Shown here one piece after another: positions 1-64,000 of a DNA stretch of 64,000 nucleotides. The stretch is from a bacterium (lineage in GTDB: Bacteria; Cyanobacteriota; Vampirovibrionia; Gastranaerophilales; JBAXKC01). The stretch's first letter is position 1, and the number at the start of each line of letters is the position of its first letter. A program made the position numbers and the translations under genes. The notes beneath the pieces are model-generated. The model saw only the letters and a list, made by a program, of their open reading frames with translations. It was not told where the DNA came from and did not search any database. Where the stretch lies: NCBI GenBank assembly GCA_037137535.1, contig JBAXKC010000008.1, forward strand, positions 26,976 through 90,975. The letters run 5' to 3'.

Positions 1-751
1 TAGTGTGATTAAGACCACATACTTTTATTTTAATTGGAGTTGAGACATTACCAAGAGTGAAAAATCTTGTTTTTAATCCACTTTGCCATACAACAGTAAC
101 AACTACTTTATCATTAAGATATTTTTTCTTTATATCAATAATATCGCCTTGATTTCCCATTAATTTAAGAACTGGTTCAATAATATGAATTGCATATTTA
201 GACCAATCTTTTGAAATATATGCATTTATATATTTTATTTTACCTAATTGAGCATAATCTTGGTCAGTTAGCATTAATTCTTTTGCGTAACTTATTGCCG
301 AACAAGTAAAAATCTGACCATCATATTGTTCTAAATTATATATCTTTTTTGCCTCATTAAAATCTAACGCAAGAGGTTTATCAATATATATTGGAATACC
401 TGCTTTTAAAAAGGGTAAACTCATTTCATAATGGTTCTCTGCATCATCTCTTGCAAGTAAAATTCCATCAACCAGAGAGATTAAATCACCAATATCATCA
501 ACAATATTAGGAATATTTGCTGATTTTGCTACATTTTCAGAAATAGTTTTATCTTGAGTCCAAATATGTGTAACTCTAACATTTTTTATGCAATCATCTG
601 GAAATTTTTGTTTAGATAAATAATCAGGAATAACTGGAAAAGGGCAATCTTGTATGTGTTCTTGATTATAGCCGTTAAAAATCGCTGACCAAGAATAAGG
701 ATGACCATTACCATCACTTAATCCAATAATACCAAGTTTTAGTTCTTCCAT
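1..751 (-). CDS. Gfo/Idh/MocA-family oxidoreductase (partial, runs off the window start)
   Basis: Read manually (not in the ORF track). ATG at 751 gives MEELKLGIIGLSDGNGHPYSWSAIFNG..., with a later 'IYIDKPLALD' motif equivalent to the family EKP motif. Starts 4 bp after the stop of 756..2087. Confidence 0.8.
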   Translation of the reverse strand, partial: MEELKLGIIGLSDGNGHPYSWSAIFNGYNQEHIQDCPFPVIPDYLSKQKFPDDCIKNVRVTHIWTQDKTISENVAKSANIPNIVDDIGDLISLVDGILLARDDAENHYEMSLPFLKAGIPIYIDKPLALDFNEAKKIYNLEQYDGQIFTCSAISYAKELMLTDQDYAQLGKIKYINAYISKDWSKYAIHIIEPVLKLMGNQGDIIDIKKKYLNDKVVVTVVWQSGLKTRFFTLGNVSTPIKIKVCGLNHT

Positions 752-755
752 TTGA

Positions 756-2087
756 TTACTCTTTATAAAATAACAATATTGTACGATTTTCAGAGCTTGA
801 TGGGTACTCTTCACATCTTACAAAATACTTGGATAAAGCATTTTTAAAATTTTCAATATTATAAAAAGAAAATTCGTCAGTCAATCTTTCTTTTACAAAG
901 ATATCATTTTTATCAATAAATTCTGTAATTAAATATTTATCAGTTAATTCTGAAAAAACTTCTGCAATTTTCTCAAAATTATACTTAGATGAAAAAACCA
1001 AATGATGAATAACAGCTAATGACAATACCATTTCTGACTTAAATTTTGACTTATTATCATGTCTGAATAAATCATAATGGATGGTATTAAGTAGGAGGTC
1101 TTGAACTTTTGCGCCATTATAAACTTCATTGACAATATAGTCATCAATATCAGAAGCTGTTACATTACAGCCTTTTTTAGCGCATAAATATGAATAATAA
1201 CCCGTTGCACATCCAAAATCTAATACGGTTTCAGGTTTTAAAGTATCAATAAGATTAATGATACTTTTTTGCTTATCATGCATCTCTTGAATATTTTTTT
1301 TCTTATTTTCATCTGCATGATAATTTTGCCAAACACTTTGAGAATTATTACATTTTTTTTCAAGAATTAGTGATTTTATTAACTCTAGTGATTTAATAAA
1401 GTCTTTTTCAGCCATTTTTTTAATATTTTTAATTTTTATTTTAAAAGCATAAGCTTTAATTAAATTTACTATATCTAAAAAAGGGGATTTCTCTAATGAG
1501 CCAAGCTGATAGCCGCTTATATCCTCAATGGTTAAACAAGGTATAGAAGCCGATAAATATTTTTTAGCTTTGTCCCAATGTCCAAATTGTATTAAAACAA
1601 TAGGAAATAAAACAAAATTCAAATATTCATTAATTAGTTGAATTTTTTTAGCTTTTGAAGTGTTTTTACTTATAGATGCAAAATCTAAATATAAAGGATT
1701 TCCCTTTTTAAAGGTTAAATTCCATAAATGAGCATCTTCAAGATTATAGCCTGCTTTGTATAGCTCTATGTTTATGTCAATGTGCTTTAATGCAGCACTT
1801 ATGAACATATCAGATGACCATTCATTAGGATATGTTATATTTTCAAGATATTCATGCTCTAACACTGTTTTAAAACTTTCAACTTCAATATTTGAGATTT
1901 TAGTATTAACAATATATTGATTTAAGACTTTATTCTTTTCAATAAAATCAATTAATTGTGAATAATATTCTTTATTTTTAGACCACATACCTCTGAAAAT
2001 ACTATTGTTATATAGAAATAACCTACCTCTTTTATCAGTAGTTGCATTCATCAAAAATTTAATACTTTGTTTGCTGATAATTCCCAC
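756..2087 (-). CDS. Kinase-like N-terminal domain plus class I SAM-dependent methyltransferase (NoeA-like)
   Basis: C-terminal VLDFGCATG SAM motif and 'LAVIHHL'. N-terminal 'LEDAHLWNLTF...LYLDFASI' resembles a kinase catalytic loop and DFG motif. Confidence 0.7.
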   Translation of the reverse strand: MGIISKQSIKFLMNATTDKRGRLFLYNNSIFRGMWSKNKEYYSQLIDFIEKNKVLNQYIVNTKISNIEVESFKTVLEHEYLENITYPNEWSSDMFISAALKHIDINIELYKAGYNLEDAHLWNLTFKKGNPLYLDFASISKNTSKAKKIQLINEYLNFVLFPIVLIQFGHWDKAKKYLSASIPCLTIEDISGYQLGSLEKSPFLDIVNLIKAYAFKIKIKNIKKMAEKDFIKSLELIKSLILEKKCNNSQSVWQNYHADENKKKNIQEMHDKQKSIINLIDTLKPETVLDFGCATGYYSYLCAKKGCNVTASDIDDYIVNEVYNGAKVQDLLLNTIHYDLFRHDNKSKFKSEMVLSLAVIHHLVFSSKYNFEKIAEVFSELTDKYLITEFIDKNDIFVKERLTDEFSFYNIENFKNALSKYFVRCEEYPSSSENRTILLFYKE

Positions 2088-2204
2088 TATTGCTTTCTCT
2101 CTTTCAATAAAACTCTTATGTATATATTACTATTATTAAGTAAAAATTGCACATTGTTAATATAATTGTCATATTAAATTAACTAATATAAAATTAGAAT
2201 ACAA

Positions 2205-3116
2205 ATGAAGGAGCAGAGATTGAAACTAGGAATCGGTACAACTCAATTTGGACTTGATTACGGAATTACTAATAAACAAGGACAAACTCAAGTAGAAGAA
2301 GTTTCAAAGATATTCAAAACGGCAGAATTAAACTGTATTGAAGTAATCGATACTGCACATTTATATGGTAACAGCGAAGCAATAATCGGAAGTGTTTTGT
2401 CTAAAGACAATAAATTTAAAATTATTACTAAAACTATTACTTTTAATAAAGAAGAAATAACTTTAGAGGATGTTAATCTTTTTGAAAAAACTTTTATTAG
2501 CAGTTTAGAAAAATTACAAACTAATTCAATTTACGGATTAATGTTACATCGACAACAAGATTTATTTTCCCAAAATGGAGATTTACTTTTTAAAAAGTTA
2601 ATTGAATTAAAAAACTGTAATAAAGTTAATAAAATTGGGGTTTCAGTTTATAATTCCGAAGAAATTACTCAAATTATTAATAATTTTGATATTGATATAA
2701 TACAAATTCCTTTTAATATTTTCGATCAGCGTTTAAAAAATGATGAAACATTAAAAAAGCTTAAAAGTAAAAATATAGAAGTACATGCTCGATCAATATT
2801 TTTACAAGGTGTTATTTTAATGCAAAGCGAATTAGTAAATAAAACCTTTAATGATTCTCAATTCGATTTACATTTTAGTAAATTTCAAGCGTTCTTGCAA
2901 GATAAAAATATAAATGCTCAAGACTTAGCTATTAATTTTGTTAAAAACATTGAAGAAATTGACCATTTTGTACTTGGTCTAAATAATGAAGAACAACTAA
3001 GCTCAAATATAAATTCGTATAATCAAAATATTGATATAGACCTCGATGAACTTAAAATATTTCATTATAACGATATAAATATTATTGACCCTAGAAAATG
3101 GACATCAAAAAAATAA
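2205..3116 (+). CDS. Aldo/keto reductase
   Basis: LGIGTTQFG, IDTAHLYGNSE, IGVSVY, IQIPFNIFD and ARSIFLQG motifs. Confidence 0.9.
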   Translation: MKEQRLKLGIGTTQFGLDYGITNKQGQTQVEEVSKIFKTAELNCIEVIDTAHLYGNSEAIIGSVLSKDNKFKIITKTITFNKEEITLEDVNLFEKTFISSLEKLQTNSIYGLMLHRQQDLFSQNGDLLFKKLIELKNCNKVNKIGVSVYNSEEITQIINNFDIDIIQIPFNIFDQRLKNDETLKKLKSKNIEVHARSIFLQGVILMQSELVNKTFNDSQFDLHFSKFQAFLQDKNINAQDLAINFVKNIEEIDHFVLGLNNEEQLSSNINSYNQNIDIDLDELKIFHYNDINIIDPRKWTSKK

Positions 3117-3163
3117 AGTTAATATATAATATAAAAAGATAGTTTTAGCGAGGTATATTTATC

Positions 3164-3931
3164 ATGAATTATAAAACTGTTCTGATAACAGGAGGAACAG
3201 GGCTAATAGGATTTGAGATGATTAGTCATTTTCTAAAGTTGCCAAATTATAAAGTGGTATTTATTTCTCGTTCACAAACTAAAATCAGTACTGTTATTGA
3301 TAATATTCCTGCTGATAAAAAGATTTTTCTTCATGGAATATGCATAGATTTAGAAAAAGAAAATTCTAGTGCTGAATTAGTTGAATATTTAGAAAAAAAT
3401 GAGATTTTTCCTGATATTCTTATTAACAATGCAAGAAACGCAAATTATTTAAAGCTTGATGAAAACGGTAAAGCTAAAAGAGACGACTTCCAAAACGAAT
3501 TTTTAATGAATGTTGTTGTTCCCTATGAAATATCTATAGCTTTATCTGCAATGAAAAACTCTAAACTCTGCAATATAATAAATATTTCTTCAATTTACGG
3601 TATTGTCGCCCCAAACCCAAATTTATATGACGGTTCTTTAAAAAGGTCACCAATTCAATATGGTGTTACAAAATCAGCTTTAATTCATTTAACAAAAGAA
3701 TTAGCTGTTAGATTTGCAGATAAAAAAATAAGGGTAAATGCTTTATCACTTGGAGGCGTTGAAGGTAGAGTCAATGATGAATTTATAAAAAAATACGCTA
3801 AGCTTTGTCCGCAAGAAAAAATGCTGAAATCTGAAGACATAATTGGTGCTGTGGAATTTCTAGCATCTGATTCATCATCTGGAATGACAGGGCATAATTT
3901 AGTCGTGGACGGAGGCTGGACAGCTTGGTGA
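3164..3931 (+). CDS. Short-chain dehydrogenase/reductase
   Basis: TGGTGLIG, INNA, YxxxK (YGVTK) and a C-terminal VDGGWTAW. Confidence 0.92.
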   Translation: MNYKTVLITGGTGLIGFEMISHFLKLPNYKVVFISRSQTKISTVIDNIPADKKIFLHGICIDLEKENSSAELVEYLEKNEIFPDILINNARNANYLKLDENGKAKRDDFQNEFLMNVVVPYEISIALSAMKNSKLCNIINISSIYGIVAPNPNLYDGSLKRSPIQYGVTKSALIHLTKELAVRFADKKIRVNALSLGGVEGRVNDEFIKKYAKLCPQEKMLKSEDIIGAVEFLASDSSSGMTGHNLVVDGGWTAW

Positions 3932-4629
3932 GAGAATTTCAAAATATAGCTATAATTCCTGCTCGTGGGGGATCAAAAAGGATTCCCGATAAAAATATTG
4001 TTGATTTTTTCGGCAAACCGTTGATTGCATATACAATTGAAGCTGCAAAAAATAGCTGCTTATTCGATAAAATAATAGTTAGTACAGATTGTGAAAAAAT
4101 TAAAAAAATATCAGAAAACTATGGAGCAGAAGTTCCCTTTTTAAGAGATAAATATAGCGATGATTTAAGTTCAGTTGCACAGGCAACTTTAAGAACCTTG
4201 ACTCAATGTAACGAAATACTTGAAGAAAGCTACACAAATGTAGTTCAATTAATGCCAAATTGTCCTTTGAGAAACGAAAAAGACATAATTAAAGCCTATG
4301 AGTTTTATCAAGAAAATAATGCTGATTTATTAGTCAGTTGTTTTGAATATAATTGGATGAATCCATGGTGGGCATTAAAAGTTGAGAATAACAAAGGTCA
4401 ATTTATTTTCAAAGAAGAACTAAAGAAAAGATCCCAGGACTTAGATAAATTATATTGTCCAACAGGTTCTATTTGGATGGGAAAGAGTGAAATACTAAAA
4501 AAAACACAATCATTTTATTCCGATGAAACTCTGTTTTATCAGCTTAATTGGAAATCATCTATTGATATTGATAATTATGATGACTTAGAAATGGCTAAAG
4601 CTTTTTATTTATTGAAAAATCATAATTAG
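3928..4629 (+). CDS. Acylneuraminate (CMP-nonulosonate) cytidylyltransferase, NeuA/PseF family
   Basis: IIPARGGSKRIPDKN, VSTD and IDIDNYDD motifs. The GTG start overlaps the upstream TGA (GTGA). Confidence 0.9.
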   Translation: MREFQNIAIIPARGGSKRIPDKNIVDFFGKPLIAYTIEAAKNSCLFDKIIVSTDCEKIKKISENYGAEVPFLRDKYSDDLSSVAQATLRTLTQCNEILEESYTNVVQLMPNCPLRNEKDIIKAYEFYQENNADLLVSCFEYNWMNPWWALKVENNKGQFIFKEELKKRSQDLDKLYCPTGSIWMGKSEILKKTQSFYSDETLFYQLNWKSSIDIDNYDDLEMAKAFYLLKNHN

Positions 4630-4740
4630 AAAAATTTTTCTCCTCAATATACTCGATGAATAGCGGTTTTTTATATGAAATAATAACATAGGAATGTTTT
4701 AACTGTTTTGTCTGTTGGAAAAGAAGTAAGGGAGTTTATA

Positions 4741-6333
4741 ATGCTAAAAAAAATAATAAAAAAATTTTTTAAGCAGAAAACAAACTGGATTTCGAAGATA
4801 AAACAAACTGAATCTAAGCTTAAATACACAATTATATCTACTGACAAACCTAAAAAAGTTTTGTTTTATTCTGTAATCCCATGGGATAGCGGTTGCGTAG
4901 AACATTTTTTAGCTAAAGCTCTTCATCTTCGTGGACATGACGTTACAAGCATTTATTGCGATTATAAATTACCTGTATGCGGAATGGAAAACAATAATAT
5001 CAAAAGGTGCAGTTGCATAGAATGTAAACAAAAAGCTAAAACTTTTTTTGATGCCTTTAACATCAAAGTTGACGGTTTATCAAAATTAGCAGATGAACAT
5101 GAAATAAACAAAATAATTAAAGATATTAAGGTTTTAGCCATAAACGAAATGTTCAAATATGAATATAAATCAATACCTGTAGGCAAATTGACTGAAACAG
5201 ATTTACCACAATACTTTCTGGGTATTATTAATCCTGCTGAAAATGAAAGTAAATGCAGACAAATATTAATTTCCGGAGCTATATTAGCTTATTTTGCAGA
5301 TAAATTAATAGAAAAATATAAACCTGATACAATTGTTCTATCAAATGGAAAATCACTTGCTTATTCTTATTTGTACCATTTAGCAAAAAGTATGAATATT
5401 AAAGTAGTAACTTGGGAAGAAACAGGTTTTATTCCCGGAGGATATGTTTTTAATACAAATAATTATGCTAATGAATTTCACTTAGAAGAAATTTGGGCAG
5501 ATATTTCAAACGAAGTAGTAAAAGAAGAAGAACGCAATTTTGTTGCAAATTATTTCAAAAACTGGGAAACAGGCAAGACAATGCCGTTTAAGTATTATAC
5601 AACTCCAATAAGCGATATAAATGAAATAAAAACGGCATTGAACATAGACAGTAATAAAAAAATTATAACAATAATGACAAATTTAACATGGGATACGTCA
5701 GCATTAGGTAGAGATATTGCTTTTACAAGCATGCTGGATTGGATTTACAGCACAATTGACTATGTTTTAGAAAATAAAGAAACTTTACAGCTAATAATAA
5801 GAGTGCATCCTGCAGAGAAAAAAATACCCATGATTTATCAGGGCGGTAAAACAACTAATCAATTTATAACAGAACATTATGGTACTATACCTGAAGGGGT
5901 ATATTTAATTGAAGGTGATTCAGAAATTAGCTCTTATACTTTAATCGAAAATTCTAATATTTCTGTAGTTTATACAAGCACGCTTGGGCTTGAAATGGCA
6001 TTAAAAGGCAAAAATATTCTCGTTGCAGGCGATGTTCATTACAGAGATAAAGGATTTACCACCGATATTTTGTCAAAAGAGCAAATGCTTGATATATTTA
6101 ATAATATGAATACTTTTAATAAAACTATTTCAAAAGAACAACAAGACTTAGCTATAAAATATGCTTATGCTTTACTAAAAAGACATTTAGTAAAATTTCC
6201 TTATTTGAATGTTAAAGATAAAACTTTTGAAATAAAATCATTTAACGACTTATTACCTAACAAAAATCCAGCTATTGAAAAATTATGCCAATGTATAATC
6301 TATGACAACTTTTTTATTGATATTACACCGTAA
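4741..6333 (+). CDS. Capsule polysaccharide biosynthesis protein (Capsule_synth/GT-B-like)
   Basis: WD(T/S) motif, IIRVHPAE and STLGLEMALKGK. ATG at 4741 follows an AGGGAG SD. Confidence 0.7.
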   Translation: MLKKIIKKFFKQKTNWISKIKQTESKLKYTIISTDKPKKVLFYSVIPWDSGCVEHFLAKALHLRGHDVTSIYCDYKLPVCGMENNNIKRCSCIECKQKAKTFFDAFNIKVDGLSKLADEHEINKIIKDIKVLAINEMFKYEYKSIPVGKLTETDLPQYFLGIINPAENESKCRQILISGAILAYFADKLIEKYKPDTIVLSNGKSLAYSYLYHLAKSMNIKVVTWEETGFIPGGYVFNTNNYANEFHLEEIWADISNEVVKEEERNFVANYFKNWETGKTMPFKYYTTPISDINEIKTALNIDSNKKIITIMTNLTWDTSALGRDIAFTSMLDWIYSTIDYVLENKETLQLIIRVHPAEKKIPMIYQGGKTTNQFITEHYGTIPEGVYLIEGDSEISSYTLIENSNISVVYTSTLGLEMALKGKNILVAGDVHYRDKGFTTDILSKEQMLDIFNNMNTFNKTISKEQQDLAIKYAYALLKRHLVKFPYLNVKDKTFEIKSFNDLLPNKNPAIEKLCQCIIYDNFFIDITP

Positions 6334-6344
6334 AAGGTAAAGAA

Positions 6345-7106
6345 ATGATAAAACTATTTAGAAAAAATAATATCTTTGATAAACTCAAAAAAATGCCTCG
6401 ATATACTCAAGGTACATTCAAATTTGATGGATTTACGGTAAAATATACTGATGCATTATCCTTTTATTATGAGTATAAAGATATTTTTCAAAATAAAATT
6501 TATCATATAAATACGATGAATAAGACTCCTTACATTATTGATGCAGGTGGTTGCATCGGAATGTCAACTTTATATTTTAAACAACAATATCCAGATGCTG
6601 AAATTATCGTTTTTGAACCTGACCCACATGTTTTTAAAATATTAGACGAAAATATAACTGTTAATAGTTTGAATAACATAACCACTATAAATAAAGGTCT
6701 TGGCAAAGGTACAGGCATAATAAATTTTTATGCTGATGGTGCTGATGGTGGAAGTGTTACTTCAACCAAATCTGATAATACAACCATTGCAGTTGAAATT
6801 ACCAAACTTAGCGAGTATCTAAATAAAAGAGTTGATTTATTAAAAATGAATATTGAAGGTATGGAATTTGAAGTATTTGAAGAAATATCCGACAAACTGC
6901 ACAATGTACATGAAATTATCTTTGAATACCATGCATTCCACAACTTACCGCAAACATTAGGAAAAATACTGGAAATATTAGACACTAAAGGATTTAGATA
7001 TTTAGTAACTGATGGAACTAGTTCAAAAATAGCTACACCCTTTATAATGCCTAAAAAATATCAATGTTTTAATCTTGTTTACGCAAAAAATCTAACTAGG
7101 TCATAG
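6345..7106 (+). CDS. FkbM-family methyltransferase
   Basis: IIDAGGCIG, FEPDP and LLKMNIEGME motifs. Confidence 0.9.
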   Translation: MIKLFRKNNIFDKLKKMPRYTQGTFKFDGFTVKYTDALSFYYEYKDIFQNKIYHINTMNKTPYIIDAGGCIGMSTLYFKQQYPDAEIIVFEPDPHVFKILDENITVNSLNNITTINKGLGKGTGIINFYADGADGGSVTSTKSDNTTIAVEITKLSEYLNKRVDLLKMNIEGMEFEVFEEISDKLHNVHEIIFEYHAFHNLPQTLGKILEILDTKGFRYLVTDGTSSKIATPFIMPKKYQCFNLVYAKNLTRS

Positions 7107-7109
7107 TTT

Positions 7110-7760
7110 ATGATTAAAAGTTTTGTATTTAAGTATTTGTTTAAAAATAAACCATTAAATAGGACTTTTGGCTACGATAGAGGAACTCCTATTGATCGTT
7201 ATTATATTGAAAATTTTTTGAATACAAATAATAATTTAATAAAAGGAAATGTTATTGAAGTAGCTGAAAATACATATACAAAAAATTTTGGCAGAAATAA
7301 GGTTCTCAAATCGTTAATTTTACATGCGAATAATACCGATGTTAAAGCCGATATTATAGGTAATTTAGAAACAGGTGAAAATTTACCTGAAGCGATTGCA
7401 GATTGTTTTATAATGACTCAAACCTTACCATTTATGTTAAATCCTAAAGAGGGGATTAAAAACGCATTAAAATTATTAAAAGCTGATGGTGTATTATTAA
7501 TTACAGTACCGGGAATAGTTCAGATAAGCAGATATGATATGGATAGATGGGGACATTACTGGAGTTTTACTGATTTATCTTTACAAAAACTCTTAGAAGA
7601 ATTTGTTCATAAAGAAAAAATAGAAATAAAAACTTATGGAAATGTTAAATCGGCATGTGGCTTATTATACGGTTATTCACAGGAAGAATTTACAAAAAGT
7701 GATTTAGACCACTACGATAAAGATTATCAAGTAACAATAGCAGCTGTTGTAAGAAAGTAA
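7110..7760 (+). CDS. SAM-dependent methyltransferase (polysaccharide-cluster type)
   Basis: FGYDRGTPIDRYYIENFL N-terminus, DCFIMTQTL, and LKADGVLLITVPG. Confidence 0.8.
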   Translation: MIKSFVFKYLFKNKPLNRTFGYDRGTPIDRYYIENFLNTNNNLIKGNVIEVAENTYTKNFGRNKVLKSLILHANNTDVKADIIGNLETGENLPEAIADCFIMTQTLPFMLNPKEGIKNALKLLKADGVLLITVPGIVQISRYDMDRWGHYWSFTDLSLQKLLEEFVHKEKIEIKTYGNVKSACGLLYGYSQEEFTKSDLDHYDKDYQVTIAAVVRK

Positions 7761-7764
7761 GATT

Positions 7765-10071
7765 ATGAGTTCATTAATAAAAATAATAAATAATGAATAT
7801 CGCAAGTTATTACCTAAAGCACTTGTTTTAATCTATCATCGTGTTGGTGATTTAGAAAATGACCCACAAAATTTATCTATTTCAGCTGAAAAGTTTGAAG
7901 CACAAATGAAATATTTAAAAGAAAATTATAAAGTAATAAGTTTAAAAGAATTAACTAAGGACTTAAAGAAGAAAAAAATCAAACATAATTCTGTTGTTAT
8001 TACTTTTGATGATGGTTACGCAGATAATTTATATAATGCCAAGCCGATTCTCGAAAAATATAATATTCCTGCAACAGTTTTTATTACAGGCGAAATGATT
8101 AACAGCAATAAAGAATATTGGTGGGATGAATTAGAAAAAATATTTGTATCTGACAAAACAAGTATTTTTAAACCTTTATCCGTAGAAATTAACAATAAAA
8201 TTTATCATTGGAACATCAATAATAAACTTGATGCAATTTCGGTATATAATCAGCTTCATCCATTAATTAAATATACATCTAATGAAGAAAGAAAAAATAT
8301 TTTGAATTTTCTCCTTAATTGGGCTGATACACAAATTGAAGGTAGAGCTTCTCATAGGGCAATGACAGATAATGAAATAATAGACCTCTCTTTAGGAGGA
8401 CTTATTGAAATAGGCGCACATACAGTAAGTCATTGTGTTCTGACTCAAGAAACTGAAGAAAGACAACTATTTGAAATTATAGAATCAAAAAAAATACTAG
8501 AGAAAATATTAAATAAAAATATTGAAAGTTTTTCTTATCCATTTGGAACTTCTGAAGATGCAAATGATAAAACAGCAAATCTAGTTAAAAATTGTGGGTT
8601 TGAAAATGGCATAGCAAACGAACAGGATTTTGTAACAAATATAGATAATCCATATCTAATTCCCAGACGATTAATAAGAAATTGGGATTTAAATGAGTTT
8701 AAAACAAACCTTGATAAATACTTTTTAAAAGATAGGTTAAATATTATTGAAAATTATGTAATTTCACCCATTTTAGGCAGTTATATAAACCATAAATTAA
8801 ATAAAAAAATAAATAAAAAATATAAAATTAATAAACAAATTAAAGAACTCAACTCTGTTTTACAAATAAACACGCAAGATTGTCGTGGTGGGGCTGCTAA
8901 AGTTGCTTTTGATATTCATAATAAATTGAATAATACTGGCATTAATTCCTGTATGCTTGTAGATAAAAAAGAATCAAAATGCGAAAATATTGATCTGATT
9001 AACAGAAATAATTCTTATCTTCAATTATTATTAAATCAACATCAAAATTACAGTTCTAAATTAGACTCACTGCATTTATCAACTTTTGAAATAATGAAAC
9101 ATGATTATTTCAAAAAAGCTGATATTATTCATTTGCATAATTTACATGGTAATTATTTTAACCTTGCGGCATTACCCGAAATATCAGCCCAAAAACATAC
9201 AATATGGACGTTACATGACATGCAAGCAATAACTGGACATTGTGCTCATTCCTTTGAATGTGATAAATGGTCAATTGAATGTAAAGGTTGTATTAAATTA
9301 AATATATATCCAGCAATAAAAAAAGATCAAACAAAATATTTATGGAATAAGAAAAAAAGAATTTATCAGAATTTGGACAATATTACAATTGTTTGTCCTT
9401 CGAACTGGCTAAAAAATAAAGTCGAAAAAAGTATATTAAAAAACTCTGATATACGACTAATCTATAATGGAATAGATGAGAATTTATTTTTCAATTATCC
9501 CAAAAAAGAAGCTAGGGAAAAGTTAAATTTACCTTTAAATAAAAAAATATTACTATTTAGTGCTGATTATGGACTTATAAACCCATGGAAAGGCGGAAAA
9601 TATATTTATAAAGCATATAATCAACTAAAAGAGGACCCCAATATTTTATTTATTAATATAGGTTCTTCTGCAACATTGCAAGTAAATGAAAATTGGATAA
9701 ATGTGCCTTATATTGATAATCAAAAAGAACTGGCATTATATTATTCTGCTGCTGATTTACTTTTGTATCCGACTTTAGCAGATAATTGCCCCTTAACGGT
9801 ATTAGAATCTTTATCATGCGGAACTCCCGTTGTTAGTTTTAAAACAGGCGGTGTTCCTGAGCTTATAGAACATTTTAAAAACGGTTATATCTGCAAATAT
9901 AAAGATAATAATGATTTTATAAAGGCGATTAAAACATTAATTTATGATGATAATCTTCTACATCAATTATCTATAAATGCCAGAAAAACTGTTATAGATA
10001 AATTCACGTTAGATGAAATGATAAATAATTATAAAAATTTGTATAATGAAGTTATAATTGCCAATCAATAA
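7765..10071 (+). CDS. Polysaccharide deacetylase fused to a GT4 (WcaC-like) glycosyltransferase
   Basis: NodB motifs TFDDGY, HTVSH and FSYPFG. C-terminal GGAA, HLHNLHG, WTLHDM and DNCPLTVLESLSCGTPV. Confidence 0.85.
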   Translation: MSSLIKIINNEYRKLLPKALVLIYHRVGDLENDPQNLSISAEKFEAQMKYLKENYKVISLKELTKDLKKKKIKHNSVVITFDDGYADNLYNAKPILEKYNIPATVFITGEMINSNKEYWWDELEKIFVSDKTSIFKPLSVEINNKIYHWNINNKLDAISVYNQLHPLIKYTSNEERKNILNFLLNWADTQIEGRASHRAMTDNEIIDLSLGGLIEIGAHTVSHCVLTQETEERQLFEIIESKKILEKILNKNIESFSYPFGTSEDANDKTANLVKNCGFENGIANEQDFVTNIDNPYLIPRRLIRNWDLNEFKTNLDKYFLKDRLNIIENYVISPILGSYINHKLNKKINKKYKINKQIKELNSVLQINTQDCRGGAAKVAFDIHNKLNNTGINSCMLVDKKESKCENIDLINRNNSYLQLLLNQHQNYSSKLDSLHLSTFEIMKHDYFKKADIIHLHNLHGNYFNLAALPEISAQKHTIWTLHDMQAITGHCAHSFECDKWSIECKGCIKLNIYPAIKKDQTKYLWNKKKRIYQNLDNITIVCPSNWLKNKVEKSILKNSDIRLIYNGIDENLFFNYPKKEAREKLNLPLNKKILLFSADYGLINPWKGGKYIYKAYNQLKEDPNILFINIGSSATLQVNENWINVPYIDNQKELALYYSAADLLLYPTLADNCPLTVLESLSCGTPVVSFKTGGVPELIEHFKNGYICKYKDNNDFIKAIKTLIYDDNLLHQLSINARKTVIDKFTLDEMINNYKNLYNEVIIANQ

Positions 10072-10100
10072 TTGTAAATAGAAAGCATGTTAGGTTTGAA

Positions 10101-10841
10101 ATGTTAAAAAAACTCTTAAATAGAACAAAAAATAAAAATACTAAGAAAGATTTTAACCAAGAAGTTTATGATAGTTATTTAAATAATGACTCACTTAAAT
10201 CTTCATTAAGCAGATTAAAACGCTTAGGAGTTGAGGTTAGCACAGTGATTGATGTTGGTGCCTCAAACGGTTGTTGGAGCGCTGTTGCTCAAACTTATTA
10301 TTCAAAAGCTAAGTATTTGCTGTTAGAAGCTCAATCAGAACATGAAAAACAATTACAAGAGTTTAGTCAAAAAAATGACAATGTTAACTATGTGATAGCA
10401 GCTGCCAGCAATAGTGATGGAACTATAGAGTTTGATTGTACCGATTTATGGGGTGGGCTTGCTATTACTAACGAAAAAGATTCTAATAGTTTATGCAAAC
10501 AGGTAAAAAGTACACGAATTGATACATGTGTAAAAAATCTAAATTTGAATGGACCTTATTTGATTAAATTAGATACTCACGGACATGAGTTAAAAATTCT
10601 TGAAGGAGCAGGAGAATTATTAAGAGATTGCAATTTAATAATTATTGAAACATATAACTATAAAATAAATAATGAAGCCTTAAAATTTCACGAAACCTGT
10701 TATGAAATGGAAAAACTAGGGTTTCATTGCGTTGATATTTCAGATATTACTTATAGAAAAAAAGATGATACGTTATGGCAAATGGATTTGTATTTTGTTC
10801 CAAATCGTCTTGGCTTTTCTAAATATAACGAGTTTGAATAA
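10101..10841 (+). CDS. FkbM-family methyltransferase
   Basis: VIDVGASNG, LIKLDTHGHE and LWQMDLYF motifs. Confidence 0.88.
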   Translation: MLKKLLNRTKNKNTKKDFNQEVYDSYLNNDSLKSSLSRLKRLGVEVSTVIDVGASNGCWSAVAQTYYSKAKYLLLEAQSEHEKQLQEFSQKNDNVNYVIAAASNSDGTIEFDCTDLWGGLAITNEKDSNSLCKQVKSTRIDTCVKNLNLNGPYLIKLDTHGHELKILEGAGELLRDCNLIIIETYNYKINNEALKFHETCYEMEKLGFHCVDISDITYRKKDDTLWQMDLYFVPNRLGFSKYNEFE

Positions 10842-10843
10842 CT

Positions 10844-11716
10844 ATGAAGATAAGTATTATAACTCCCTGTTTTAATGCGGAGCAATATATTGAAGAAACT
10901 ATTGAAAGCGTAATATTTCAACGTGGGGACTTCGATATTGAATATATAATCATCGATAATTTATCAGCAGATAACACAGAAAAGATTGTAAATTATTATA
11001 TTAATTTGCATAAAGAGAACAAACTTAAAATTAATTGTAATAACTTAGAAATTAAATATATTCGTGAAACAGACAATGGACTTTATGATGCATTAGCAAA
11101 AGGCTTTGAAATCATTACAGGCGATATAATTGCTTATATTAATGCAGATGATTATTATTTACCAAACTCATTTAAAACTATAACAAATATATTCAAATCT
11201 AATAAAAAATTAAAATGGTTAAACGGATTAAGCGTTAGTTATAATGAAGATGGAAGTATTATTGGAATTTGGCCATTACCGACTATTAAAAGAAAACATA
11301 TTCAGTATGGATTTTTTGGTAATATTTATTATCATATTCAACAAGAGTCCTGTTTTTGGAGAAAAGAATTATTAAATAAAATAGACATGAACATATTTAG
11401 AAAATATAAATATGCAGGAGATTATTATTTATGGAAATCTTTTGCGGAAGAAAATAATATTTATACGGTTCATTCAGCATTATCTGGCTTTAGACACAGA
11501 GAAAATCAACTTTCATCAGTATGTTTTGATAAATATAAAGAAGAATTTAACCAAATTAAAGAGAATTCATCATTTTTTGATAAAATAGAAGCAGTAATTT
11601 TAAATTTTTATTGGAAAATATCTGAAGGAAAGCACTATATTACAAAAAAACGCTTTTCTCACATATATTATGATATGCACAATAAAATTTGGAAAATGTA
11701 TAAAAAACCTAAATAA
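10844..11716 (+). CDS. GT2 glycosyltransferase
   Basis: ISIITPCFN, IIIDNLSADNT, DNGLYDALAKG and YINADD motifs. Confidence 0.92.
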   Translation: MKISIITPCFNAEQYIEETIESVIFQRGDFDIEYIIIDNLSADNTEKIVNYYINLHKENKLKINCNNLEIKYIRETDNGLYDALAKGFEIITGDIIAYINADDYYLPNSFKTITNIFKSNKKLKWLNGLSVSYNEDGSIIGIWPLPTIKRKHIQYGFFGNIYYHIQQESCFWRKELLNKIDMNIFRKYKYAGDYYLWKSFAEENNIYTVHSALSGFRHRENQLSSVCFDKYKEEFNQIKENSSFFDKIEAVILNFYWKISEGKHYITKKRFSHIYYDMHNKIWKMYKKPK

Positions 11717-11728
11717 GGGCATCTTAAA

Positions 11729-12625
11729 ATGGCAATACCAATATTTTTTATACATAAAGGACTACATCCTTACTTGCTTTTTACAATAATGCAAGCAAAA
11801 TTTTCTAATCCAAATAGTGAAATAATACTCATTGGCGATGATGAAAATAAGGTTCTAGGAAAATATATTACTCATTATAATTACAATGAATTAATAAATA
11901 ATAATATTTTAGAACTTAGAAAAATTTATAAACACAAGAGTAACAACAAGAAAGATTATGAACTTTTTTGCATTGAAAGATGGTTTTTACTCAATGAATA
12001 TTCTAAAAAGTTTAAGTTAAAAAATTTATTCTATATAGATTCAGATGTTATGTTGTATGAAAATATAACTCAAATTTTTGATAAATTATCAAGCGTTGAT
12101 GTTCTATGCTTTGATTACGAAAAAATATCAAGCGGACATTATTGTTATATAAATAATTTAACCAAACTTGACAACTTAAACAACTATATACTTGATTTAT
12201 ATAATGATAATAATAAATTTAATGAATTATGTGAAAGTTATTTAACTACTGAAAATAGTGCTTATGTCAAATCAATCAGTGATATGGTACTTCTACATTC
12301 ATTTTTAAGAAATAATGACATTACTTATGCAAATATAACAAATTATTTTGAAGGTAAAATATTTACCAATACTTTTAATTTCAATAAAGTGAAAAATATC
12401 GTTAACTCAGAAAAAACTAATTTAATCAGCTTTACCAATAATAAGTTTCTTGTTAAATTTAAAGATAATAATGAAATTTTAACAGCTTCAGCCATTCACT
12501 TTCATGGAGAAGCAAAACACCTGATTTCAAGTTATGCAACAGTAAAATTACCTATTAGATTAAAATTTATTAACTTATCATTTTTATTAAATAAACTTTA
12601 TAAAAAAATCAAAAAGTATTTATAA
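11729..12625 (+). CDS. Putative GT-A-fold glycosyltransferase
   Basis: YELFCIERW, DxD motif (YIDSDV), SDM and HFHG. Last gene of the polysaccharide operon. Confidence 0.55.
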   Translation: MAIPIFFIHKGLHPYLLFTIMQAKFSNPNSEIILIGDDENKVLGKYITHYNYNELINNNILELRKIYKHKSNNKKDYELFCIERWFLLNEYSKKFKLKNLFYIDSDVMLYENITQIFDKLSSVDVLCFDYEKISSGHYCYINNLTKLDNLNNYILDLYNDNNKFNELCESYLTTENSAYVKSISDMVLLHSFLRNNDITYANITNYFEGKIFTNTFNFNKVKNIVNSEKTNLISFTNNKFLVKFKDNNEILTASAIHFHGEAKHLISSYATVKLPIRLKFINLSFLLNKLYKKIKKYL

Positions 12626-13738
12626 AGCTGTTTCAAAATCAACAATTTCACATTTTAAATAAGGTAATTTTATTAAATCTGCTTTAGGATTATCGCCAAT
12701 CATTGAAGAATTACGCATATCAATTTTGAAATCCTGACATGCTTTTAAAAGCATACCGGGTTCTGGCTTTCTAGTTAATGTTTCTTTTTTATACTCGATT
12801 ATTGTAGCTTTTTCAAAATAATATGGTGAATGATAAAAAGCGTCAATTTTTAAATTTTTTGAATTATAAGTTTCTTGAATGTATTCATGCGTTAAATGCA
12901 CGTCGTTATCGGTATAATAACCTCTAGCAACTCCTGATTGATTTGTTACAACAATAAGATGCTGATTATTTTCATTAGCTCTTTTTACAATAGCAAAGGC
13001 CTGTTCTAATAATTCCAAATCAGTTCCAAAAGCATAGCCTGTATTTTTATTGATAACACCATCTCTATCCATAAACTGAGCTGATTTACGCTCCGTTTTT
13101 AGCCAATTATTAATTAAATCTTCTGACTTGTGAGTGTTTTGAATAAATTTGCCACCTAAAGGTAAACCCAGTAATTGTTTATTTTCAAGTAAAAGATCAA
13201 TAAAATCTTGCTCATTAATAAATTTATTTTTATTAAGTAAATCAATTATTAGTGACTTTTTAAGAAAATATCTTCCAGAACTTACATATCCATCTAAATA
13301 AGAATTTTCATCAATATTTTTTAAAAGTTTTATATTATAGTCATTATCTATTTTATAAAAATCTAATGATGAGTCATAATCCGCCATTCTAAGACCTAAA
13401 ACGTTATTTTTATTAGCAGAAAAATCTTTCATCAAAGTTATATCAGCATCAAAGAAAAAATTACCGTCAATTAAGTAGAACTCTTCATCTACATAATCTA
13501 ATACCGACTTTATTACATTATAAAAGTTATAAGTATCAGCCAAATTCAAGATTTTTATATCTAAATTACTATATTGTTCTAATAATTTATTATAATTTAT
13601 TAATTCGTTATTAGAAATAAATGATAATGAATCAATTCCAAATTCAATTATACTTTCAGCAACACTTTGAATAAAATGTATAGAGTTTACGTCAGACGTA
13701 ACTTTATTAATATTATCTAAAAAAATAACTGCTTTCAT
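12620..13738 (-). CDS. gmhB: Degenerate nucleotidyltransferase (HddC-like) domain fused to D,D-heptose 1,7-bisphosphate phosphatase
   Basis: C-terminal HAD motifs MDRDGVIN, VVTNQSGVARG, RKPEPGML and MIGD. The N-terminal region lacks the GGxGTR motif. Confidence 0.7.
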   Translation of the reverse strand: MKAVIFLDNINKVTSDVNSIHFIQSVAESIIEFGIDSLSFISNNELINYNKLLEQYSNLDIKILNLADTYNFYNVIKSVLDYVDEEFYLIDGNFFFDADITLMKDFSANKNNVLGLRMADYDSSLDFYKIDNDYNIKLLKNIDENSYLDGYVSSGRYFLKKSLIIDLLNKNKFINEQDFIDLLLENKQLLGLPLGGKFIQNTHKSEDLINNWLKTERKSAQFMDRDGVINKNTGYAFGTDLELLEQAFAIVKRANENNQHLIVVTNQSGVARGYYTDNDVHLTHEYIQETYNSKNLKIDAFYHSPYYFEKATIIEYKKETLTRKPEPGMLLKACQDFKIDMRNSSMIGDNPKADLIKLPYLKCEIVDFETAL

Positions 13739-13743
13739 TTAAA

Positions 13744-15552
13744 TTAGACCTTTTCGCTAAGCTCTTGTTCATTAACTTTAAATTGAGCCATATAAAGATT
13801 TTTATAACGTCCATGTTCTCTTGTCATAAGATCATCATGACTACCAATTTCTACAATTTGCCCATCATCAATAACAGCAATTCTAGTTGCATTTTTAACA
13901 GTTGAAAGTCTATGAGCAATTACAAATACTGTTCTATTTTCCATAAGTTTTTCAATGGCACATTGAACAACAGCTTCAGATTTATTATCTAAAGCACTTG
14001 TAGCCTCATCTAAAACAATAATTGGAGCATTTTTAATTAAAGCTCTGGCAATAGCAACCCTTTGCTTTTGTCCGCCTGATAATAAAACACCACGTTCACC
14101 AACTTTAGTGTCTAAACCAAATTCAAGTGAGTTTATAAAATCTTCAAGATAAGCATTTTTAACAACTTCTAATAGTTGCTCATCTGTAGCAGAAGGATTT
14201 CCTAATAGAATATTTTCTCTGATTGTACCGTCAAATAAGAAATTATCTTGAAAGACTACTGCGATTTGATCTCTAAGAGAGTTAATTTTAATATCTCTAA
14301 TATCAATGCCATCTATTTTAATTGAACCCGCTAAAACATCATAAAATCTAGGAATTAAGTTTACTAATGTAGACTTTCCGCCACCTGAGTTTCCAACTAA
14401 AGCAAGTGTTTCGCCGACTTTAACATTAAGATTGATATTATTTAAAACAATTTTATCTTTAATATATTCAAAGGTTACATTTTCAAATGTAATTGAATTT
14501 TTCACATCATTAATTTCAACTGAGTTTTTATTTTCTTTAATGGATGATTCTGAATCTAATAAACCAAGAATTCTACCCATCGCAAAAAAAGCATTTTGAG
14601 CTTGAGAAGCTGTATTTCCAAGTGTCTTAATTGGCTGATATAAGAGGATTAAGGCAATAATGAAAGAAGCTAAACTTCCTGTTGTTAATTGATGTGTTTT
14701 AATTAAATAACTGCTAAAACCAACTACTATAGCTAAGCCGCAAGCGCTGATAAATTGAACTGACGGACCAATTAAAGCTGTTGCTTGAATACTCTTTATA
14801 CTTAGATAAAAACCACGTTGTAAAGAATTTTTAAATTTGTTAGTTTGTGTTCCTTGAAGATTATAAGAAGCAACTGTTCTATTACCTGAACATGTTTCGT
14901 TATAAACTGTATAAATTTCTCCACCTAACTTAATGTTTTCATCAGATATAAATTTCAATTTTTTTCTTAATTGCTTTAACGGTAAAAATGCACATCCAAG
15001 TACAACTATAGCAATAATTGCAAGCTGCCATGAGTTATAAAGTAATACGCTTATTAATGAAATTGAGGAAAATAATCTTGATAAAAATAATCTTAAGTTT
15101 GAAACAAGTCCGCTAGATGCTTGATCCACATCGGAATTAAATCTTGAAACAATCAAACCTGTCGGATTTTTGTCATAAAATGCAGATTCGTAGGTTAAAA
15201 GTTTTTTAAACATAACATCTTTAATATCTTGAGTTATTTTAGTAGCGACCCAAGTATTGTAGTATGCGGATAAGTAGTTTAATACACCTTGAACAGTTGC
15301 AAATAATACAATTAACAAAGGGACACCAACTACAAACATCATGTTTAAATTTTTGTTCAATTGATCAATAAACTTCTGAACAAATACAGGTGTAGCACCA
15401 TCTAATGCTCCTATCGGAATTGATAAAAGCATTGCGAAAATAGTTCTGCCCAGATAAGGTTTAATATACGGAAATAACCTTTTCAGACAATAAAAATAAT
15501 CATTTTTACTATCGTTTTTATCTCTATTGAAATCTGCTAAATTCATTACCAT
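13744..15552 (-). CDS. msbA: Lipid A export-type ABC transporter (TMD+NBD)
   Basis: N-terminal TM domain, Walker A GNSGGGKS, LSGGQKQR, LDEATSALD and IAHRLST. Located among LPS genes. Confidence 0.8.
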   Translation of the reverse strand: MVMNLADFNRDKNDSKNDYFYCLKRLFPYIKPYLGRTIFAMLLSIPIGALDGATPVFVQKFIDQLNKNLNMMFVVGVPLLIVLFATVQGVLNYLSAYYNTWVATKITQDIKDVMFKKLLTYESAFYDKNPTGLIVSRFNSDVDQASSGLVSNLRLFLSRLFSSISLISVLLYNSWQLAIIAIVVLGCAFLPLKQLRKKLKFISDENIKLGGEIYTVYNETCSGNRTVASYNLQGTQTNKFKNSLQRGFYLSIKSIQATALIGPSVQFISACGLAIVVGFSSYLIKTHQLTTGSLASFIIALILLYQPIKTLGNTASQAQNAFFAMGRILGLLDSESSIKENKNSVEINDVKNSITFENVTFEYIKDKIVLNNINLNVKVGETLALVGNSGGGKSTLVNLIPRFYDVLAGSIKIDGIDIRDIKINSLRDQIAVVFQDNFLFDGTIRENILLGNPSATDEQLLEVVKNAYLEDFINSLEFGLDTKVGERGVLLSGGQKQRVAIARALIKNAPIIVLDEATSALDNKSEAVVQCAIEKLMENRTVFVIAHRLSTVKNATRIAVIDDGQIVEIGSHDDLMTREHGRYKNLYMAQFKVNEQELSEKV

Positions 15553-15583
15553 AATATATTAAATCTCCCCAGTCCTGCTTAAG

Positions 15584-16453
15584 TTAATATTCAGTTATTA
15601 ATTTCATTAAATGTTTAGAATATTCTGAATTCTTATATTTTAATGCTAATTGTTCTACTTGTTGTTTATTTATAAATCCTTTAGATAAAGCTATTTCCTC
15701 TATACAGGCAACTTTTATCCCTTGATTTATTTCTATAGCTTCAATATATTGCGACGCTCTCATTAAGGAATCATTTGTTCCTGTGTCAAGCCAAGCAAAG
15801 CCTCTACCAAATAATTCAACCTTTAAATTACCTTTTTCAAGATAAATTCTGTTCAAATCGGTTATTTCAAGTTCGCCTCTAGCGGAAGGTTTTAAATTTT
15901 TTGCATATTCAATTACTTTATTGTCATAAAAATACAAACCTGTTACAGCATAATCCGACTTTGGATTTACAGGTTTCTCTTCAATAGATAATGCATTACC
16001 GAATTCATCAAAATCTACAACGCCGAAACGCTCAGGGTCTCTTACTTTATAGCCAAATACAGTTGCACCATTTTCTCTATTTACTGCATTATTGAGCATT
16101 GCAGTAAATCCTGAGCCATAAAAAATATTATCACCTAAAACTAAGGCAACATTATCATCACCGATGAAAGACTCGCCAATAATAAAAGCTTGCGCTAAAC
16201 CGTCAGGCGATGGTTGAATTGCGTATTGAATATTTAATCCGTAATCAGAGCCGTCATTGAATAATGCTTCAAACCTAGAAGTATCTTCAGGAGTAGAAAT
16301 AATTAGAATATCTTTAATACCTGCAAGCATTAATACAGATAAAGGATAATAAATCATAGGTTTATCATAAACAGGCAAAAGCTGTTTACAAACTACTTTT
16401 GTCAAAGGATAAAGCCTAGTGCCGGAACCGCCTGCTAAAATAATTCCCTTCAT
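15584..16453 (-). CDS. rfbA: Glucose-1-phosphate thymidylyltransferase
   Basis: [27 protein letters not shown] and WLDTGT. Confidence 0.97.
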
Positions 16454-17280
16454 AAACTCTTTTTAATCTCCAAATATTCTTCCAATGATTTTTCCCAATT
16501 ATCAAGCAAACCATTATTATTCATAGCTGAAAACTTAGGTCTTTTAGCGGCTCGGGGAAATTCATCCGTTGTTACCGGGATAACGTTAATATCAATATCA
16601 GATAATTCAAAAATTTTCTCGGCAAATCCATGCCAGCTGGTATATCCTGTGCCACACATATGATAAACACCATATCGTTTTTTATAAAATATTAAATCCA
16701 GTAATGCATTAGATAACGCAACAGTCCATGTTGGGCAACCAATCTGATCTGCAACTACTTTCAATTCACTATTTTTTTGAGAAAGTGAAATCATAGTATC
16801 TACAAAGTTTTTGCCGTATTGACCATAAAGCCAGCTTGTTCTGGCAATATAACTTTGTGGATTATGTTGTTGTACAACAACTTCACCTGCTAATTTTGAC
16901 GCTCCATAAACATTTATGGGGTTTGTTTTATCCGTTATTTCGTAAGAACTACCCTTTTCACCATCAAAAACATAATCTGTACTTATATAAATAAGCGGGA
17001 TATTTTCTTTAGCAGTAGCTAGAGCAATATACTCTGCACCTGTTGCATTAATTAAATATGCAGTATATTTATCATCTTCAGCCGCATCAACATTAGTATA
17101 AGCAGCACAATGTATGACATAATCAGGTTTCTTTGCTGAAATTGTTTCATTTACTGAGTTTAAATCGGTAATATCCATATCTTTGACATCTGTTAGTATA
17201 GGCTCAATGTCATTTTCAATTAAAACTTGAGTTAAATCTTTGCCTAACATTCCGTTAGCACCTGTTAATAATATTTTCAT
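16450..17280 (-). CDS. rfbD: dTDP-4-dehydrorhamnose reductase
   Basis: [27 protein letters not shown] and DQIGCPT. Confidence 0.96.
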
Positions 17281-18257
17281 GCTTGAGCCACTTTTTTATT
17301 TACTAAACTTTCAACCCAATCTTTATTGTTTAAATACCAATCGATAGTAATTTGAATACCTTCATCAAAGCAAACTTTCGGTTCCCATCCAAGTTCTTTC
17401 TGTATTTTTGAACTATCAATGGCATATCTTCTATCATGACCAAGTCTATCTTCAACATATTTAATTAAAGAATCAGGTTTACCTAATTTATCAAGAATAA
17501 TACGGGTAATTTCCATGTTTGTTTTTTCGTTATTACCGCCAATATTGTAGACTTCACCATCTTTGCCTTTATGCAATACAGCATCTATAGCGCTGCAATG
17601 ATCATAAACGTATAACCAGTCTCTAACATTTAATCCATCACCATATACAGGGATTTGCTTATCATTTAACAAATTATTTATGAAAAGTGGAATAAGTTTT
17701 TCAGGGTATTGATAAGGCCCATAATTATTTGAACAACGGGTAATTAATACAGGCATTTTATATGTTTCAAAATAAGCTCTTACAATCATATCAGCACTGG
17801 CTTTTGTTGCTGAATACGGACTATTTGGAGCTAATGGGGTTAATTCGGTAAAGTAACCTGTTTTACCAAGACTTCCATAAACTTCGTCAGTAGAAACCTG
17901 TAAATACTTATCAATTTTGGCTTCTTTTGCAGCGTGTATAAGAGTTTGAGTACCCATTACATTTGTTTGAACAAAAACTTCAGGACCTGTGATACTTCTA
18001 TCAACATGTGATTCTGCCGCAAAATTCAAACAACAGTCAACTTCATTCATTAACTGTGTTACAAGTTTTTTATCACAGATATCGCCATGAACAAAAGTAT
18101 AATTTTTATTAGAGGTTAAATCCTTTAAGTTATCGACATTTCCTGCATAAGTTAATAAATCTAAGTTAATAACTTTATAATCAGGATACTTTGCTAAAAT
18201 ATGTCTGATAAAACAACTTCCTATAAAACCGGCTCCGCCTGTAACAAGTAATTTCAT
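17277..18257 (-). CDS. rfbB: dTDP-glucose 4,6-dehydratase
   Basis: TGGAGFIG, AAESHVDRS, STDEVYG, PNSPYSATK and DRLGHDRRY. Confidence 0.97.
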   Translation of the reverse strand: MKLLVTGGAGFIGSCFIRHILAKYPDYKVINLDLLTYAGNVDNLKDLTSNKNYTFVHGDICDKKLVTQLMNEVDCCLNFAAESHVDRSITGPEVFVQTNVMGTQTLIHAAKEAKIDKYLQVSTDEVYGSLGKTGYFTELTPLAPNSPYSATKASADMIVRAYFETYKMPVLITRCSNNYGPYQYPEKLIPLFINNLLNDKQIPVYGDGLNVRDWLYVYDHCSAIDAVLHKGKDGEVYNIGGNNEKTNMEITRIILDKLGKPDSLIKYVEDRLGHDRRYAIDSSKIQKELGWEPKVCFDEGIQITIDWYLNNKDWVESLVNKKVAQA

Positions 18258-18260
18258 TTG

Positions 18261-18836
18261 TTATTCCTTATCATAGATAAAATTATTAATAGCATTTTCA
18301 ATAGTAGGCAATATTGCATCTTTCTCTGAGATTATCGGATTAGTTATACCCCATTTTACACCAATTTCGGGATCAGACCAGAGTATTCCGGCGTCATTTT
18401 CAGGGGAATATTCGTCTGATGCTTTATAACAAACTTCAGCCGAATTGGATAATACAGAAAAACCATGTGCAAATCCAGCAGGTATGTACAACATTGCTTT
18501 ATTTTCTTCGTTTAAAACTGCTCCAACCCATTTTTTATAGGTAGGTGAATTTTTTCTAATATCAACTGCAACATCAAAGATTTCACCATGTACACAACGA
18601 ACAAGTTTAGCTTGAGCTTTAGGATTAGTCTGATAATGTAAACCTCTGATAACATTCTTTTTCGATCTTGACTGATTATCTTGCATAAAAAGATCTGTAA
18701 TACCAAACGCTACAAAATCAGAGCGTTTATATGATTCATAAAAATAACCTCTATCATCTGAGAATGATCTTGGTTCTATTAATACAACTTCTTCTATTTC
18801 TAATGGTTTAAAATTAAATGGCATTTTACATTCCAC
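18261..18836 (-). CDS. rfbC: dTDP-4-dehydrorhamnose 3,5-epimerase
   Basis: DDRGYF, QDNQSRS, RGLHYQ, DVAVDIR and GFAHGF. The true start may be the ATG at 18824. Confidence 0.96.
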   Translation of the reverse strand: MECKMPFNFKPLEIEEVVLIEPRSFSDDRGYFYESYKRSDFVAFGITDLFMQDNQSRSKKNVIRGLHYQTNPKAQAKLVRCVHGEIFDVAVDIRKNSPTYKKWVGAVLNEENKAMLYIPAGFAHGFSVLSNSAEVCYKASDEYSPENDAGILWSDPEIGVKWGITNPIISEKDAILPTIENAINNFIYDKE

Positions 18837-18914
18837 GCTATTTTCTCTCTTCTAGAATATCGCAAAAGTAACTTAATTAAAAACGAATATAATTATTGAT
18901 TAATAGTAATTTAC

Positions 18915-18947
18915 AAAAAATTCAGGCGACTATATTAGCCGCCTGAA
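18915..18947 (-). terminator. Intrinsic terminator after tmk
   Basis: TTCAGGCG...CGCCTGAA stem followed by a T6 tract on the minus strand. Confidence 0.75.
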
Positions 18948-18968
18948 TAAAATAAACATATTTTAAAG

Positions 18969-19595
18969 TTAAATAACTTGCTTTTCTTTTAAAACTGATA
19001 TTAATTGAGTAAAAATATCTTCTATCGACTGATTTGCATTAATAATTACGAATCTGGAAGGATCAGACTTTGCTACTTCAAGATAACCCTGTCTTACTTT
19101 TTTATGAAACTCTTGAGCTTCAGACTCAAAGCGATCTTTTTCTCTTGCAATTCGATTTGCTGCTGTATCGGTATCAATATCCAGTAATATTGTCAAATCC
19201 GGGATTAATCCTCTAGTTGCGATTTTATTTAATTCTATTATTTGATTAAGGTCAATACCTCGTCCATAACCTTGATAAGCAAGACTTGAATCAATAAATC
19301 TATCGCAAAGTACGATATTCCCCTCTTTTAGAGCAGGTAATATTTTTTCATCAACATGTTGAGATCTGTCTGCAAGATATAAGAATAACTCACAATTTGG
19401 TGAAATATAATTCGGGTAATGAAGTAAAATTTGACGCAAAGAAGACCCGAGTTCTGTGCCCCCCGGGTCTCTTGTTTGAATGTTTTTGGTATTATTGTTA
19501 GTTAAATAATTTGAAAGTTTTGAAATCTGTGTTGTTTTACCTGAGCCATCAGCCCCTTCAAATGTTATAAAGTAACCTTTTTGTTTATCCGACAT
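18969..19595 (-). CDS. tmk: Thymidylate kinase
   Basis: FITFEGADGSGKTTQ, LCDRFIDSSLAYQG and PDLTILLD. Confidence 0.96.
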   Translation of the reverse strand: MSDKQKGYFITFEGADGSGKTTQISKLSNYLTNNNTKNIQTRDPGGTELGSSLRQILLHYPNYISPNCELFLYLADRSQHVDEKILPALKEGNIVLCDRFIDSSLAYQGYGRGIDLNQIIELNKIATRGLIPDLTILLDIDTDTAANRIAREKDRFESEAQEFHKKVRQGYLEVAKSDPSRFVIINANQSIEDIFTQLISVLKEKQVI

Positions 19596-21219
19596 TTTTT
19601 AATCCTTGTCCGCATGATAAGACTTTTAGTCTTCTATTCGGTTCATCTCCGATACTTTTACTAGTCAAATTATGTTGTTCTACAAGCTCATGCTGTAATC
19701 TTCTTATGTGTTGCTTTCTTGGCAAGAGTTCAATTTCAGGAACACCTGCAAGAACTTTATTAACAGCAGTTTTTGCTTCTTCCAGGGCTTCATCAGTTTC
19801 ATTAAAGAAAGATTCTTCCATCATATCACCTGCATCGCATTTAATATTAAGAGCTTCTTTAATAGTTTTTTGAATATTGCCCATAGTATTTGACTTAACA
19901 AAGTATATCGGAATCTGATAGTTCTTGGCAACATTTAGTATTTTAGCACCAGCTTTTTCATAGCTTTTATGAGAAATAACAATATCGGCTTCATCAATAT
20001 TTCTTGTTACTTCTGCATTTATATCAAGACGTTCAATTAATTTATCTATTAGTGAGCGACTAACTGCATATATATAAATTTTCTTATTTGGTTGAAAATC
20101 TTTCATATATTTATCTATGTCAAAATCATCATAAGATTGAGGAGTTGCATTAAATAACTTTGGTTTTTCTCTGGTTTCTACTGGCTGTAATGACGGGTGC
20201 ACCTGTTCTTTTTTAACTACTTCAACAGAACAGGAAGTATAAGTTTCATCTACATTCCTAATTTCAGGTTGAATTGGCCAACCTCTAAGAATGAAATCAA
20301 CAGCTTCAGTCGTATTTTTATAAACAGCAAGAGTATTTCTATCAACGATTTCAACGACCATGTCAAATGTTGGTTGTTTTTCTCTTTCTAGGATGGTTTT
20401 TTGACATGATCTTTTTCTTGCTTCATCATCGCCAAGAGTAACAGAGCTGATACCACCTACTAAATCTGATAAAAGAGGGTTTTTAATTAAATTTTCAAGG
20501 ACATTACCATGTGCTGTTGCAACAAGCATAACTCCTCGTTCTGCGATGGTTCTTGCAGCTAATGCTTCAGCTTCTGTTCCTATTTCATCAACAACTATGA
20601 CTTCGGGGGTATGGTTTTCAACTGCTTCAATCATAACATCTTTTTGTTTTTCAGGCGATTCCACCTGCATTCTTCTTGCTCTTCCAATTGCAGCATGCGG
20701 AACATCTCCATCACCTGCAATTTCATTTGACGTATCAATTACAATTACCCTTTTCCCTAATTCATCTGCAATTAATCTCGCTATTTCTCTCAACTTTGTA
20801 GTTTTTCCAACTCCGGGACGTCCCAAGAACAAAATACTTTTACCTGTAATGACTAAATCTCTTATACATGAAATAGTCCCGGTCACAACTCTACCTACCC
20901 TACATGTTAAGCCTATTACATGCCCCTTACGGTTTCTAATAGCACTTATACGGTGGAGTGTTCCGGGAATACCAGATCGGTTATCCGATGTAAAACTTTC
21001 AATTTTTTTCGTGACAGATTCAAGGTCTTCGAGCGTAACAATTTCCTCGCCAAGATACTCTATTTTTCCGTCAGAGTGTCTTATTTCAGGCGGTCGCCCA
21101 TAGTCTAGGACAATTTCTGTCAAGTCATCAAGACATTTGTCCCTCAAGTTCAAGCCAACTTTTCGAGGTAAAACGGATATCATCTTTTCAAGGTCGCTGT
21201 AGAAATTTAACTTATCCAT
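19585..21219 (-). CDS. Ycf45/SpoIIIAA-like AAA+ ATPase with a C-terminal R3H domain
   Basis: GIPGTLHRIS, Walker A GRPGVGKT, VIDTSNEIAGDG, VVDEIG and C-terminal RRLQHELVE. Start at 21219 preferred (AAAGGGAG SD). Overlaps tmk by 11 bp. Confidence 0.85.
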   Translation of the reverse strand: MDKLNFYSDLEKMISVLPRKVGLNLRDKCLDDLTEIVLDYGRPPEIRHSDGKIEYLGEEIVTLEDLESVTKKIESFTSDNRSGIPGTLHRISAIRNRKGHVIGLTCRVGRVVTGTISCIRDLVITGKSILFLGRPGVGKTTKLREIARLIADELGKRVIVIDTSNEIAGDGDVPHAAIGRARRMQVESPEKQKDVMIEAVENHTPEVIVVDEIGTEAEALAARTIAERGVMLVATAHGNVLENLIKNPLLSDLVGGISSVTLGDDEARKRSCQKTILEREKQPTFDMVVEIVDRNTLAVYKNTTEAVDFILRGWPIQPEIRNVDETYTSCSVEVVKKEQVHPSLQPVETREKPKLFNATPQSYDDFDIDKYMKDFQPNKKIYIYAVSRSLIDKLIERLDINAEVTRNIDEADIVISHKSYEKAGAKILNVAKNYQIPIYFVKSNTMGNIQKTIKEALNIKCDAGDMMEESFFNETDEALEEAKTAVNKVLAGVPEIELLPRKQHIRRLQHELVEQHNLTSKSIGDEPNRRLKVLSCGQGLKNVG

Positions 21220-21616
21220 ATCTCCCTTTCTATATAAGTGAACTGAATTACTCTCAATATATTCATGGCTTTTCATCTTATATTGCAATTCTCCCAAGTC
21301 AGTTAATATATCTTTTAGTGGACTGGATTAGACTCTTAATTTATTGACCTTGATACCCTTTACATTAATATTATAGCTTATTTTGTTTTAGTTGTCATGC
21401 ATAACTGCTAAATATGTAGTAATATCTAAACATTTGTTAAAATTAAAATACAACCGCTGGTTTATTGTTATTTTAATTAAAAATTACCAACTTGAAATGA
21501 AATTAATTTATAAAAAGAATTATCTTATGTGAATACATTGATAACATCAAAGCATAATTTTAAAAAATAAAAAAGTGTTAAAATCTAAAATAAGTGGTAA
21601 ATAATATTAAGTTAAC

Positions 21617-22738
21617 ATGAGGTTTAAACTAATGAAAAAAATAGTATTAGTTACAACATTAGCAATTTTTATTACGGTGCATTCTGCAAATGCACAGCAA
21701 GCTACTAATTTTAATATGAATACGTCAATAAATTCTCAAATTCAATTATCAGATGAAAGTAATAAATTTAATATTCTTAAAAATACTCAACCTCAACTTG
21801 CAGATTTAGGTTATAAATCACTCTCAATACCTTATTTATATAAATCAAACTATTCTGATACTCCATACTTAATTTGGGACGATAATATAAATAATTTTTA
21901 TTTCATCTCCCCAAGAATACCTGTTGAGTCAATACTTAAATACAATAAAATAAATAATTACGTTCCCACGGCAAATATATTAAATCAAATGTGCCAAAAT
22001 TGGGAAGCTATCGATAGCAAAAAACTTTTAGAAGCGACTATAATCTCATCTACAGTTAAAAAATATAAATCTGATCCTAATTTCAAAAAAATTGATAAAC
22101 TAAGTAATATGACTTTATCAGATATTGCTTTATCTTCTGATAAATTTAAAGCACGTTATCTATATGAACAATCTTATAGAAATCAAGTTAACGAGGCATT
22201 ATTAAAACTTCAAAACGAATATACAAAATCTAAAAACATTACAATTGCAAATACAATAAATAATTTAAGAACAAAAAGTATTGCTTTAGAAACACTTAAA
22301 GCTACTCCTATCATTCAAAATATACAGCAATTTACATCGCCTCAAAACATAACAAATACTGCGCCTATAAATAATTATTCTCAAAATATTAATCAAGGTT
22401 TAAATAATTTTATTCAGCAATCTACAATTCCACAAGCAACAACTGGAATAATGAATAATTTAATACCGCAGTCCTATGATACACAAACTCAAACACAAGT
22501 TACTGAGCCTAACGTATTTCAACAATCGTTAGATATGCTAAACACTATTAATAATGTAAAACAGCAAATTAAGAGTCAAGTAGGCGTTAATGGAGCAGTT
22601 ATAGTTCCTAAAGCTGATAAATTAGATAAAGTTATGAATATTTTGAATATGTTTAATCAAAATACAACTAATAACAGCATGTATTTACCTAACAATCCCT
22701 ATATGTATAACAATACAAATGGAATAATCAATAGGTAA
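21617..22738 (+). CDS. Hypothetical secreted protein with an N/Q-rich C-terminus
   Basis: Signal-peptide-like MKKIVLVTTLAIFITVHSANA. No recognisable domain. Confidence 0.6.
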   Translation: MRFKLMKKIVLVTTLAIFITVHSANAQQATNFNMNTSINSQIQLSDESNKFNILKNTQPQLADLGYKSLSIPYLYKSNYSDTPYLIWDDNINNFYFISPRIPVESILKYNKINNYVPTANILNQMCQNWEAIDSKKLLEATIISSTVKKYKSDPNFKKIDKLSNMTLSDIALSSDKFKARYLYEQSYRNQVNEALLKLQNEYTKSKNITIANTINNLRTKSIALETLKATPIIQNIQQFTSPQNITNTAPINNYSQNINQGLNNFIQQSTIPQATTGIMNNLIPQSYDTQTQTQVTEPNVFQQSLDMLNTINNVKQQIKSQVGVNGAVIVPKADKLDKVMNILNMFNQNTTNNSMYLPNNPYMYNNTNGIINR

Positions 22739-22746
22739 CAGCATAT

Positions 22747-24330
22747 TTACTTATGATACATAATCAAATAAATATCGCCGGGTTTAAGATTAGCAATAAG
22801 TCTGCTATTGTCTGGAAATAAAGACATGGAATTAGCACTTACTAGAGGGTAGGTTGTGAAATAGTTATTTATTAAGTCTTTACCTAATTCCAGTTCAACA
22901 TTTTGGCTCTTCTTAAAATCGCTATTAGCAATCACTAATAGTTTTTCCTGGCCATATTCTCTTATATAAGCAATTACTTGATCTGAATTATTATTTAATG
23001 GAGTAATTTGTTTAAAACTACCCTTAATTATTAAATTTTCATGTTGTACTCTAAAGGCAAGAGCCTTCTTTATTTCTTGTTGAAGCTCGGGATTTGCCCC
23101 ATGGGGTTTATCAGATAAATTAAATATATCCAATTTTGCATTATGAACAAAATAAGTATTGCAATCGGTACGGCTAGAATCAGCAGCTTTATTTGCATAA
23201 GGATATAAATAGTTATCACCTGTTTCAAATCCTGAAATGAAATATGGATTAATTTCGGGTAAGGTTGAATTGAATATAATTATTTGTTTTGAAAGTTTTA
23301 CGCCAAGTGTATAGATGGGGCTTTCTTCATCATGTGTCGCAAATGAACCGATAGCTGCTTTCTTTGTTTTAAAAGAATTCAACATTTTTTTATTATAACT
23401 AATTTGGTTAAAGAACTCTGAGGCCGTTTTCCATTCATCCACTTTAAAATAACTGCCATAATAAGCATCAAAACCGGAGCTTAATAACTTTTCAGGAGGC
23501 GTAGAATGTAATTCGGGTGAAATATCACCTAACCAAGAATCAGAACTTTCTGCAAGAAATCCAAACTGTGGATCTTTTTGTCTTGCGTAAGATATAATTT
23601 CACTCCAGAATGCAGGTGGCTTTAATGCTGCAACATCAGCTCTTATTCCATCAATTCCAAGTTTTAGACACATATCAACAAAATCTTTATGAAGTTTAAT
23701 TAGATCATAATTAAGTTTTTTAGTACTTTCATCAGAATAAACTTTGAATAATCGGACATCTTTCCAATCTAAAGGAATTAGAGGGTTATTATTTTTATCT
23801 TTTAAAAAGAGTTGCGGCTGTTGTGAAAAAAGCTCAATATTTGCACAGCTTGGTAAATCAAGCATTACTTTGATATTTCTTTTATGACATTCTTTTACAA
23901 ATAATTTTGCTTCTTCTTCAACACTCATCGGATTAGTTTTATCATCTAATGAAGGTTCGATTTCATTAAAACTAACAGGCGAATAAACTGAACCTGCTGT
24001 ACCTAATGCTTGTGTCTTTCCTAATTTATTAATAGGAAGCATGTGTATTGTATTAATATTTAAACTTTTTAATTCGTCTAATCGCTTAATGGCGTTTAAA
24101 AAATTACCTGTGACTTCACCTTTTTCAGGTTCTATTAACCTGTCTCCATTTTTATCACTAGCATTAAAAGTTCTTATGATTAATGCGTATATAACAGCTT
24201 TTCTATTTGATAGCATGGAAGAAAGATTATTTTTATATATTTCCGCCGAAGAAACATTTTGAGAAAACATCGAAAAACCTAGTAATATTGAACTTATACA
24301 AGCTATTGAGCAAGCATTTTTTACTTTCAT
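22747..24330 (-). CDS. Secreted GH13 alpha-amylase-family glycoside hydrolase
   Basis: Signal peptide, and catalytic motifs GIRADVA (D), FLAES (E) and FATHDE (D). Confidence 0.85.
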   Translation of the reverse strand: MKVKNACSIACISSILLGFSMFSQNVSSAEIYKNNLSSMLSNRKAVIYALIIRTFNASDKNGDRLIEPEKGEVTGNFLNAIKRLDELKSLNINTIHMLPINKLGKTQALGTAGSVYSPVSFNEIEPSLDDKTNPMSVEEEAKLFVKECHKRNIKVMLDLPSCANIELFSQQPQLFLKDKNNNPLIPLDWKDVRLFKVYSDESTKKLNYDLIKLHKDFVDMCLKLGIDGIRADVAALKPPAFWSEIISYARQKDPQFGFLAESSDSWLGDISPELHSTPPEKLLSSGFDAYYGSYFKVDEWKTASEFFNQISYNKKMLNSFKTKKAAIGSFATHDEESPIYTLGVKLSKQIIIFNSTLPEINPYFISGFETGDNYLYPYANKAADSSRTDCNTYFVHNAKLDIFNLSDKPHGANPELQQEIKKALAFRVQHENLIIKGSFKQITPLNNNSDQVIAYIREYGQEKLLVIANSDFKKSQNVELELGKDLINNYFTTYPLVSANSMSLFPDNSRLIANLKPGDIYLIMYHK

Positions 24331-24446
24331 CTGATAGATTCCTCTTAATAAAACTTCACATAGTATATACTATCACGCAATTTTTATATACTGAATGTTT
24401 TTATATATATAAGCAGTATATATTTAGTTTGAAGGAGATAAGTATT

Positions 24447-25754
24447 ATGGCAATAAATAACGTTTCAGGATCATTTGATGCTCTTCAAAAGTTATATTAT
24501 CAAAAATACGGCACTCAAGCTAATGCAGACGAATTAACAAACTATGCTAAAATGCAAAATGAAAATATATTTGGTGTTTGGGATAAATTAGCTGGTGGCG
24601 ACGGAGTTAATGGAAATGTAATATCCTCAGACAGATATTATGCTAATAACAATGATTTATTATTTCAAGCAAAAGACGGCAAAATAGCTAACTTCGATAT
24701 GAAAAACGGAACAGTTAATCAAGCTACAAATACAGATTTAGCAAAAAAATTAGATATGCTCGACGATAATGTATATAATTACTCAATGACTCCAGACGTT
24801 GTTGCAAAAAGCAATATCGTTATGGGTAGAGATACTATGGATGTATTCGAAGCAGATAACAAAAAAACACCGGGAATTGAAACTCAAGACTACAACACAA
24901 ATATAATTACAGTTTCTTCAGAAGACACTTCAAAATTACTTAAAGATTCTGCTAAAAATGCAGGTTTTAAAACTGTAACTGAATTTGTGAATGCACAACA
25001 GACCAATAAAGATTTATCTAATCAATATAAAGCTTCTGTTTCAGATTATTTAGTTAATACATTTGGCGGAAATAAAGAAGCGGTTCTTAGAAATTTAGCA
25101 GACGTTCAACAACTACCTACAAGCCAAACAATGATAGATAACATTTATGGGCAAGTTATTGACAAAGTCAGCTCAGGAATTACAAATACCTATAAAGATA
25201 AAAGTACTTCAAACAATGATATTAACTTCTTTAAAGCTGATTACTATCCGACTGCTATACACTTCGGCGACTTAAAAACAGCTATTGGCAACGCAATAGG
25301 CCTAGAACAACAAGCAGCAGGAAGAAAAGACCCAATAGGATTTGAAACTAAAGATTCATTCTATAATTTTGTCGAAGACAAAAACAATGACAAGAAATTC
25401 AATAATGCAAATGAATTTGTTGGTGCAAATGGCGGCTGGGCTGATCTTTTAAAATATGATACTGATAAAAGCGGAACAATCAAAGGAAACGAATTAGATA
25501 AATTAAAAGTATTAGTAACTGACAAAAACACAGGCGCATCAAAAACTCTTTCGGCAAAAGATGCAGGAATCAATGAATTAAACTTAGCTTCATACCAAGC
25601 TATAAATCAAACAAAAAAAGATGGAAACTTCTTAGCAGGTTTATTTGATATGATTTTCAAAGGCAACCATGTTCAAGGTCAACAAACTTACGATAATGAA
25701 GAATACTTAAAAAATATGTTTTCAAACGCATACGGAATTGACATAGCAGCTTAA
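24447..25754 (+). CDS. Hypothetical protein with C-terminal Dx[DN]xDG/EF-hand-like loops
   Basis: ATG at 24447 follows an AAGGAG SD; the longer ORF start overlaps the amylase gene. Loops DKNNDKKFNNANE and DTDKSGTIKGNEL. Confidence 0.65.
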   Translation: MAINNVSGSFDALQKLYYQKYGTQANADELTNYAKMQNENIFGVWDKLAGGDGVNGNVISSDRYYANNNDLLFQAKDGKIANFDMKNGTVNQATNTDLAKKLDMLDDNVYNYSMTPDVVAKSNIVMGRDTMDVFEADNKKTPGIETQDYNTNIITVSSEDTSKLLKDSAKNAGFKTVTEFVNAQQTNKDLSNQYKASVSDYLVNTFGGNKEAVLRNLADVQQLPTSQTMIDNIYGQVIDKVSSGITNTYKDKSTSNNDINFFKADYYPTAIHFGDLKTAIGNAIGLEQQAAGRKDPIGFETKDSFYNFVEDKNNDKKFNNANEFVGANGGWADLLKYDTDKSGTIKGNELDKLKVLVTDKNTGASKTLSAKDAGINELNLASYQAINQTKKDGNFLAGLFDMIFKGNHVQGQQTYDNEEYLKNMFSNAYGIDIAA

Positions 25755-25781
25755 TATATTTCATATAAACAACTCAAAAAC

Positions 25782-26999
25782 TTATTGGCGGGGAATATCC
25801 TCGCCATTTTTATTTTTTAAAACTAAATTTAAAGCATTAAAAATATTTTCAATGGAAGAAGAAACATCAGTTTTACATGTTATGTTGTCTTTAACCATTT
25901 TAGCAAAAGAAGCTTTAGAAAATTCGCCATAACCTTTTATTTTCCACAATGAATTTAAAACATTTACCATACATGCTTCGCTTCTTAATTCATTAATTTC
26001 AACATTATTATTAACAATCGAAAAACTATTATTAATTGATTTTAAAATCAACTGATATGTCAAGATATCTTCAAATTCACCTTCATTGATAATATATACG
26101 CTATCTATTTCTCTTTTGATTTTTATAATTTCTTTTCCAATTGATTCAGCATCAAAATCAAATAATATAAAAATAGGAATACATAACTTATCTTTATAAT
26201 CTTTATACATTTTTAAAACTTGGTTCTTACCACCCGCAGAAACTAAATATATGCCATTTTTTGCAAAATCAAAGCCATGTACACAAGAAAACATAGGAAG
26301 AAGTTTTTCTTCCGTAATTCCTTCAACAATAAGAAATATTTCGGGGGAAACAGGAAAATTTAAACTTTTTCGTAATTCTAGCGAATAACAATAAACCTCA
26401 TTAAAATTTTGATTTAGTAAAAGATATTTCCAGATATAAAAAGCTCTTTTAACCCATAGCGACGTTTTGGTAAGCAAATCAGCTTTATCAAAATAGTCAA
26501 ATAAACTCTCAAAATTAATACTAAAAGTATTTGAATAGGAAATATAAATATTGTCATATCCAGAAAGTTCTGGATGTTTTTTAATTTTGGTTTTATAGCC
26601 TGCACTTGAAAACAGCTCATTTATTTCATAGACAGACAAGTTTTCAATATTAGAAAGTTTATCTAAAGTAATTCCAGGCTGTTGATTAAAGAAGAAATTT
26701 TCAGAATTAATTATTTCTTCAATAAGTTTAGTGGAAGAAAAAAACTTTGTATTTTCAAAAGAAAGATAATTAATTAATTTATTATCAAATTTATTTTCAA
26801 ATGTAGAATTTAATTCCTTAATAGAAGCATTAAATATTTCGGTAGCAATACATTCAAGTGAATATAAATCTAAGGACTTGATTGTATTTGAATTAAAACG
26901 AGGAATTACACAATTTTTTAGTATTACTTCTCTATAAATTTTTAATTTATTTAAAAAAGGATCTCTAAACCTAAGAAGTTTATCAGAATATTTAATCAA
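25782..26999 (-). CDS. Protein with a C-terminal OLD-type TOPRIM domain and no ATPase
   Basis: IVEGITEE, SAGGK, LFDFDAE (DxD) and GEFEDIL. The frame is open 39 codons further upstream. Confidence 0.65.
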   Translation of the reverse strand: MIKYSDKLLRFRDPFLNKLKIYREVILKNCVIPRFNSNTIKSLDLYSLECIATEIFNASIKELNSTFENKFDNKLINYLSFENTKFFSSTKLIEEIINSENFFFNQQPGITLDKLSNIENLSVYEINELFSSAGYKTKIKKHPELSGYDNIYISYSNTFSINFESLFDYFDKADLLTKTSLWVKRAFYIWKYLLLNQNFNEVYCYSLELRKSLNFPVSPEIFLIVEGITEEKLLPMFSCVHGFDFAKNGIYLVSAGGKNQVLKMYKDYKDKLCIPIFILFDFDAESIGKEIIKIKREIDSVYIINEGEFEDILTYQLILKSINNSFSIVNNNVEINELRSEACMVNVLNSLWKIKGYGEFSKASFAKMVKDNITCKTDVSSSIENIFNALNLVLKNKNGEDIPRQ

Positions 27000-27453
27000 A
27001 TTCTCAACACTTAAAGGCTTAATTGTAATGAATTCCTGATTAATCTCAGATAAACATGAATTAATAGTTATAGTTTTGCCTTTTTTAGTGAAAGGATGAG
27101 AAATTGCTATACTCCTTTAAAGATTAATTTATTTATAACATTTTAATAGATTTAGTTAAGATTTGCAAAGTTTTTTAAATTTTAAAGAATTTTAGGAAAT
27201 TTTTACGTCTCAAATGATTTTATTAATGTACGAAAAATAATCGAAGATAATACACTTAATTTCTCTATTGTTATTCGATTTTATGTATGTTAATTTATTA
27301 GCTCATTAGCATTGCTATTTTCTCTAAATATAGTAGAATGTAATCAATTGTTAATGTAGTACGCAGATAACATAAGGTTAAATATGAAAGTCAACTTTAA
27401 ATCGTCCTTTGGTTAGCGTTAGTATCGTAGTTTGGAAGATAGGAAGAAAAAAA

Positions 27454-27897
27454 TTGAACACACAAGTAAAAGAATTAGAAATTAAAGAAGAAATGACAGC
27501 TAATTACCTTGGAAGACACATTTTAGTAGAATTTTTTGGTTGCTGTCCAAATGTATTAAACAACACAGCTATGATTGAAGAAATGATGGTTGGAGCTGCT
27601 AAAAAATGCGGAGCAACTGTTGTAACACAAAATTTTCACACATTCAGCCCATACGGAGTTAGCGGTGTAGTAATTATCGCTGAATCTCATTTAACAATCC
27701 ACACTTGGCCGGAAATGGGTTATGCGGCAGTAGATTTATTTACTTGTGGCGAAACTTGCGATCCTTGGATTGCTTATGAAGTTATGAAAGAAGGATTATG
27801 CGCAGGAAATGCATCATATTCTGAACTCAAAAGAGGAATGATGAGCCCTTCTAATGAAGTTATGAATACACCATTTGAAGTTAAAACTCAAATTTAA
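27454..27897 (+). CDS. speD: S-adenosylmethionine decarboxylase proenzyme
   Basis: [32 protein letters not shown] (ES autocleavage site) and DLFTCG. Start is TTG 27454 or ATG 27493. Confidence 0.95.
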
Positions 27898-27914
27898 TAA
27901 TATAAAATAATTTT

Positions 27915-27948
27915 AAAAAGAAGATTTCATTGTGAAATCTTCTTTTTT
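27915..27948. terminator. Bidirectional terminator between speD and birA
   Basis: AAAAAGAAGATTTCA/TGAAATCTTCTTTTT inverted repeat between convergent genes. Confidence 0.8.
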
Positions 27949-27981
27949 GTATTCGATAATAGAAGTTTAGTAAATAATTAC

Positions 27982-28761
27982 TTATAGATAAACGATATTA
28001 GATGATTTAGTACATTTAATTATCTTTGTTTCAGAATTAAATGTATCAACAATTAAAAAACCATTTTCATCAACATCAATAGCTTTACCGTTTTGTGTTA
28101 TTAAATTTTCACTGAACAAAAATTCTTTCCCTAAAGTAAAGGAATTTTTTTTCCATAAATATATCAAACTTTGCGGACTGTTATGATAAAGATTAATATA
28201 ATTCTCAAAATTCTCAATTAACTCTGCAACGACTTCATTAATTGAAATATCTTTATCCAAGATTTCAGCTAAAGAAATGGGACTAAAAAGGGGATTGTTC
28301 AAATTTACAACTTTATGATTTAAATTTAAGCCTATTCCTGTAATCACAGACGAAATCGAACCATTTGTTCTAACTTCTGTCAAGATTCCACCAAGTTTTT
28401 TAAAGTCAAAAACAATATCATTTACCCATTTTAGCTGAACATTAATGCCATATAATGATTTTAATGCTGAAACAACAGCCATGCCAGCCACAAATGTTAA
28501 TAAATGAGTATATTGAGTAGATTTAGTTACAGAAATGATACTTATATATAGATTTCCTTTGGGAGAAATCCAGCTATTTTGCCCCTGACCTTTTCCGTTT
28601 GATTGAGATTTTGCAAGAATAATATCACCCGAAGAGGCGTTGCCTGCCTCTATAAGCCTAAAGGCCTCAAGATTTGTAGAGTCAATTTCATCGTATAAAT
28701 GAATTTTTTTCCCTATAAACTTTGCGTTTGTTTTCAGCTTAATTTCATCAATACTTAACAT
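27982..28761 (-). CDS. birA: Biotin-[acetyl-CoA carboxylase] ligase (no HTH domain)
   Basis: DSTN, QSNGKGQ (GRG-like), LKWVND, KKLGGIL and GIGLN. Confidence 0.9.
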   Translation of the reverse strand: MLSIDEIKLKTNAKFIGKKIHLYDEIDSTNLEAFRLIEAGNASSGDIILAKSQSNGKGQGQNSWISPKGNLYISIISVTKSTQYTHLLTFVAGMAVVSALKSLYGINVQLKWVNDIVFDFKKLGGILTEVRTNGSISSVITGIGLNLNHKVVNLNNPLFSPISLAEILDKDISINEVVAELIENFENYINLYHNSPQSLIYLWKKNSFTLGKEFLFSENLITQNGKAIDVDENGFLIVDTFNSETKIIKCTKSSNIVYL

Positions 28762-29474
28762 AAACCGAGCATTTCAGCTAATTCAGCATTATAAGTAAAT
28801 TCATCGTTAAATTTACTTTCAAAACCTTTTTTTAAGAAACATGGCAAGTTTTTATAATAGTCAATATTCGGATTAATTTCTGTAAGAGAAGTTATTGTGT
28901 TTTTATCGTAATAATCTTCAAAAATTGCTTTATGCAATAAATCATCAATATCAATCAAAATAGAGCCATGCTGCAAAATATAGTTATTTTTTCGATACTG
29001 TGCACTACCTATAATTTTTTTACCGTTGTAATTCAAGTCAGAACCTGTTGACAAAGCCATACAAAAGCCCTTATCAACGCTTACTTTTTTATACTCAGGA
29101 AATGATAATTTTATACCTAATAAATCTAAACCTACAATTAATGCTTCTGAAATTTCTTTATAAGAACTAATAACAGTAGAGCCTTTTTCTAAAAAATCAG
29201 CTTTACATACAAAACTGTAAGTTATTTCTAAATGATGTAAAACTGCTCGACCACCAGTAATTCTTCGTAGGACATCAATATTATTATTTTGACAATATTC
29301 GACACCAACGCTATCTAAGGGTTGATTTCGTCCAAGAGTTAAAGTAGGTTTGTCCCATCCGTAAAGCCTTAAAATTGGAGCAGATTCACTTTCGATAGAA
29401 TAATCTAAAATATTTGCATCAATTTCCATATTTTTTTTGCCATCTAATATTTGATAAGGCAAAAGATTATACAT
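28755..29474 (-). CDS. Lipoate-protein ligase A/octanoyltransferase (LipM-like)
   Basis: LRLYGWDKPTLTLGRNQ, RRITGGRAVLH, KKIIGSAQ and LQHGSI. Confidence 0.9.
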   Translation of the reverse strand: MYNLLPYQILDGKKNMEIDANILDYSIESESAPILRLYGWDKPTLTLGRNQPLDSVGVEYCQNNNIDVLRRITGGRAVLHHLEITYSFVCKADFLEKGSTVISSYKEISEALIVGLDLLGIKLSFPEYKKVSVDKGFCMALSTGSDLNYNGKKIIGSAQYRKNNYILQHGSILIDIDDLLHKAIFEDYYDKNTITSLTEINPNIDYYKNLPCFLKKGFESKFNDEFTYNAELAEMLGLC

Positions 29475-29476
29475 GA

Positions 29477-29779
29477 TTAATGTTTATCCTCATGATGAAA
29501 CGGATATGGCGCAGGAGGCTGAGAATAAGAAGATTTATACTTAAAAGAAAAATGGAAAGGATAAGAATTTTTTTCCAAAGTATATTTTACTAAATATAAA
29601 TCTTCTAGTGCTTTAGCAAATTTTTCACCAAGCTCTTCAGAAAAATGTTCGCCGCAAACCATGCAATTAACAGTTTCTTTATCTCTTAATCTTAATACAT
29701 TTAAATTGAACTCATTTCCACATTTACATTTTAATGTAATTCTCGGGAAATCTTTTTCATTAGCTTTAATATTAGTCAT
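29477..29779 (-). CDS. Small hypothetical Zn-ribbon-like protein
   Basis: CKC...CMVC cysteine pattern. First gene of the operon with the lipoate ligase and birA. Confidence 0.6.
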   Translation of the reverse strand: MTNIKANEKDFPRITLKCKCGNEFNLNVLRLRDKETVNCMVCGEHFSEELGEKFAKALEDLYLVKYTLEKNSYPFHFSFKYKSSYSQPPAPYPFHHEDKH

Positions 29780-29856
29780 AAATACACCTTATCTTATTTT
29801 TCAGGTTTTTATTATAATAATTTAATGATACTCCAATAATAGAAAGATATAAATAT

Positions 29857-30633
29857 ATGAAAAAGTCATGTTTTATCGAATGTTATTCAGGTGCTGCCGG
29901 AGATATGCTTATAGCTGGTTTTTTAGGTGCATTAAATGACAAGGATTATTTTATAAATGAATTAAGTAAACTTTCAATAAAAAATGAATTTGAAATTGAA
30001 ATCAAGCCAACCGTAAAAAAAGGGATTGCATCAACTAATTTTAACGTAATTATCAAAGAACATGATCATTGTCATTCTCATGAGCATAAACATCATCACC
30101 ATAGAGGTTTAAATGAAATAACTGAAATAATTAATAATTCAGATATTTCTACTGAAGCCAAAGAATTAGCTATAAAAATATTTATTAATCTTGGAGAAGC
30201 AGAAGCAAAAGTACATGGCACTACCTTAGATAAAGTTCATTTTCACGAAGTAGGAGCAATTGACTCAATTGTAGATATAGTAGGCTTTGCAATTCTATTT
30301 ACAAAATTAAAAATTGAAGAAGTGACAGTCTCTAATATAAATGTCGGAAGTGGTTTGATAAAGTGCGAACATGGTTTTATTCCTGTTCCTGCACCAGCAA
30401 CGCTAGAGCTTATAAAACTATTTAAAATGCCTGTATCTTCAATAGTTAATATTAAAGGTGAAACGCTAACACCAACAGGTGCCGCAATTTTGGGAACTAT
30501 CGCAACTGCATTTAATAACATTCCAAATTATGATGAAATTCAGACAATATCTTATGGTGCAGGAACTAAGGATTTTGAGGAAATTTCTAATACTCTAAGA
30601 GTTACGGTCGGAGTAGAAAAAAAAAACACTTAA
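29857..30633 (+). CDS. larC: Nickel-pincer cofactor nickel insertase, N-terminal part (LarC1)
   Basis: SGAAGDM, His-rich tract, HFHEVGAIDSIVDIVG, PVPAPAT and TPTGAAI. Confidence 0.92.
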   Translation: MKKSCFIECYSGAAGDMLIAGFLGALNDKDYFINELSKLSIKNEFEIEIKPTVKKGIASTNFNVIIKEHDHCHSHEHKHHHHRGLNEITEIINNSDISTEAKELAIKIFINLGEAEAKVHGTTLDKVHFHEVGAIDSIVDIVGFAILFTKLKIEEVTVSNINVGSGLIKCEHGFIPVPAPATLELIKLFKMPVSSIVNIKGETLTPTGAAILGTIATAFNNIPNYDEIQTISYGAGTKDFEEISNTLRVTVGVEKKNT

Positions 30634-31076
30634 TTAATTCAGTATTTGTTATTGAAACAAATTTAGACGATATTTCTTCTGAAATTATTCCTTATGTGAT
30701 AGAAAAATTAATGGAGAGTGGTGCGCTCGATGCGTTTATCACTCCTATTATTATGAAAAAAGGAAGACCTGCAAACAAATTAACTGTTTTATCCTATGAA
30801 AATACCTGCTCAATCTTAGAAGATATAATATTTAATGAAACAAAAACTCTTGGTCTAAGAAAATATAAAACTGATCGAATAATTCAAAATAGAAAAACAG
30901 AAATAATAAATATACCAGATCTTGGCGAAGTACGAATTAAATATAACCTCAATAAAAATGGAGAAATATTGTCTGCTAAACCAGAATATGAAGATTGCAA
31001 AAAATTAGCAGTTGAAACAAATCAACCCCTAATTAATATCATGACTAAAATCTCAAAAGTTATACAGAAAACATAA
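30624..31076 (+). CDS. larC: LarC C-terminal part (LarC2), joined to LarC1 by a -1 shift at the A10 run
   Basis: The -1 frame is open from 30591 and encodes ...VFVIETNLDDISSE...MKKGRP...TLGLR...KPEYEDC. The conserved ETNLDD motif lies upstream of the annotated GTG at 30696. Confidence 0.88.
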   Translation, partial: KHLINSVFVIETNLDDISSEIIPYVIEKLMESGALDAFITPIIMKKGRPANKLTVLSYENTCSILEDIIFNETKTLGLRKYKTDRIIQNRKTEIINIPDLGEVRIKYNLNKNGEILSAKPEYEDCKKLAVETNQPLINIMTKISKVIQKT

Positions 31077-31140
31077 CATAAACTACGTTAAGTTTGTTGT
31101 ATATCCATAAAGATAATCATACTTTTTACTTTGGGAGATA

Positions 31141-31171
31141 AACGCTCATTACGTTATTGTAATTGAGCGTT
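31141..31171. terminator. Hairpin directly after the stop of the 95-aa gene
   Basis: AACGCTCATTAC...GTAATTGAGCGTT imperfect inverted repeat between convergent genes. Confidence 0.55.
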
Positions 31172-31458
31172 TATGCAAAGTACTTGAATGAAGACTCAAT
31201 ATTTTTATCTACAACCTTTTTGGCTGATTCCAATTCAGTTTCAATCATTTTATGTTGAGCTTCAATTTGCTTTTGTTGTAGCTCTAATTGTTTATTCAAT
31301 TCAAAAACTTGTTTCTGAATATTATCATCATTCATAAAATTCTGTGCTTGAGCACTCAAATTCATCTCTTTTTGACAAATTCTTTGCATTTGAAACTCTA
31401 AAGTACTCTTTTGATCCGTTAACAATAGTACACGGGCCTGACCTGCTACTAAACCCAT
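31171..31458 (-). CDS. Small coiled-coil protein (MGLxAxQARxLxL.../...KKVVDKNIESSFK type)
   Basis: 95-aa Q/E/K-rich heptad pattern with a GGGGG SD. It resembles, from memory only, a Melainabacteria hypothetical family with conserved termini. Confidence 0.75.
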   Translation of the reverse strand: MGLVAGQARVLLLTDQKSTLEFQMQRICQKEMNLSAQAQNFMNDDNIQKQVFELNKQLELQQKQIEAQHKMIETELESAKKVVDKNIESSFKYFA

Positions 31459-31465
31459 AATTAGT

Positions 31466-31908
31466 TCCCCCTAAGACTCCCACGTCTTTAAAAACTATAT
31501 TCCCCAAGATAATAATTATAATTTTTTATATATATTGATAAATACCCCAATCCCCTAGACTTCTTTAAGTCATTTCAGATAATATTGTTTGGATTAATTC
31601 CTCCTTTCATCAAAAGATCCAAACAAATTGTCATACCCCTTATCTCCTAAATATCCCCTAAATCCCAAATTCTTTAAATTTCTATAAAAAGTTAACCAAA
31701 TAAATGTCCATACCCCTAAACTTCCTTTTGTAAACCATCCCCTAATTTTTTATAACATATTAAATATTTTTATAAAAAAATGTTTCAAACAAATGGTCAT
31801 ACCCCAGAACCTGCCTTTTATCCCTCCTAACTCTTAAAATAATCTAAATTTAAATATCATTATAATTTTCTAATTCACTAAGGCTTTATTTTCTCTATCC
31901 TTCTTGTT
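31466..31908 (-). promoter_or_regulatory. GGA-rich periodic leader or candidate sRNA containing three SD-preceded mini-ORFs
   Basis: 16 GGA on the minus strand versus 1 on the plus strand. The degenerate repeat AGG..GGGGT ATG rmm ATT TrT TTG has ATGs at 31800, 31711 and 31634. Two hairpins display GGA in their loops. Confidence 0.6.
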
Positions 31909-32061
31909 TCTGATTTATACCTTACATATATATAAACAATATATCGGATTAAAAATTGCTAAACATGTATATAATCTCTCCATGTATTGTAATATTTCTT
32001 AATATTTGCAAAAAACAATAATTCAACTTAAAATGTTGTTGTAGCTAACTTTTGGGGATTT

Positions 32062-32802
32062 TTGAATATGACTGCAAAGAAAATACTAAGTACATTAATA
32101 TTACTTACGGCACTAACAACAGCCTCTCAATCCTATGCGGGTGATAATACATATATACAAAATATGTACAGCAAACCCTTAAATCTTATTGAAAGTAGCA
32201 TACAGACTCAAAGAATCCCAGCAGGTACTCTAATAAATTTAAGACTTGAAACTCCTATAAATTCCTTAACATCACGCTCTGGCAGCGAATTCAACGCAAC
32301 AGTTATAGAAAATGTAAAAATTGGAAAAAAAGTTGTATTACCTATTGGGTCGCTAGTAAGAGGAATTGTCTGTGTATCGAAAAAAAATACATTTGTATCT
32401 CAACCTGGTTATTTAAGTTTAACTTTTGATCATGTAGTTACACCATTAGGTAAACAACTACCAATAGTTGTAAGAACAAACAATTTAAATGCAAATAAAG
32501 ACGATATTATCAAAGGTGAAGGCGGCTATTTCAGAGCAGTAAATAATCATTTTGAAAAGAGCATTGATATCCTTGATAATACAACCGTGTGGGGGTATAA
32601 AAAAGGGAAATCATTTGCTAAAGGGATACCTGCTATAATAACTACTCCTATATGTGCTTTAGGTGGTTCTGTATATGGAAGTTCTTATTTTGCATACAAC
32701 ACGTTTATGTCTTTCTTTAGAAAAGGTGACAATGTAATATTGAATCCAGGTCAAAACATTCAAATAATCTCAAAAGAAGATATAGATTTAGTATTAAATT
32801 AG
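32062..32802 (+). CDS. Secreted beta-rich hypothetical protein (TrbI/VirB10-like C-domain)
   Basis: Signal peptide, IPAGTLINLRLETPINS, LPIGSLVRG and a C-terminal KGDNVILNPG. Confidence 0.6.
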   Translation: MNMTAKKILSTLILLTALTTASQSYAGDNTYIQNMYSKPLNLIESSIQTQRIPAGTLINLRLETPINSLTSRSGSEFNATVIENVKIGKKVVLPIGSLVRGIVCVSKKNTFVSQPGYLSLTFDHVVTPLGKQLPIVVRTNNLNANKDDIIKGEGGYFRAVNNHFEKSIDILDNTTVWGYKKGKSFAKGIPAIITTPICALGGSVYGSSYFAYNTFMSFFRKGDNVILNPGQNIQIISKEDIDLVLN

Positions 32803-32811
32803 GTATTAAAA

Positions 32812-34089
32812 GTGATTGTAGAAATTTTATGTATCGGAGAAGAATTACTCTCTGGTAAAACAATTAATTCAAATTCAGCCTATCTTTCTGAAAAAATGGA
32901 AAATATAGGACATGAAGTTTTATATCATTCTGTAGTTGGTGATAATCCGAAGCGTATATTTGAATGTTTGGATATAGCTTTAGAAAGAGCTGATATAATT
33001 CTCATAACAGGTGGTCTAGGTCCTACTGATGATGATTTGACAATAGAAACATTGGCTGAATATTTAGGACTTACGTTAATTTTTCATCAATCTATCTTAG
33101 ATAAAATTGAATTAATATATAAAAATACAGGTAGAACTGCAACAGAAATGTGCAAAAAACAAGCCTTAATCCCACAAAATGCTACAATTATATCTAATAA
33201 TATCGGTACAGCAGCAGGTGTTTTATTAGAGTTTAAAGAAAATAAAAGACTGAATAAAAAATATAATTCCACAAAAATTATTGCGGCTTATCCAGGAGTT
33301 CCATATGAAATGAAGGATATGTGGGAAACTCAATCGGAGCAGTTCTTTAAAAATAAAGCTACTAACATAACAATAGTCAAAGACTTAAAGTTTATAGGTA
33401 TTCCGGAAGCAAAACTAGCTGAAAAAGTCAAAGATATACTTCAACAAGAAAATCCGACTGTAGCTCCTTATGTTTCAGCAGGAGAAGTAACGTTAAGGAT
33501 AAAATCTAAAGCTATTTATGAGAGTGAAGCTCAATTATTATTAAATCAAACAGAAGAAAAAATATTAAATAAAGCAAATGAATTTTATTATGGATTTAAT
33601 GATAATTCTTTAGAAGAAATTATTGGAAACCTGTTAAGTAAAAATAATTTAACTTTATCAATTGCAGAGTCTTGTACAGGCGGATTATTAAGTTCTAAAC
33701 TTACTGATGTAAGCGGTAGTTCGAAATATATTTTTTTAAATTTAGTAAGCTATTCAAATGAAGCAAAAAAACAAATGCTTGGAGTAAAAAATGAAACACT
33801 TGAAAAATATGGAGCGGTCAGCAAAGAAACAGTAACTGAAATGGCTCAAGGTATAAGAAAACTTGCCAATACTGATATAGGAGTTGCAATTAGCGGTATA
33901 GCAGGCCCTACTGGTGGCACAGAAAATAAACAGGTAGGTCTTATTTATTTAGCTATAGAGATTAATAACAAAATTGAAACCTATGAAATCAAGATTTCCA
34001 ATAAATTTAATCGAATTCAAATAAAAGAAAGAGCCGCAAAACAAGCCTTGAATTTCTTGAGAAAATCAATTTTAAATTATTTAGGTTAA
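32812..34089 (+). CDS. cinA: Competence/damage-inducible protein CinA (MoCF-like domain plus PncC)
   Basis: IGEELLSG, GGLGPTDDDLT, PGVPYEM, AESCTGG and SGIAGPTGG. Confidence 0.95.
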   Translation: MIVEILCIGEELLSGKTINSNSAYLSEKMENIGHEVLYHSVVGDNPKRIFECLDIALERADIILITGGLGPTDDDLTIETLAEYLGLTLIFHQSILDKIELIYKNTGRTATEMCKKQALIPQNATIISNNIGTAAGVLLEFKENKRLNKKYNSTKIIAAYPGVPYEMKDMWETQSEQFFKNKATNITIVKDLKFIGIPEAKLAEKVKDILQQENPTVAPYVSAGEVTLRIKSKAIYESEAQLLLNQTEEKILNKANEFYYGFNDNSLEEIIGNLLSKNNLTLSIAESCTGGLLSSKLTDVSGSSKYIFLNLVSYSNEAKKQMLGVKNETLEKYGAVSKETVTEMAQGIRKLANTDIGVAISGIAGPTGGTENKQVGLIYLAIEINNKIETYEIKISNKFNRIQIKERAAKQALNFLRKSILNYLG

Positions 34090-34133
34090 ATCTATATTTT
34101 GCCCCCTTTTATTTATTTAATCAATAAGTTAAT

Positions 34134-35210
34134 ATGAATAAAGATAATAAAGTTGAGGCTTTAATGAACAAATTGAATCCATTTAGCAACATTAAAAAAG
34201 TAAAAGCTAATATTACTATGAGCATGCTTGCTGTGTCAGTAGTAGTTGCTTGTGTTGTGGGAACTGTATGTATTCTGAAAAGCAATGAAATCATAATTAG
34301 AGAGTCAAAAAAATTAATTGTAATAAATGCACAAAATGAATCAGGTAAAATTTATAAAGACTTTTTAAAAGTTGAAAAATCAGTAGATAATCTTTCAAAT
34401 GTAGTAACAGGCTCTATTGAATCTAAAAATCTTACTAATTCTTCCTATATGAAAAATTACGATAAATTACTCGTTGTAATTACTCAAGAATTTGCTAAAA
34501 ATACTGATTGGAACATGAGCTCATATATTTATTTTGTTCCAGATGTTACTAAAGGAATATACGGAGCTTGGGTTGTTTATGATCCTAAAACTGATAGTTT
34601 TAAAAATATACCTGATATTGCGATGAAAAATGAATTTAAAGCAAGTAATAAAAATTTTGTTTGGTATTACAATGCAATCAATGCTAAGAAAGGTGTATGG
34701 ACAAACCTTTATCTTGATAATGATTTAAAAACACCAATGATTTCCTATTCAAAACCTATAAAAATAAAGAATAAAATATCAGCTGTTATTGGAATGGATA
34801 TATCTGTTGAAAATTTAAACAGAATGGTTAAAAATATCAAACTTTACAAAGAAAATGAGTGTTTACTAATTGATAATAATTATAATATTATTGCAAACAA
34901 TGAAAATTACACAAATAAAGACAACTTGAAAGAAATAGAAAATGGCAAATATAAATATTTAATAGAACAATCTAAAAATAAAAAGACGGGGTTAGCTACA
35001 TATAAAGATGATGGCGTAGAAAAATTTGCATCCTATTCAACTTTACCTAATGGTTATAAATTATTCTTATCAGTACCTGTTTCCGAAGTATTAAAAGCAA
35101 TGATTGAATTAAGAATATTGCTTATTTTAATAATTATCCTAGTAATTATTATAGTTGATGTTTTCGCCATTGGATTTGTTAATAGTTTATTAGAAACAGA
35201 CGAAGATTAA
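34134..35210 (+). CDS. Stand-alone membrane-anchored dCache sensor with no output domain
   Basis: Two TM segments flank WYYNAI..GVWTNLYLD..MISYSKPI..VIGMDI. The protein ends a few residues after TM2. Confidence 0.75.
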   Translation: MNKDNKVEALMNKLNPFSNIKKVKANITMSMLAVSVVVACVVGTVCILKSNEIIIRESKKLIVINAQNESGKIYKDFLKVEKSVDNLSNVVTGSIESKNLTNSSYMKNYDKLLVVITQEFAKNTDWNMSSYIYFVPDVTKGIYGAWVVYDPKTDSFKNIPDIAMKNEFKASNKNFVWYYNAINAKKGVWTNLYLDNDLKTPMISYSKPIKIKNKISAVIGMDISVENLNRMVKNIKLYKENECLLIDNNYNIIANNENYTNKDNLKEIENGKYKYLIEQSKNKKTGLATYKDDGVEKFASYSTLPNGYKLFLSVPVSEVLKAMIELRILLILIIILVIIIVDVFAIGFVNSLLETDED

Positions 35211-35233
35211 ATTTTTTCAATAAAGACTTATAT

Positions 35234-35286
35234 AAAATAAAAAGCATCCTGAAATTATTGAATAAATACAGGATGCTTTTTATTTT
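35234..35286. terminator. Bidirectional terminator
   Basis: AAAATAAAAAGCATCCTG/CAGGATGCTTTTTATTTT 18-bp inverted repeat between convergent genes. Confidence 0.75.
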
Positions 35287-35313
35287 GCTACTAAATATTT
35301 AGTTCTTTACATG

Positions 35314-35577
35314 CTAAATATTTAAAAATTTTTGCCCTTTAAATTTCTCTGCCAATCCACACTCTGAAAGAATAAATAATTTTTGATAATTATAAAGACC
35401 GCTATAAGTCTCTTTAACCAGAACATTTCCTGAGTAGGGGTCAGTTCCTATTACCAATAATTTCCTCTCAAATTTCCCACCTGAATCTAAATTCACTTCA
35501 TAATTACTACTCTGCAGATACTTTTGTTGAGCCTTTGATAACTTAAGTGGGTTGGTGCATCTCCTGGTATTTTGCAT
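35314..35577 (-). CDS. Hypothetical protein
   Basis: 87-aa ORF with an AAAGGG SD and a downstream terminator. Confidence 0.55.
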   Translation of the reverse strand: MQNTRRCTNPLKLSKAQQKYLQSSNYEVNLDSGGKFERKLLVIGTDPYSGNVLVKETYSGLYNYQKLFILSECGLAEKFKGQKFLNI

Positions 35578-35787
35578 TGCGCTACCCTTTCTTTAATTTA
35601 TCCTTAAATATTCTATTTTTATCACACTAAAACTAAACTCACATTTTAATACTACACTATCCTTCCTGTTGCTTAAAAAATTAGTTTCTAAAAAATTAAC
35701 ACTTCTGTAAACAAAACGATACAAAAGTGTTAACTTTCTGTAATATTAAAACTCTAGCAAAATTTACATGATAAAGTTAAGGATTGA

Positions 35788-36039
35788 TTATTTACTGGGG
35801 AAATAATCGCAAATCCTTTTTTCTTGCTTACTAAATTTAATGTTACGAAATAAATTAAGTAACTTTCCTTTAGTTTGTGAATCACTAAGTTTTTTTCTCA
35901 GGCATGCTCTCTGAATAATTAATCTATTGTACATCTTGGATGATTCTTCTGAAGAATCGACCTTACTTTTTAATAAATTAATTTGATATGTCAGATGCTT
36001 AATTGAGGCTTTAATTTCTTCTGTTGTTTTTTTGCTCAT
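35788..36039 (-). CDS. Hypothetical basic coiled-coil protein
   Basis: 83-aa ORF with an AAGGGG SD-like sequence upstream. Confidence 0.55.
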   Translation of the reverse strand: MSKKTTEEIKASIKHLTYQINLLKSKVDSSEESSKMYNRLIIQRACLRKKLSDSQTKGKLLNLFRNIKFSKQEKRICDYFPSK

Positions 36040-36272
36040 AAACAGACGTAATAACCCCTTAAACGTTAATAGTACAACCAGAATTTTTGAGAATTGAATC
36101 TAACCTATGTTAAAATATTTATAGTATATTAAAATAATAGAATAGCAAGCAGCTTATTTGTTCCCCTAAATGGGCGATAGAATAGAAATTTACACTAAAA
36201 AAATTAATTTTTACATGTAAATCGTTTATTATATCTAAATAGACAATATAATTCAAAGAAAGTGATGATGAA

Positions 36273-37337
36273 TTGAAAATTTTAATTATACGATTAAGTG
36301 CAATAGGCGATGTAGTCCACTCCTTGCCCATACTTCATTCATTAAGACGCAAATTTGCTGATGCACAGATAGATTGGATAGTTGAAGATAAATCATGTGA
36401 CTTACTTGTCAACAATCCATTGATTGATAACGTAATTATTGTGCCAAAGAGCCAATGGAAAAAACGTGGTTATTCATTAAAAAACATTTCAGAATACTTT
36501 GATGTAATAAAAAGAATTAGACACGAAAAATATGACATTGCCATAGATTTACAAGAACTTTATAAAAGTGCCTCTCTTGCTTTTTTTAGCGGTGCAAAAA
36601 GAAGAATTGGACACAAAGGAACAAGAGAGTTTGCAGATTGGTTTGTAAACGAAAAACTTCCATATCTTGATACATTTGATCCAAATAAAAAAATTATAGA
36701 AAGATATTTAGAACCTGCTGCATATTTAGGCGCTCCTATCGATGAAGTAAAATTTTCACTACCGCCTATAGATGAGGAAACAGTAAAGTATGTCGATACT
36801 TTGCTTGCTAATATTGATAAATCTAAACCATTAACAATAATTTCACCTGCAACAATTTGGGAAACAAAACATTGGATTGAAGACCATTGGGCTGAATTTA
36901 TCAACCTTGCTGATGAAAAAACAAATATAATTTTTTCTGGAATCGAAAAAGATAATGAATTAATCAATAGAATTATCAGCAAAACAAATAGAAGAAACTA
37001 TTTATCAATTGCTGGTAAAACTGATCTTTTCCAATTAATGGAAGTATTTAATCGAACAGATATCTTACTTTCACCTGATACAGGGCCAGCTCATATTGCT
37101 AATGCTACTGATAAACCCGAAATAATTATGATTTTTGGTTCAACAAGCTTTAAGAGAAGTTGTCCACATGGTAATAAACATGTTTCATTATCTGCTGAAA
37201 TAGATTGTCAGCCATGTTTCAAAAGACGCTGTCCGAGGAATGATAATAATATGAAATGTATGCATGACATAACTCCGCAGAAAGTTTTTGATATTTTTAA
37301 TCAAAAGATTACAAATATTGATATTAATGTTATATAA
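36273..37337 (+). CDS. LPS heptosyltransferase (GT9, WaaC/WaaF family)
   Basis: RLSAIGDVVH, DLQ, DTGPAHIA and CQPC...C motifs. Confidence 0.92.
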   Translation: MKILIIRLSAIGDVVHSLPILHSLRRKFADAQIDWIVEDKSCDLLVNNPLIDNVIIVPKSQWKKRGYSLKNISEYFDVIKRIRHEKYDIAIDLQELYKSASLAFFSGAKRRIGHKGTREFADWFVNEKLPYLDTFDPNKKIIERYLEPAAYLGAPIDEVKFSLPPIDEETVKYVDTLLANIDKSKPLTIISPATIWETKHWIEDHWAEFINLADEKTNIIFSGIEKDNELINRIISKTNRRNYLSIAGKTDLFQLMEVFNRTDILLSPDTGPAHIANATDKPEIIMIFGSTSFKRSCPHGNKHVSLSAEIDCQPCFKRRCPRNDNNMKCMHDITPQKVFDIFNQKITNIDINVI

Positions 37338-37374
37338 TAAGTTGATGAGATAGCTGAAAGGTTCATAAAAAATA

Positions 37375-39303
37375 ATGAGCTTTGAATGGTATAAAAATTT
37401 AATAACTTCTTTTAAAGACTACAACAGCAAAATAGACAAGATTGAAAGTAGTATGCTAGGTGAACGTGTTAAGTTTAAAGAACTTTACGAGCGTAATCTT
37501 CAGCTTGAGCAACAGATTGCAGAACGTACTGATGAGCTTAATCAGGCGAACAGAGGTTTAATTTCATTAAATCACATTTGGGAAACAATGAACTCCTCAG
37601 AGCCTTTATCTGGCGTTTTAACAAATGTAACTCAAGGCTTAGCTGAAGGTCTTAATTATTTAAGTTGTTTTATTTTTCAATTAACTGTTGATAACAATAA
37701 AGAGATAATAAAAGTAAGAATTGTCAGCAAAAACAGCTTTTTAACTAAAATTGAAGATATTCTTTGTGAAAAGATTGAAGCTTTTGAAATACCCTTTTCA
37801 ACTAGCGACAATATAATTGTTCAATCAATAAAAACTAAAACAGCAAAAAACACAAAATCCTTTAGACATATTTTATACGGTTGCACTCCATATATTAAAA
37901 GTGAAACCCTTGAAGCACTTGATAATTTAATAGGAAATAGAAATATCTGTGTACTTCCGTTATATCAAAATAACAAGCCTTTTGGTTGCTTAATGGCTAT
38001 TTCAATTAGAGCTGAAATTAGTAATATTGAAAAAAACTTTTTAAAGTTATTTGCTGATCAAACTGAGCTTGCGGTTACAATTGCAGGATTATTTGAGCAA
38101 ATTAGAGATCAAGCAGTTACTGACCCACTAACAAAATTATTCAACAGAAGACATTTTGACCAATGCTTAGCCTCTGAGGCAGATAGATCGGTAAGGTTAA
38201 AACAACCATTTTCAATTATTACGTTAGACTTGGACCACCTGAAATTTATAAATGATACCTATGGACATAATGCAGGCGATGCTGCAATTAAAATGATCGG
38301 GCTTGTCTTATATGAAAACGCACGATCAATTGACGTACCTGCCAGATGCGGTGGTGAAGAATTCGCTGTAATCTTACCCGGTGTTGATTTAGATGGAGCT
38401 TTAATTGCGGCTGAAAGACTTAGAGTGGCTATTGAAACTTCAGCAGTAGAAGGAGTCGGAAGAATTACAGCAAGTATAGGCGTAGGAACATTCTTCAGAC
38501 ATACAGATTCAATTGGTGAATTATTAGAACTTGTTGATCAGGCGATGTATAGAGCAAAAAGAAATGGACGTAATCAAGTACAAATAGCTTTAGCAAATTC
38601 AGAAATGGATTGGCGCCAGATTATGCTGGATACGTTTATGGATATGCTTGCAAAACAACACGTTAATCTTTCTCAACCTGTAGTAAAAGAAATAACAAAA
38701 CGTCTTAAATCTGAAGATACCAAAGAGAAAAGCTTAATTGACTGTTTATCATATATAGTTGATAACATTAATCATGTTTTTAGCCCTATGTATCAACTAA
38801 AAAATGGTGAAAAACTTTACATTATTGATAAAATTTGTAAAAAATTAGAAATGATTGATTCAGAAATTGAAAAAATCAAAATAGCTTCTTTATTGCATGA
38901 TTTAGGAAATCTTATTATTCCAGAAAATCTACTTTTAAAACCTGGTCCTATTTCATCTGACGAGAAAAAATTTATTCTTAATCATCCTATAATCACTGCA
39001 AAAGAAATATTAAAACCTTTAAATTCAGCTAATCATATTGTTTCAATGCTTGAATATCATCACGAACATTGGAGCGGAGCAGGCTATCCGGGCAATTTAG
39101 CAGGTGAAAATATTCCTGTCGGGTCAAGAATTTTATTTATATTGGATGCATACTTTGCCATGGTTAGTAATAGGCCGCATAGAAAAGCATTAACCAATAA
39201 TGAAGCACTGCAAATACTTAAAGAAGGCGCTAACAATGAATGGGATGGAAAGATAATTGATCTCTTTATTAATGTATTAGCAGAGATGAAAGAAGTTTCT
39301 TAA
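37375..39303 (+). CDS. GAF-GGDEF-HD-GYP c-di-GMP signalling protein
   Basis: DPLTKLFNRR, RxxD I-site (RSID) and GGEEF. HD-GYP-like LLHDLG and HHEHWSGAGYP. Confidence 0.9.
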   Translation: MSFEWYKNLITSFKDYNSKIDKIESSMLGERVKFKELYERNLQLEQQIAERTDELNQANRGLISLNHIWETMNSSEPLSGVLTNVTQGLAEGLNYLSCFIFQLTVDNNKEIIKVRIVSKNSFLTKIEDILCEKIEAFEIPFSTSDNIIVQSIKTKTAKNTKSFRHILYGCTPYIKSETLEALDNLIGNRNICVLPLYQNNKPFGCLMAISIRAEISNIEKNFLKLFADQTELAVTIAGLFEQIRDQAVTDPLTKLFNRRHFDQCLASEADRSVRLKQPFSIITLDLDHLKFINDTYGHNAGDAAIKMIGLVLYENARSIDVPARCGGEEFAVILPGVDLDGALIAAERLRVAIETSAVEGVGRITASIGVGTFFRHTDSIGELLELVDQAMYRAKRNGRNQVQIALANSEMDWRQIMLDTFMDMLAKQHVNLSQPVVKEITKRLKSEDTKEKSLIDCLSYIVDNINHVFSPMYQLKNGEKLYIIDKICKKLEMIDSEIEKIKIASLLHDLGNLIIPENLLLKPGPISSDEKKFILNHPIITAKEILKPLNSANHIVSMLEYHHEHWSGAGYPGNLAGENIPVGSRILFILDAYFAMVSNRPHRKALTNNEALQILKEGANNEWDGKIIDLFINVLAEMKEVS

Positions 39304-39348
39304 AACTCATCATAAATATCAATATTAAACTCTTAATAATTATTTTAT

Positions 39349-39376
39349 AAAAATGCCAAAAAATTTGGCATTTTTT
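39349..39376 (+). terminator. Intrinsic terminator
   Basis: AAAAATGCCAAA/TTTGGCATTTTTT inverted repeat. Confidence 0.7.
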
Positions 39377-39427
39377 ACTCTTTATGATACTTAATAGAAA
39401 TAAGATTATAATATTGAACAGGATCTA

Positions 39428-39781
39428 ATGAATAAAATAATGGTGTCTAATATAATTGATCACCTATGGAAATGGGTTACCACTTATAAAGGACGAGATG
39501 TTATCAAAGACTGTACCGGTCTTATAAACGCAAAGTTCGACTGCTATCTGGAGAGTACAGCATCAAATCCACTATCTTTTACTGTATTTGAATTATCAGA
39601 AAAAGGTGAAGTAATAATAGATGATGTAACAAGAATATCTGAAAGTGAAGCAGCATTTTATTTATTCGTAAATTCTAAAACAGGCTGGATATTGGCAATT
39701 AAAAATAATCTTGAAAATCAAAAAAAACTCGTAACGGGTGAGGCTATACAAAATATAAAGGTAAGGATTGTACCAAAATGA
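39428..39781 (+). CDS. Hypothetical protein coupled to typA
   Basis: 117-aa ORF with an ATGA overlap with typA. Confidence 0.65.
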   Translation: MNKIMVSNIIDHLWKWVTTYKGRDVIKDCTGLINAKFDCYLESTASNPLSFTVFELSEKGEVIIDDVTRISESEAAFYLFVNSKTGWILAIKNNLENQKKLVTGEAIQNIKVRIVPK

Positions 39782-41583
39782 TGACAATTGAAAAAGCTAC
39801 AACTACAAAACTAAGAAACATTGCTATTATTGCTCACGTTGACCATGGTAAAACTACACTAGTTGACAGTATGCTTAAACAAAGCGGCATTTTCAGAGAT
39901 AATGAACAAGTTCAAGAAAGAGTTTTAGACTCAAACGACCTAGAAAGAGAACGCGGAATAACAATTTTATCCAAAAATATATCTATAGAATATGGAGATT
40001 ATACAGTCAATGTTGTTGATACACCGGGACACGCTGATTTCGGTGGTGAAGTTGAACGTGTATTAGGTATGGTTGATGGAGCATTACTTGTTGTTGATGC
40101 TACAGAAGGCCCTATGCCACAAACAAGATTCGTACTTTCAAAAGCTTTAGAATTAGGAATTAAAATTGTAGTAGTTCTTAATAAAATTGACAGACCTAGC
40201 GCTGATGCTGATAAAGCATTAGATAAAGTATTCGACCTTTTTGTTGAATTAACAGATAATCCTGAATTAATTGACTTCCCTGTTGTGTATGCAAGCGGTA
40301 TTGGCGGATTTGCAAAACACAATTTAGAAGATGATAATGATGATTTAAAACCATTATTTGAAACTATTATTGATAAAATCAAACCACCTGTTGGCGATGT
40401 AGAAGAAACACTACAATTCCACGTTACAACACTAGATTATAGTGAATACATCGGTAGAATTGCTATCGGAAGAATTAGAAACGGTTCTGTAAAAAATAAC
40501 GAACAAGTTTGCCTTATCAGACGTGACGGTTCACAAGCCAGAGGAAGAATCTCAAAATTAATCGGATACAAAGGACTAAAAACAATTGACCTTGACGAAG
40601 CTTTTGCTGGAGATATAGTTGGTATAGCAGGATTCCCTGAAGTTCAGATCGGTGAAACAATTACTTCAACAGATAATCCTAAAGCATTACCTTTAATTGA
40701 CGTTGATGAACCTACATTAATGATGAATTTCTCTGTAAATGACAGTCCATTCGCAGGACAAGAAGGAAAATTCGTTACTTCAAGGCAATTAAGAAAAAGA
40801 CTTTACCAAGAACTTGAAAAAAACGTAAGTTTAAGAGTTGAAGATACAGATAATACCGATTTATTCAAAGTAAGTGGCAGAGGTGAATTACACTTAAGTA
40901 TTCTTATCGAAACAATGAGAAGAGAAGGCTATGAGTTCGCCGTCAGCAAACCTGAAGTTATTTTCAAGGAAGAAGACGGAATAAGAATGGAACCTTATGA
41001 AAGCTTAATGCTAGACGTTCCTGATGAATTCGCCGGAAGTTGTATTGAAAAACTTGGTGTAAGAAAATCTGAAATGCAAGATATGTCCTCAAACGGAATA
41101 AGAACTCAAATGAACTTTAATATCCCTGCTAGAGGTCTTATTGGTTTCAGAGGTGAGTTTATCCGTATGACTAAAGGTGAAGGTATTATGTACCATTCCT
41201 TTAAAGAATACAGACCTTACTCAGGTGACATTCCTAACTATCATAACGGTTCACTTATTTCCCATGAAGATGGTGATGTAATTGCTTATGCTTTAGCTCA
41301 ATTAGAAGATCGTGGAACATTCTTCGTAACTCCAAAAACTAAAGTATACAGAGGAATGATTGTCGGTATAAATAATCGTCAACAAGATCTTTTAGTTAAT
41401 GTCTGCAAAACTAAAAAACTTACCAATATGAGAAGTTCAGGCGCTGATGTTATGGTTACATTACAATCAGCTAAAGATATGACTCTTGAGGAAAGTTTAG
41501 AGTACTTAAAAGATGATGAATTACTAGAAATTACACCTCAAAATATCAGATTAAGAAAGTCAGATTTCAGTAAATTAAAATAA
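39778..41583 (+). CDS. typA: Translational GTPase TypA/BipA
   Basis: AHVDHGKTT, RGITILSK, DTPGHADF, NKID, GRGELHL and KKLTNMRSS. Confidence 0.98.
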   Translation: MMTIEKATTTKLRNIAIIAHVDHGKTTLVDSMLKQSGIFRDNEQVQERVLDSNDLERERGITILSKNISIEYGDYTVNVVDTPGHADFGGEVERVLGMVDGALLVVDATEGPMPQTRFVLSKALELGIKIVVVLNKIDRPSADADKALDKVFDLFVELTDNPELIDFPVVYASGIGGFAKHNLEDDNDDLKPLFETIIDKIKPPVGDVEETLQFHVTTLDYSEYIGRIAIGRIRNGSVKNNEQVCLIRRDGSQARGRISKLIGYKGLKTIDLDEAFAGDIVGIAGFPEVQIGETITSTDNPKALPLIDVDEPTLMMNFSVNDSPFAGQEGKFVTSRQLRKRLYQELEKNVSLRVEDTDNTDLFKVSGRGELHLSILIETMRREGYEFAVSKPEVIFKEEDGIRMEPYESLMLDVPDEFAGSCIEKLGVRKSEMQDMSSNGIRTQMNFNIPARGLIGFRGEFIRMTKGEGIMYHSFKEYRPYSGDIPNYHNGSLISHEDGDVIAYALAQLEDRGTFFVTPKTKVYRGMIVGINNRQQDLLVNVCKTKKLTNMRSSGADVMVTLQSAKDMTLEESLEYLKDDELLEITPQNIRLRKSDFSKLK

Positions 41584-41601
41584 TCAAATATAAAACAGAT
41601 G

Positions 41602-41646
41602 AAAAGAAGCTCTTTATGTAGTATTGCTACATAAAGGCTTCTTTTT
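41602..41646 (+). terminator. Intrinsic terminator after typA
   Basis: AAAAGAAGC(T)CTTTATGTAG/CTACATAAAGGCTTCTTTT stem. Confidence 0.8.
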
Positions 41647-41755
41647 AAGAATTATTAAATAATTTAAAAAATACAAGATCTGCTTAAATGTTATTAATTG
41701 TAAATTCGTATAAATTAAGATATGATTTATTCATGGAACAGATAAACGGTGATCA

Positions 41756-42112
41756 ATGAGTAAAGAAAATTTTGATAAATTATTCAAATCAATGTCAGAG
41801 TTTTTTGCTCTGCTTTCTAACCCTGATCGTATTAAAATTCTCGGGCTACTTAAAGAAAAAGAAATGGATGTTAATGATATTCAAGTTGCTTTAGAAATAA
41901 GCCAATCTAGGGTTTCTCAACATTTAAAATTATTGAAACTTAATTCTCTTGTAAAAGAAAGAAGATGTGGAAGAAACGTTTATTATACTGTTACAGATTC
42001 GAGAGTAACAACAGTTGTTCAAAGCGCTCTACAATTTCAGATGCTATGTATGACAACTGATTTAAATGTTATTGATTCAATTAATGAACTCATGCATATA
42101 TGGCATTTCTAA
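41756..42112 (+). CDS. ArsR/SmtB-family transcriptional regulator
   Basis: LSNPDRIKIL, SQSRVSQHLKLL and GRNVYY. Confidence 0.9.
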   Translation: MSKENFDKLFKSMSEFFALLSNPDRIKILGLLKEKEMDVNDIQVALEISQSRVSQHLKLLKLNSLVKERRCGRNVYYTVTDSRVTTVVQSALQFQMLCMTTDLNVIDSINELMHIWHF

Positions 42113-42150
42113 AATGATAAATAGTTGCTATTTAGGTTTGGAGAAAAATT

Positions 42151-42948
42151 ATGTTAAATAGAAATTCACATGAAATTGATTTCAAAATTTACGGCGATGA
42201 CATGCAATTGATTGAAATTGAACTCGATCCGCAAGAAAGCGTTATTGCAGAAGCTGGTGCAATGACAATGATGACTGAAGCAATAGAGATGGAAACTCTT
42301 TTTGGAGATGGCTCCTCACAAGAAGAAGGCATCATGGGTAAACTTCTTGGGGCAGGCAAAAGACTATTAACAGGTGGAAGTCTTTTTATGACAGTTTTTA
42401 CAAATAAAGGTCAAAGAAAGCAGCATGTTTCTTTTTCAGCACCATGTCCAGGTAAAATTATCCCCTTAGACTTAAGTCAACTAGGCGGTAAAATCATTTG
42501 TCAAAAAGATTCTTTTTTATGTGCAGCTAAAGGTGTTTCAATTGGATTAGCCTTTACGAAAAAAATTGGAGCAGGATTTTTCGGAGGAGAAGGTTTTATT
42601 CTTCAAAAACTTGAAGGAGATGGATTAGCCTTTGTTCATGCAGGTGGAACTATTATAGAAAAAGAATTAAAACCCGGTGAAGTTTTACGAGTTGATACAG
42701 GTTGTTTAGTTGCGATGACTAAAGATGTAGATTACGATATTCAAATGGTTAAAGGCATTAAATCTATGCTTTTTGGTGGAGAAGGCTTATTCTTTGCTGC
42801 ATTAAGAGGCCCCGGTAAAGTTTGGATACAATCTTTACCGTTGAGTAGACTTGCTAATAGAATATATTCTGCAACTACAGTTGCGGGAGGAAAGAGCAAA
42901 GAACAGGGCGGCATTCTAGGAACGTTAGGTAATCTTTTACAAGAATAA
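42151..42948 (+). CDS. AIM24/TIGR00266-family protein
   Basis: AEAGAM, CQKDSFLCAA, FGGEGFILQKL and GPGKVWIQSLP. Confidence 0.9.
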   Translation: MLNRNSHEIDFKIYGDDMQLIEIELDPQESVIAEAGAMTMMTEAIEMETLFGDGSSQEEGIMGKLLGAGKRLLTGGSLFMTVFTNKGQRKQHVSFSAPCPGKIIPLDLSQLGGKIICQKDSFLCAAKGVSIGLAFTKKIGAGFFGGEGFILQKLEGDGLAFVHAGGTIIEKELKPGEVLRVDTGCLVAMTKDVDYDIQMVKGIKSMLFGGEGLFFAALRGPGKVWIQSLPLSRLANRIYSATTVAGGKSKEQGGILGTLGNLLQE

Positions 42949-42950
42949 TC

Positions 42951-42997
42951 AAATAAAAATCCCAACACTATTTATTTAGTTGTTGGGATTTTTATTT
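42951..42997. terminator. Bidirectional terminator
   Basis: AAATAAAAATCCCAACA/TGTTGGGATTTTTATTT inverted repeat. Confidence 0.8.
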
Positions 42998-43012
42998 TAA
43001 ACATTTTGCAAT

Positions 43013-43498
43013 CTATAAAGTTAATTCATAAATTTTTGAATTTTTATCAGTATAATTATAAGTTTTAGGGATAGAGTTTTTACAAATCTCGATAAAACCG
43101 TTTTTTTCATAAAATTTATGCGCACTTATAGCAACACCCGGAGTATCAAGCAATATTTTATCGAATTGATTATTTTCAGCAAAAAGAATTAAAGTATCAA
43201 GCAGCATTTTAGCAATACCTTGGCTTCTATATTCTTTCTTTACAAACATTTTTCTTAAAATTGTTGTTTTATTTTCTAATAATTCAATAGAAATTGTGCC
43301 TATTATTTCATTTATTTCATTAAGAGCAACCCAAAAGTTACCATTATTTTTAAGATAATACTCTTTTATGTTTTTTAATTCAGGCTGGTCGTCAATTGTT
43401 AAACCTAAGTTAAATTCAATATTTTGTATTCGCAAAATAAGATCAATTACCTTATTTGTATCAGCTTCGTCAAAATTTCTAATTTTTATTTTACTCAT
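43013..43498 (-). CDS. GNAT-family acetyltransferase
   Basis: LRKMFVKKEYRSQGIA and AHKFYEKNGF. Confidence 0.9.
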   Translation of the reverse strand: MSKIKIRNFDEADTNKVIDLILRIQNIEFNLGLTIDDQPELKNIKEYYLKNNGNFWVALNEINEIIGTISIELLENKTTILRKMFVKKEYRSQGIAKMLLDTLILFAENNQFDKILLDTPGVAISAHKFYEKNGFIEICKNSIPKTYNYTDKNSKIYELTL

Positions 43499-43736
43499 TA
43501 ATCAATCCGCAAAATCTATTGATTATTATTTTAATACATAAGTAAAAATTCACATAATTAATATTAACTTTTGTAAATAGCTGAAATACTTATAATTAAG
43601 TAATTTAAAGATATAAGATGTATAGTTTTGAAATTCATTAACAATATTTTTTTACTTTTGATTTAAATATAATTACAAATGCAAATACAAACAAATATCG
43701 TTTAAGTAAATCTGTAAAATTGAGGAAATCAGAATT

Positions 43737-44750
43737 ATGACAGGCATCAAATATTTGCCACCATCTGGCGTAGAGTTTTTTAGACAAAAATTATTACCTG
43801 AATCAGTACAACAAATTTCGAATATAGCCGAAAAAGCAATATCGAATCCAGAACAGTTATTAAGTGATCTTAATTCTATGGCAGTAAGAAATAAAACAGT
43901 ACTCGATAAGCCTTTTAAACTAAGAGTATGGGCACATTCTTTACATAATACTGCTAATTTAGAGTTAGAAAATATTTTAAGTGTAATAAAAGGAATTGTA
44001 CCTCAAGATACAGGTATAATTGTTGCTAGAGTGAAAGATCCGGTCTCTATTGCTGAAAAATTTCATAAAGTTCACAGAAATTATGGTATATTAGTAAACT
44101 CTCTCGAGCATGCAAAAAGTAAAGTAACAGATTTAGTTGGAACCAGAATAGTTTTACACACAGGAAGTGCTAATGAAATCGATAATGTTGTAAGTTCACT
44201 GGTTGAAGCAATTTTAGATAATAAAGTTAATATAAAAGAACTTAGAAATTATTCAGGGCCAAATTTCACTCCATATTTAACAGATGACCACATGAAAATG
44301 ATTCAAGATGCAGCTATGTCATCAGGACAAAATCCAATTGTTAAAAAAGAAACTCGTTCTACCGGATATACGGGTTGTCACTTTCTTTTTGAGTTCAATA
44401 AGGGGGTTATTACAGAATTACAGTTAAAAGGAAGTAAAACCAATAACTACCATACATTTAATCATTTGATTTATGATATTATGCAAGGAAAAAATCCTTC
44501 TAAAAAAATACCTGAGTTGGAGAAATTATTAGAACCATTGGTAACATCAGTAAAGTCATTCACTAATGAAGATAAAAACAAATATGATAATTATTTAATT
44601 AATTCAGCAAAATACTTCCGATTAGCAGAATGTGGCATAGATGCTGAACTACCTATACTACCTGAAGGTATGGATAAAATCCTTAGTTTAGATAATATCG
44701 AATCACTGTATAAAGAATATTCTTTAATATTAGAAAAACATAAGAAATAA
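43737..44750 (+). CDS. RelA/SpoT synthetase-domain protein (small alarmone synthetase-like)
   Basis: RVKDPVSIAEK, DLVGTRIV, GYTGCH, ELQLK and NHLIYD, with an ~90-aa N-terminal extension. No hydrolase, TGS or ACT domain. Confidence 0.8.
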   Translation: MTGIKYLPPSGVEFFRQKLLPESVQQISNIAEKAISNPEQLLSDLNSMAVRNKTVLDKPFKLRVWAHSLHNTANLELENILSVIKGIVPQDTGIIVARVKDPVSIAEKFHKVHRNYGILVNSLEHAKSKVTDLVGTRIVLHTGSANEIDNVVSSLVEAILDNKVNIKELRNYSGPNFTPYLTDDHMKMIQDAAMSSGQNPIVKKETRSTGYTGCHFLFEFNKGVITELQLKGSKTNNYHTFNHLIYDIMQGKNPSKKIPELEKLLEPLVTSVKSFTNEDKNKYDNYLINSAKYFRLAECGIDAELPILPEGMDKILSLDNIESLYKEYSLILEKHKK

Positions 44751-44757
44751 GGGAAAT

Positions 44758-45111
44758 ATGACTAAACTGGATAAAGAGTTTATTAATCAAATAATACACA
44801 TCATAGAGAATGAAATTCCTTTAACAGGTAAATTTAAAAACAAAATAGTTTCATTTGGTTATGAATATAAAAATGAAAAATTCACAATAAGTTATATTAT
44901 TGGTGCTGTGATTTTTGATAAAATAAAAGACTATGAAAAAAAACGTTTTTTTGAATTGTCAGTTAGACAAGATTCACCTGTGATTGAGGCTTCTCAAAGA
45001 GTATTTTCAGGTTTAAATAATGAAATCGTTAAATACATGCTTAGTGATAATTTATTGATTAATCTCGAAAAAAATATACTTGAACTAATTGAATCATTAA
45101 AAGAAGAGTAA
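44758..45111 (+). CDS. Hypothetical protein, candidate immunity/antitoxin
   Basis: 117 aa, 7 bp after the SAS-like gene, sharing a downstream inverted repeat. Confidence 0.6.
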   Translation: MTKLDKEFINQIIHIIENEIPLTGKFKNKIVSFGYEYKNEKFTISYIIGAVIFDKIKDYEKKRFFELSVRQDSPVIEASQRVFSGLNNEIVKYMLSDNLLINLEKNILELIESLKEE

Positions 45112-45142
45112 AACTTAAAAATTTAATACGAATCCTTAATAT

Positions 45143-45177
45143 AAAAAACTTATTTATTAATAATAAATAAGTTTTTT
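45143..45177 (+). terminator. AT-rich hairpin after the two-gene SAS locus
   Basis: AAAAAACTTATTTATTA/TAATAAATAAGTTTTTT inverted repeat. Confidence 0.6.
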
Positions 45178-45273
45178 CAATAATAACTGTTTTTGCACAA
45201 TGTATAGATGATTTAAAAATTTTAAAATTCATCTATAATATAACGAGTTTATAGATAAAGTTTTGCGATAAAT

Positions 45274-45603
45274 ATGAGTGAAAGTTTCGATAGTGAAGAT
45301 AAAATATTAAGAACGATAGGTCTTGAACTTATGTTTAGCACCCCTCAGTCAAGAGAGCATTCTGATGGAATGACTTCTATTGAAATTGCAAAAAAATGTA
45401 AACTAAAACTTGATATTGTTAAGAAAAAACTTAAAATATTACAAGATGTCGGTATTGTAAGAGTTATAGGAATAAACCCTAAACTTTGGGTTTTTGATGA
45501 TTATAATTTTCAAAGAATTAGCGTAGATAACCCTGTATATAATTTATTATGTCAATTTGAAGATGTAGACTTTTGTAGATATTTTGATTACAGCAAGGAT
45601 TAA
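45274..45603 (+). CDS. Winged-helix DNA-binding-like hypothetical protein
   Basis: GMTSIEIAKKCKLKLDIVKKKLKILQDVGIV...PKLW pattern. Confidence 0.65.
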   Translation: MSESFDSEDKILRTIGLELMFSTPQSREHSDGMTSIEIAKKCKLKLDIVKKKLKILQDVGIVRVIGINPKLWVFDDYNFQRISVDNPVYNLLCQFEDVDFCRYFDYSKD

Positions 45604-45678
45604 TTTCTTTATTTTTAACTATTCTTTAGATAAAATAAAAAAGTATACATTGGCACAGAATAGTTAGGAAGAATATTT

Positions 45679-47139
45679 ATGTCATCAGATATGCATGAAG
45701 TAAGATCAAAATATGAAATAGTTATAGGTCTTGAAGTACACGCTCAATTAAAAACAAAGTCTAAAATTTTCTGCGGAAACGCTACTGAATTTGGGCAAGA
45801 TCATAATTCGCAAGTATGTCCTGTTTGCCTTGGATATCCGGGAGTATTACCTGTTTTAAACAGACAAGTAGTTGAATTTGGTATTTTAACAGGTTTAGCT
45901 TTAAACTGTGAAATAGCAAAACGCTGCAAGTTTGATAGAAAACAGTATTTTTATCCTGATCTTCCTAAAAATTATCAGATTTCACAATATGATATGCCTA
46001 TTGCCTTTAATGGTTCAATTAATATTGGTGGTAGAAATATCCGAATAAATAGAGTACACATGGAAGAAGATGCAGGAAAACTCGTTCACGCAGGTGCAGC
46101 AGGTTTATCGGGATCGACTTATAGTCTTGTGGATTATAATAGAACCGGTGTCCCTCTTCTTGAAATAGTTTCAGAGCCTGATATGCGTTCTTCTGATGAA
46201 GCAAGAGCTTACATGGAAGATTTAAGAAATATTTTAAGATATTTAGATGTTTGTGACGGCAACCTCGAAGAAGGCAGTTTAAGATGTGATGCTAATATCA
46301 GCATTAGACTAGTCGGTGAAACTGAATACGGTACAAAAGCTGAAGTTAAAAACATGAATAGCTTTAGAGCTTTACAAAGAGCGATAGAGTTTGAAATTGA
46401 CAGACAAATAGATATTGTCGAATCAGGTGGAAGAGTTGTTCAAGAAAGTCGTTTATGGAAAGACGACGAAGGTATAACTTTATCAATGAGAAGCAAAGAA
46501 GAAGCTCATGATTACAGATATTTCCCTGAGCCTGATTTAGTACCTTTAGAAGTAAGCGAAGAATGGATTCACAGAGTTAGAGAATCTATGCCTGAACTTC
46601 CTTCACAAAAACGTGAAAGATACACAAATGAGCTTGGATTATCAGATTATGATGCTGCGGTTATAACTGAAAGTCTTGAGATGACAAAGTTCTTTGATGA
46701 ATCGCTAATTGGTTGTGAAAATGTAAAAGCAATAGCAAACTGGTTAATGGGAGACATTACAGCTTATCTTAAAGATAAAAAGCTTAGTATAACTGAAACA
46801 AAATTATCACCTAAAGCACTATCTAATATGGTAAATCTTATCGAAAAAGGTACTATTTCCAATAATATAGCTAAAAAAATCATTGTTACTCTTCTTGAGG
46901 AAGGCGGGGAACCGCAAAAACTTATTGAAGATCAAGGATTAAGCGTTATTGGCGATGAAAGTGCAATTAGAGATATTGTTTTAAAAGTTCTTGCTGCAAA
47001 TCAAGGTCAAGTAGAAAAATACAAATCAGGAAAACCTCAATTATTTGGATTCTTTGTTGGTCAAGTAATGAAAGAAACCAAAGGAAGAGCACAGCCTGAA
47101 ACCGTTAATAAAATTGTAAAAGAAGAAATCGATAAATAA
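45679..47139 (+). CDS. gatB: Asp/Glu-tRNA amidotransferase subunit B
   Basis: IGLEVHAQL, YFYPDLPKNYQISQ, HMEEDAGK, RCDANIS and YRYFPEPDL. Confidence 0.98.
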   Translation: MSSDMHEVRSKYEIVIGLEVHAQLKTKSKIFCGNATEFGQDHNSQVCPVCLGYPGVLPVLNRQVVEFGILTGLALNCEIAKRCKFDRKQYFYPDLPKNYQISQYDMPIAFNGSINIGGRNIRINRVHMEEDAGKLVHAGAAGLSGSTYSLVDYNRTGVPLLEIVSEPDMRSSDEARAYMEDLRNILRYLDVCDGNLEEGSLRCDANISIRLVGETEYGTKAEVKNMNSFRALQRAIEFEIDRQIDIVESGGRVVQESRLWKDDEGITLSMRSKEEAHDYRYFPEPDLVPLEVSEEWIHRVRESMPELPSQKRERYTNELGLSDYDAAVITESLEMTKFFDESLIGCENVKAIANWLMGDITAYLKDKKLSITETKLSPKALSNMVNLIEKGTISNNIAKKIIVTLLEEGGEPQKLIEDQGLSVIGDESAIRDIVLKVLAANQGQVEKYKSGKPQLFGFFVGQVMKETKGRAQPETVNKIVKEEIDK

Positions 47140-47170
47140 ATTCTTTTATCAGATAAAACTTTTTAAATAT

Positions 47171-47205
47171 AATAGCCCCGATTTTGTGTTAAATCGGGGC
47201 TATTT
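47171..47205. terminator. Bidirectional terminator
   Basis: AATAGCCCCGATTT/AAATCGGGGCTATT inverted repeat between convergent genes. Confidence 0.85.
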
Positions 47206-47207
47206 AC

Positions 47208-48497
47208 TTATTTTATTAAATTAATAAATTCTTTAGTGCTGTAATAATCATCAATAATAATAAGTTTAGTTCCAAGAGAGGACTCAACCTCCTCAACTGT
47301 TATATCATCAAGAAACTGATTAGTTAGTTTTCTTATCATAACAGAAGGAATAATTAAATTTTCCAGATTTCCCTTATTTGGAATTAAGGCATTTATTAAA
47401 TCATTCCCTGTTAAAAGCCCTGCAACAGTAACATCATCACCCCAAAAAGTGCTGTTAACTGTTTTTAATTCAACATTTAAGTTATTTATTTTATTTAACT
47501 CATTTATAACTGGATTTAAAGCATAAGCAGCCGTTTTACCAGTAGCTATTGTTAATTTTTTAGGTTGAGAAATTTCTTTTGGTAATTTTGATTTATATTT
47601 ATTGAAATCGTCTAATAAAACTCTACAAGAACCTACTCCATCGTCTAATTGTCCAAATCCATTGTAATAGCGAGCAGAGGGAATAGCTTCATTTGCAAGA
47701 ATATAAAATTCATCTGAAGCAAAGGCAATATTATGTCCAACTTTTTTATTGAATTGGTCAATAATAGAAAGAACTTCTTCAGCTTTGCTTTTAATTACTC
47801 TGTTTAATTCACCTTCTTCTCTAAATTTTGTTATTCCAACAGGTACAACAGCGATTGAAAGAATATTCTGTAATTTAGAAAGATCATTTAATGTATTTAT
47901 AAGTTCATTACCGTCATTTAGCCCTGGGCACAATACCACTTGGGTATGGACAGGAATATTTAACTCGTTTAACCATTTTAAATGCTTTAAAATATTTGAG
48001 GCTTTAGGATTTTTAAGCATTTTAACTCTTAATTCAGGGTTGGTTGTATGTACAGAAACATAAAACGGTCCTGGTCTTAATGTTTCAATTCTGGTTTTAT
48101 GTTTTGCACTTAAATTTGTAAGAGTAACATAAGAGCCTTGCAGACAAGATAATCTGTAATCATCATCTTTAACATATAAAGAAGGTCTTAATCCTTTAGG
48201 TTGTTGATCGACAAAGCAAAATACACATTTATTTGAACAAGGAATTACCTTATCAAATACGGCAGATTCAAAAACAATGCCTAAATCTTCCTCTATATCT
48301 TTTTCAAGTTCAATTATTTCTTCTTCACCATTTTTTCTTTTTATATGAATTTCAAATTCTTCATTAGATGTAAAATATTTAAAATCTAATAAATCTTCAG
48401 GCACTAGCCCGTCTATATTAATAATTTCATCACCGCAACAGAGTTCCAGGTCTTCTGCAATACTATTTTTTAAAACACAATTGATTATGGCAGGCAT
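47208..48497 (-). CDS. PDZ plus DUF512 radical-SAM-like Fe-S protein (TIGR03279-like)
   Basis: N-terminal PDZ-like region, CxxxCxxC (CSNKCVFC), LYVKDDDYRLS and VTVAGLLTG. Confidence 0.88.
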   Translation of the reverse strand: MPAIINCVLKNSIAEDLELCCGDEIINIDGLVPEDLLDFKYFTSNEEFEIHIKRKNGEEEIIELEKDIEEDLGIVFESAVFDKVIPCSNKCVFCFVDQQPKGLRPSLYVKDDDYRLSCLQGSYVTLTNLSAKHKTRIETLRPGPFYVSVHTTNPELRVKMLKNPKASNILKHLKWLNELNIPVHTQVVLCPGLNDGNELINTLNDLSKLQNILSIAVVPVGITKFREEGELNRVIKSKAEEVLSIIDQFNKKVGHNIAFASDEFYILANEAIPSARYYNGFGQLDDGVGSCRVLLDDFNKYKSKLPKEISQPKKLTIATGKTAAYALNPVINELNKINNLNVELKTVNSTFWGDDVTVAGLLTGNDLINALIPNKGNLENLIIPSVMIRKLTNQFLDDITVEEVESSLGTKLIIIDDYYSTKEFINLIK

Positions 48498-48740
48498 TAT
48501 ATTTTCCTATACATTTATATACTTGATTAATAATACTTTAACAAACACAGGCAAATCCGCAAAATTGCTGTTTGTTAAACTAAAGTATTATCAAAAATAA
48601 AAATAAATAGTCCGAATATATATTTCCTTTTTAGACTTTTGATTATTCAAATATAAAGATTAATAAATTAAAATTTATAATAACTAAGGTTTAGACCTTA
48701 CAAATTTACCCATAAGAGTGAAAGTGGGAGGAAGAATATT

Positions 48741-49052
48741 ATGCATATGGGGCAACCTCAGGGAGAAGGAATTAACAGTTCTAACTTACTGGAATTTAAA
48801 AACATATCCAAAGAAATTCTCCAATGGCTTGAGCAATTAACAATAGAAAATAATTGCAGAATAGAGAAAAAAGAATGGAGAAGTAAATATAACAGCTATG
48901 TAGTTTATGATTATGAGCCATTTTGCTCTGACGGTTTTGAAGTAAATATGACTATCGTATCAAGTAACAAAAATAACTTAAAATTTATAAAGTATCTCTA
49001 TGACAACAAAATAAACATGCTTGAATATTTAAAAAACTGTCTTGCCAGTTAA
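48741..49052 (+). CDS. Hypothetical protein
   Basis: 103-aa ORF with a GGGAGG SD and a downstream terminator. Confidence 0.7.
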   Translation: MHMGQPQGEGINSSNLLEFKNISKEILQWLEQLTIENNCRIEKKEWRSKYNSYVVYDYEPFCSDGFEVNMTIVSSNKNNLKFIKYLYDNKINMLEYLKNCLAS

Positions 49053-49056
49053 TTAT

Positions 49057-49100
49057 AAATAACTCCTGATATTATGTTTTTAAAAATCGGGAGTTATTTT
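49057..49100 (+). terminator. Intrinsic terminator
   Basis: AAATAACTCCTGAT/ATCGGGAGTTATTT inverted repeat. Confidence 0.7.
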
Positions 49101-49335
49101 AATATATTTTAAAAAATATATGCTTGATTATTTGAAGTTTATGGTAATATAATTAATAGAAACACAAGGCTGATAATATTTTTAACTTTAAAATAACAAT
49201 GTTAGTCTTTATCAAAGAATTTATAAATCTTTTTCCATTGAAATAATTAAATATAAATTATTAGTTTAAAAAAGATTTATGTAAAAAAGATTTAAAAAGC
49301 AGAAAAGCAGTTTTCTTACGGAGAATTTTAATTAT

Positions 49336-51939
49336 ATGTCAACAGAGGGACAAGTGGCTGTAGCCCCTCAACAGAGTATGAGAAAAGAAATAGAATCAAT
49401 ACTTCGTTATGTTAATAAACCTTCAAGGTATATAGGATGCGAACAAGGAAGTATTAAGAAAGATTGGGATAACTCTAGTGCAAAAATTTGTCTTGCATTT
49501 CCTGACCTTTACGAAATTGGTATATCTAATCTAGGACACAGAATTTTATATCACGTTATTAATAATTCAGCTTCAAATTTTTTAGCTGATAGAGTTTATG
49601 CACCTGATAAAGATTTTAGAGATCTTTTAGGTGAAAACAAATTGCCATTATATGGCGTAGAAAGTTTTAAGCCCTTAAATGAATTTGATGCAGTGGCTTT
49701 TTCACTTCAATATGAATTAAGCTATCCTACTTTACTCTCGATGTTAGAATTTTCTGATATTGCAATTAGATCAACAGATAGAGATGATAAATCACCGATT
49801 ATAGCGGCAGGCGGACCTGGGAGCTATAACCCTGAGCCGTTAAGAGAATTTATTGATGTTTTCTTTATTGGTGATGGTGAAGAAATATTAGTTGAATTTA
49901 TGGAATCAGTAAAAAAAGCTAAAGCTCAAAATCTTAGCAGAAAACAAACTCTAAAACTTATTGCTGAAATAGATGGAGCTTATGTGCCTTCTTTATATAG
50001 TTATAAAAATGGCGAAAATATACCAACCCCAATTGAAGCTGGTTTAAATAAAGAAATAACCAGACGATTTGTTCAATTTGATAGCGCAAATTTTCCTGTT
50101 AACTTTCCAATCCCCTCTTGTCTTGCTGTTCACGATCGTGCGGTTGTTGAAATAAGACGTGGTTGCGGCAGAATGTGTCGCTTTTGCCAATCTTGTTTTG
50201 TGAATTTACCCGTAAGAGAACGTGCACCAGAAAAAGTTGTTGAATTAACGGACAAAGTTCTAAAAAATACAGGTTATGATGAGTATTCTTTACTTTCATT
50301 ATCTTCAAGTGATTATAGAAACATCGAAACGCTAGTAAAAACCTTAAATGAAAGATATGAAGGAAGTGAAACTTCACTTTCTTTACCAAGCCAAAGAGCT
50401 GATGCTTTTAGCGTTAATCTTGCGAATATGGTTCAATCTGTAAGGAAAAGCACTTTGACTTTTGCTCCTGAAGCTGGAAGTCAAAGAATGAGAGATGTTA
50501 TCAACAAAAATCTTCAGGAAGAAGAAATAATAAAAGCTGTTTTATCTGCTTATGAAGCTGGTTGGAGCAATGTCAAATTATACTTTATGATTGGACTTCC
50601 TACAGAAACCTTTGAAGATCTTGATGCTATGGTTGAGCTTCTTAATAGCATTAAAAATAAAGCAAAAGCACTTAAACATGAAAAAAATATCAACAAGTTT
50701 ATCGAATTAACATGTACAGTTTCAATATTTGTTCCTAAAACATTTACACCATTTCAATGGGTAGGTCAGGACAGCCATGAAACAATAAACGAAAAAATTC
50801 GTTACTTGAAAGATAAAATGAGAAATATTAAAGGAGTTAAACTTAATTTCCATGAACCTTTCTTAAGTTTACTTGAAGCGGTCTTCTCAAGAGGAGATCA
50901 TAGACTTAACGATTTAATTGAGCTTGTTTATAAAAAAGGATCATATCTTGATGCTTGGAGTGAAAACTTCAACAAGAAAATTTGGTTATCCGCTGCGGAA
51001 GAATTAAATATTGATTTTCATCAATATGCAACTAAAGCCTTTAACACCGATGAAGTTTTAACATGGGATTTCATTAAAACCGGTGTAAGTAAAGACTGGT
51101 TAATAAGTGAATATAATAAATCACTTAATTCTGAAAATAATGTTCCTTGCGATAAAGAATGTACAAATTGTGGTGTTTGCTCAAATTTTGATACTTCTTG
51201 CGAGCTTAACAGTAATGAAGATTTTGAAATTCTTAAAACAATAGAAAAATTAGAGAAAAATATTCCTGATGAATCTAATGAAATTTATAAATACAGATTA
51301 AAAGTTGAGAAAAAGTCTGATTATAAATATTTATCTCATCTTGATTGGAATAGAGCAATTTATAGAGCATGTAAAATTGCCGATTTACCTTTACATTTCA
51401 CAAATGGATTTAATCCATCTCCAAAAATATCGATAGCACTTGCTTTACCACTATTTGTTGAAAGCAAAGGCGAAATCGTTGAAATGGAATTAAAAAAATA
51501 TATTGAGCCTACAAAATTACAAGAAGTTTTAAATAAAGAACTGCCTAATTATTCAAAAGTAGTTTCAATTGTAGAAATAGACAAAAAATCACAGACAGTA
51601 GAAGTAGAAATTGAGTATGCAAAGTACTCAGCAATAATTTTTGATACTCAAAAAGCAGAAAAAGTTGATTTAAAAGAAGCAGTATTAAATATGCTTCAAA
51701 AAGACAAAATTGAAGTTGAAAAGTTTAGTCATAAAAAGAATAAAACTAAGGTAATAGATATTAGACAATTTATTATTGAGTTGAGCTATGACGAAGCCTC
51801 ATCAACCTTAAATTTCATCTTAAAAGCAGGGCAAAATGGAAATTTACGTCCTGATGACTTCCTTGAGTATTTAACTCCTGGGATAAAGTGGACCACCACA
51901 AGAGAAGTAATTTTAAATAAAGATTTCAAAGAATTATAG
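49336..51939 (+). CDS. B12-binding-type radical SAM protein (TIGR03960-like) fused to a radical SAM-linked (TIGR03936/DUF2344-like) domain
   Basis: KPSRYIG, FPDLYEIGISN, CGRMCRFC, LTFAPEAG and a C-terminal YLSHLD...GFNPSPKIS. Confidence 0.88.
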   Translation: MSTEGQVAVAPQQSMRKEIESILRYVNKPSRYIGCEQGSIKKDWDNSSAKICLAFPDLYEIGISNLGHRILYHVINNSASNFLADRVYAPDKDFRDLLGENKLPLYGVESFKPLNEFDAVAFSLQYELSYPTLLSMLEFSDIAIRSTDRDDKSPIIAAGGPGSYNPEPLREFIDVFFIGDGEEILVEFMESVKKAKAQNLSRKQTLKLIAEIDGAYVPSLYSYKNGENIPTPIEAGLNKEITRRFVQFDSANFPVNFPIPSCLAVHDRAVVEIRRGCGRMCRFCQSCFVNLPVRERAPEKVVELTDKVLKNTGYDEYSLLSLSSSDYRNIETLVKTLNERYEGSETSLSLPSQRADAFSVNLANMVQSVRKSTLTFAPEAGSQRMRDVINKNLQEEEIIKAVLSAYEAGWSNVKLYFMIGLPTETFEDLDAMVELLNSIKNKAKALKHEKNINKFIELTCTVSIFVPKTFTPFQWVGQDSHETINEKIRYLKDKMRNIKGVKLNFHEPFLSLLEAVFSRGDHRLNDLIELVYKKGSYLDAWSENFNKKIWLSAAEELNIDFHQYATKAFNTDEVLTWDFIKTGVSKDWLISEYNKSLNSENNVPCDKECTNCGVCSNFDTSCELNSNEDFEILKTIEKLEKNIPDESNEIYKYRLKVEKKSDYKYLSHLDWNRAIYRACKIADLPLHFTNGFNPSPKISIALALPLFVESKGEIVEMELKKYIEPTKLQEVLNKELPNYSKVVSIVEIDKKSQTVEVEIEYAKYSAIIFDTQKAEKVDLKEAVLNMLQKDKIEVEKFSHKKNKTKVIDIRQFIIELSYDEASSTLNFILKAGQNGNLRPDDFLEYLTPGIKWTTTREVILNKDFKEL

Positions 51940-51969
51940 TTATAGATTTAAAGCGAGGAAAAGACTTGT

Positions 51970-54132
51970 ATGACAAAGTCAATAGTCATTTCAGAAAGAG
52001 ATAATATTGCCGCAGTACAAAAAGACGGCAAAGTTGTTGAATTCTTCATTCACAGAGGAGATATGCTTCTTGGAGATGTGTATCTTGCAAGTGTAGAAAA
52101 TATTTTACCTAGTATTGATGCTGCTTTCGTTAATTTAGGCGGTGAAAGAATGGGATTTCTTCACGCATCAGATGTTATTGGCAAAGGTGCATTAAAAGAC
52201 AAACTTCAACCTAAGCAAAAAGTGCTTGTTCAAATTATGAAAGAGCCAACCGGAAATAAAGGCCCTAGAGTAACTACTCAAATTAGTTTACCAGGACGTT
52301 TTTTAGTTCTTATGCCTGATGAAAAAGGTGTAAACGTAAGTAGAAAAATTCTCTCTCCTAAAGAAAGAGGTAGACTAAAATCCATCGTAAGTTTATTAAA
52401 ACCTGCCGGTGTTGGCGTTATTATTAGAACTGAAGCTGAAGAGCAAGCAGAACAGGAAATCCAAGACGATCTTGAATTTTTAATGGAGAAATGGAGCAAT
52501 ATTGTAACTGCTGCAGATACTGTTGAGCCTCCAAATCTTTTATATAGAGATCAGGATTTACTTTATAGAGTAATCAGAGAAGCTTGCACCGAAGAAGTTA
52601 AAGAAATCATTGTAGACACACCTTTTGCGCTACATAGAACTAATCAGCTACTTCAAAGCTGGAACATGGGTAATGGCATTAATGTAAATGTTCATAAAGG
52701 AAATGACTCAGTTTTAATAGCAAAGGGAGTTGACAAAGAAATAAGAACAGCTCTACAAACAAAAGTTAATTTACCTTGTGGTGGATATTTATATATTCAA
52801 ACAACAGAAGCTCTTACTGTTGTTGATGTTAACAGCGGTAAATTTACAAGTTCAGCTACTCAAAATGAGACAATCAGAAAAACCAATTTAGAAGCAATTA
52901 CTGAAATTGCCAGACAACTTAGACTTAGAAATATTGGCGGAATGATAATTATCGACTTTATTGATATGGAAAACAGAGTTGACAAGCTTGCTATTCTTGA
53001 AGAACTTGAACAAGCCCTCGAACCTGATAAAGGTAAGCCGCAAGTCGGTCAATTATCAGACTTAGGACTTGTTGAGCTAACAAGACATAGACAAGGGCAA
53101 AGTTTAGCAGAAATATTCACTAAAAAATGCCCTGCTTGCAACGGAACCGGTGCTGTAATGGAAGAATTAAATTTTGTTACTATGCCTGTAGATGCTGATT
53201 TCAGACAAAATAAAGGTCCTCAACAAAGAATTAGAATGCCACAAAGAGTTAATAATCAACAGGCTGCTGCACAACCACAGCAAGCTAATGCAGCACCAAC
53301 TGAAAGACCTCAACAGAGACCACAAAGGCCGCAAGCTGAACAAGCTGATAGACAGCAAAAACCTCTTGTTGATGCTATTGAGAGACAACAAAAACAACCT
53401 CAGCAAGAAAGAACAGTAAAACCTAAACAAAATGCTAATGAACAGGAAAATAAAAAACATCCGCAGGCAGATGTTAAATATTATCAGCTTAACGAAGTTG
53501 ATCTTAAAAAATATATGTCTAAGGTTGGAATAATTCCGAATTATTCTAAGCATGTAAAGTTTGCTACTGTCCCTCCGGGTGTTGCTAGAAAACACTTCAA
53601 TTCAAATTATATAGTTGATGTATTTACAATTTTGAAAGAAATTGAGTCAGCAGAAGCTAATGCAATTGAAAAAATAGCAGAAGAAGCAGTAAAACTTGAG
53701 TTTGCACAGGAAGCTGCACTTAACAACTCAGAAGCTAATGAAGCTAATGAAGCTAATGTTAAAATAGCTGAGGAAGTTGAAGTAACTGCAATTAGTCAAG
53801 AAGTTACTGAATCTGAACCAGAATCGCAACATACTCAAAATGAGATTGCTGAAACTCAAGAAGTTCAAGTAATAGAACCTCAAGAACCTGTTATTCAAGA
53901 AACAATTGTAAATGAAGCAGAAGTAACTGTTATCGAACCAGTTGTTCAAGAAGAGTCTACAGATACAACTAATCAAGTAGACACAAATGAAGTTGCTGAA
54001 GAAAATGAAGAAGCACCTAAAGCGACTAAAACAAGAAAAACAGGAACAACCACCAGAAGACCTGCTCCAGCTAGAAGAGGCAGACCAAAAGCTAAAAAAG
54101 AGGAAACTGCTCCAGTATCCGAAGGAGAATAG
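51970..54132 (+). CDS. rne: Ribonuclease E/G with a long low-complexity C-terminal region
   Basis: DAAFVN, KEPTGNKGPR, TEALTVVDVNSG, RLRNIGGMIIIDFIDM and CPACNG Zn link, then a Q/R-rich and an E-rich tail. Confidence 0.93.
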   Translation: MTKSIVISERDNIAAVQKDGKVVEFFIHRGDMLLGDVYLASVENILPSIDAAFVNLGGERMGFLHASDVIGKGALKDKLQPKQKVLVQIMKEPTGNKGPRVTTQISLPGRFLVLMPDEKGVNVSRKILSPKERGRLKSIVSLLKPAGVGVIIRTEAEEQAEQEIQDDLEFLMEKWSNIVTAADTVEPPNLLYRDQDLLYRVIREACTEEVKEIIVDTPFALHRTNQLLQSWNMGNGINVNVHKGNDSVLIAKGVDKEIRTALQTKVNLPCGGYLYIQTTEALTVVDVNSGKFTSSATQNETIRKTNLEAITEIARQLRLRNIGGMIIIDFIDMENRVDKLAILEELEQALEPDKGKPQVGQLSDLGLVELTRHRQGQSLAEIFTKKCPACNGTGAVMEELNFVTMPVDADFRQNKGPQQRIRMPQRVNNQQAAAQPQQANAAPTERPQQRPQRPQAEQADRQQKPLVDAIERQQKQPQQERTVKPKQNANEQENKKHPQADVKYYQLNEVDLKKYMSKVGIIPNYSKHVKFATVPPGVARKHFNSNYIVDVFTILKEIESAEANAIEKIAEEAVKLEFAQEAALNNSEANEANEANVKIAEEVEVTAISQEVTESEPESQHTQNEIAETQEVQVIEPQEPVIQETIVNEAEVTVIEPVVQEESTDTTNQVDTNEVAEENEEAPKATKTRKTGTTTRRPAPARRGRPKAKKEETAPVSEGE

Positions 54133-54135
54133 CAT

Positions 54136-54657
54136 ATGAAAGCAAATAAGCTTATATCATTAATAATTGTATTGACGTTTATTTGTATGCATTCCGCTAT
54201 TGCTGATGCACTTCCTACTAAAAAAATTGAGAACTTAAATAACAATAACTCAATTAACAAGGTAATTAATTCAAAAATTACTAATAATACAGCTTCTGAA
54301 ACAAAAACAAATGTTTCAGAAGCTGGTAGTTTACCTAGTGGTGGCGCTGCTGATGTTGATAACACAAAGCAAACTAATCAGGCTAATATAATTCAGAAAT
54401 TTTCAAATAAATATTTATCAGCTTTTAAAGTTAAGTTTTCAATTATGAATATTTTAAAGTCTATTTCAGCAATTGTTTTAGTCTGTGGCATAATCTTCTG
54501 GCTACTAAAAGTTTTCTTTTGGCTATTAAAAAAAGGAACTAAATCAACTCCAATTGGTTTAGCAAATGCAGGAGCAACCGGAAAAGATACAGAGCAGGAT
54601 TATATTAATTACTCAGTTTCTTCTTTTGTTAAGCATAGAATAAAAAAGAAACTTTAA
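54136..54657 (+). CDS. Hypothetical protein with a signal peptide and one TM segment
   Basis: Hydrophobic N-terminus and a second TM helix near the C-terminus. Starts 3 bp after rne. Confidence 0.6.
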   Translation: MKANKLISLIIVLTFICMHSAIADALPTKKIENLNNNNSINKVINSKITNNTASETKTNVSEAGSLPSGGAADVDNTKQTNQANIIQKFSNKYLSAFKVKFSIMNILKSISAIVLVCGIIFWLLKVFFWLLKKGTKSTPIGLANAGATGKDTEQDYINYSVSSFVKHRIKKKL

Positions 54658-54741
54658 TTATTTTATACATCAAACAATTATTCTCTAATGTAAATTTATT
54701 TTATATTAGAGAATTTTTTAATCTAAATTAAGTTTGATAGT

Positions 54742-55641
54742 CTATTCATGATGCTCACCGCCATTTCCCGCATTATAACCACACATTGCATATAGTGCAG
54801 GAAGAAGTTTTATTATATTTTCTGTACCAGGTATATTCATAAACGCAAGAGAGCTTATAAGGTCATCAACATGCACAAGATAATCTTTTGGTGAAATTTT
54901 TCTATCACTTGCACCTGTTTTATCGAACAAAATTCTATTAATTCCATTTGATATAGCAGCACCTAATGGCAAGCCACCCAATACACCACCAAGAAGAGAA
55001 AACGCTTTTAATGCGATAGCCACAAAACTACCTTCTTTAGCCTTAAAAGAAGAAGTTGCTTTTTCCAGTAAAAAAACGGCACTTGCAGGTGTTGCCACAT
55101 TTATAAATTGAAAAATTGATTCCTTAATTATGTTTTTTCGGCTGTCTTTATTTTTCTCAGTAATTAATCCACCAGTAAGTCCGCCTAAAATAGAACCACC
55201 GGCAACTGACAACATTATTTTTATGTTTTCTAAATCAACATTTAAAATATTCCACTTTTGATTAAACTCGGATAATTTATCACTATTATTTTTTATGAAT
55301 GTTGAAACTTTAGCATTTTTAAAAATATTTGATTTATTAAGTAGCTCTCTTAGCTCCTCTTTTCCTTGTTTTACAAGTTCAGGCGTTAAGGCTTTGAACT
55401 GATTATGCTTAACTATTGCAAGAGGTATAGCTGTACCGATTATTGTAAAAGCTAAAACAGCTAAATTCAGTCCCTTTTTATGTTCCGGTTTATCTTGAGC
55501 AATTGGTTTAATCTCTGTATTACTTAATTGGACACTATCTGCTTTATGTGGCAACGCAAATGCACTGAAGGTTTTATTCAAACTTTCTGTTTTATTTGGC
55601 AATACTTTTGGAGTGTACAAGGAAACAGACAGATTATCCAT
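54742..55641 (-). CDS. Hypothetical Gly-rich multi-TM protein
   Basis: Several hydrophobic GxxxG segments, KESIFQ and VHVDD motifs, and a disordered N-terminus containing 'DSVQLS'. Confidence 0.7.
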   Translation of the reverse strand: MDNLSVSLYTPKVLPNKTESLNKTFSAFALPHKADSVQLSNTEIKPIAQDKPEHKKGLNLAVLAFTIIGTAIPLAIVKHNQFKALTPELVKQGKEELRELLNKSNIFKNAKVSTFIKNNSDKLSEFNQKWNILNVDLENIKIMLSVAGGSILGGLTGGLITEKNKDSRKNIIKESIFQFINVATPASAVFLLEKATSSFKAKEGSFVAIALKAFSLLGGVLGGLPLGAAISNGINRILFDKTGASDRKISPKDYLVHVDDLISSLAFMNIPGTENIIKLLPALYAMCGYNAGNGGEHHE

Positions 55642-55821
55642 AATTAAACCTTTAAAATACTCTTAATTATATAAAAACATTTGCTTAGGAAAAAATGATA
55701 GTAAATACAAAATTTACAAAAATCAATTAATATATTATAATTTAATAATATATAGCATTTGAGAAGAATATAAAAAACTTTTCAAAATCAATTATAAATT
55801 AGTATAAAAAAGGAGCAAATC

Positions 55822-56112
55822 ATGAAATGTCCACATTGCAACATTAGCTTGGTTATGGCTGAAAAGCAGGGAGTAGAAATTGATTATTGCCCTGATTGTA
55901 GAGGTATTTGGCTAGACCGAGGTGAACTTGAAAAAATAATAGAAAGATCAACTCAGAATTATGGAAATGCACCAAGATCCCAACAGTTTAATAATGACTA
56001 TCATCAAGAAAAACAGTATAAACATGGTCATGATGAACATAACTACGGACATCATGGAGATAAAAAACACAAAAAAAGATCATTTTTAGAAGATATATTT
56101 GATTTCGGATAA
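55822..56112 (+). CDS. zf-TFIIB-like zinc-ribbon protein
   Basis: MKCPHC...VEIDYCPDCRGIWLDRGELEKII...SFLEDIFDF. Confidence 0.9.
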   Translation: MKCPHCNISLVMAEKQGVEIDYCPDCRGIWLDRGELEKIIERSTQNYGNAPRSQQFNNDYHQEKQYKHGHDEHNYGHHGDKKHKKRSFLEDIFDFG

Positions 56113-56129
56113 AAATTTATTTTTAAATT

Positions 56130-56169
56130 AAATGCCCTATATTTCTTTATCGAATATATAGGGCATTTT
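56130..56169 (+). terminator. Intrinsic terminator
   Basis: AAATGCCCTATAT/ATATAGGGCATTT inverted repeat. Confidence 0.7.
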
Positions 56170-56385
56170 AAATTATAGAGTACTTAACATATTGATTAAG
56201 ATTATATAAAGGTTTACCTGTTAAAGTCTAACTAAATCAAATCAGATTAAGAGTTTAGAGCTTTTAGACTTATAAATTATACATGTTAGTGTGTAATAAT
56301 TTTGTAATTTTATGTTGTTTTTAGTTTGATTTTTTGAAAAAATGCAGTAATGAGCTAGTAATTTGTTAATTATTAAGGGTTGAGA

Positions 56386-57717
56386 ATGGAAAATAAATTA
56401 TGTGCAGGACTAAAAGAAGAACTAATTGAAAAGTTTGAAAATAGAACTGCTAAAATTGGGATAGTAGGACTCGGGTATGTTGGTCTACCTCTTGCCGTTT
56501 GTAAAGCAAAAGTCGGCTATAATGTTATAGGATTTGACAAAAATGCAGATAGAGTTAATCAAGTAAATAGCGGAGATAACTACATTACAGATGTTGATGA
56601 TAACGAATTCAAGCAATTGGTTACAGATCAAAAGATATTTGCTACTACTGATTTTTCATTGATAAAAGATATGGATGCAATAATTATTTGCGTTCCTACA
56701 CCACTTACAATTAACAGAGATCCTGATATTTCTTATATAAAAAGTGCAACAACACATATAGCTCAATATATGAAAAAAGGTCAATTGATAAGCCTTGAAA
56801 GTACTACATACCCTGGAACAACAGAAGATGTAATGCTTCCAATTCTGAGCGAATCAGGACTAGAAGTCGGTCAAGATTTTTTCCTCGTATTCTCTCCTGA
56901 AAGAGTAGACCCTGGTAATGCCAGATATACTACACACAATACAAATAAAGTTTTAGGCGGTATTACTTCTGAGTGTACAGAAGTTGGCAAATCACTTTAT
57001 GAACAAAGCATAGTAAAAATTGTTACCGTAAGCTCACCATCAGCTGCTGAAATGGTAAAAGTATTTGAAAACACTTTTAGAGCTGTAAATATTGCTTTAG
57101 TAAACGAACTGGCATTATTAAGCGATAAAATGAACATTAATGTTTGGGAAGTTCTAGAAGCAGCTGGTACAAAGCCATTCGGAATAATGAGCTTTTTCCC
57201 TGGGCCTGGTGTTGGTGGTCATTGTATTCCAATCGATCCTTTCTACTTAACATGGAAAGCAAGAGAATATAACTTCCATACAAGATTTATTGAGCTTGCA
57301 GGCGAAATTAATGCATTAATGCCTACTTTTGTAAAAGAAAAAGTAAACAGAGCTTTAAATAAACAAAAAAAATCTATAAACGGCTCAAATATTCTTATTT
57401 TAGGTGTTGCCTATAAAAAAGATATTGATGACTGGAGAGAGTCACCTGCCGAAAATGTAATAAAAATCCTCATGGAAGATGGTGCAAACATTATTTATAA
57501 CGATCCTTATGTGCCTCAATACAAAGTAAATGGAACTATTTTTGAATCAGAAGAGCTTACCTGTGAATTATGGGAAAAAGTTGATTGTGCGGTAATTATA
57601 ACAGATCACACAAATTATGATTTTGAACAAATTGTTAAAAATGCTCCTGTTATTGTCGACACAAGAAATGCAACTAAAAAAGTAAAAGACAATACAGATA
57701 AAATAATTTTATTATAG
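56386..57717 (+). CDS. wbpA: UDP-GlcNAc 6-dehydrogenase (WbpA-like nucleotide-sugar dehydrogenase)
   Basis: GLGYVGLP, ICVPTP, LESTTYPGTT, SPERVDPG, GGHCIPIDP and DWRESP. Confidence 0.8.
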   Translation: MENKLCAGLKEELIEKFENRTAKIGIVGLGYVGLPLAVCKAKVGYNVIGFDKNADRVNQVNSGDNYITDVDDNEFKQLVTDQKIFATTDFSLIKDMDAIIICVPTPLTINRDPDISYIKSATTHIAQYMKKGQLISLESTTYPGTTEDVMLPILSESGLEVGQDFFLVFSPERVDPGNARYTTHNTNKVLGGITSECTEVGKSLYEQSIVKIVTVSSPSAAEMVKVFENTFRAVNIALVNELALLSDKMNINVWEVLEAAGTKPFGIMSFFPGPGVGGHCIPIDPFYLTWKAREYNFHTRFIELAGEINALMPTFVKEKVNRALNKQKKSINGSNILILGVAYKKDIDDWRESPAENVIKILMEDGANIIYNDPYVPQYKVNGTIFESEELTCELWEKVDCAVIITDHTNYDFEQIVKNAPVIVDTRNATKKVKDNTDKIILL

Positions 57718-57727
57718 GGAAATTTAT

Positions 57728-58681
57728 ATGAACATTGCAGTTGTAGGAAGCGGATACTGGGGTAAAAACTTAGTAAGAAATTTTTTTGAATTAAATAGTC
57801 TGTATGCGGTTTGTGAACTAGATAAATCAAAATGGGCAGAACTTAAAGAAAAATATGGTGATATAAAAATATTTGCTACTTTCGACGAAATGTTGGCAGA
57901 TAAAAATGTTCAAGGTGTAGTTCTTGCAACGCCTGCACCAACACACTTTGAGCTTGCAAAAAAATCCATTGAGACAGGTCTTCCAACTTTTGTTGAAAAA
58001 CCTTTAACATTAAGTCTTGAACACTCTGAAACATTAACAAAATTAGCAGAAGAAAATAAAGTTCCTCTTATGGTCGGGCATGTTCTAGAATATCACCCTG
58101 CCATTATAAAAATGAAAGAACTTTTTAATAACGATGAAATTGGCAAATTAAAGCATATTAGATGCACTAGAGTAAATTTAGGAAAAATTAGAGCCCAAGA
58201 AAATATATGGTGGAGTTTTGCTCCTCATGATTTATCAATAATCTTCACTTTCTTGGAGGGTCAACCTGAAAAAGTTACTGCATCTTCATTTAAACCTATA
58301 CAAAACGGAATAGCAGACACTGTTTATGCTGATTTATTATTTAATAACGGAGCTAGCGCACATATTCATGTTAGCTGGTTAGAACCCGTAAAACTTCATC
58401 AAACCACACTAATCGGTGAAAAAGGAATGATAGTATTTACTGACAGCGCTAAAGAAAACAAATTAATGCTTTATAAATATTCCTTTGATTCTAATGAACC
58501 AAGTTTAAATAAAACTGAAGAAATTAGTGTAGATTACCCTGAAGCTCAACCTCTTAAAGCTGAATGTCAGCATTTTATTGATAGTATTGCAAATAAAACT
58601 AATCCTAAAACAGATGGAAAAAGTGCTTGCAAAATTATAGCTGTAATCGAAGAAGTTGATAAACAATTAAAGGTGTTTTAA
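57728..58681 (+). CDS. Gfo/Idh/MocA oxidoreductase (WbpB/WlbA-like 3-dehydrogenase)
   Basis: GSGYWG, VEKPL, MVGH and APHD motifs, plus operon context. Confidence 0.8.
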   Translation: MNIAVVGSGYWGKNLVRNFFELNSLYAVCELDKSKWAELKEKYGDIKIFATFDEMLADKNVQGVVLATPAPTHFELAKKSIETGLPTFVEKPLTLSLEHSETLTKLAEENKVPLMVGHVLEYHPAIIKMKELFNNDEIGKLKHIRCTRVNLGKIRAQENIWWSFAPHDLSIIFTFLEGQPEKVTASSFKPIQNGIADTVYADLLFNNGASAHIHVSWLEPVKLHQTTLIGEKGMIVFTDSAKENKLMLYKYSFDSNEPSLNKTEEISVDYPEAQPLKAECQHFIDSIANKTNPKTDGKSACKIIAVIEEVDKQLKVF

Positions 58682-59275
58682 ATGCAAAGTTTAGAAAAAA
58701 AGAATTATTTTGTACACGAATCATCATACGTTGATGAACCTTGTGAAATAGGAGAAGGCAGTTCAATATGGCATTTTAGCCATGTAATGAAAAACTGCAA
58801 AATCGGAAAAGATTGCAAAATCGGGCAAAACGTTGTTGTTTCTCCCGGTGTAATCATTGGAAATAACGTTAAAATTCAAAATAATGTTTCTGTATATACA
58901 GGCGTAGTTTTAGAAGATGATGTATTTTGCGGTCCTTCTATGGTATTCACAAATGTATTTAATCCAAGATCAGCATACCCGAGAAATACTGTAGATGATT
59001 ACCTCAAAACAGTTGTAAAAAAAGGTGCAAGTATCGGTGCAAACTCTACAATAGTTTGCGGTAACGAGATAGGAAAACATGCTTTTATCGGAGCAGGTTC
59101 TGTCGTTACAAAGAATGTACCAGATTATGCTTTAATGTACGGAAATCCCGCAAAACAAGCAGGTTGGTTATGTGAATGCGGCTGCAAGTTGACATTTACG
59201 GAAAATAACGCTACTTGCAAAGATTGTAGTAAAGAATATGAAAAAATAAATAATAATACGATTAAGAGGATATAA
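58682..59275 (+). CDS. wbpD: Hexapeptide-repeat N-acetyltransferase (WbpD/WlbB-like)
   Basis: [27 protein letters not shown] and W-x-CECG. Confidence 0.85.
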
Positions 59276-59277
59276 TA

Positions 59278-60384
59278 ATGCTTCCAATTTTAGATTTAAA
59301 AAGACAATATCAAGCACTAGAACAAGAAATGGATGCAGCAATTAAAAATGCAGTTGTTTCAGGTTCATATATATTAGGACCAAATGTTAAAAAACTTGAA
59401 AAAGATTTTGCTGAATATTGCGGAACAGAAGCAGCTATTGGTGTAGCTAACGGTACTGATGCGCTTCATATCGCTTTAAGAGCCTTAAATATAGGCGATG
59501 GTGACGAAGTAATTACCGTTGCATTTACTTTCGTAGCTACAACCGAAGCAATCGGAATAGTTGGAGCTACTCCTGTTTTTGCTGACATTGATCCTAATAC
59601 TTACAATATTGATGTTTCTAAAATAGAAGAAAAAATTACTTCAAAAACAAAAGCTATTTTACCTGTTCACCTATATGGTCAACCTTGCGACATGGATCCG
59701 ATTATGGAATTAGCTAAAAAATATAATCTTTATGTTGTTGAAGACTGTGCTCAAGCTGTAGGTGCTGAATATAAAGGTAAAAAAGTCGGAAGTTTCGGCG
59801 ATTACGGATGCTTTAGCTTCTTCCCATCAAAAAACCTCGGTTGTTACGGTGATGGTGGTATGGTTACAGCTAGAAACGAAGAATTAGCTACCAGAGTAAG
59901 AACCTTAAGAGCTCACGGCGGAAGAATCAAGTATTATCACGATGAGTTAGGACTAAATAGCAGACTTGACGAAATTCAAGCAGCGATTTTAAATGTTAAA
60001 TTCCCTCATATTGATACTTGGAACGATGCAAGACGTGCAGTTGCTCACAGATATAACGAATTATTCGCAGATGTGGATGATGTTGTAACCCCTGTAGAAC
60101 TAGAAGCTACAAAATGCGTATATCACCAATATACGGTGAAAGTACCAAATAGAACAAAATTACAAGATGATTTAAAAGAAGCAGGAATTCAATCAATGAT
60201 TTATTATCCTGTTCCACTTCATCAGCAAAAGGTACATGCTCATTTACCTGCTTGCTCTTTACCTGAAACAGAGCAATGTACAGAAGTTGTTCTTTCCTTG
60301 CCAATATTCCCTGAATTAACACAGGAAGAACAAAATATGGTTGCAGATGCTATTAAAAAACTTCTTTGTAAAGTCGGAGTATAG
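59278..60384 (+). CDS. DegT/DnrJ/EryC1/StrS aminotransferase (WbpE/WlbC-like)
   Basis: NGTDAL, EDCAQA, SFFPSKNLGCYGDGG and NSRLDEIQAA. Confidence 0.9.
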   Translation: MLPILDLKRQYQALEQEMDAAIKNAVVSGSYILGPNVKKLEKDFAEYCGTEAAIGVANGTDALHIALRALNIGDGDEVITVAFTFVATTEAIGIVGATPVFADIDPNTYNIDVSKIEEKITSKTKAILPVHLYGQPCDMDPIMELAKKYNLYVVEDCAQAVGAEYKGKKVGSFGDYGCFSFFPSKNLGCYGDGGMVTARNEELATRVRTLRAHGGRIKYYHDELGLNSRLDEIQAAILNVKFPHIDTWNDARRAVAHRYNELFADVDDVVTPVELEATKCVYHQYTVKVPNRTKLQDDLKEAGIQSMIYYPVPLHQQKVHAHLPACSLPETEQCTEVVLSLPIFPELTQEEQNMVADAIKKLLCKVGV

Positions 60385-60389
60385 TCTAA

Positions 60390-61454
60390 ATGAAAATTAT
60401 TACAGTTGTTGGTGCTCGCCCTCAATTTATTAAGGCTGCACCAGTCAGTAGAGAACTAAGAAAACAACATACAGAAATTCTTGTTCATACAGGGCAGCAC
60501 TACGACTATAATATGTCAGATATCTTTTTTAATGAGCTGAATATTCCAAAACCTGATTATAACCTTGAAATAGGTTCAGGTGCGCATGGAAAGCAAACAG
60601 CTGAAATGCTAATAAAAATCGAAGAAGTTTTATTAAAAGAAAAACCTGATATTCTTTTAGTTTATGGTGATACAAACTCCACTTTAGCAGGTGCATTAGC
60701 AGCAGTTAAGTTACATATTCCAATTGCTCATGTTGAAGCAGGATTAAGAAGTTTTAATAGAATCATGCCTGAAGAAATTAATCGTGTAATGACGGATCAT
60801 ATTTCCAGTTATCTGTTTGCACCGACTGAAACTGCAATGATAAACCTAAAAAACGAAGGATTACTTGATAATTCATATAATGTCGGGGATGTTATGTACG
60901 ATGCAACTTTGTACAACATTAACATTGCAGAAGAAAAAAGTAATATTCTCAAAGATTTAGATTTAAAGATTAAAGAATATTGTCTAGCGACTGTGCATAG
61001 GGCTGAAAACACAGATACAAAAGAAAATCTTTCTAATATCATTACCGCATTAATTCAATCAGAAAAGAAAATTATTCTTCCAATTCATCCCAGAACGAGA
61101 AAGAAAATAACAGAGTTTGGACTGGATAATTTAATTAATTCTGCTGATAATATAGTTTTAATTGATCCTGTCGGTTATTTAGATATGATTGTACTTGAGA
61201 AAAATGCCGAAAAAATTGTAACAGATTCGGGTGGAGTGCAAAAAGAGGCTTATTTCATGAATGTTCCTTGCATAACAATGAGAACAGAAACAGAATGGGT
61301 TGAAACAGTTAATTCTCAATGGAATAAGATTGTTGGAACTAATAAAAAGTTAATAATTGATGCTCTTTACGATAATAATATTCCTAATGCTCATCCAGAC
61401 TTTTATGGTAATGGTAATTCAAGTAAAAAAATATCTGACTTATTGACTGTTTAA
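60390..61454 (+). CDS. Non-hydrolysing UDP-N-acetylhexosamine 2-epimerase (WbpI/WecB family)
   Basis: GARPQFIK, HTGQHYD, YGDTNST, HVEAGLRS and TDSGGVQKEA. Confidence 0.92.
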   Translation: MKIITVVGARPQFIKAAPVSRELRKQHTEILVHTGQHYDYNMSDIFFNELNIPKPDYNLEIGSGAHGKQTAEMLIKIEEVLLKEKPDILLVYGDTNSTLAGALAAVKLHIPIAHVEAGLRSFNRIMPEEINRVMTDHISSYLFAPTETAMINLKNEGLLDNSYNVGDVMYDATLYNINIAEEKSNILKDLDLKIKEYCLATVHRAENTDTKENLSNIITALIQSEKKIILPIHPRTRKKITEFGLDNLINSADNIVLIDPVGYLDMIVLEKNAEKIVTDSGGVQKEAYFMNVPCITMRTETEWVETVNSQWNKIVGTNKKLIIDALYDNNIPNAHPDFYGNGNSSKKISDLLTV

Positions 61455-61474
61455 TTACAGAGAATAATAATTCT

Positions 61475-61512
61475 ATAAAATGGGGATACTTACATAGTAT
61501 CCCTATTTTTAT
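61475..61512. terminator. Bidirectional terminator
   Basis: AAAATGGGGATACT/AGTATCCCTATTTT inverted repeat between convergent genes. Confidence 0.75.
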
Positions 61513-61525
61513 ATTTAAAAATTTA

Positions 61526-64000
61526 TTACTGTGAGTGCCATGCGGTAGTAATTATGTTCATTAAATCTGTATTACTCTTAACGTCATTGATAGTAGCAAA
61601 TGACTGACCATGTCCACTCGCAAATGCAGACATATTACCGATAATATTATTAATATCAGCCGCAGTTAAAGTTTGACCGCCAATATTAATATTTTCAATT
61701 TGATTAGATGCATTATTCCAATTACTTACAACAACTTGGTCGTTGTTTACGGTATTACCGTAATCAATAATAAGATTATTTGAACCGTCTTGATAGAAGG
61801 CAATTTTATTTTGGTCAACTGTTCCGTCAAACGAAAGTATGTCAGTACCGCCACCATCTTGAATATTATCAATCTGATCGCCTAAACTGAAGTTATAAGT
61901 ATCATTACCGCCTGCATCAATAATTGTGTCACTACCACCGAATGTAGTAAATGTATTATCACCCAAGTTACCTGTTATCACGTTATTTAAAATATTACCA
62001 ATACCTGATAAATTAGAACTGCCTGATAATGTAAGATTTTCAACATTTGCACCTAATGTATAACTAATTGATGAATAAATAGTATCAGTACCTTCAGCGG
62101 CATTTTCAGTAATAACATCACTTACATTATCAACATAATAACTATCATCACCTGCACCACCAATCATGGTGTCAGCACCTACACCGCCATCAATAGTATC
62201 ATTACCTATACCATAGAGTCCAATGTCATCATCTCCATTACCACCATAAACTATGTTATTACCATCATAATTAAATTCAATGTAATCATTTCCATCTCCT
62301 CCATAAATAGTATTATTTCCAAACCCATATAAATAAATAAGATCATTGCCCGATCCGCCATTTACAATATTAGTAGAATCATTCCAAACAACGAGCTTAT
62401 CATCACCTGCTTCTAAATCAATATTGTTAGTTGTAGATATACTTAAATAATTAATTTTTATATAATTATTTAGCTCATTACCCACAGCAATTATTGTGGA
62501 GTCAGTACCTCCAGCAATATATAAGTTCTCAATATTAGCTCCTAGTGTATAAGAAACAGTTGAATTAATTATATCAAAACCTTCATTTACATTTTCTATG
62601 ACAACATCACCAACATTATCAACATAATAAATATCATTACCATCAGCGCCAATCATGGTATCAGCACCAGCATCACCATTAATTAAATTATTGCCTGAAT
62701 TACCTGTTATTATATTATTTAGAGAATTGCCTGCCACTCTAATATTTGAAGAGCCATCCATTATTGCATTATCTGCATTCGCTACCAAAGTATAATAAGT
62801 AGCCGTAGGATATGAAGAAGATACATGGACTGTATCAGTACCTGCATTAGCATTTTCAGTTATCACATCGCCAATATTATCAACATAGTATGTATCATCA
62901 CCAGCACCACCAATCATAGTGTCAGCTCCGACTCCACCATCTATGACGTCATTACCTGCTCCACCTGTTAATATATTGCTACCTGCACCACCTGTTAAAG
63001 TAACAGCAGCAACTGGAATTAACGCATAAATATCTGCAAGTGTTAAAACAGAGTTATCTGCAAACTTAAAGTTCTCTATATTATTATTAGAGTTCAGATA
63101 ATTATTTGAAATAGTTACTCTATCAGAACCATTATTATTAAAGTTAATGACTAAATCATTTCCAGACTGACTGACAACTAAATTTGATTGAGTTATGCCT
63201 GCACCAAATATTAAAGTATCAGTTCCGGAAGTTTCACTTATAGTGTCTTGTCCACCACCTGCATTAAATACATAAGTATCATTACCTGCATCACCAGATA
63301 GTATATTATTACCTGTGTTACCAGTAATTGTGTTGTCAAGTGTATTTCCTGTTACGTTGAGGTTTGAGCTGCCTGTTAATGTTATATTTTCGACATTAGA
63401 TGATATCGTATAATCAACTGATGACATTATAGAATCAGTTCCTTCACCAGATAATTCATTTACTACATCGCCTGCATTATCAACAATATAGGTGTCATTA
63501 CCTTGATTGCCCCACATGTAATCTACATTGGCTCCGCCATCGATAGTGTTATTACCGTTAGTTCCCCAAAGCATATTAAAGGTTGCATTACCTGTCGCAA
63601 TATTAGCACTACCACTTAGTACAAGAAGGGCAAGATTAGCACCTAAAGTATAATCTACAGAAGAATATACAGTATTAGCGCCACCAGCATCAATAATTAC
63701 ATCACCAAGATTATCTACAAAATATGCATCATCGCCTGTTCCACCAATCATGGTATCAGCCCCAGCTCCACCATCAATTGTGTTATATCCGTATACTGTT
63801 GCAGTAATTATATTTGAAAGTGAGTTACCGACAGCTTTTCCATTTACGGATAATGTTAGATTGTCGACGTTAGCGGCTAATGTATAGTCTGTTGAAGAAT
63901 TAACGGTGTCTATTCCCTCATTAAGGTTTTCAGTTACAACATCGCCTGCATTATCAACATAATAAATATCATCACCTGCGCCACCAATCATGGTGTCAGC
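61526..64000 (-). CDS. RTX-type Ca-binding repeat protein (partial, begins beyond the window end)
   Basis: Many GGxGxDxL/Y nonapeptides, haemolysin-type Ca-binding-related segments (DLVINF...IENFKFAD) and a T1SS-like C-terminus. The frame is open to position 64000. Confidence 0.92.
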   Translation of the reverse strand, partial: ADTMIGGAGDDIYYVDNAGDVVTENLNEGIDTVNSSTDYTLAANVDNLTLSVNGKAVGNSLSNIITATVYGYNTIDGGAGADTMIGGTGDDAYFVDNLGDVIIDAGGANTVYSSVDYTLGANLALLVLSGSANIATGNATFNMLWGTNGNNTIDGGANVDYMWGNQGNDTYIVDNAGDVVNELSGEGTDSIMSSVDYTISSNVENITLTGSSNLNVTGNTLDNTITGNTGNNILSGDAGNDTYVFNAGGGQDTISETSGTDTLIFGAGITQSNLVVSQSGNDLVINFNNNGSDRVTISNNYLNSNNNIENFKFADNSVLTLADIYALIPVAAVTLTGGAGSNILTGGAGNDVIDGGVGADTMIGGAGDDTYYVDNIGDVITENANAGTDTVHVSSSYPTATYYTLVANADNAIMDGSSNIRVAGNSLNNIITGNSGNNLINGDAGADTMIGADGNDIYYVDNVGDVVIENVNEGFDIINSTVSYTLGANIENLYIAGGTDSTIIAVGNELNNYIKINYLSISTTNNIDLEAGDDKLVVWNDSTNIVNGGSGNDLIYLYGFGNNTIYGGDGNDYIEFNYDGNNIVYGGNGDDDIGLYGIGNDTIDGGVGADTMIGGAGDDSYYVDNVSDVITENAAEGTDTIYSSISYTLGANVENLTLSGSSNLSGIGNILNNVITGNLGDNTFTTFGGSDTIIDAGGNDTYNFSLGDQIDNIQDGGGTDILSFDGTVDQNKIAFYQDGSNNLIIDYGNTVNNDQVVVSNWNNASNQIENINIGGQTLTAADINNIIGNMSAFASGHGQSFATINDVKSNTDLMNIITTAWHSQ
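62100..64000 (-). repeat. Internal RTX module repeats (GADTMIGGAGDDxYYVDNxGDVITE)
   Basis: Near-identical DNA CCAATCAT(G/A)GT(G/A)TCAGC at about 62160, 62649, 62910, 63744 and 63984. Confidence 0.85.

Follow-up and report, generated by a model that had tools for sequence, protein, structure and literature searches.

A G-rich tandem array upstream of a Gastranaerophilales gene is complementary to a predicted multi-copy C-rich small RNA of the same genome

Our analysis of a 64,000-nt stretch of DNA from a bacterium of the order Gastranaerophilales (the window) showed that a set of G-tracts upstream of a gene for a 95-aa protein is explained, base for base, by complementarity to a C-rich small RNA that the same genome encodes in several copies. 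The tracts belong to an array in which three complete tandem units are joined by one or two partial ones, and every unit is antisense to the non-terminator body of the small RNA. Computation shows this complementarity and its uniqueness within the genome; it also shows that the small RNA is conserved and has the features of a gene, and that the array lies between a conserved promoter motif and the 95-aa gene. By analogy with RosA and RoxS of Bacillus subtilis, the array could be a leader-embedded decoy or multi-site target for the small RNA, a reading to which we assign a probability of roughly 0.55.

The earlier note on this DNA had described positions 31466-31908 as a strand-specific G-rich element, and direct counts agree: the minus strand carries 16 GGA trinucleotides versus one on the plus strand, nine runs of at least four G versus none, and 12 runs of at least three G versus none (plus-strand base count, 101 C and 23 G). 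The GGGG tracts at 31805-31802, 31716-31713, 31639-31636 and 31548-31545, together with GGGGG at 31471-31467, reproduce the 89/77/91/77-nt spacing given there, and two hairpins that it had pointed out were found again, AAGAC-GUGGGA-GUCUU at 31488-31473 and, by repeat search, the 10-bp inverted repeat 31585-31594/31617-31626. Nine runs of at least four G were reached in 0 of 5000 mononucleotide shuffles and in 14 of 2000 dinucleotide-preserving shuffles (5.2 +/- 1.4), and the interval ranks first for such runs among 58,272 sliding 443-nt windows on both strands of the 2.95-Mb genome (GC content 31%), no other window having nine or more. Other windows rich in G-runs fall in coding sequence or in an unrelated tandem repeat of 106 nt, and they lack complementarity to the small RNA. 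GGA, on the other hand, is enriched only against mononucleotide shuffles (8.6 +/- 2.4; 22 of 5000 reach 16), since dinucleotide-preserving shuffles give 16.5 +/- 2.4, with 1340 of 2000 reaching the observed count; the true anomaly is therefore the G-runs and a repeated 21-mer rather than GGA itself. Tandem Repeats Finder reported two short rows only (periods 10 and 11) and missed the 77-91-nt units because they are too diverged, while a repeat search recovers them as three copies of 44 nt with 61-70% identity. The features of the region are as follows.

32062..32802, plus strand: divergent gene for a 246-aa secreted-type protein, with its own promoter-like site at 32006-32034
31921..31959, minus strand: conserved motif of a promoter class, in two parts (GCAAT...N...TTGTTTATATATATGTAAG), taken to be the promoter of the 95-aa gene
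31786..31835, minus strand: unit 1, antisense to the small-RNA body; 21-mer core at 31785-31805
31693..31740, minus strand: unit 2, antisense to the small-RNA body; 21-mer core at 31696-31716
31618..31665, minus strand: unit 3, antisense to the small-RNA body; 21-mer core at 31619-31639
31585..31626, minus strand: inverted repeat of 10 bp separating units 3 and 4, its loop containing AAAGGAGGAA (MFE fold)
31536..31583, minus strand: unit 4, partial and shortened (CUAGGGGAUUGGGGUAU); predicted small-RNA duplex of -27.1 kcal/mol
31443..31488, minus strand: proximal site, with a hairpin at 31488-31473, the SD UAGGGGGA at 31472-31465 and the AUG at 31458-31456
31171..31458, minus strand: 95-aa gene, product a predicted helical hairpin

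The predicted small RNA is about 80 nt long and has nine genomic copies outside the array. A covariance model retrieves exactly these nine at 89-95 bits (the next best match in the genome scores 23 bits) and matches 118 of 121 Gastranaerophilales genomes, mostly with one copy each. The FliA (sigma-28) consensus TAAAGTTT-N11-GCCGATAA, as quoted from PMC7286023, has six exact matches in the genome, all of them directly ahead of small-RNA copies; the remaining three copies are one or two bases off, as read from their sequences. Read in the same way, TAAAG at -35 and a -10 of the CGA(T/A)A type are retained by every one of 23 distinct homologues. FliA itself is encoded in the genome (247 bits). 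All nine copies end in an intrinsic terminator, a GC stem followed by a U-tract, located 3' of the C-rich strand only. The body has an 'anti-ribosome-binding-site' design, CAU followed after seven bases by CCUCCUCC, and its 5' hairpin appears at DNA level as a palindrome at the start of each gene (GACCA-N6-TGGTC). The gene has been amplified in this genome, with three of the copies in a tandem array of period 161 nt, and all nine lie at least 50 kb, or whole contigs, away from the G-rich array, which places the sites in trans. Rfam 15 gave no element-covering match at E <= 1 for four small-RNA loci, and the sub-threshold matches there and in the array region were chance ones (sbrA, snoRNAs and Yfr10, the last on an unrelated terminator). 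The helices are nearly invariant, with three compensatory cells in total and a covariation score not above shuffles, and RNAalifold on a MAFFT alignment recovered the terminator alone. Promoter, terminator, copies and conservation mark the partner, on computational grounds, as probably a genuine small-RNA gene.

The complementarity of the array to this RNA exceeds chance. Allowing up to four substitutions, the 21-mer GGGGTATGACCATTTGTTTGG occurs at 12 genome sites, namely the nine small-RNA copies and the three full units (1, 3 and 1 mismatches), and was not found elsewhere in the genome. For units 1, 2 and 3, respectively, core complementarity is 20/21, 18/21 and 20/21, the predicted small-RNA duplexes reach -50.5, -41.3 and -50.3 kcal/mol (the -41 to -50 kcal/mol range), the net cofold gain, that is, the pairing energy after intramolecular structure is deducted, is -36.8, -21.3 and -38.2 kcal/mol, and local alignment to the antisense gene gives z = 7.2, 4.4 and 6.5 against shuffles. 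Outside the 21-mer, the pairing of the upstream G-blocks of unit 3 was bettered by only 5 of 500 composition-matched shuffles, while in two of the three units G-block pairing is only marginally better than in such shuffles (41 and 47 of 500); part of the pairing signal is base composition. Unit 2 shares its loop variant, TTTATTT, with the small-RNA copy at contig C8:7915, and one arm of the inverted repeat at 31585..31626 falls within the core of unit 3. When we asked whether the units, read on the plus strand, might be small-RNA genes that have diverged, they scored 9-18 bits with the whole terminator part deleted and no FliA promoter, and this candidate was rejected; the best in-window covariance match lies on that opposite strand at unit 4 (31517-31576, 18 bits, terminator part deleted).

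The same numbers bear on a more prosaic explanation, in which the array is the functionless remnant of an inverted, partly duplicated and now decaying small-RNA gene fragment and its complementarity a by-product of descent. Alignment scores of z = 4.4-7.2 to the antisense gene do make common descent likely, the genome has amplified this gene, the array is missing from all 14 orthologous loci examined, and unit 4 resembles the promoter portion of the gene weakly, below significance (z = 1.4). Several features fit poorly with decay, however. The core is conserved at 18-20 of 21 positions while whole 44-nt units are 61-70% identical and carry indels, which is very uneven for a remnant and may be read as selection or conversion acting on the pairing block. 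G-runs persist in a genome of 31% GC, at a number seldom seen in dinucleotide shuffles; each unit has lost the hairpin symmetry of its own while keeping complementarity to the small RNA; and homology stops at the borders of the small-RNA body, with no significant extension into promoter or terminator. Moreover, the real ribosome-binding site of the 95-aa gene is itself among the top 0.4% of predicted small-RNA sites: the duplex at the proximal site (-27.8 kcal/mol) was reached by 3 of 800 random ORF start regions, for which the mean is -12.4 +/- 4.6 kcal/mol. We regard the remnant explanation as unlikely, though not negligible. By eye, small-RNA pairing with the ribosome-binding sites of orthologs seems plausible in the closest family only and not evident in the others.

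Comparison with orthologous loci suggests how the array came to lie where it does. The motif block 31921..31959 is present in nine of nine aligned orthologous loci from four families. Its distance to the gene is 462 nt here versus about 75-95 nt in eight orthologous loci, and we conclude from this spacing that the array is a lineage-specific insertion of about 350 nt into the 5' leader. None of the 14 orthologous loci examined has the array, and they show zero or one run of at least four G in up to 600 nt upstream. The motif, which can also be written GCAATTTT...TTGTTTTTATATATATAAG or GCAATTTT...TATATAAG, occurs at 63 sites in the genome, 55 of which have an ORF within 600 nt (median distance 33 nt; 47 of the 55 within 80 nt). 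A sigma-28 promoter for the 95-aa gene (ACATGTTT-N11-TCCGATAT, 31941-31948) was also considered and set aside, as CGATA is not kept in orthologs and the block is a different, widespread motif. The divergent 246-aa gene has a promoter-like site of its own at 32006-32034, which leaves the array outside its transcript; read by eye, the orthologs too have upstream a reverse-strand coding sequence ending in a start codon, which suggests that synteny with the divergent gene is conserved. A metagenome scan for closer relatives with a 20-mer returned nine matches, all to unrelated DNA of 51-62% GC. A simple sigma-70 scan of the minus strand found nothing; downstream of the array, transcription might in principle begin from a TATAAT at about 31514-31519. 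Possible RNA from the region is represented by one unstranded 161-nt contig on 31502-31662 (depth 2) in a same-sample metatranscriptome run that could contain DNA. Contigs from RNA runs covered little else of the stretch and did not include the coding sequence, which counts neither for nor against transcription.

The 95-aa protein is the shortest member of a Melainabacteria-specific family in which the N- and C-terminal helices are conserved. It matches no Pfam or NCBIfam family at cut-off, profile search gave no PDB relative, and Foldseek returned generic helical hairpins only (E >= 0.19).

The earlier note had proposed a different function for the G-rich leader, namely a CsrB/RsmZ-like sponge or multi-site leader that binds CsrA through its GGA motifs, or a repressed leader of the hag type. 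The genome does encode CsrA (PF02599, 83.3 bits, C1:47184-47339) with FliW adjoining. The flagellin leaders of the present genome combine a hairpin-loop AAGGA with a GGA-containing SD, and the proximal hairpin, with GUGGGA in its loop (unpaired probability 1.00) and the SD UAGGGGGA behind it, has the same layout; in addition, UAGGGGAU recurs three times upstream. A G-rich leader, a CsrA-FliW genome and GGA in both proximal loop and SD are thus likenesses to CsrB/RsmZ and to the CsrA-repressed hag and flaA leaders.

The array itself does not share this character. Because the GGA count is what dinucleotide shuffles predict, the CsrB/RsmZ signature is unsupported; roughly two GGA in each unit stem from the complement of CCUCCUCCCC. 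In CsrA systems of this kind, FliW fills the antagonist role. It also speaks against the model that CsrA of Campylobacter is described as acting without antagonising small RNAs (PMC4894983). Nor are the motifs displayed as the comparison would have them, with 7 of 16 having an unpaired probability above 0.55 and the other nine predicted to be mostly paired, in a leader without excess structure (MFE -74.2 versus -74.9 +/- 4.9 kcal/mol for shuffles). Rfam found no family at threshold in the array region and no Csr/Rsm match. Unlike CsrB/RsmZ, the array sits between a promoter motif and a gene, and no terminator-like site was found on either strand of 31000-32200; with no terminator separating it from the 95-aa gene, it does not resemble a stand-alone transcript of that type. 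Also unlike either comparison, the GGA/G enrichment is not kept upstream of homologs, as seen in the 14 orthologous loci, which have no equivalent hairpin; in the two closest of them the SD reads AGGGGGU and thus lacks GGA. What survives of the original idea is the periodic, strand-specific G-rich element upstream of the 95-aa gene and a plausible post-transcriptional role, but not its identity as a CsrA-titrating RNA. CsrA binding by the leader is, in our estimate, improbable overall, and possible CsrA control would be limited to the proximal hairpin and ribosome-binding site (31488-31466), the sole part resembling the flagellin leaders. The proximal site 31443..31488 is thus a weaker predicted small-RNA site and possibly a CsrA site.

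Readings at the level of DNA or of toxin-antitoxin loci fare worse still. GGGTAT occurs four times and could be taken for the -10 element of tandem SigB/SigF promoters, unit 2 having GTTTAC 14 nt upstream with a spacing that, against the SigB promoter consensus, is SigB-like, and the genome encodes several group-3-like sigma factors. The spacing of -35-like elements is irregular, however, and by eye one of the four units has a fitting -35. Alternatively, since every small-RNA gene begins with a DNA palindrome that corresponds to the hairpin, the units might be operators for a protein that binds GACCA-N6-TGGTC, but the palindrome is broken in three of three units. As for G-quadruplexes, which had also been suggested, no canonical or relaxed motif with tracts of at least three G was present (loops up to 7-12 nt), and two two-tetrad candidates were the only ones. 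None of these DNA-level readings explains a 40-50-nt antisense match, and we consider them the least probable of all.

A type III toxin-antitoxin repeat RNA, another suggestion made for this region, consists of short, nearly identical repeats in tandem, with a toxin gene of the ToxN/AbiQ type downstream. The units here are of 77-91 nt and 61-70% identical, and the downstream protein has no Pfam or NCBIfam match at cut-off, so the description does not fit. In a type I-like arrangement, the G strand of the small-RNA loci would have a strong SD and encode a small hydrophobic peptide (MTICLVY...), with the C-rich RNA as its antisense antitoxin, and the array units would be decayed toxin starts or upstream ORFs. 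Seven of the nine copies do have GGAGGAGG-N7-AUG followed by 15-23 hydrophobic codons on the G strand, the loci are multi-copy and partly tandem, as Ibs/Sib loci are, and three units carry AGGAG-type motifs about 9 nt before an AUG, opening mini-ORFs of 9-19 codons. In the other two copies, however, the G-strand frame is shifted or cut to seven codons (overall range 7-23), and in relatives it runs from two to more than 25 codons of unrelated sequence. The conserved peptide letters coincide with the small-RNA hairpin and the -10 box, the G strand has no conserved promoter upstream, and most of the 118 genomes (of 121) with the small RNA carry just one copy, unlike patchy toxin-antitoxin loci. 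We judge such an origin very improbable.

Returning to the decoy reading, we infer that both RNAs are transcribed, that they pair inside the cell and which way the regulation goes, and events might run as follows. The leader would be transcribed from the conserved promoter motif at about 31921-31959, and the small RNA would accumulate when sigma-28 switches on the late flagellar genes. The single-stranded C-blocks of the small RNA would touch the G-blocks of a unit, after which pairing could zip through its 5' hairpin and on into the core 21-mer, so that duplexes of about 40-50 nt would form. The leader would in this way titrate the small RNA as a decoy or sponge, and titration would shield the weaker ribosome-binding-site match of the 95-aa gene as well as the other targets of the small RNA. 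The long duplexes between leader and small RNA might be cleaved by RNase III, which the genome encodes. Among trans targets, the two best from a 7-mer-prefiltered genome duplex scan (-36.2 and -35.3 kcal/mol) lie at ribosome-binding sites, and both bear the same promoter motif as the 95-aa gene, the targets having been picked without reference to promoters. Predicted targets include those at C27:7547 and C1:112581.

A broader proposal, possible but tentative, would be that the Gastranaerophilales, non-photosynthetic relatives of cyanobacteria, share across the order an 'anti-ribosome-binding-site' small RNA driven by sigma-28, and that a decoy array buffers it in this lineage. The array would have arisen from inverted copies of the small-RNA body captured into an mRNA leader, so that a small-RNA gene was naturally turned into a sponge. 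The resulting threshold would couple late-flagellar sigma-28 activity to a second regulon, of which the GCAATTTT...TTGTTTTTATATATATAAG motif is the mark and the Melainabacteria-specific helical-hairpin family a part. Our literature searches turned up no paper about small RNAs in Melainabacteria or Gastranaerophilales, and Rfam holds no model for this one. If the decoy reading is right, the group would gain a first candidate for a riboregulatory circuit, made up of a flagellum-linked small RNA that is near-universal and, in one lineage, a built-in decoy; sponges might then arise by antisense recycling of a regulator's own sequence, and a multi-site, long-duplex variant embedded in an mRNA leader would join the few known bacterial sponges. 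Should the array be a neutral remnant instead, the small-RNA family and the promoter motif remain as durable results. Pairing, RNase III cuts and reporter effects are accessible with synthetic genes in E. coli or B. subtilis, without culturing the source organism.

The sigma-28-dependent small RNAs of E. coli include FliX, MotR, UhpU and FlgO. Such flagellar small RNAs are described in E. coli (PMC10578931) and in C. jejuni, where CJnc170/FlmR is one (PMC11187230). Like them, the partner small RNA has a FliA consensus promoter in a flagellated organism, which would make it a late-class post-transcriptional regulator. Unlike them, as far as those descriptions go, it has no Rfam family, is intergenic rather than UTR-derived, is present in nine copies, combines an anti-SD with an anti-AUG design and belongs to a different phylum (Melainabacteria); a leader-embedded decoy array does not appear in the same descriptions of the E. 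coli and C. jejuni systems.

The closest parallel for the array is RosA of Bacillus subtilis, described in PMC8216469 as a sponge of the C-rich small RNAs RoxS and FsrA, with RsaI named for S. aureus. In both cases, a single RNA has several G-rich stretches that match, by complementarity, the C-rich target-pairing regions of the small RNA, pairing is proposed to open its 5' stem-loop, and the host has no Hfq hub, Hfq not having been found in the genome studied here; RosA, too, is said there to carry a tiny ORF (PMC8216469). RosA, by the same account, stands alone as an RNA of about 229 nt, has a terminator of its own and carries G-rich regions that are short (PMC8216469), while the array lies in an mRNA leader. 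Also unlike RosA, with which it has no sequence homology, the array consists of tandem repeats derived from the small-RNA sequence, with predicted pairing of about 40-50 nt that includes the 21-mer core. CJnc190 of C. jejuni and its antagonist CJnc180 likewise combine a small RNA with an antagonist RNA, extended complementarity and RNase III; they are cis-encoded on opposite strands of one locus (PMC8687705), while the array offers its sites in trans.

Motif counting and reading of both strands across 30900-32500 bore out the earlier note's observation of a strand-specific, periodic G-rich element upstream of the 95-aa gene (31171-31458, minus). Within this stretch (31466-31908, hereafter the leader), GGA occurs 16 times on the minus strand versus once on the plus strand, and runs of four or more G occur nine times on the minus strand and never on the plus, which holds 101 C and 23 G. 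The spacing of 89/77/91/77 nt is present as well, with GGGG at 31805, 31716, 31639 and 31548 followed by the SD at 31471, as are both of the hairpins that had been named. Nine G-runs were reached by none of 5000 mononucleotide shuffles of the stretch, whose G-run density ranks first when 58,272 sliding windows across the genome (2.95 Mb, 31% GC) are compared, and the enrichment persists under dinucleotide-preserving shuffles (5.2 +/- 1.4 runs; nine or more in 14 of 2000). The same kind of shuffle gave 16.5 +/- 2.4 GGA and reached 16 in 1340 of 2000 cases, so that the GGA count, taken earlier as the mark of a CsrB/RsmZ-like sponge or multi-site CsrA leader, is unremarkable.

A repeat search found three diverged 44-nt units with a common core in the leader. 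The 21-mer GGGGTATGACCATTTGTTTGG, with up to four substitutions allowed, occurs 12 times in this genome, three times in the leader and nine times in a highly conserved element of ~150 nt, the copies of which lie on other contigs or, for the one at C8:7915, ~50 kb away on the window's own contig, and include a threefold tandem array with a period of 161 nt. Alignment of the nine copies revealed ~75 invariant nt between divergent flanks. On the strand opposite the 21-mer, the promoter part of each copy has the form TAAAGTTT-N11-GCCGATAA, which is the published FliA consensus (PMC7286023); ~7 nt downstream follows the hairpin GACCA-AACAAA-TGGTC, then an unpaired AUACCCCAACCUCCUCCCCAAAGUCUGGUA and a GC stem with a U-tract, on the C-rich strand. 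All six exact matches to this consensus genome-wide precede copies of the element, the remaining three copies being one or two bases off (read by eye), and the genome encodes FliA and seven flagellin genes. The conserved element is a predicted small-RNA gene on the C-rich strand. Because the body of this RNA reads anti-AUG (CAU), seven bases and anti-SD (CCUCCUCC), its CAU-N7-CCUCCUCC layout is that of a putative general anti-ribosome-binding-site design.

Of 41 related genomes (Gastranaerophilales, Melainabacteria), 32 gave a BLAST match to the element. The terminator is kept in 23 of 23 distinct homologues (read by eye), as is the TAAAG / CGA(T/A)A promoter, whereas the sequence of the first hairpin varies. 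A covariance model recovered exactly nine copies in this genome (89-95 bits; next match 23 bits) and matched 118 of the 121 genomes of the order, mostly with one copy each and at most six in other families. In a covariation test 94% of helix cells were paired and only three were compensatory, covariation support being weak because the helices are nearly invariant. Rfam held no match to the small RNA, and a literature search yielded no publication about small RNAs in Melainabacteria or Gastranaerophilales. A type I toxin-antitoxin reading of these loci is suggested by a G-strand frame (MTICLVY...) of 15-23 codons in seven of the nine copies, but this frame is shifted among copies and lost in relatives, and the near-universal, mostly single-copy distribution likewise speaks against it.

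Each of units 1-3 is complementary to the predicted small RNA from position ~9 to ~50-60, that is, over its body up to the terminator stem and, in unit 2, into the stem.

Predicted pairing of the small RNA with sites in the leader
31786-31835, minus: unit 1, duplex -50.5 kcal/mol, net gain after intramolecular structure -36.8
31693-31740, minus: unit 2, duplex -41.3 kcal/mol, net gain after intramolecular structure -21.3
31618-31665, minus: unit 3, duplex -50.3 kcal/mol, net gain after intramolecular structure -38.2
31583-31536, minus: partial unit, duplex -27.1 kcal/mol
31488-31443, minus: SD and AUG site, duplex -27.8 kcal/mol

Local alignment of units 1, 2 and 3 to the antisense gene gave z = 7.2, 4.4 and 6.5, and the alignments stop at the body borders. 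The G-blocks upstream of the core contribute 11-18 kcal/mol, in clear excess over composition-matched shuffles in one unit only (5/500) and marginally in the others (41/500 and 47/500). The core of unit 2 (31696-31716, minus) carries TTTATTT and matches the C8:7915 copy, the only one with the hairpin loop AAATAAA instead of AACAAA. We rejected the plus-strand units as small-RNA genes themselves, since the covariance model scored them at only 9-18 bits with the entire terminator part deleted. At the level of sequence, the relationship between the leader and a new, order-wide, sigma-28-type small RNA is solid; its best-supported explanation, to which we give a probability of roughly 0.55, is that the leader is a putative decoy or multi-site target of that RNA. 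As a kind of system, such a sponge or multi-site sRNA target would be already known, and this form of it new.

The 95-aa gene has orthologs throughout the order. Orthologous intergenic regions (n=9, four families) share a conserved block, TTTAGCAA-TTTT...ATATATT-TTTATATAWATAAGAG, whose distance to the ATG is ~75-95 nt in each of eight relatives versus ~440-460 nt here. The same two-part motif (GCAATTTT, 13-22 nt, TTGTTTTTATATATATAAG) has 63 occurrences genome-wide, the following among them.

31921-31959, minus: two-part motif in the window
C27:7498, C1:112488, C51:12416, C8:51370: two-part motif elsewhere in the genome

An ORF begins within 600 nt downstream in 55 of the 63 cases (median 33 nt; 47 of 55 within 80 nt), and the 462 nt at the 95-aa gene is the second longest of these distances. 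Most of these ORFs are hypothetical and many are low-complexity, and the motif has the look of a promoter for a so far uncharacterised regulon. No terminator-like site was found anywhere in 31000-32200, and at 32006-32034 the divergent 246-aa gene is preceded by a promoter-like site of its own; several relatives also have reverse-strand coding sequence upstream that ends in a start codon, as with the 246-aa gene, which we read as probable conserved synteny. Considering the longer motif-to-gene distance, the missing terminator and the separate promoter-like site, the array is a ~350-nt lineage-specific insertion into what is most likely a 5' leader. The sole RNA evidence is one unstranded 161-nt metatranscriptome contig from the same sample (depth 2, on 31502-31662). 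The array is absent from the 14 orthologous loci examined (up to 600 nt upstream; 0-1 G-runs each), which show no GGA strand bias either, contrary to the idea that GGA enrichment might be conserved upstream of homologs. Among the genomes searched the array occurs in this one alone, and as no closer relative was found, no selection is demonstrable by comparison; the array may be left over from inverted gene fragments and be neutral. On the other hand, its conservation is uneven (18-20 of 21 positions in the core versus 61-70% over the whole unit), and its G-runs persist in an AT-rich genome.

If the leader is a decoy or multi-site target, sigma-28 would drive the nine small-RNA genes late in flagellar assembly; the C-blocks of the RNA would first touch a unit's G-blocks, from where pairing would zip via the RNA's 5' hairpin into the 21-mer, as the known sponge RosA is proposed (PMC8216469) to open the RoxS 5' stem-loop. 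Titration by the leader would shield the weaker site at its own RBS and other targets, or else RNase III, which the genome encodes, might cleave the long duplexes; PF17209 detected no Hfq in the genome, which is 100% complete. Independent pairing predictions hint at a functional connection: the RBS window of the 95-aa gene pairs with the small RNA at -27.5 kcal/mol, third among the 55 motif-bearing genes, and -27.8 kcal/mol was reached by 3 of 800 random ORF starts (background -12.4 +/- 4.6). A genome-wide pairing scan, seeded on 7-mers and blind to promoters, placed its best sites outside the small-RNA loci at two RBSs, both carrying the same two-part motif.

C27:7547 (-36.2): predicted trans target, 417 aa, near-perfect RBS site CCAAGACUAUUGGGGAGGA
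C1:112581 (-35.3): predicted trans target, 189 aa, near-perfect RBS site UUUGGGGAGGCAGGUU

Both proteins are low-complexity hypotheticals beginning MG.

The genome does encode csrA and fliW, which are adjacent. The CsrA model nevertheless failed the tests of composition, structure and conservation for most of the leader, and survives as control confined to the proximal hairpin and SD, whose layout is like that of this genome's flagellin leaders. In those leaders (C44:15589, C6:77072, C44:13267, C11:19609) UAAGGA sits in the loops of short hairpins and the SD is AAGGAG, as would be expected under FliW-CsrA control; one of the four, on C11, has a sigma-28-type promoter. Neither tandem GGGTAT promoters (inspected by eye) nor G-quadruplexes, also raised earlier, found support.

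The 95-aa protein is predicted to form a two-helix hairpin (pLDDT 89.5), and searches of Pfam, NCBIfam and PDB yielded no family for it. Within its own family, which is confined to Melainabacteria and present in 119 of the 121 genomes of the order (at most 37 matches in one genome), it is the shortest member; the matched open frames span ~76 to 729 aa. The family helices are conserved at the N-terminus (MGLxxSQxRLxxLTxRKSDLEF) and C-terminus (ExESVKKVxDKNIxxxFKxF) around a highly variable middle, an architecture that recalls, by analogy, filament subunits. Several paralogs in this genome stand behind sigma-28-type promoters.

C9:24182, C9:26149, C62:8061, C15:44882/45683/46512, C15:29917: paralogs of the 95-aa gene

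Also in the window, LarC (PF01969, nickel-insertion protein) is split into two ORFs, 29857-30633 (plus) and 30696-31076 (plus), which match the profile over positions 2-236 and 264-374, respectively; in Lactobacillus, a larC in two parts is joined by frameshifting. Outside the window, C66:1-520 (minus) and C20:50450-50948 (plus) carry a small gene (MARVLISMPEEFLSTIDEV...), ribbon-helix-helix-like by eye only, which is followed downstream by at least three tandem ~106-nt repeats that extend as far as the contig ends. These repeats show no complementarity to the small RNA and may form a repeat-RNA system, such as a type III toxin-antitoxin-like one.

Follow-up and report, generated by a model that had tools for sequence, protein, structure and literature searches.

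A tandem array in the leader of a Gastranaerophilales gene is antisense to a nine-copy candidate sRNA with sigma-28-type promoters and may act as its multi-site target or sponge

Sponge or decoy RNAs of bacteria, such as those in the chbBC-ChiX, 3′ETS-leuZ and SroC systems, titrate an sRNA through complementarity to its seed, often with coupled degradation, and those known to us carry one or two short sites. The locus described here holds four tandem sites, two of which are nearly full-length antisense (40–44 nt), an array layout closer to that of the multi-site miRNA sponges of eukaryotes. If the array is indeed a sponge or multi-site target, such a layout would be unusual for bacteria. Like CsrB and RsmZ, it repeats G-rich motifs many times along an RNA that is unstructured or regulatory, and CsrA is encoded in this genome, too; however, the repeats found here are RNA complements of 30–44 nt instead of short GGA loops, and the leader that carries them is part of a putative mRNA.

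The sRNA matched by these sites resembles two described families. According to the accessible sections of PMC3091779, the CiaR-dependent csRNAs of Streptococcus are multi-copy, highly similar siblings with two stem-loops, between which the complements of the Shine-Dalgarno (SD) sequence and of the start codon (CAU) stay unpaired. The candidate sRNA likewise occurs as multi-copy siblings, with anti-SD and anti-start (CAU) elements between stem-loops and with complementarity to translation initiation regions. In contrast, csRNA genes have a CiaR promoter and belong to another phylum, the csRNA models of Rfam did not match the sRNA studied here, and those same sections of PMC3091779 mention no mRNA leader with an array of several decoy sites. 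Yfr1 of the oxygenic cyanobacteria, the sister lineage, is described in the available part of PMC2190773 as an RNA of 54–69 nt composed of a 5′ stem-loop, an unpaired C/U-rich ultraconserved motif with CUCCUC and a GC-rich terminator hairpin. To the extent covered by that part, the architecture and size class (~74 nt here) are the same and both RNAs are conserved throughout their lineages, whereas the Yfr1 motif ACUCCUCACAC differs from the core ACCUCCUCCCCAAGUCU, and the present sRNA is multi-copy with a sigma-28-type promoter. Homology between the two is possible. With respect to regulation, the sigma-28-dependent FliX, MotR, UhpU and FlgO of E. coli and the FliA-dependent CJnc170 of Campylobacter jejuni are sRNAs of the late flagellar regulon that feed back on flagellar genes (PMC10578931, PMC11187230). 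The E. coli sRNAs are UTR-derived and unrelated in sequence, whereas here we find stand-alone genes in nine copies. A full-text literature search, at the level of titles and opening lines of abstracts, returned no small-RNA regulation in Melainabacteria or Vampirovibrionia.

The window, i.e., the whole stretch of DNA that was analysed, comprises 64,000 nt from the genome (G000) of an uncultured freshwater bacterium of the Gastranaerophilales, which is the only representative of its family in our collection. The features relevant to the array are the following:

31171..31458, minus strand: 95-aa ORF downstream of the array, from a multi-copy family confined to Melainabacteria, with conserved N- and C-termini
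31459..31474, minus strand: ribosome-binding region of the 95-aa gene, TTAGGGGGAACTAATT before the ATG
31459..31915, minus strand: 5′ leader of the 95-aa gene, ~457 nt, AU-rich, carrying the array and 16 GGA motifs
31542..31557, minus strand: unit 4 (degenerate), AGGGGATTGGGGTAT, antisense to the C-rich middle of the sRNA only, without ATG (ttGGGGTATTTATc at 31548-31535)
31575..31634, minus strand: mini-ORF 3, translation MTICLDLLMKGGINPNNII, then stop
31615..31665, minus strand: unit 3, complementary to sRNA nt 1-43 (core 31620-31639, 19/20); holds the start of mini-ORF 3
31682..31711, minus strand: mini-ORF 2, translation MDIYLVNFL, then stop
31695..31745, minus strand: unit 2, complementary to the sRNA through its core (31697-31716, 17/20), AGGAAG and an upstream TTAGGGGAT; holds the start of mini-ORF 2
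31750..31800, minus strand: mini-ORF 1, translation MTICLKHFFIKIFNML, then stop
31786..31835, minus strand: unit 1, complementary to sRNA nt ~5-44 (core 31786-31805, 20/20); holds the start of mini-ORF 1
31920..31947, minus strand: promoter-like block ccgatatattgtttatatatatgtaagg, judged by eye to recur 5′ of the orthologues, where it lies ~80 nt from the ATG
32006..32034, plus strand: promoter-like TTGCAA-17-TAAAAT of the divergent gene, downstream of the array on the plus strand
32062..32802, plus strand: divergent gene for a 246-aa secreted-looking protein with a weak TrbI-like match

The original prediction had described the array as three SD-preceded mini-ORFs encoding micropeptides, or serving as ribosome-loading decoys or uORFs of the downstream gene. 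Its sequence details held: the three minus-strand translations reproduce the peptides exactly, the SD-like elements AAGGCAGG, AAGGAAG and AGGAG each lie 9 nt 5′ of their ATG with GGGGT abutting it, the synonymous Thr codon difference (ACC/ACA) separates units 1 and 3, and a fourth, degenerate unit lacking the ATG is present (ttGGGGTATTTATc). The array is non-random, far beyond chance. Nine tracts of four or more Gs, all on one strand, fall inside 335 nt of the leader, and the 2.95-Mb genome contains just one other same-strand cluster of at least five such tracts, an unrelated tandem repeat on contig C66. The 20-mer GGGGTATGACCATTTGTTTG is present in the leader with 0, 1 and 3 mismatches (units 1, 3 and 2, respectively). 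Elsewhere in the genome, matches with up to three mismatches are confined to nine genes of a candidate sRNA (eight exact, one with a single mismatch); allowing up to four mismatches gave 14 matches, the last two of them unrelated.

This candidate sRNA is ~74 nt long. Its nine gene copies, all located outside the array, are each equipped with an intrinsic terminator and a promoter of the sigma-28 type. The −35 (CTAAAGTTTT) and −10 (GCCGATAAAT) elements, the transcribed part and the terminator are common to all nine; promoter spacers and flanks vary. A 5′ hairpin is followed by an unpaired C-rich stretch and the terminator hairpin. The unpaired stretch reads anti-AUG (CAU), 7 nt, anti-SD (CCUCCU), CCCCAAAG; in the predicted fold, GGUCAUACCCCAACCUCCUCCCC lies between 5′ hairpin and terminator, leaving anti-SD and anti-AUG unpaired between two stem-loops. 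Judged by its sequence, the sRNA is an RNA directed against translation initiation regions. Of 151 genomes sampled from the order (Gastranaerophilales/Vampirovibrionia), 138 gave matches to it, and in 26 copies, taken from 20 genomes, the core CCUCCUCCCCAAGUCU-GUAGCCG is retained along with the promoter motif and a terminator. A consensus fold of the copies recovered the terminator alone because MAFFT misaligned the variable 5′ hairpin; examined sequence by sequence, the hairpin was predicted in 27 of 31 copies, with stem sequences of several kinds. Searches of seven sRNA loci against Rfam gave no match on the sRNA itself and none to the csRNA or Yfr1 models at E ≤ 1. The results point to an sRNA family with a recognisable promoter class and an anti-ribosome-binding-site seed that appears to be order-wide; one lineage, in addition, carries near-full-length complementary sites arranged in tandem inside a putative mRNA leader.

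The consensus for sigma-28 (FliA) consists of a −35 TAAA(G) and a −10 (G)CCGATA(A/T) at canonical distance, and the promoter of the sRNA genes is TAAAGTTT-N11-GCCGATAA-like. The strict pattern precedes seven of the nine genes in G000, and two genes deviate in the −10:

C4:50420-50549: sRNA gene with the deviating −10 GTCGATA
C8:7862-7989: sRNA gene with the deviating −10 GCCGATT

The promoter is kept in 20 genomes and also in family f3, where the sRNA family occurs in relatives without detected FlgK (FlgK in 0 of 10 genomes). A reversed-pattern control for the motif yielded 5 matches vs 13. FliA itself was recognised with 247 bits (cut-off 189.6), and RNase III is present in the genome as well. 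The motif lies within 220 nt upstream of one of six flagellin genes and precedes three paralogues of the 95-aa gene family. The Pfam model for Hfq found no match in the genome and missed the Synechococcus control, too, so that this negative carries no weight. The flgK start region of G000 resembles the antisense of the sRNA (−29.8 kcal/mol). As a conserved natural sRNA target flgK was rejected, since 24 relatives lack the GGGGUAUGAC context and show only G-rich SDs such as TTGGGGAG.

What the leader shares with the sRNA genes is restricted to the transcribed target-binding part. A nhmmer model of the sRNA gene matched the leader at model positions 55–85 only, i.e., the transcribed 5′ part, and there was no promoter or terminator match. 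Partial matches to this model occur genome-wide only in this leader and at one site on contig C45; the latter constitutes a second, independent colinear antisense element. Units 1 and 3 are colinear with the antisense of sRNA nt 1–44, and beyond the cores the complementarity of the units extends to 30–44 nt. The predicted net cofold energies of units 1–4 were −38.8, −26.2, −39.0 and −19.3 kcal/mol; for every unit, all 100 shuffles gave weaker binding. A duplex scan of the whole genome, ranked without the strands antisense to the sRNA genes, placed unit 1 first and unit 3 fourth. At the SD and start of the 95-aa gene itself, the net value was −15.4 vs a shuffle mean of −11.6 (sd 3.8). Because this pairing was not above shuffles, direct control or repression of the 95-aa gene's translation by the sRNA is unsupported.

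The comparison with relatives shows that the expansion of the leader is lineage-specific. The intergenic region measures 603 nt in G000 vs roughly 220–320 nt at syntenic loci, and in the orthologous leaders of L002 and L003 the ATG follows ~80 nt after the same promoter-like block, with the array missing. Related loci, all distant, numbered three in the metagenome scan and seven in the genome scan. The array was found in none of the relatives examined, a pattern that also fits a recent neutral insertion. In 40 relatives, the 11-mer GGGGTATGACC occurs at 29 places, 13 of which are sRNA genes; 15 further places were inspected (one of the 29 was left out), and each stood alone, lacking another copy or a complement of the anti-SD in its vicinity. 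A BLAST search of five relatives with the sRNA of G005 itself returned 18 matches, and the eight inspected comprised six sense-oriented sibling sRNA genes and two short, chance-like matches, with no decoy array among them.

The array matches the hairpin-loop sequence of the G000 copies, and this loop differs among the aligned relatives; hence the leader probably captured an antisense copy of the transcribed 5′ part of the sRNA, which was then duplicated in tandem. Such a templated origin, rather than convergence, is what the 20/20 identity with the loop of G000 itself argues for. If the array does work as a sponge or multi-site target, it would show that decoys can arise through the capture of antisense sRNA fragments.

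We favour, with moderate confidence, the view that the array is a multi-site target or sponge of the sRNA within the expanded leader of the 95-aa gene, a function we infer from sequence. If it is transcribed as part of the gene's mRNA, the leader would present the sRNA with four high-affinity sites, of which two would form nearly full-length duplexes of 40–44 nt. Once the sigma-28 regulon is switched on, the putative sRNAs would be transcribed and could pair with the leader in vivo. RNase III would probably cleave duplexes of this length, which would couple the fate of the mRNA to the sRNA pool. The leader may also titrate sRNAs off other targets in sponge or decoy fashion, and both roles, target and sponge, are conceivable. 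More tentatively, and with some doubt, one can picture a multi-site "competing endogenous RNA": the leader would have captured and amplified four antisense copies of a nine-gene, sigma-28-driven sRNA, would buffer the free sRNA pool and would link the motility regulon with a structural-looking protein specific to the lineage. In that case, the sRNA would be an undescribed regulator, apparently order-wide in the non-photosynthetic cyanobacteria and possibly the counterpart of Yfr1.

The mini-ORFs look different in the light of the sRNA. Each unit is antisense to the sRNA 5′ part, and this accounts for the common M(T/D)I(C/Y)L opening of the peptides as well as for the GGGGT and the SD-like element at its 9-nt distance; because the sRNA carries anti-AUG (CAU), 7 nt and anti-SD (CCUCCU), its complement necessarily resembles an SD-N9-ATG arrangement. 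That the mini-ORFs are translated, as micropeptides or as uORFs and ribosome-loading decoys tuning translation of the 95-aa gene, seems distinctly improbable to us, even though each has an ATG and an SD-like purine tract 9 nt upstream, which is a functional SD spacing, and the leader is predicted to be unstructured. GGGG-type 5-mers are also among the most enriched upstream of long ORFs (GGGGT 37 vs background 1, AGGGG 48 vs 2); since G-tracts thus are SD-type motifs in this genome, some translation of the mini-ORFs is conceivable. However, the likeness of the peptides (16, 9 and 19 aa) ends at codon 5, exactly where the complementarity to the sRNA 5′ end ends, and beyond it they are unrelated. 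The opening ATG-ACC-ATT-TGT-TTG recurs antisense to the sRNA genes themselves, the mini-ORFs are not conserved in the relatives examined, and unit 4 keeps the sRNA-complementary G-tracts but not the ATG, the very pattern that the original prediction had named as speaking against coding. Micropeptides are therefore unlikely, whereas the other half of that prediction, a real, non-random and plausibly regulatory array within the leader of the downstream gene, stands, and its decoy option points in the right direction. More generally, arrays of SD-ATG mini-ORFs can mirror sRNAs directed against translation initiation regions and should be compared with the rest of the genome before micropeptides are named. 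A neutral relic, i.e., an antisense sRNA-gene fragment that recombined into the leader, was tandemly duplicated and is now decaying with incidental pairing only, would suit the occurrence of the array in G000 alone among the genomes examined, the graded quality of the units (20/20, 19/20, 17/20, partial) and the perfect match to G000's own loop sequence. We consider it rather unlikely: no unit shows homology outside the transcribed stretch with which the sRNA would bind its targets, as selection for pairing predicts, the element on C45 is a second independent case, and any transcription of the leader would let it form duplexes of −26 to −39 kcal/mol with an sRNA encoded by nine genes, which could not be without consequences, intended or not.

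The abundance of GGA motifs brings CsrA into play, with the leader as a repressed mRNA or CsrB-like sponge within a flagellar FliW-CsrA circuit. The 16 GGA in 457 nt are exceptional (at least 16 in only 31 of 58,242 genome windows, top 0.05%), the genes for CsrA and FliW are present and adjacent, and sigma-28-type promoters precede paralogues of the downstream gene, resembling the CsrA-controlled flagellin gene of Bacillus, which has a sigma-28-type promoter. Yet most of the GGA motifs are parts of the sRNA-complementing G-tracts, they are not set in hairpin loops, the fold of the leader is no better than that of shuffles, and the 20-nt identity to the sRNA over the GGA-free part UAUGACCAUUUGUUUG would be left without explanation. 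CsrA binding as the main function is thus improbable, but it is compatible with the leader being an sRNA target or sponge and the two are not mutually exclusive. Finally, since the units on the plus strand read as the sRNA 5′ part, they might be degenerate sibling sRNA genes that are themselves transcribed. This is scarcely credible, as no unit has a sigma-28-type promoter or terminator, and promoter-like matches on the plus strand are at chance level (6 found vs 6.7 expected). For the same lack of promoter and terminator homology, an array of decayed whole sRNA genes was rejected.

The leader itself was characterized further. It showed no terminator-like site, and its folding was not more structured than that of shuffles (z +0.39), so that a structured leader or riboswitch was rejected. 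Rfam gave no match at gathering score in the window and, for the leader at E ≤ 1, only two sub-threshold matches at chance level. Relatives of the promoter-like block ccgatatattgtttatatatatgtaagg exist elsewhere in the genome. A perfect TATAAT at 31512-31517 (minus strand), passed over by the promoter scanner, could belong to a proximal promoter, in which case units 1–4 would fall outside the mRNA. An RNA library contained a contig of 161 nt over 31502-31662 with a depth of 2.1, unstranded and possibly DNA carry-over, which lends weak support to the multi-site target or sponge; it was the only contig, with none over the coding sequence or the neighbouring genes, and the uncovered parts are not evidence of absence.

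On the other side of the intergenic region, the promoter at 32006..32034 lies downstream of the array on the plus strand, which places the array outside the leader of the divergent gene; this neighbour is syntenic in 5 of the 11 related loci. For the 95-aa protein, Pfam and NCBIfam contained no family and the protein atlas returned nothing. A Flagellin_C-bearing cluster reached a score of 0.76, under the lead threshold. A protein with 68% identity to the 95-aa protein, P0002, is likewise 95 aa long.

The repeated sites lie on the minus strand of a divergent intergenic region, within the ~457-nt leader (31459-31915) of a gene encoding a 95-aa protein:

31459-32061: divergent intergenic region of 603 nt, which holds the array of four units
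31171-31458, minus strand: 95-aa ORF, one flank of the region
32062-32802, plus strand: 246-aa secreted-looking ORF, the other flank

The original prediction placed three mini-ORFs here, each preceded by a Shine-Dalgarno (SD)-like element, and this observation was confirmed. The three minus-strand translations are identical to those predicted, and the purine tract 9 nt 5′ of each ATG, the GGGGT abutting it, the ACC/ACA difference between units and the fourth unit without an ATG are all present. The region has nine same-strand tracts of at least four G in 335 nt, a denser clustering than anywhere else in this genome of 31% GC. Only one other cluster holds at least five same-strand G-tracts. It consists of a ~120-nt repeat in about three tandem copies, each with TTAGGGGTTATTTGAGG, at the end of a contig (C66:18-370) and 3′ of a small, ribbon-helix-helix-like ORF; neither the array nor, by nhmmer, the small RNA (sRNA) discussed here is related to it.

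A BLAST search of the intergenic region against its own 2.95-Mb assembly found exact copies of a 21-nt stretch at unit 1 in eight further places. Scanning the genome with the 20-mer GGGGTATGACCATTTGTTTG and up to 4 mismatches gave 14 matches: nine without mismatch (unit 1 and the eight sites elsewhere), two with one mismatch (unit 3 and a ninth outside copy), one with three (unit 2) and two unrelated sites with four. All nine outside copies fall within one conserved element, which reads on the opposite strand CTAAAGTTTT-N11-GCCGATAAAT, then ~8 nt, then a predicted ~74-nt transcript beginning AGACCAAACAAATGGTC, followed by ATACCCCAACCTCCTCCCCAAAGTCTGGT, with a GC-rich hairpin plus T-run at its end. 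The −35, −10, transcribed part and terminator are conserved among these putative sRNA genes, while promoter spacer and flanks vary:

C1:105682-105809, one sRNA gene
C4:50420-50871, three sRNA genes in tandem with a 161-nt period
C4:111054-111182, one sRNA gene
C8:7862-7989, one sRNA gene, ~19 kb before the window start
C9:31663-31792, one sRNA gene
C22:34953-35074, one sRNA gene
C34:8723-8849, one sRNA gene

We take the promoter to fit the sigma-28/FliA consensus TAAAGTTT-N11-GCCGATAA. The gene set includes a FliA-family sigma factor (247 bits, over the curated cut-off) and six flagellins, and a sigma-28-type motif is also found 5′ of one flagellin gene and of several paralogues of the 95-aa gene. 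The sRNA is predicted to fold into a 5′ hairpin of 5 bp and the terminator, separated by a long C-rich stretch that stays unpaired. This stretch carries CAU, 7 nt and CCUCCU, an ideally spaced anti-start codon and anti-SD, so that its complement reads AGGAGG-N7-AUG. This fully explains the SD, GGGGT, ATG and common first five codons of the mini-ORFs.

A hidden Markov model of the nine sRNA genes matched units 1-3 of the leader and gave a weak match to unit 4, in each case solely with its transcribed 5′ part (model positions 55-85); its promoter and terminator parts had no match there. Genome-wide, partial matches occurred only in this leader and at one site on C45. Units 1 and 3 are colinear with the antisense of sRNA nt 1-44, apart from small insertions, and the TTAGGGGAT tracts between units are complementary to the second C-tract of the sRNA (UCCCCAAA). 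The predicted pairing at every unit was stronger than in any of its shuffles:

Net cofold energy with the sRNA (dimer minus monomers, kcal/mol) and most extreme value of 100 shuffles per site
Unit 1: −38.8; shuffles −18.8
Unit 2: −26.2; shuffles −22.3
Unit 3: −39.0; shuffles −23.6
Unit 4: −19.3; shuffles −11.1

At the true SD and start of the 95-aa gene, the value of −15.4 kcal/mol lay inside the shuffle range (mean −11.6, sd 3.8). When 50-nt windows of both strands of the genome were ranked by duplex energy, with the sRNA genes' own antisense strands removed, unit 1 came first and unit 3 fourth.

Queried with promoter and sRNA, BLAST found matches in 138 of the 151 sampled genomes of the order (127 of the 135 high-quality ones), many of those in f3, the largest family, spanning only the 25-nt core. 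The related loci come from MAGs labelled Vampirovibrionales, Gastranaerophilales or Cyanobacteriota. Relatives have 1-7 matches each; the ones inspected proved to be sibling genes that differ in their 5′ part. In 26 copies from 20 genomes, the core CCUCCUCCCCAAGUCU-GUAGCCG is near-invariant and is accompanied by the TAAAG...CCGATA promoter and a terminator, with a compensatory change at one terminator pair in four sequences. Of 31 copies, 27 are predicted to form a 5′ hairpin adjoining the core, with varying stems (GACC/GGTC, GGTC/GACC, AGCCT/AGGCT, ATGACC/GGTCAT, GACCC/GGGTC, ATGAAAAAC/GTTTTTCAT). A FlgK match was found in none of the ten sampled f3 genomes; a related promoter was recognisable in four of five f3 genomes inspected, including G002 and G028, both among these ten. 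Rfam models gave no match to the sRNA. Judged by this conservation, the family of predicted transcripts appears to be real and old. The hairpin loop is not conserved across the aligned copies, and every base of the loop in this genome's copies (AAACAAA) is matched in the leader units, an argument for templating from the sRNA and against convergence.

The closest orthologous loci (L002 and L003; protein identity 55-56%, same divergent neighbour) have a promoter-like block, atatattgtttatatatataagag, ~80 nt from the ATG and an SD of the same TAGGGGG type. Here the promoter-like block (31920-31947) lies ~460 nt upstream of the 95-aa ORF. From coordinates, the intergenic region measures 603 nt, as against some 220-320 nt at four syntenic loci, a difference about the size of the array, which is a lineage-specific expansion of the leader. 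On the plus strand the divergent gene's promoter-like site comes after the array, so that the array would belong to the transcript of the 95-aa gene, if to any. Neither a terminator-like site nor structure above that of shuffled sequences was found in the leader. One metatranscriptomic contig from the same sample covers 31502-31662 (depth 2.1, unstranded, 1 mismatch, DNA carry-over possible) and lends weak support to leader transcription; DNA contigs of the same study agree with the assembly. L004, L005 and L006 (from G003, G018 and G011), which represent another family of the order, have a long conserved leader of their own: its block (…ggtattagtggacaatgtataagtaacaggcatttattttaaaaggagcgttaaac…) follows the same promoter-like tatatatataacagag and precedes the orthologous ORF by ~350-460 nt, without a G-tract array.

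The array is most likely a leader with multiple sites for sRNA pairing. Micropeptides, as originally proposed, are not supported: the enrichment of GGGG-type motifs 5′ of starts in this genome leaves some chance that the mini-ORFs are translated, but similarity stops at codon 5, peptide lengths are unequal, no relative examined keeps the ORFs, and unit 4 retains its G-tracts without an ATG. The accompanying suggestion of decoys is supported in part and in another form, that of RNA decoys or targets. Nor do the units resemble pseudo-sRNA genes on the plus strand, as promoter and terminator are absent from every one. A neutral relic, i.e., an antisense sRNA fragment inserted in the leader, fits in part, with the array restricted to this genome and unit decay graded; homology confined to the target-binding part fits it less well.

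Binding of CsrA to the leader may coexist with sRNA pairing. The 457 nt hold 16 GGA, a strong enrichment (31 of 58,242 windows are as rich), and csrA and fliW adjoin each other (C1:47184-47758, minus strand), so that this member of the Vampirovibrionia appears to have a FliW-CsrA flagellin checkpoint module. However, CsrA leaves a GGA-free 16 nt of identity without explanation.

With sigma-28 active, up to four sRNAs could be bound per leader. Two of the duplexes, at 40-44 bp and nearly perfect, would be natural substrates for cleavage by RNase III, whose gene is present. The mRNA could then be destabilised, or processed to a shorter form that is translated differently, or leader and sRNA could be consumed mutually, buffering the sRNA pool as a sponge. 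Because predicted pairing at the gene's own start was not significant, such leader-level effects or sponge action seem favoured over simple SD occlusion. All of this is computational and concerns the MAG of an uncultured freshwater organism. Sponges are an established class of sRNA regulators and have, to our knowledge, one or two short sites; four tandem sites within an mRNA leader, two of them near full-length, are an unusual layout.

The sRNA may act in the mode of the streptococcal csRNAs, outlined in PMC3091779 as sibling sRNAs with two stem-loops and unpaired anti-SD and anti-AUG, without belonging to their family. Its architecture is that of cyanobacterial Yfr1, an RNA of 54-69 nt in which two stem-loops enclose an ultraconserved C/U-rich motif (PMC2190773), but it lacks the Yfr1 motif and gave no model match. 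Sigma-28-dependent sRNAs of E. coli and Campylobacter, mentioned in PMC10578931 and PMC11187230, have no sequence relation to it. Judged by titles and the beginnings of abstracts, a full-text literature search returned nothing on small RNAs in Melainabacteria.

Other candidate targets with SD-overlapping complementarity are C1:112551, C27:7526 and flgK. The flgK start region (C15:18452-18490; L058 ~253-291), AGAGGTTAAGGGTATGACATC, resembles the antisense of the sRNA in this genome (−29.8 kcal/mol), a likeness not retained in the 24 relatives examined. C45:3560-3640 (L061 ~260-340) holds a second colinear antisense match to the sRNA, CAGACTTTGGGGAG ... GGTATGAC ... TGTTTG (duplex −44.3 kcal/mol). 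This element lies in a 3′-UTR-like position between the stop of a short ORF and a terminator-like hairpin, with an inverted repeat on its flanks; it could be a 3′-UTR sponge or target.

The 95-aa gene belongs to a multi-copy family seen only in Melainabacteria, without a Pfam or NCBIfam match, and has paralogues at C9:24182, C15:29324, 45254, 46115 and 46884, and C62:8229. The N terminus (MGLxASQxRLLxLTxRKxDLE) and C terminus (...VKKVIDKNIexxFKxF) are conserved around a variable middle, with lengths from 95 to over 700 aa and up to 56 matches per genome. This layout is flagellin-like; canonical flagellins are also encoded in the genome. Elsewhere in the window, a 405-aa ORF (25782-26999, minus strand) has an OLD-like TOPRIM domain (E 1.2e-10) and is a possible defence-type nuclease. 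Two consecutive plus-strand ORFs, 29857-30633 and 30696-31076, lie 62 nt apart, the second with a GTG start; by eye they look like LarC (nickel-pincer cofactor insertase) in two pieces, N-terminal and C-terminal, and could be a split or frameshifted gene.
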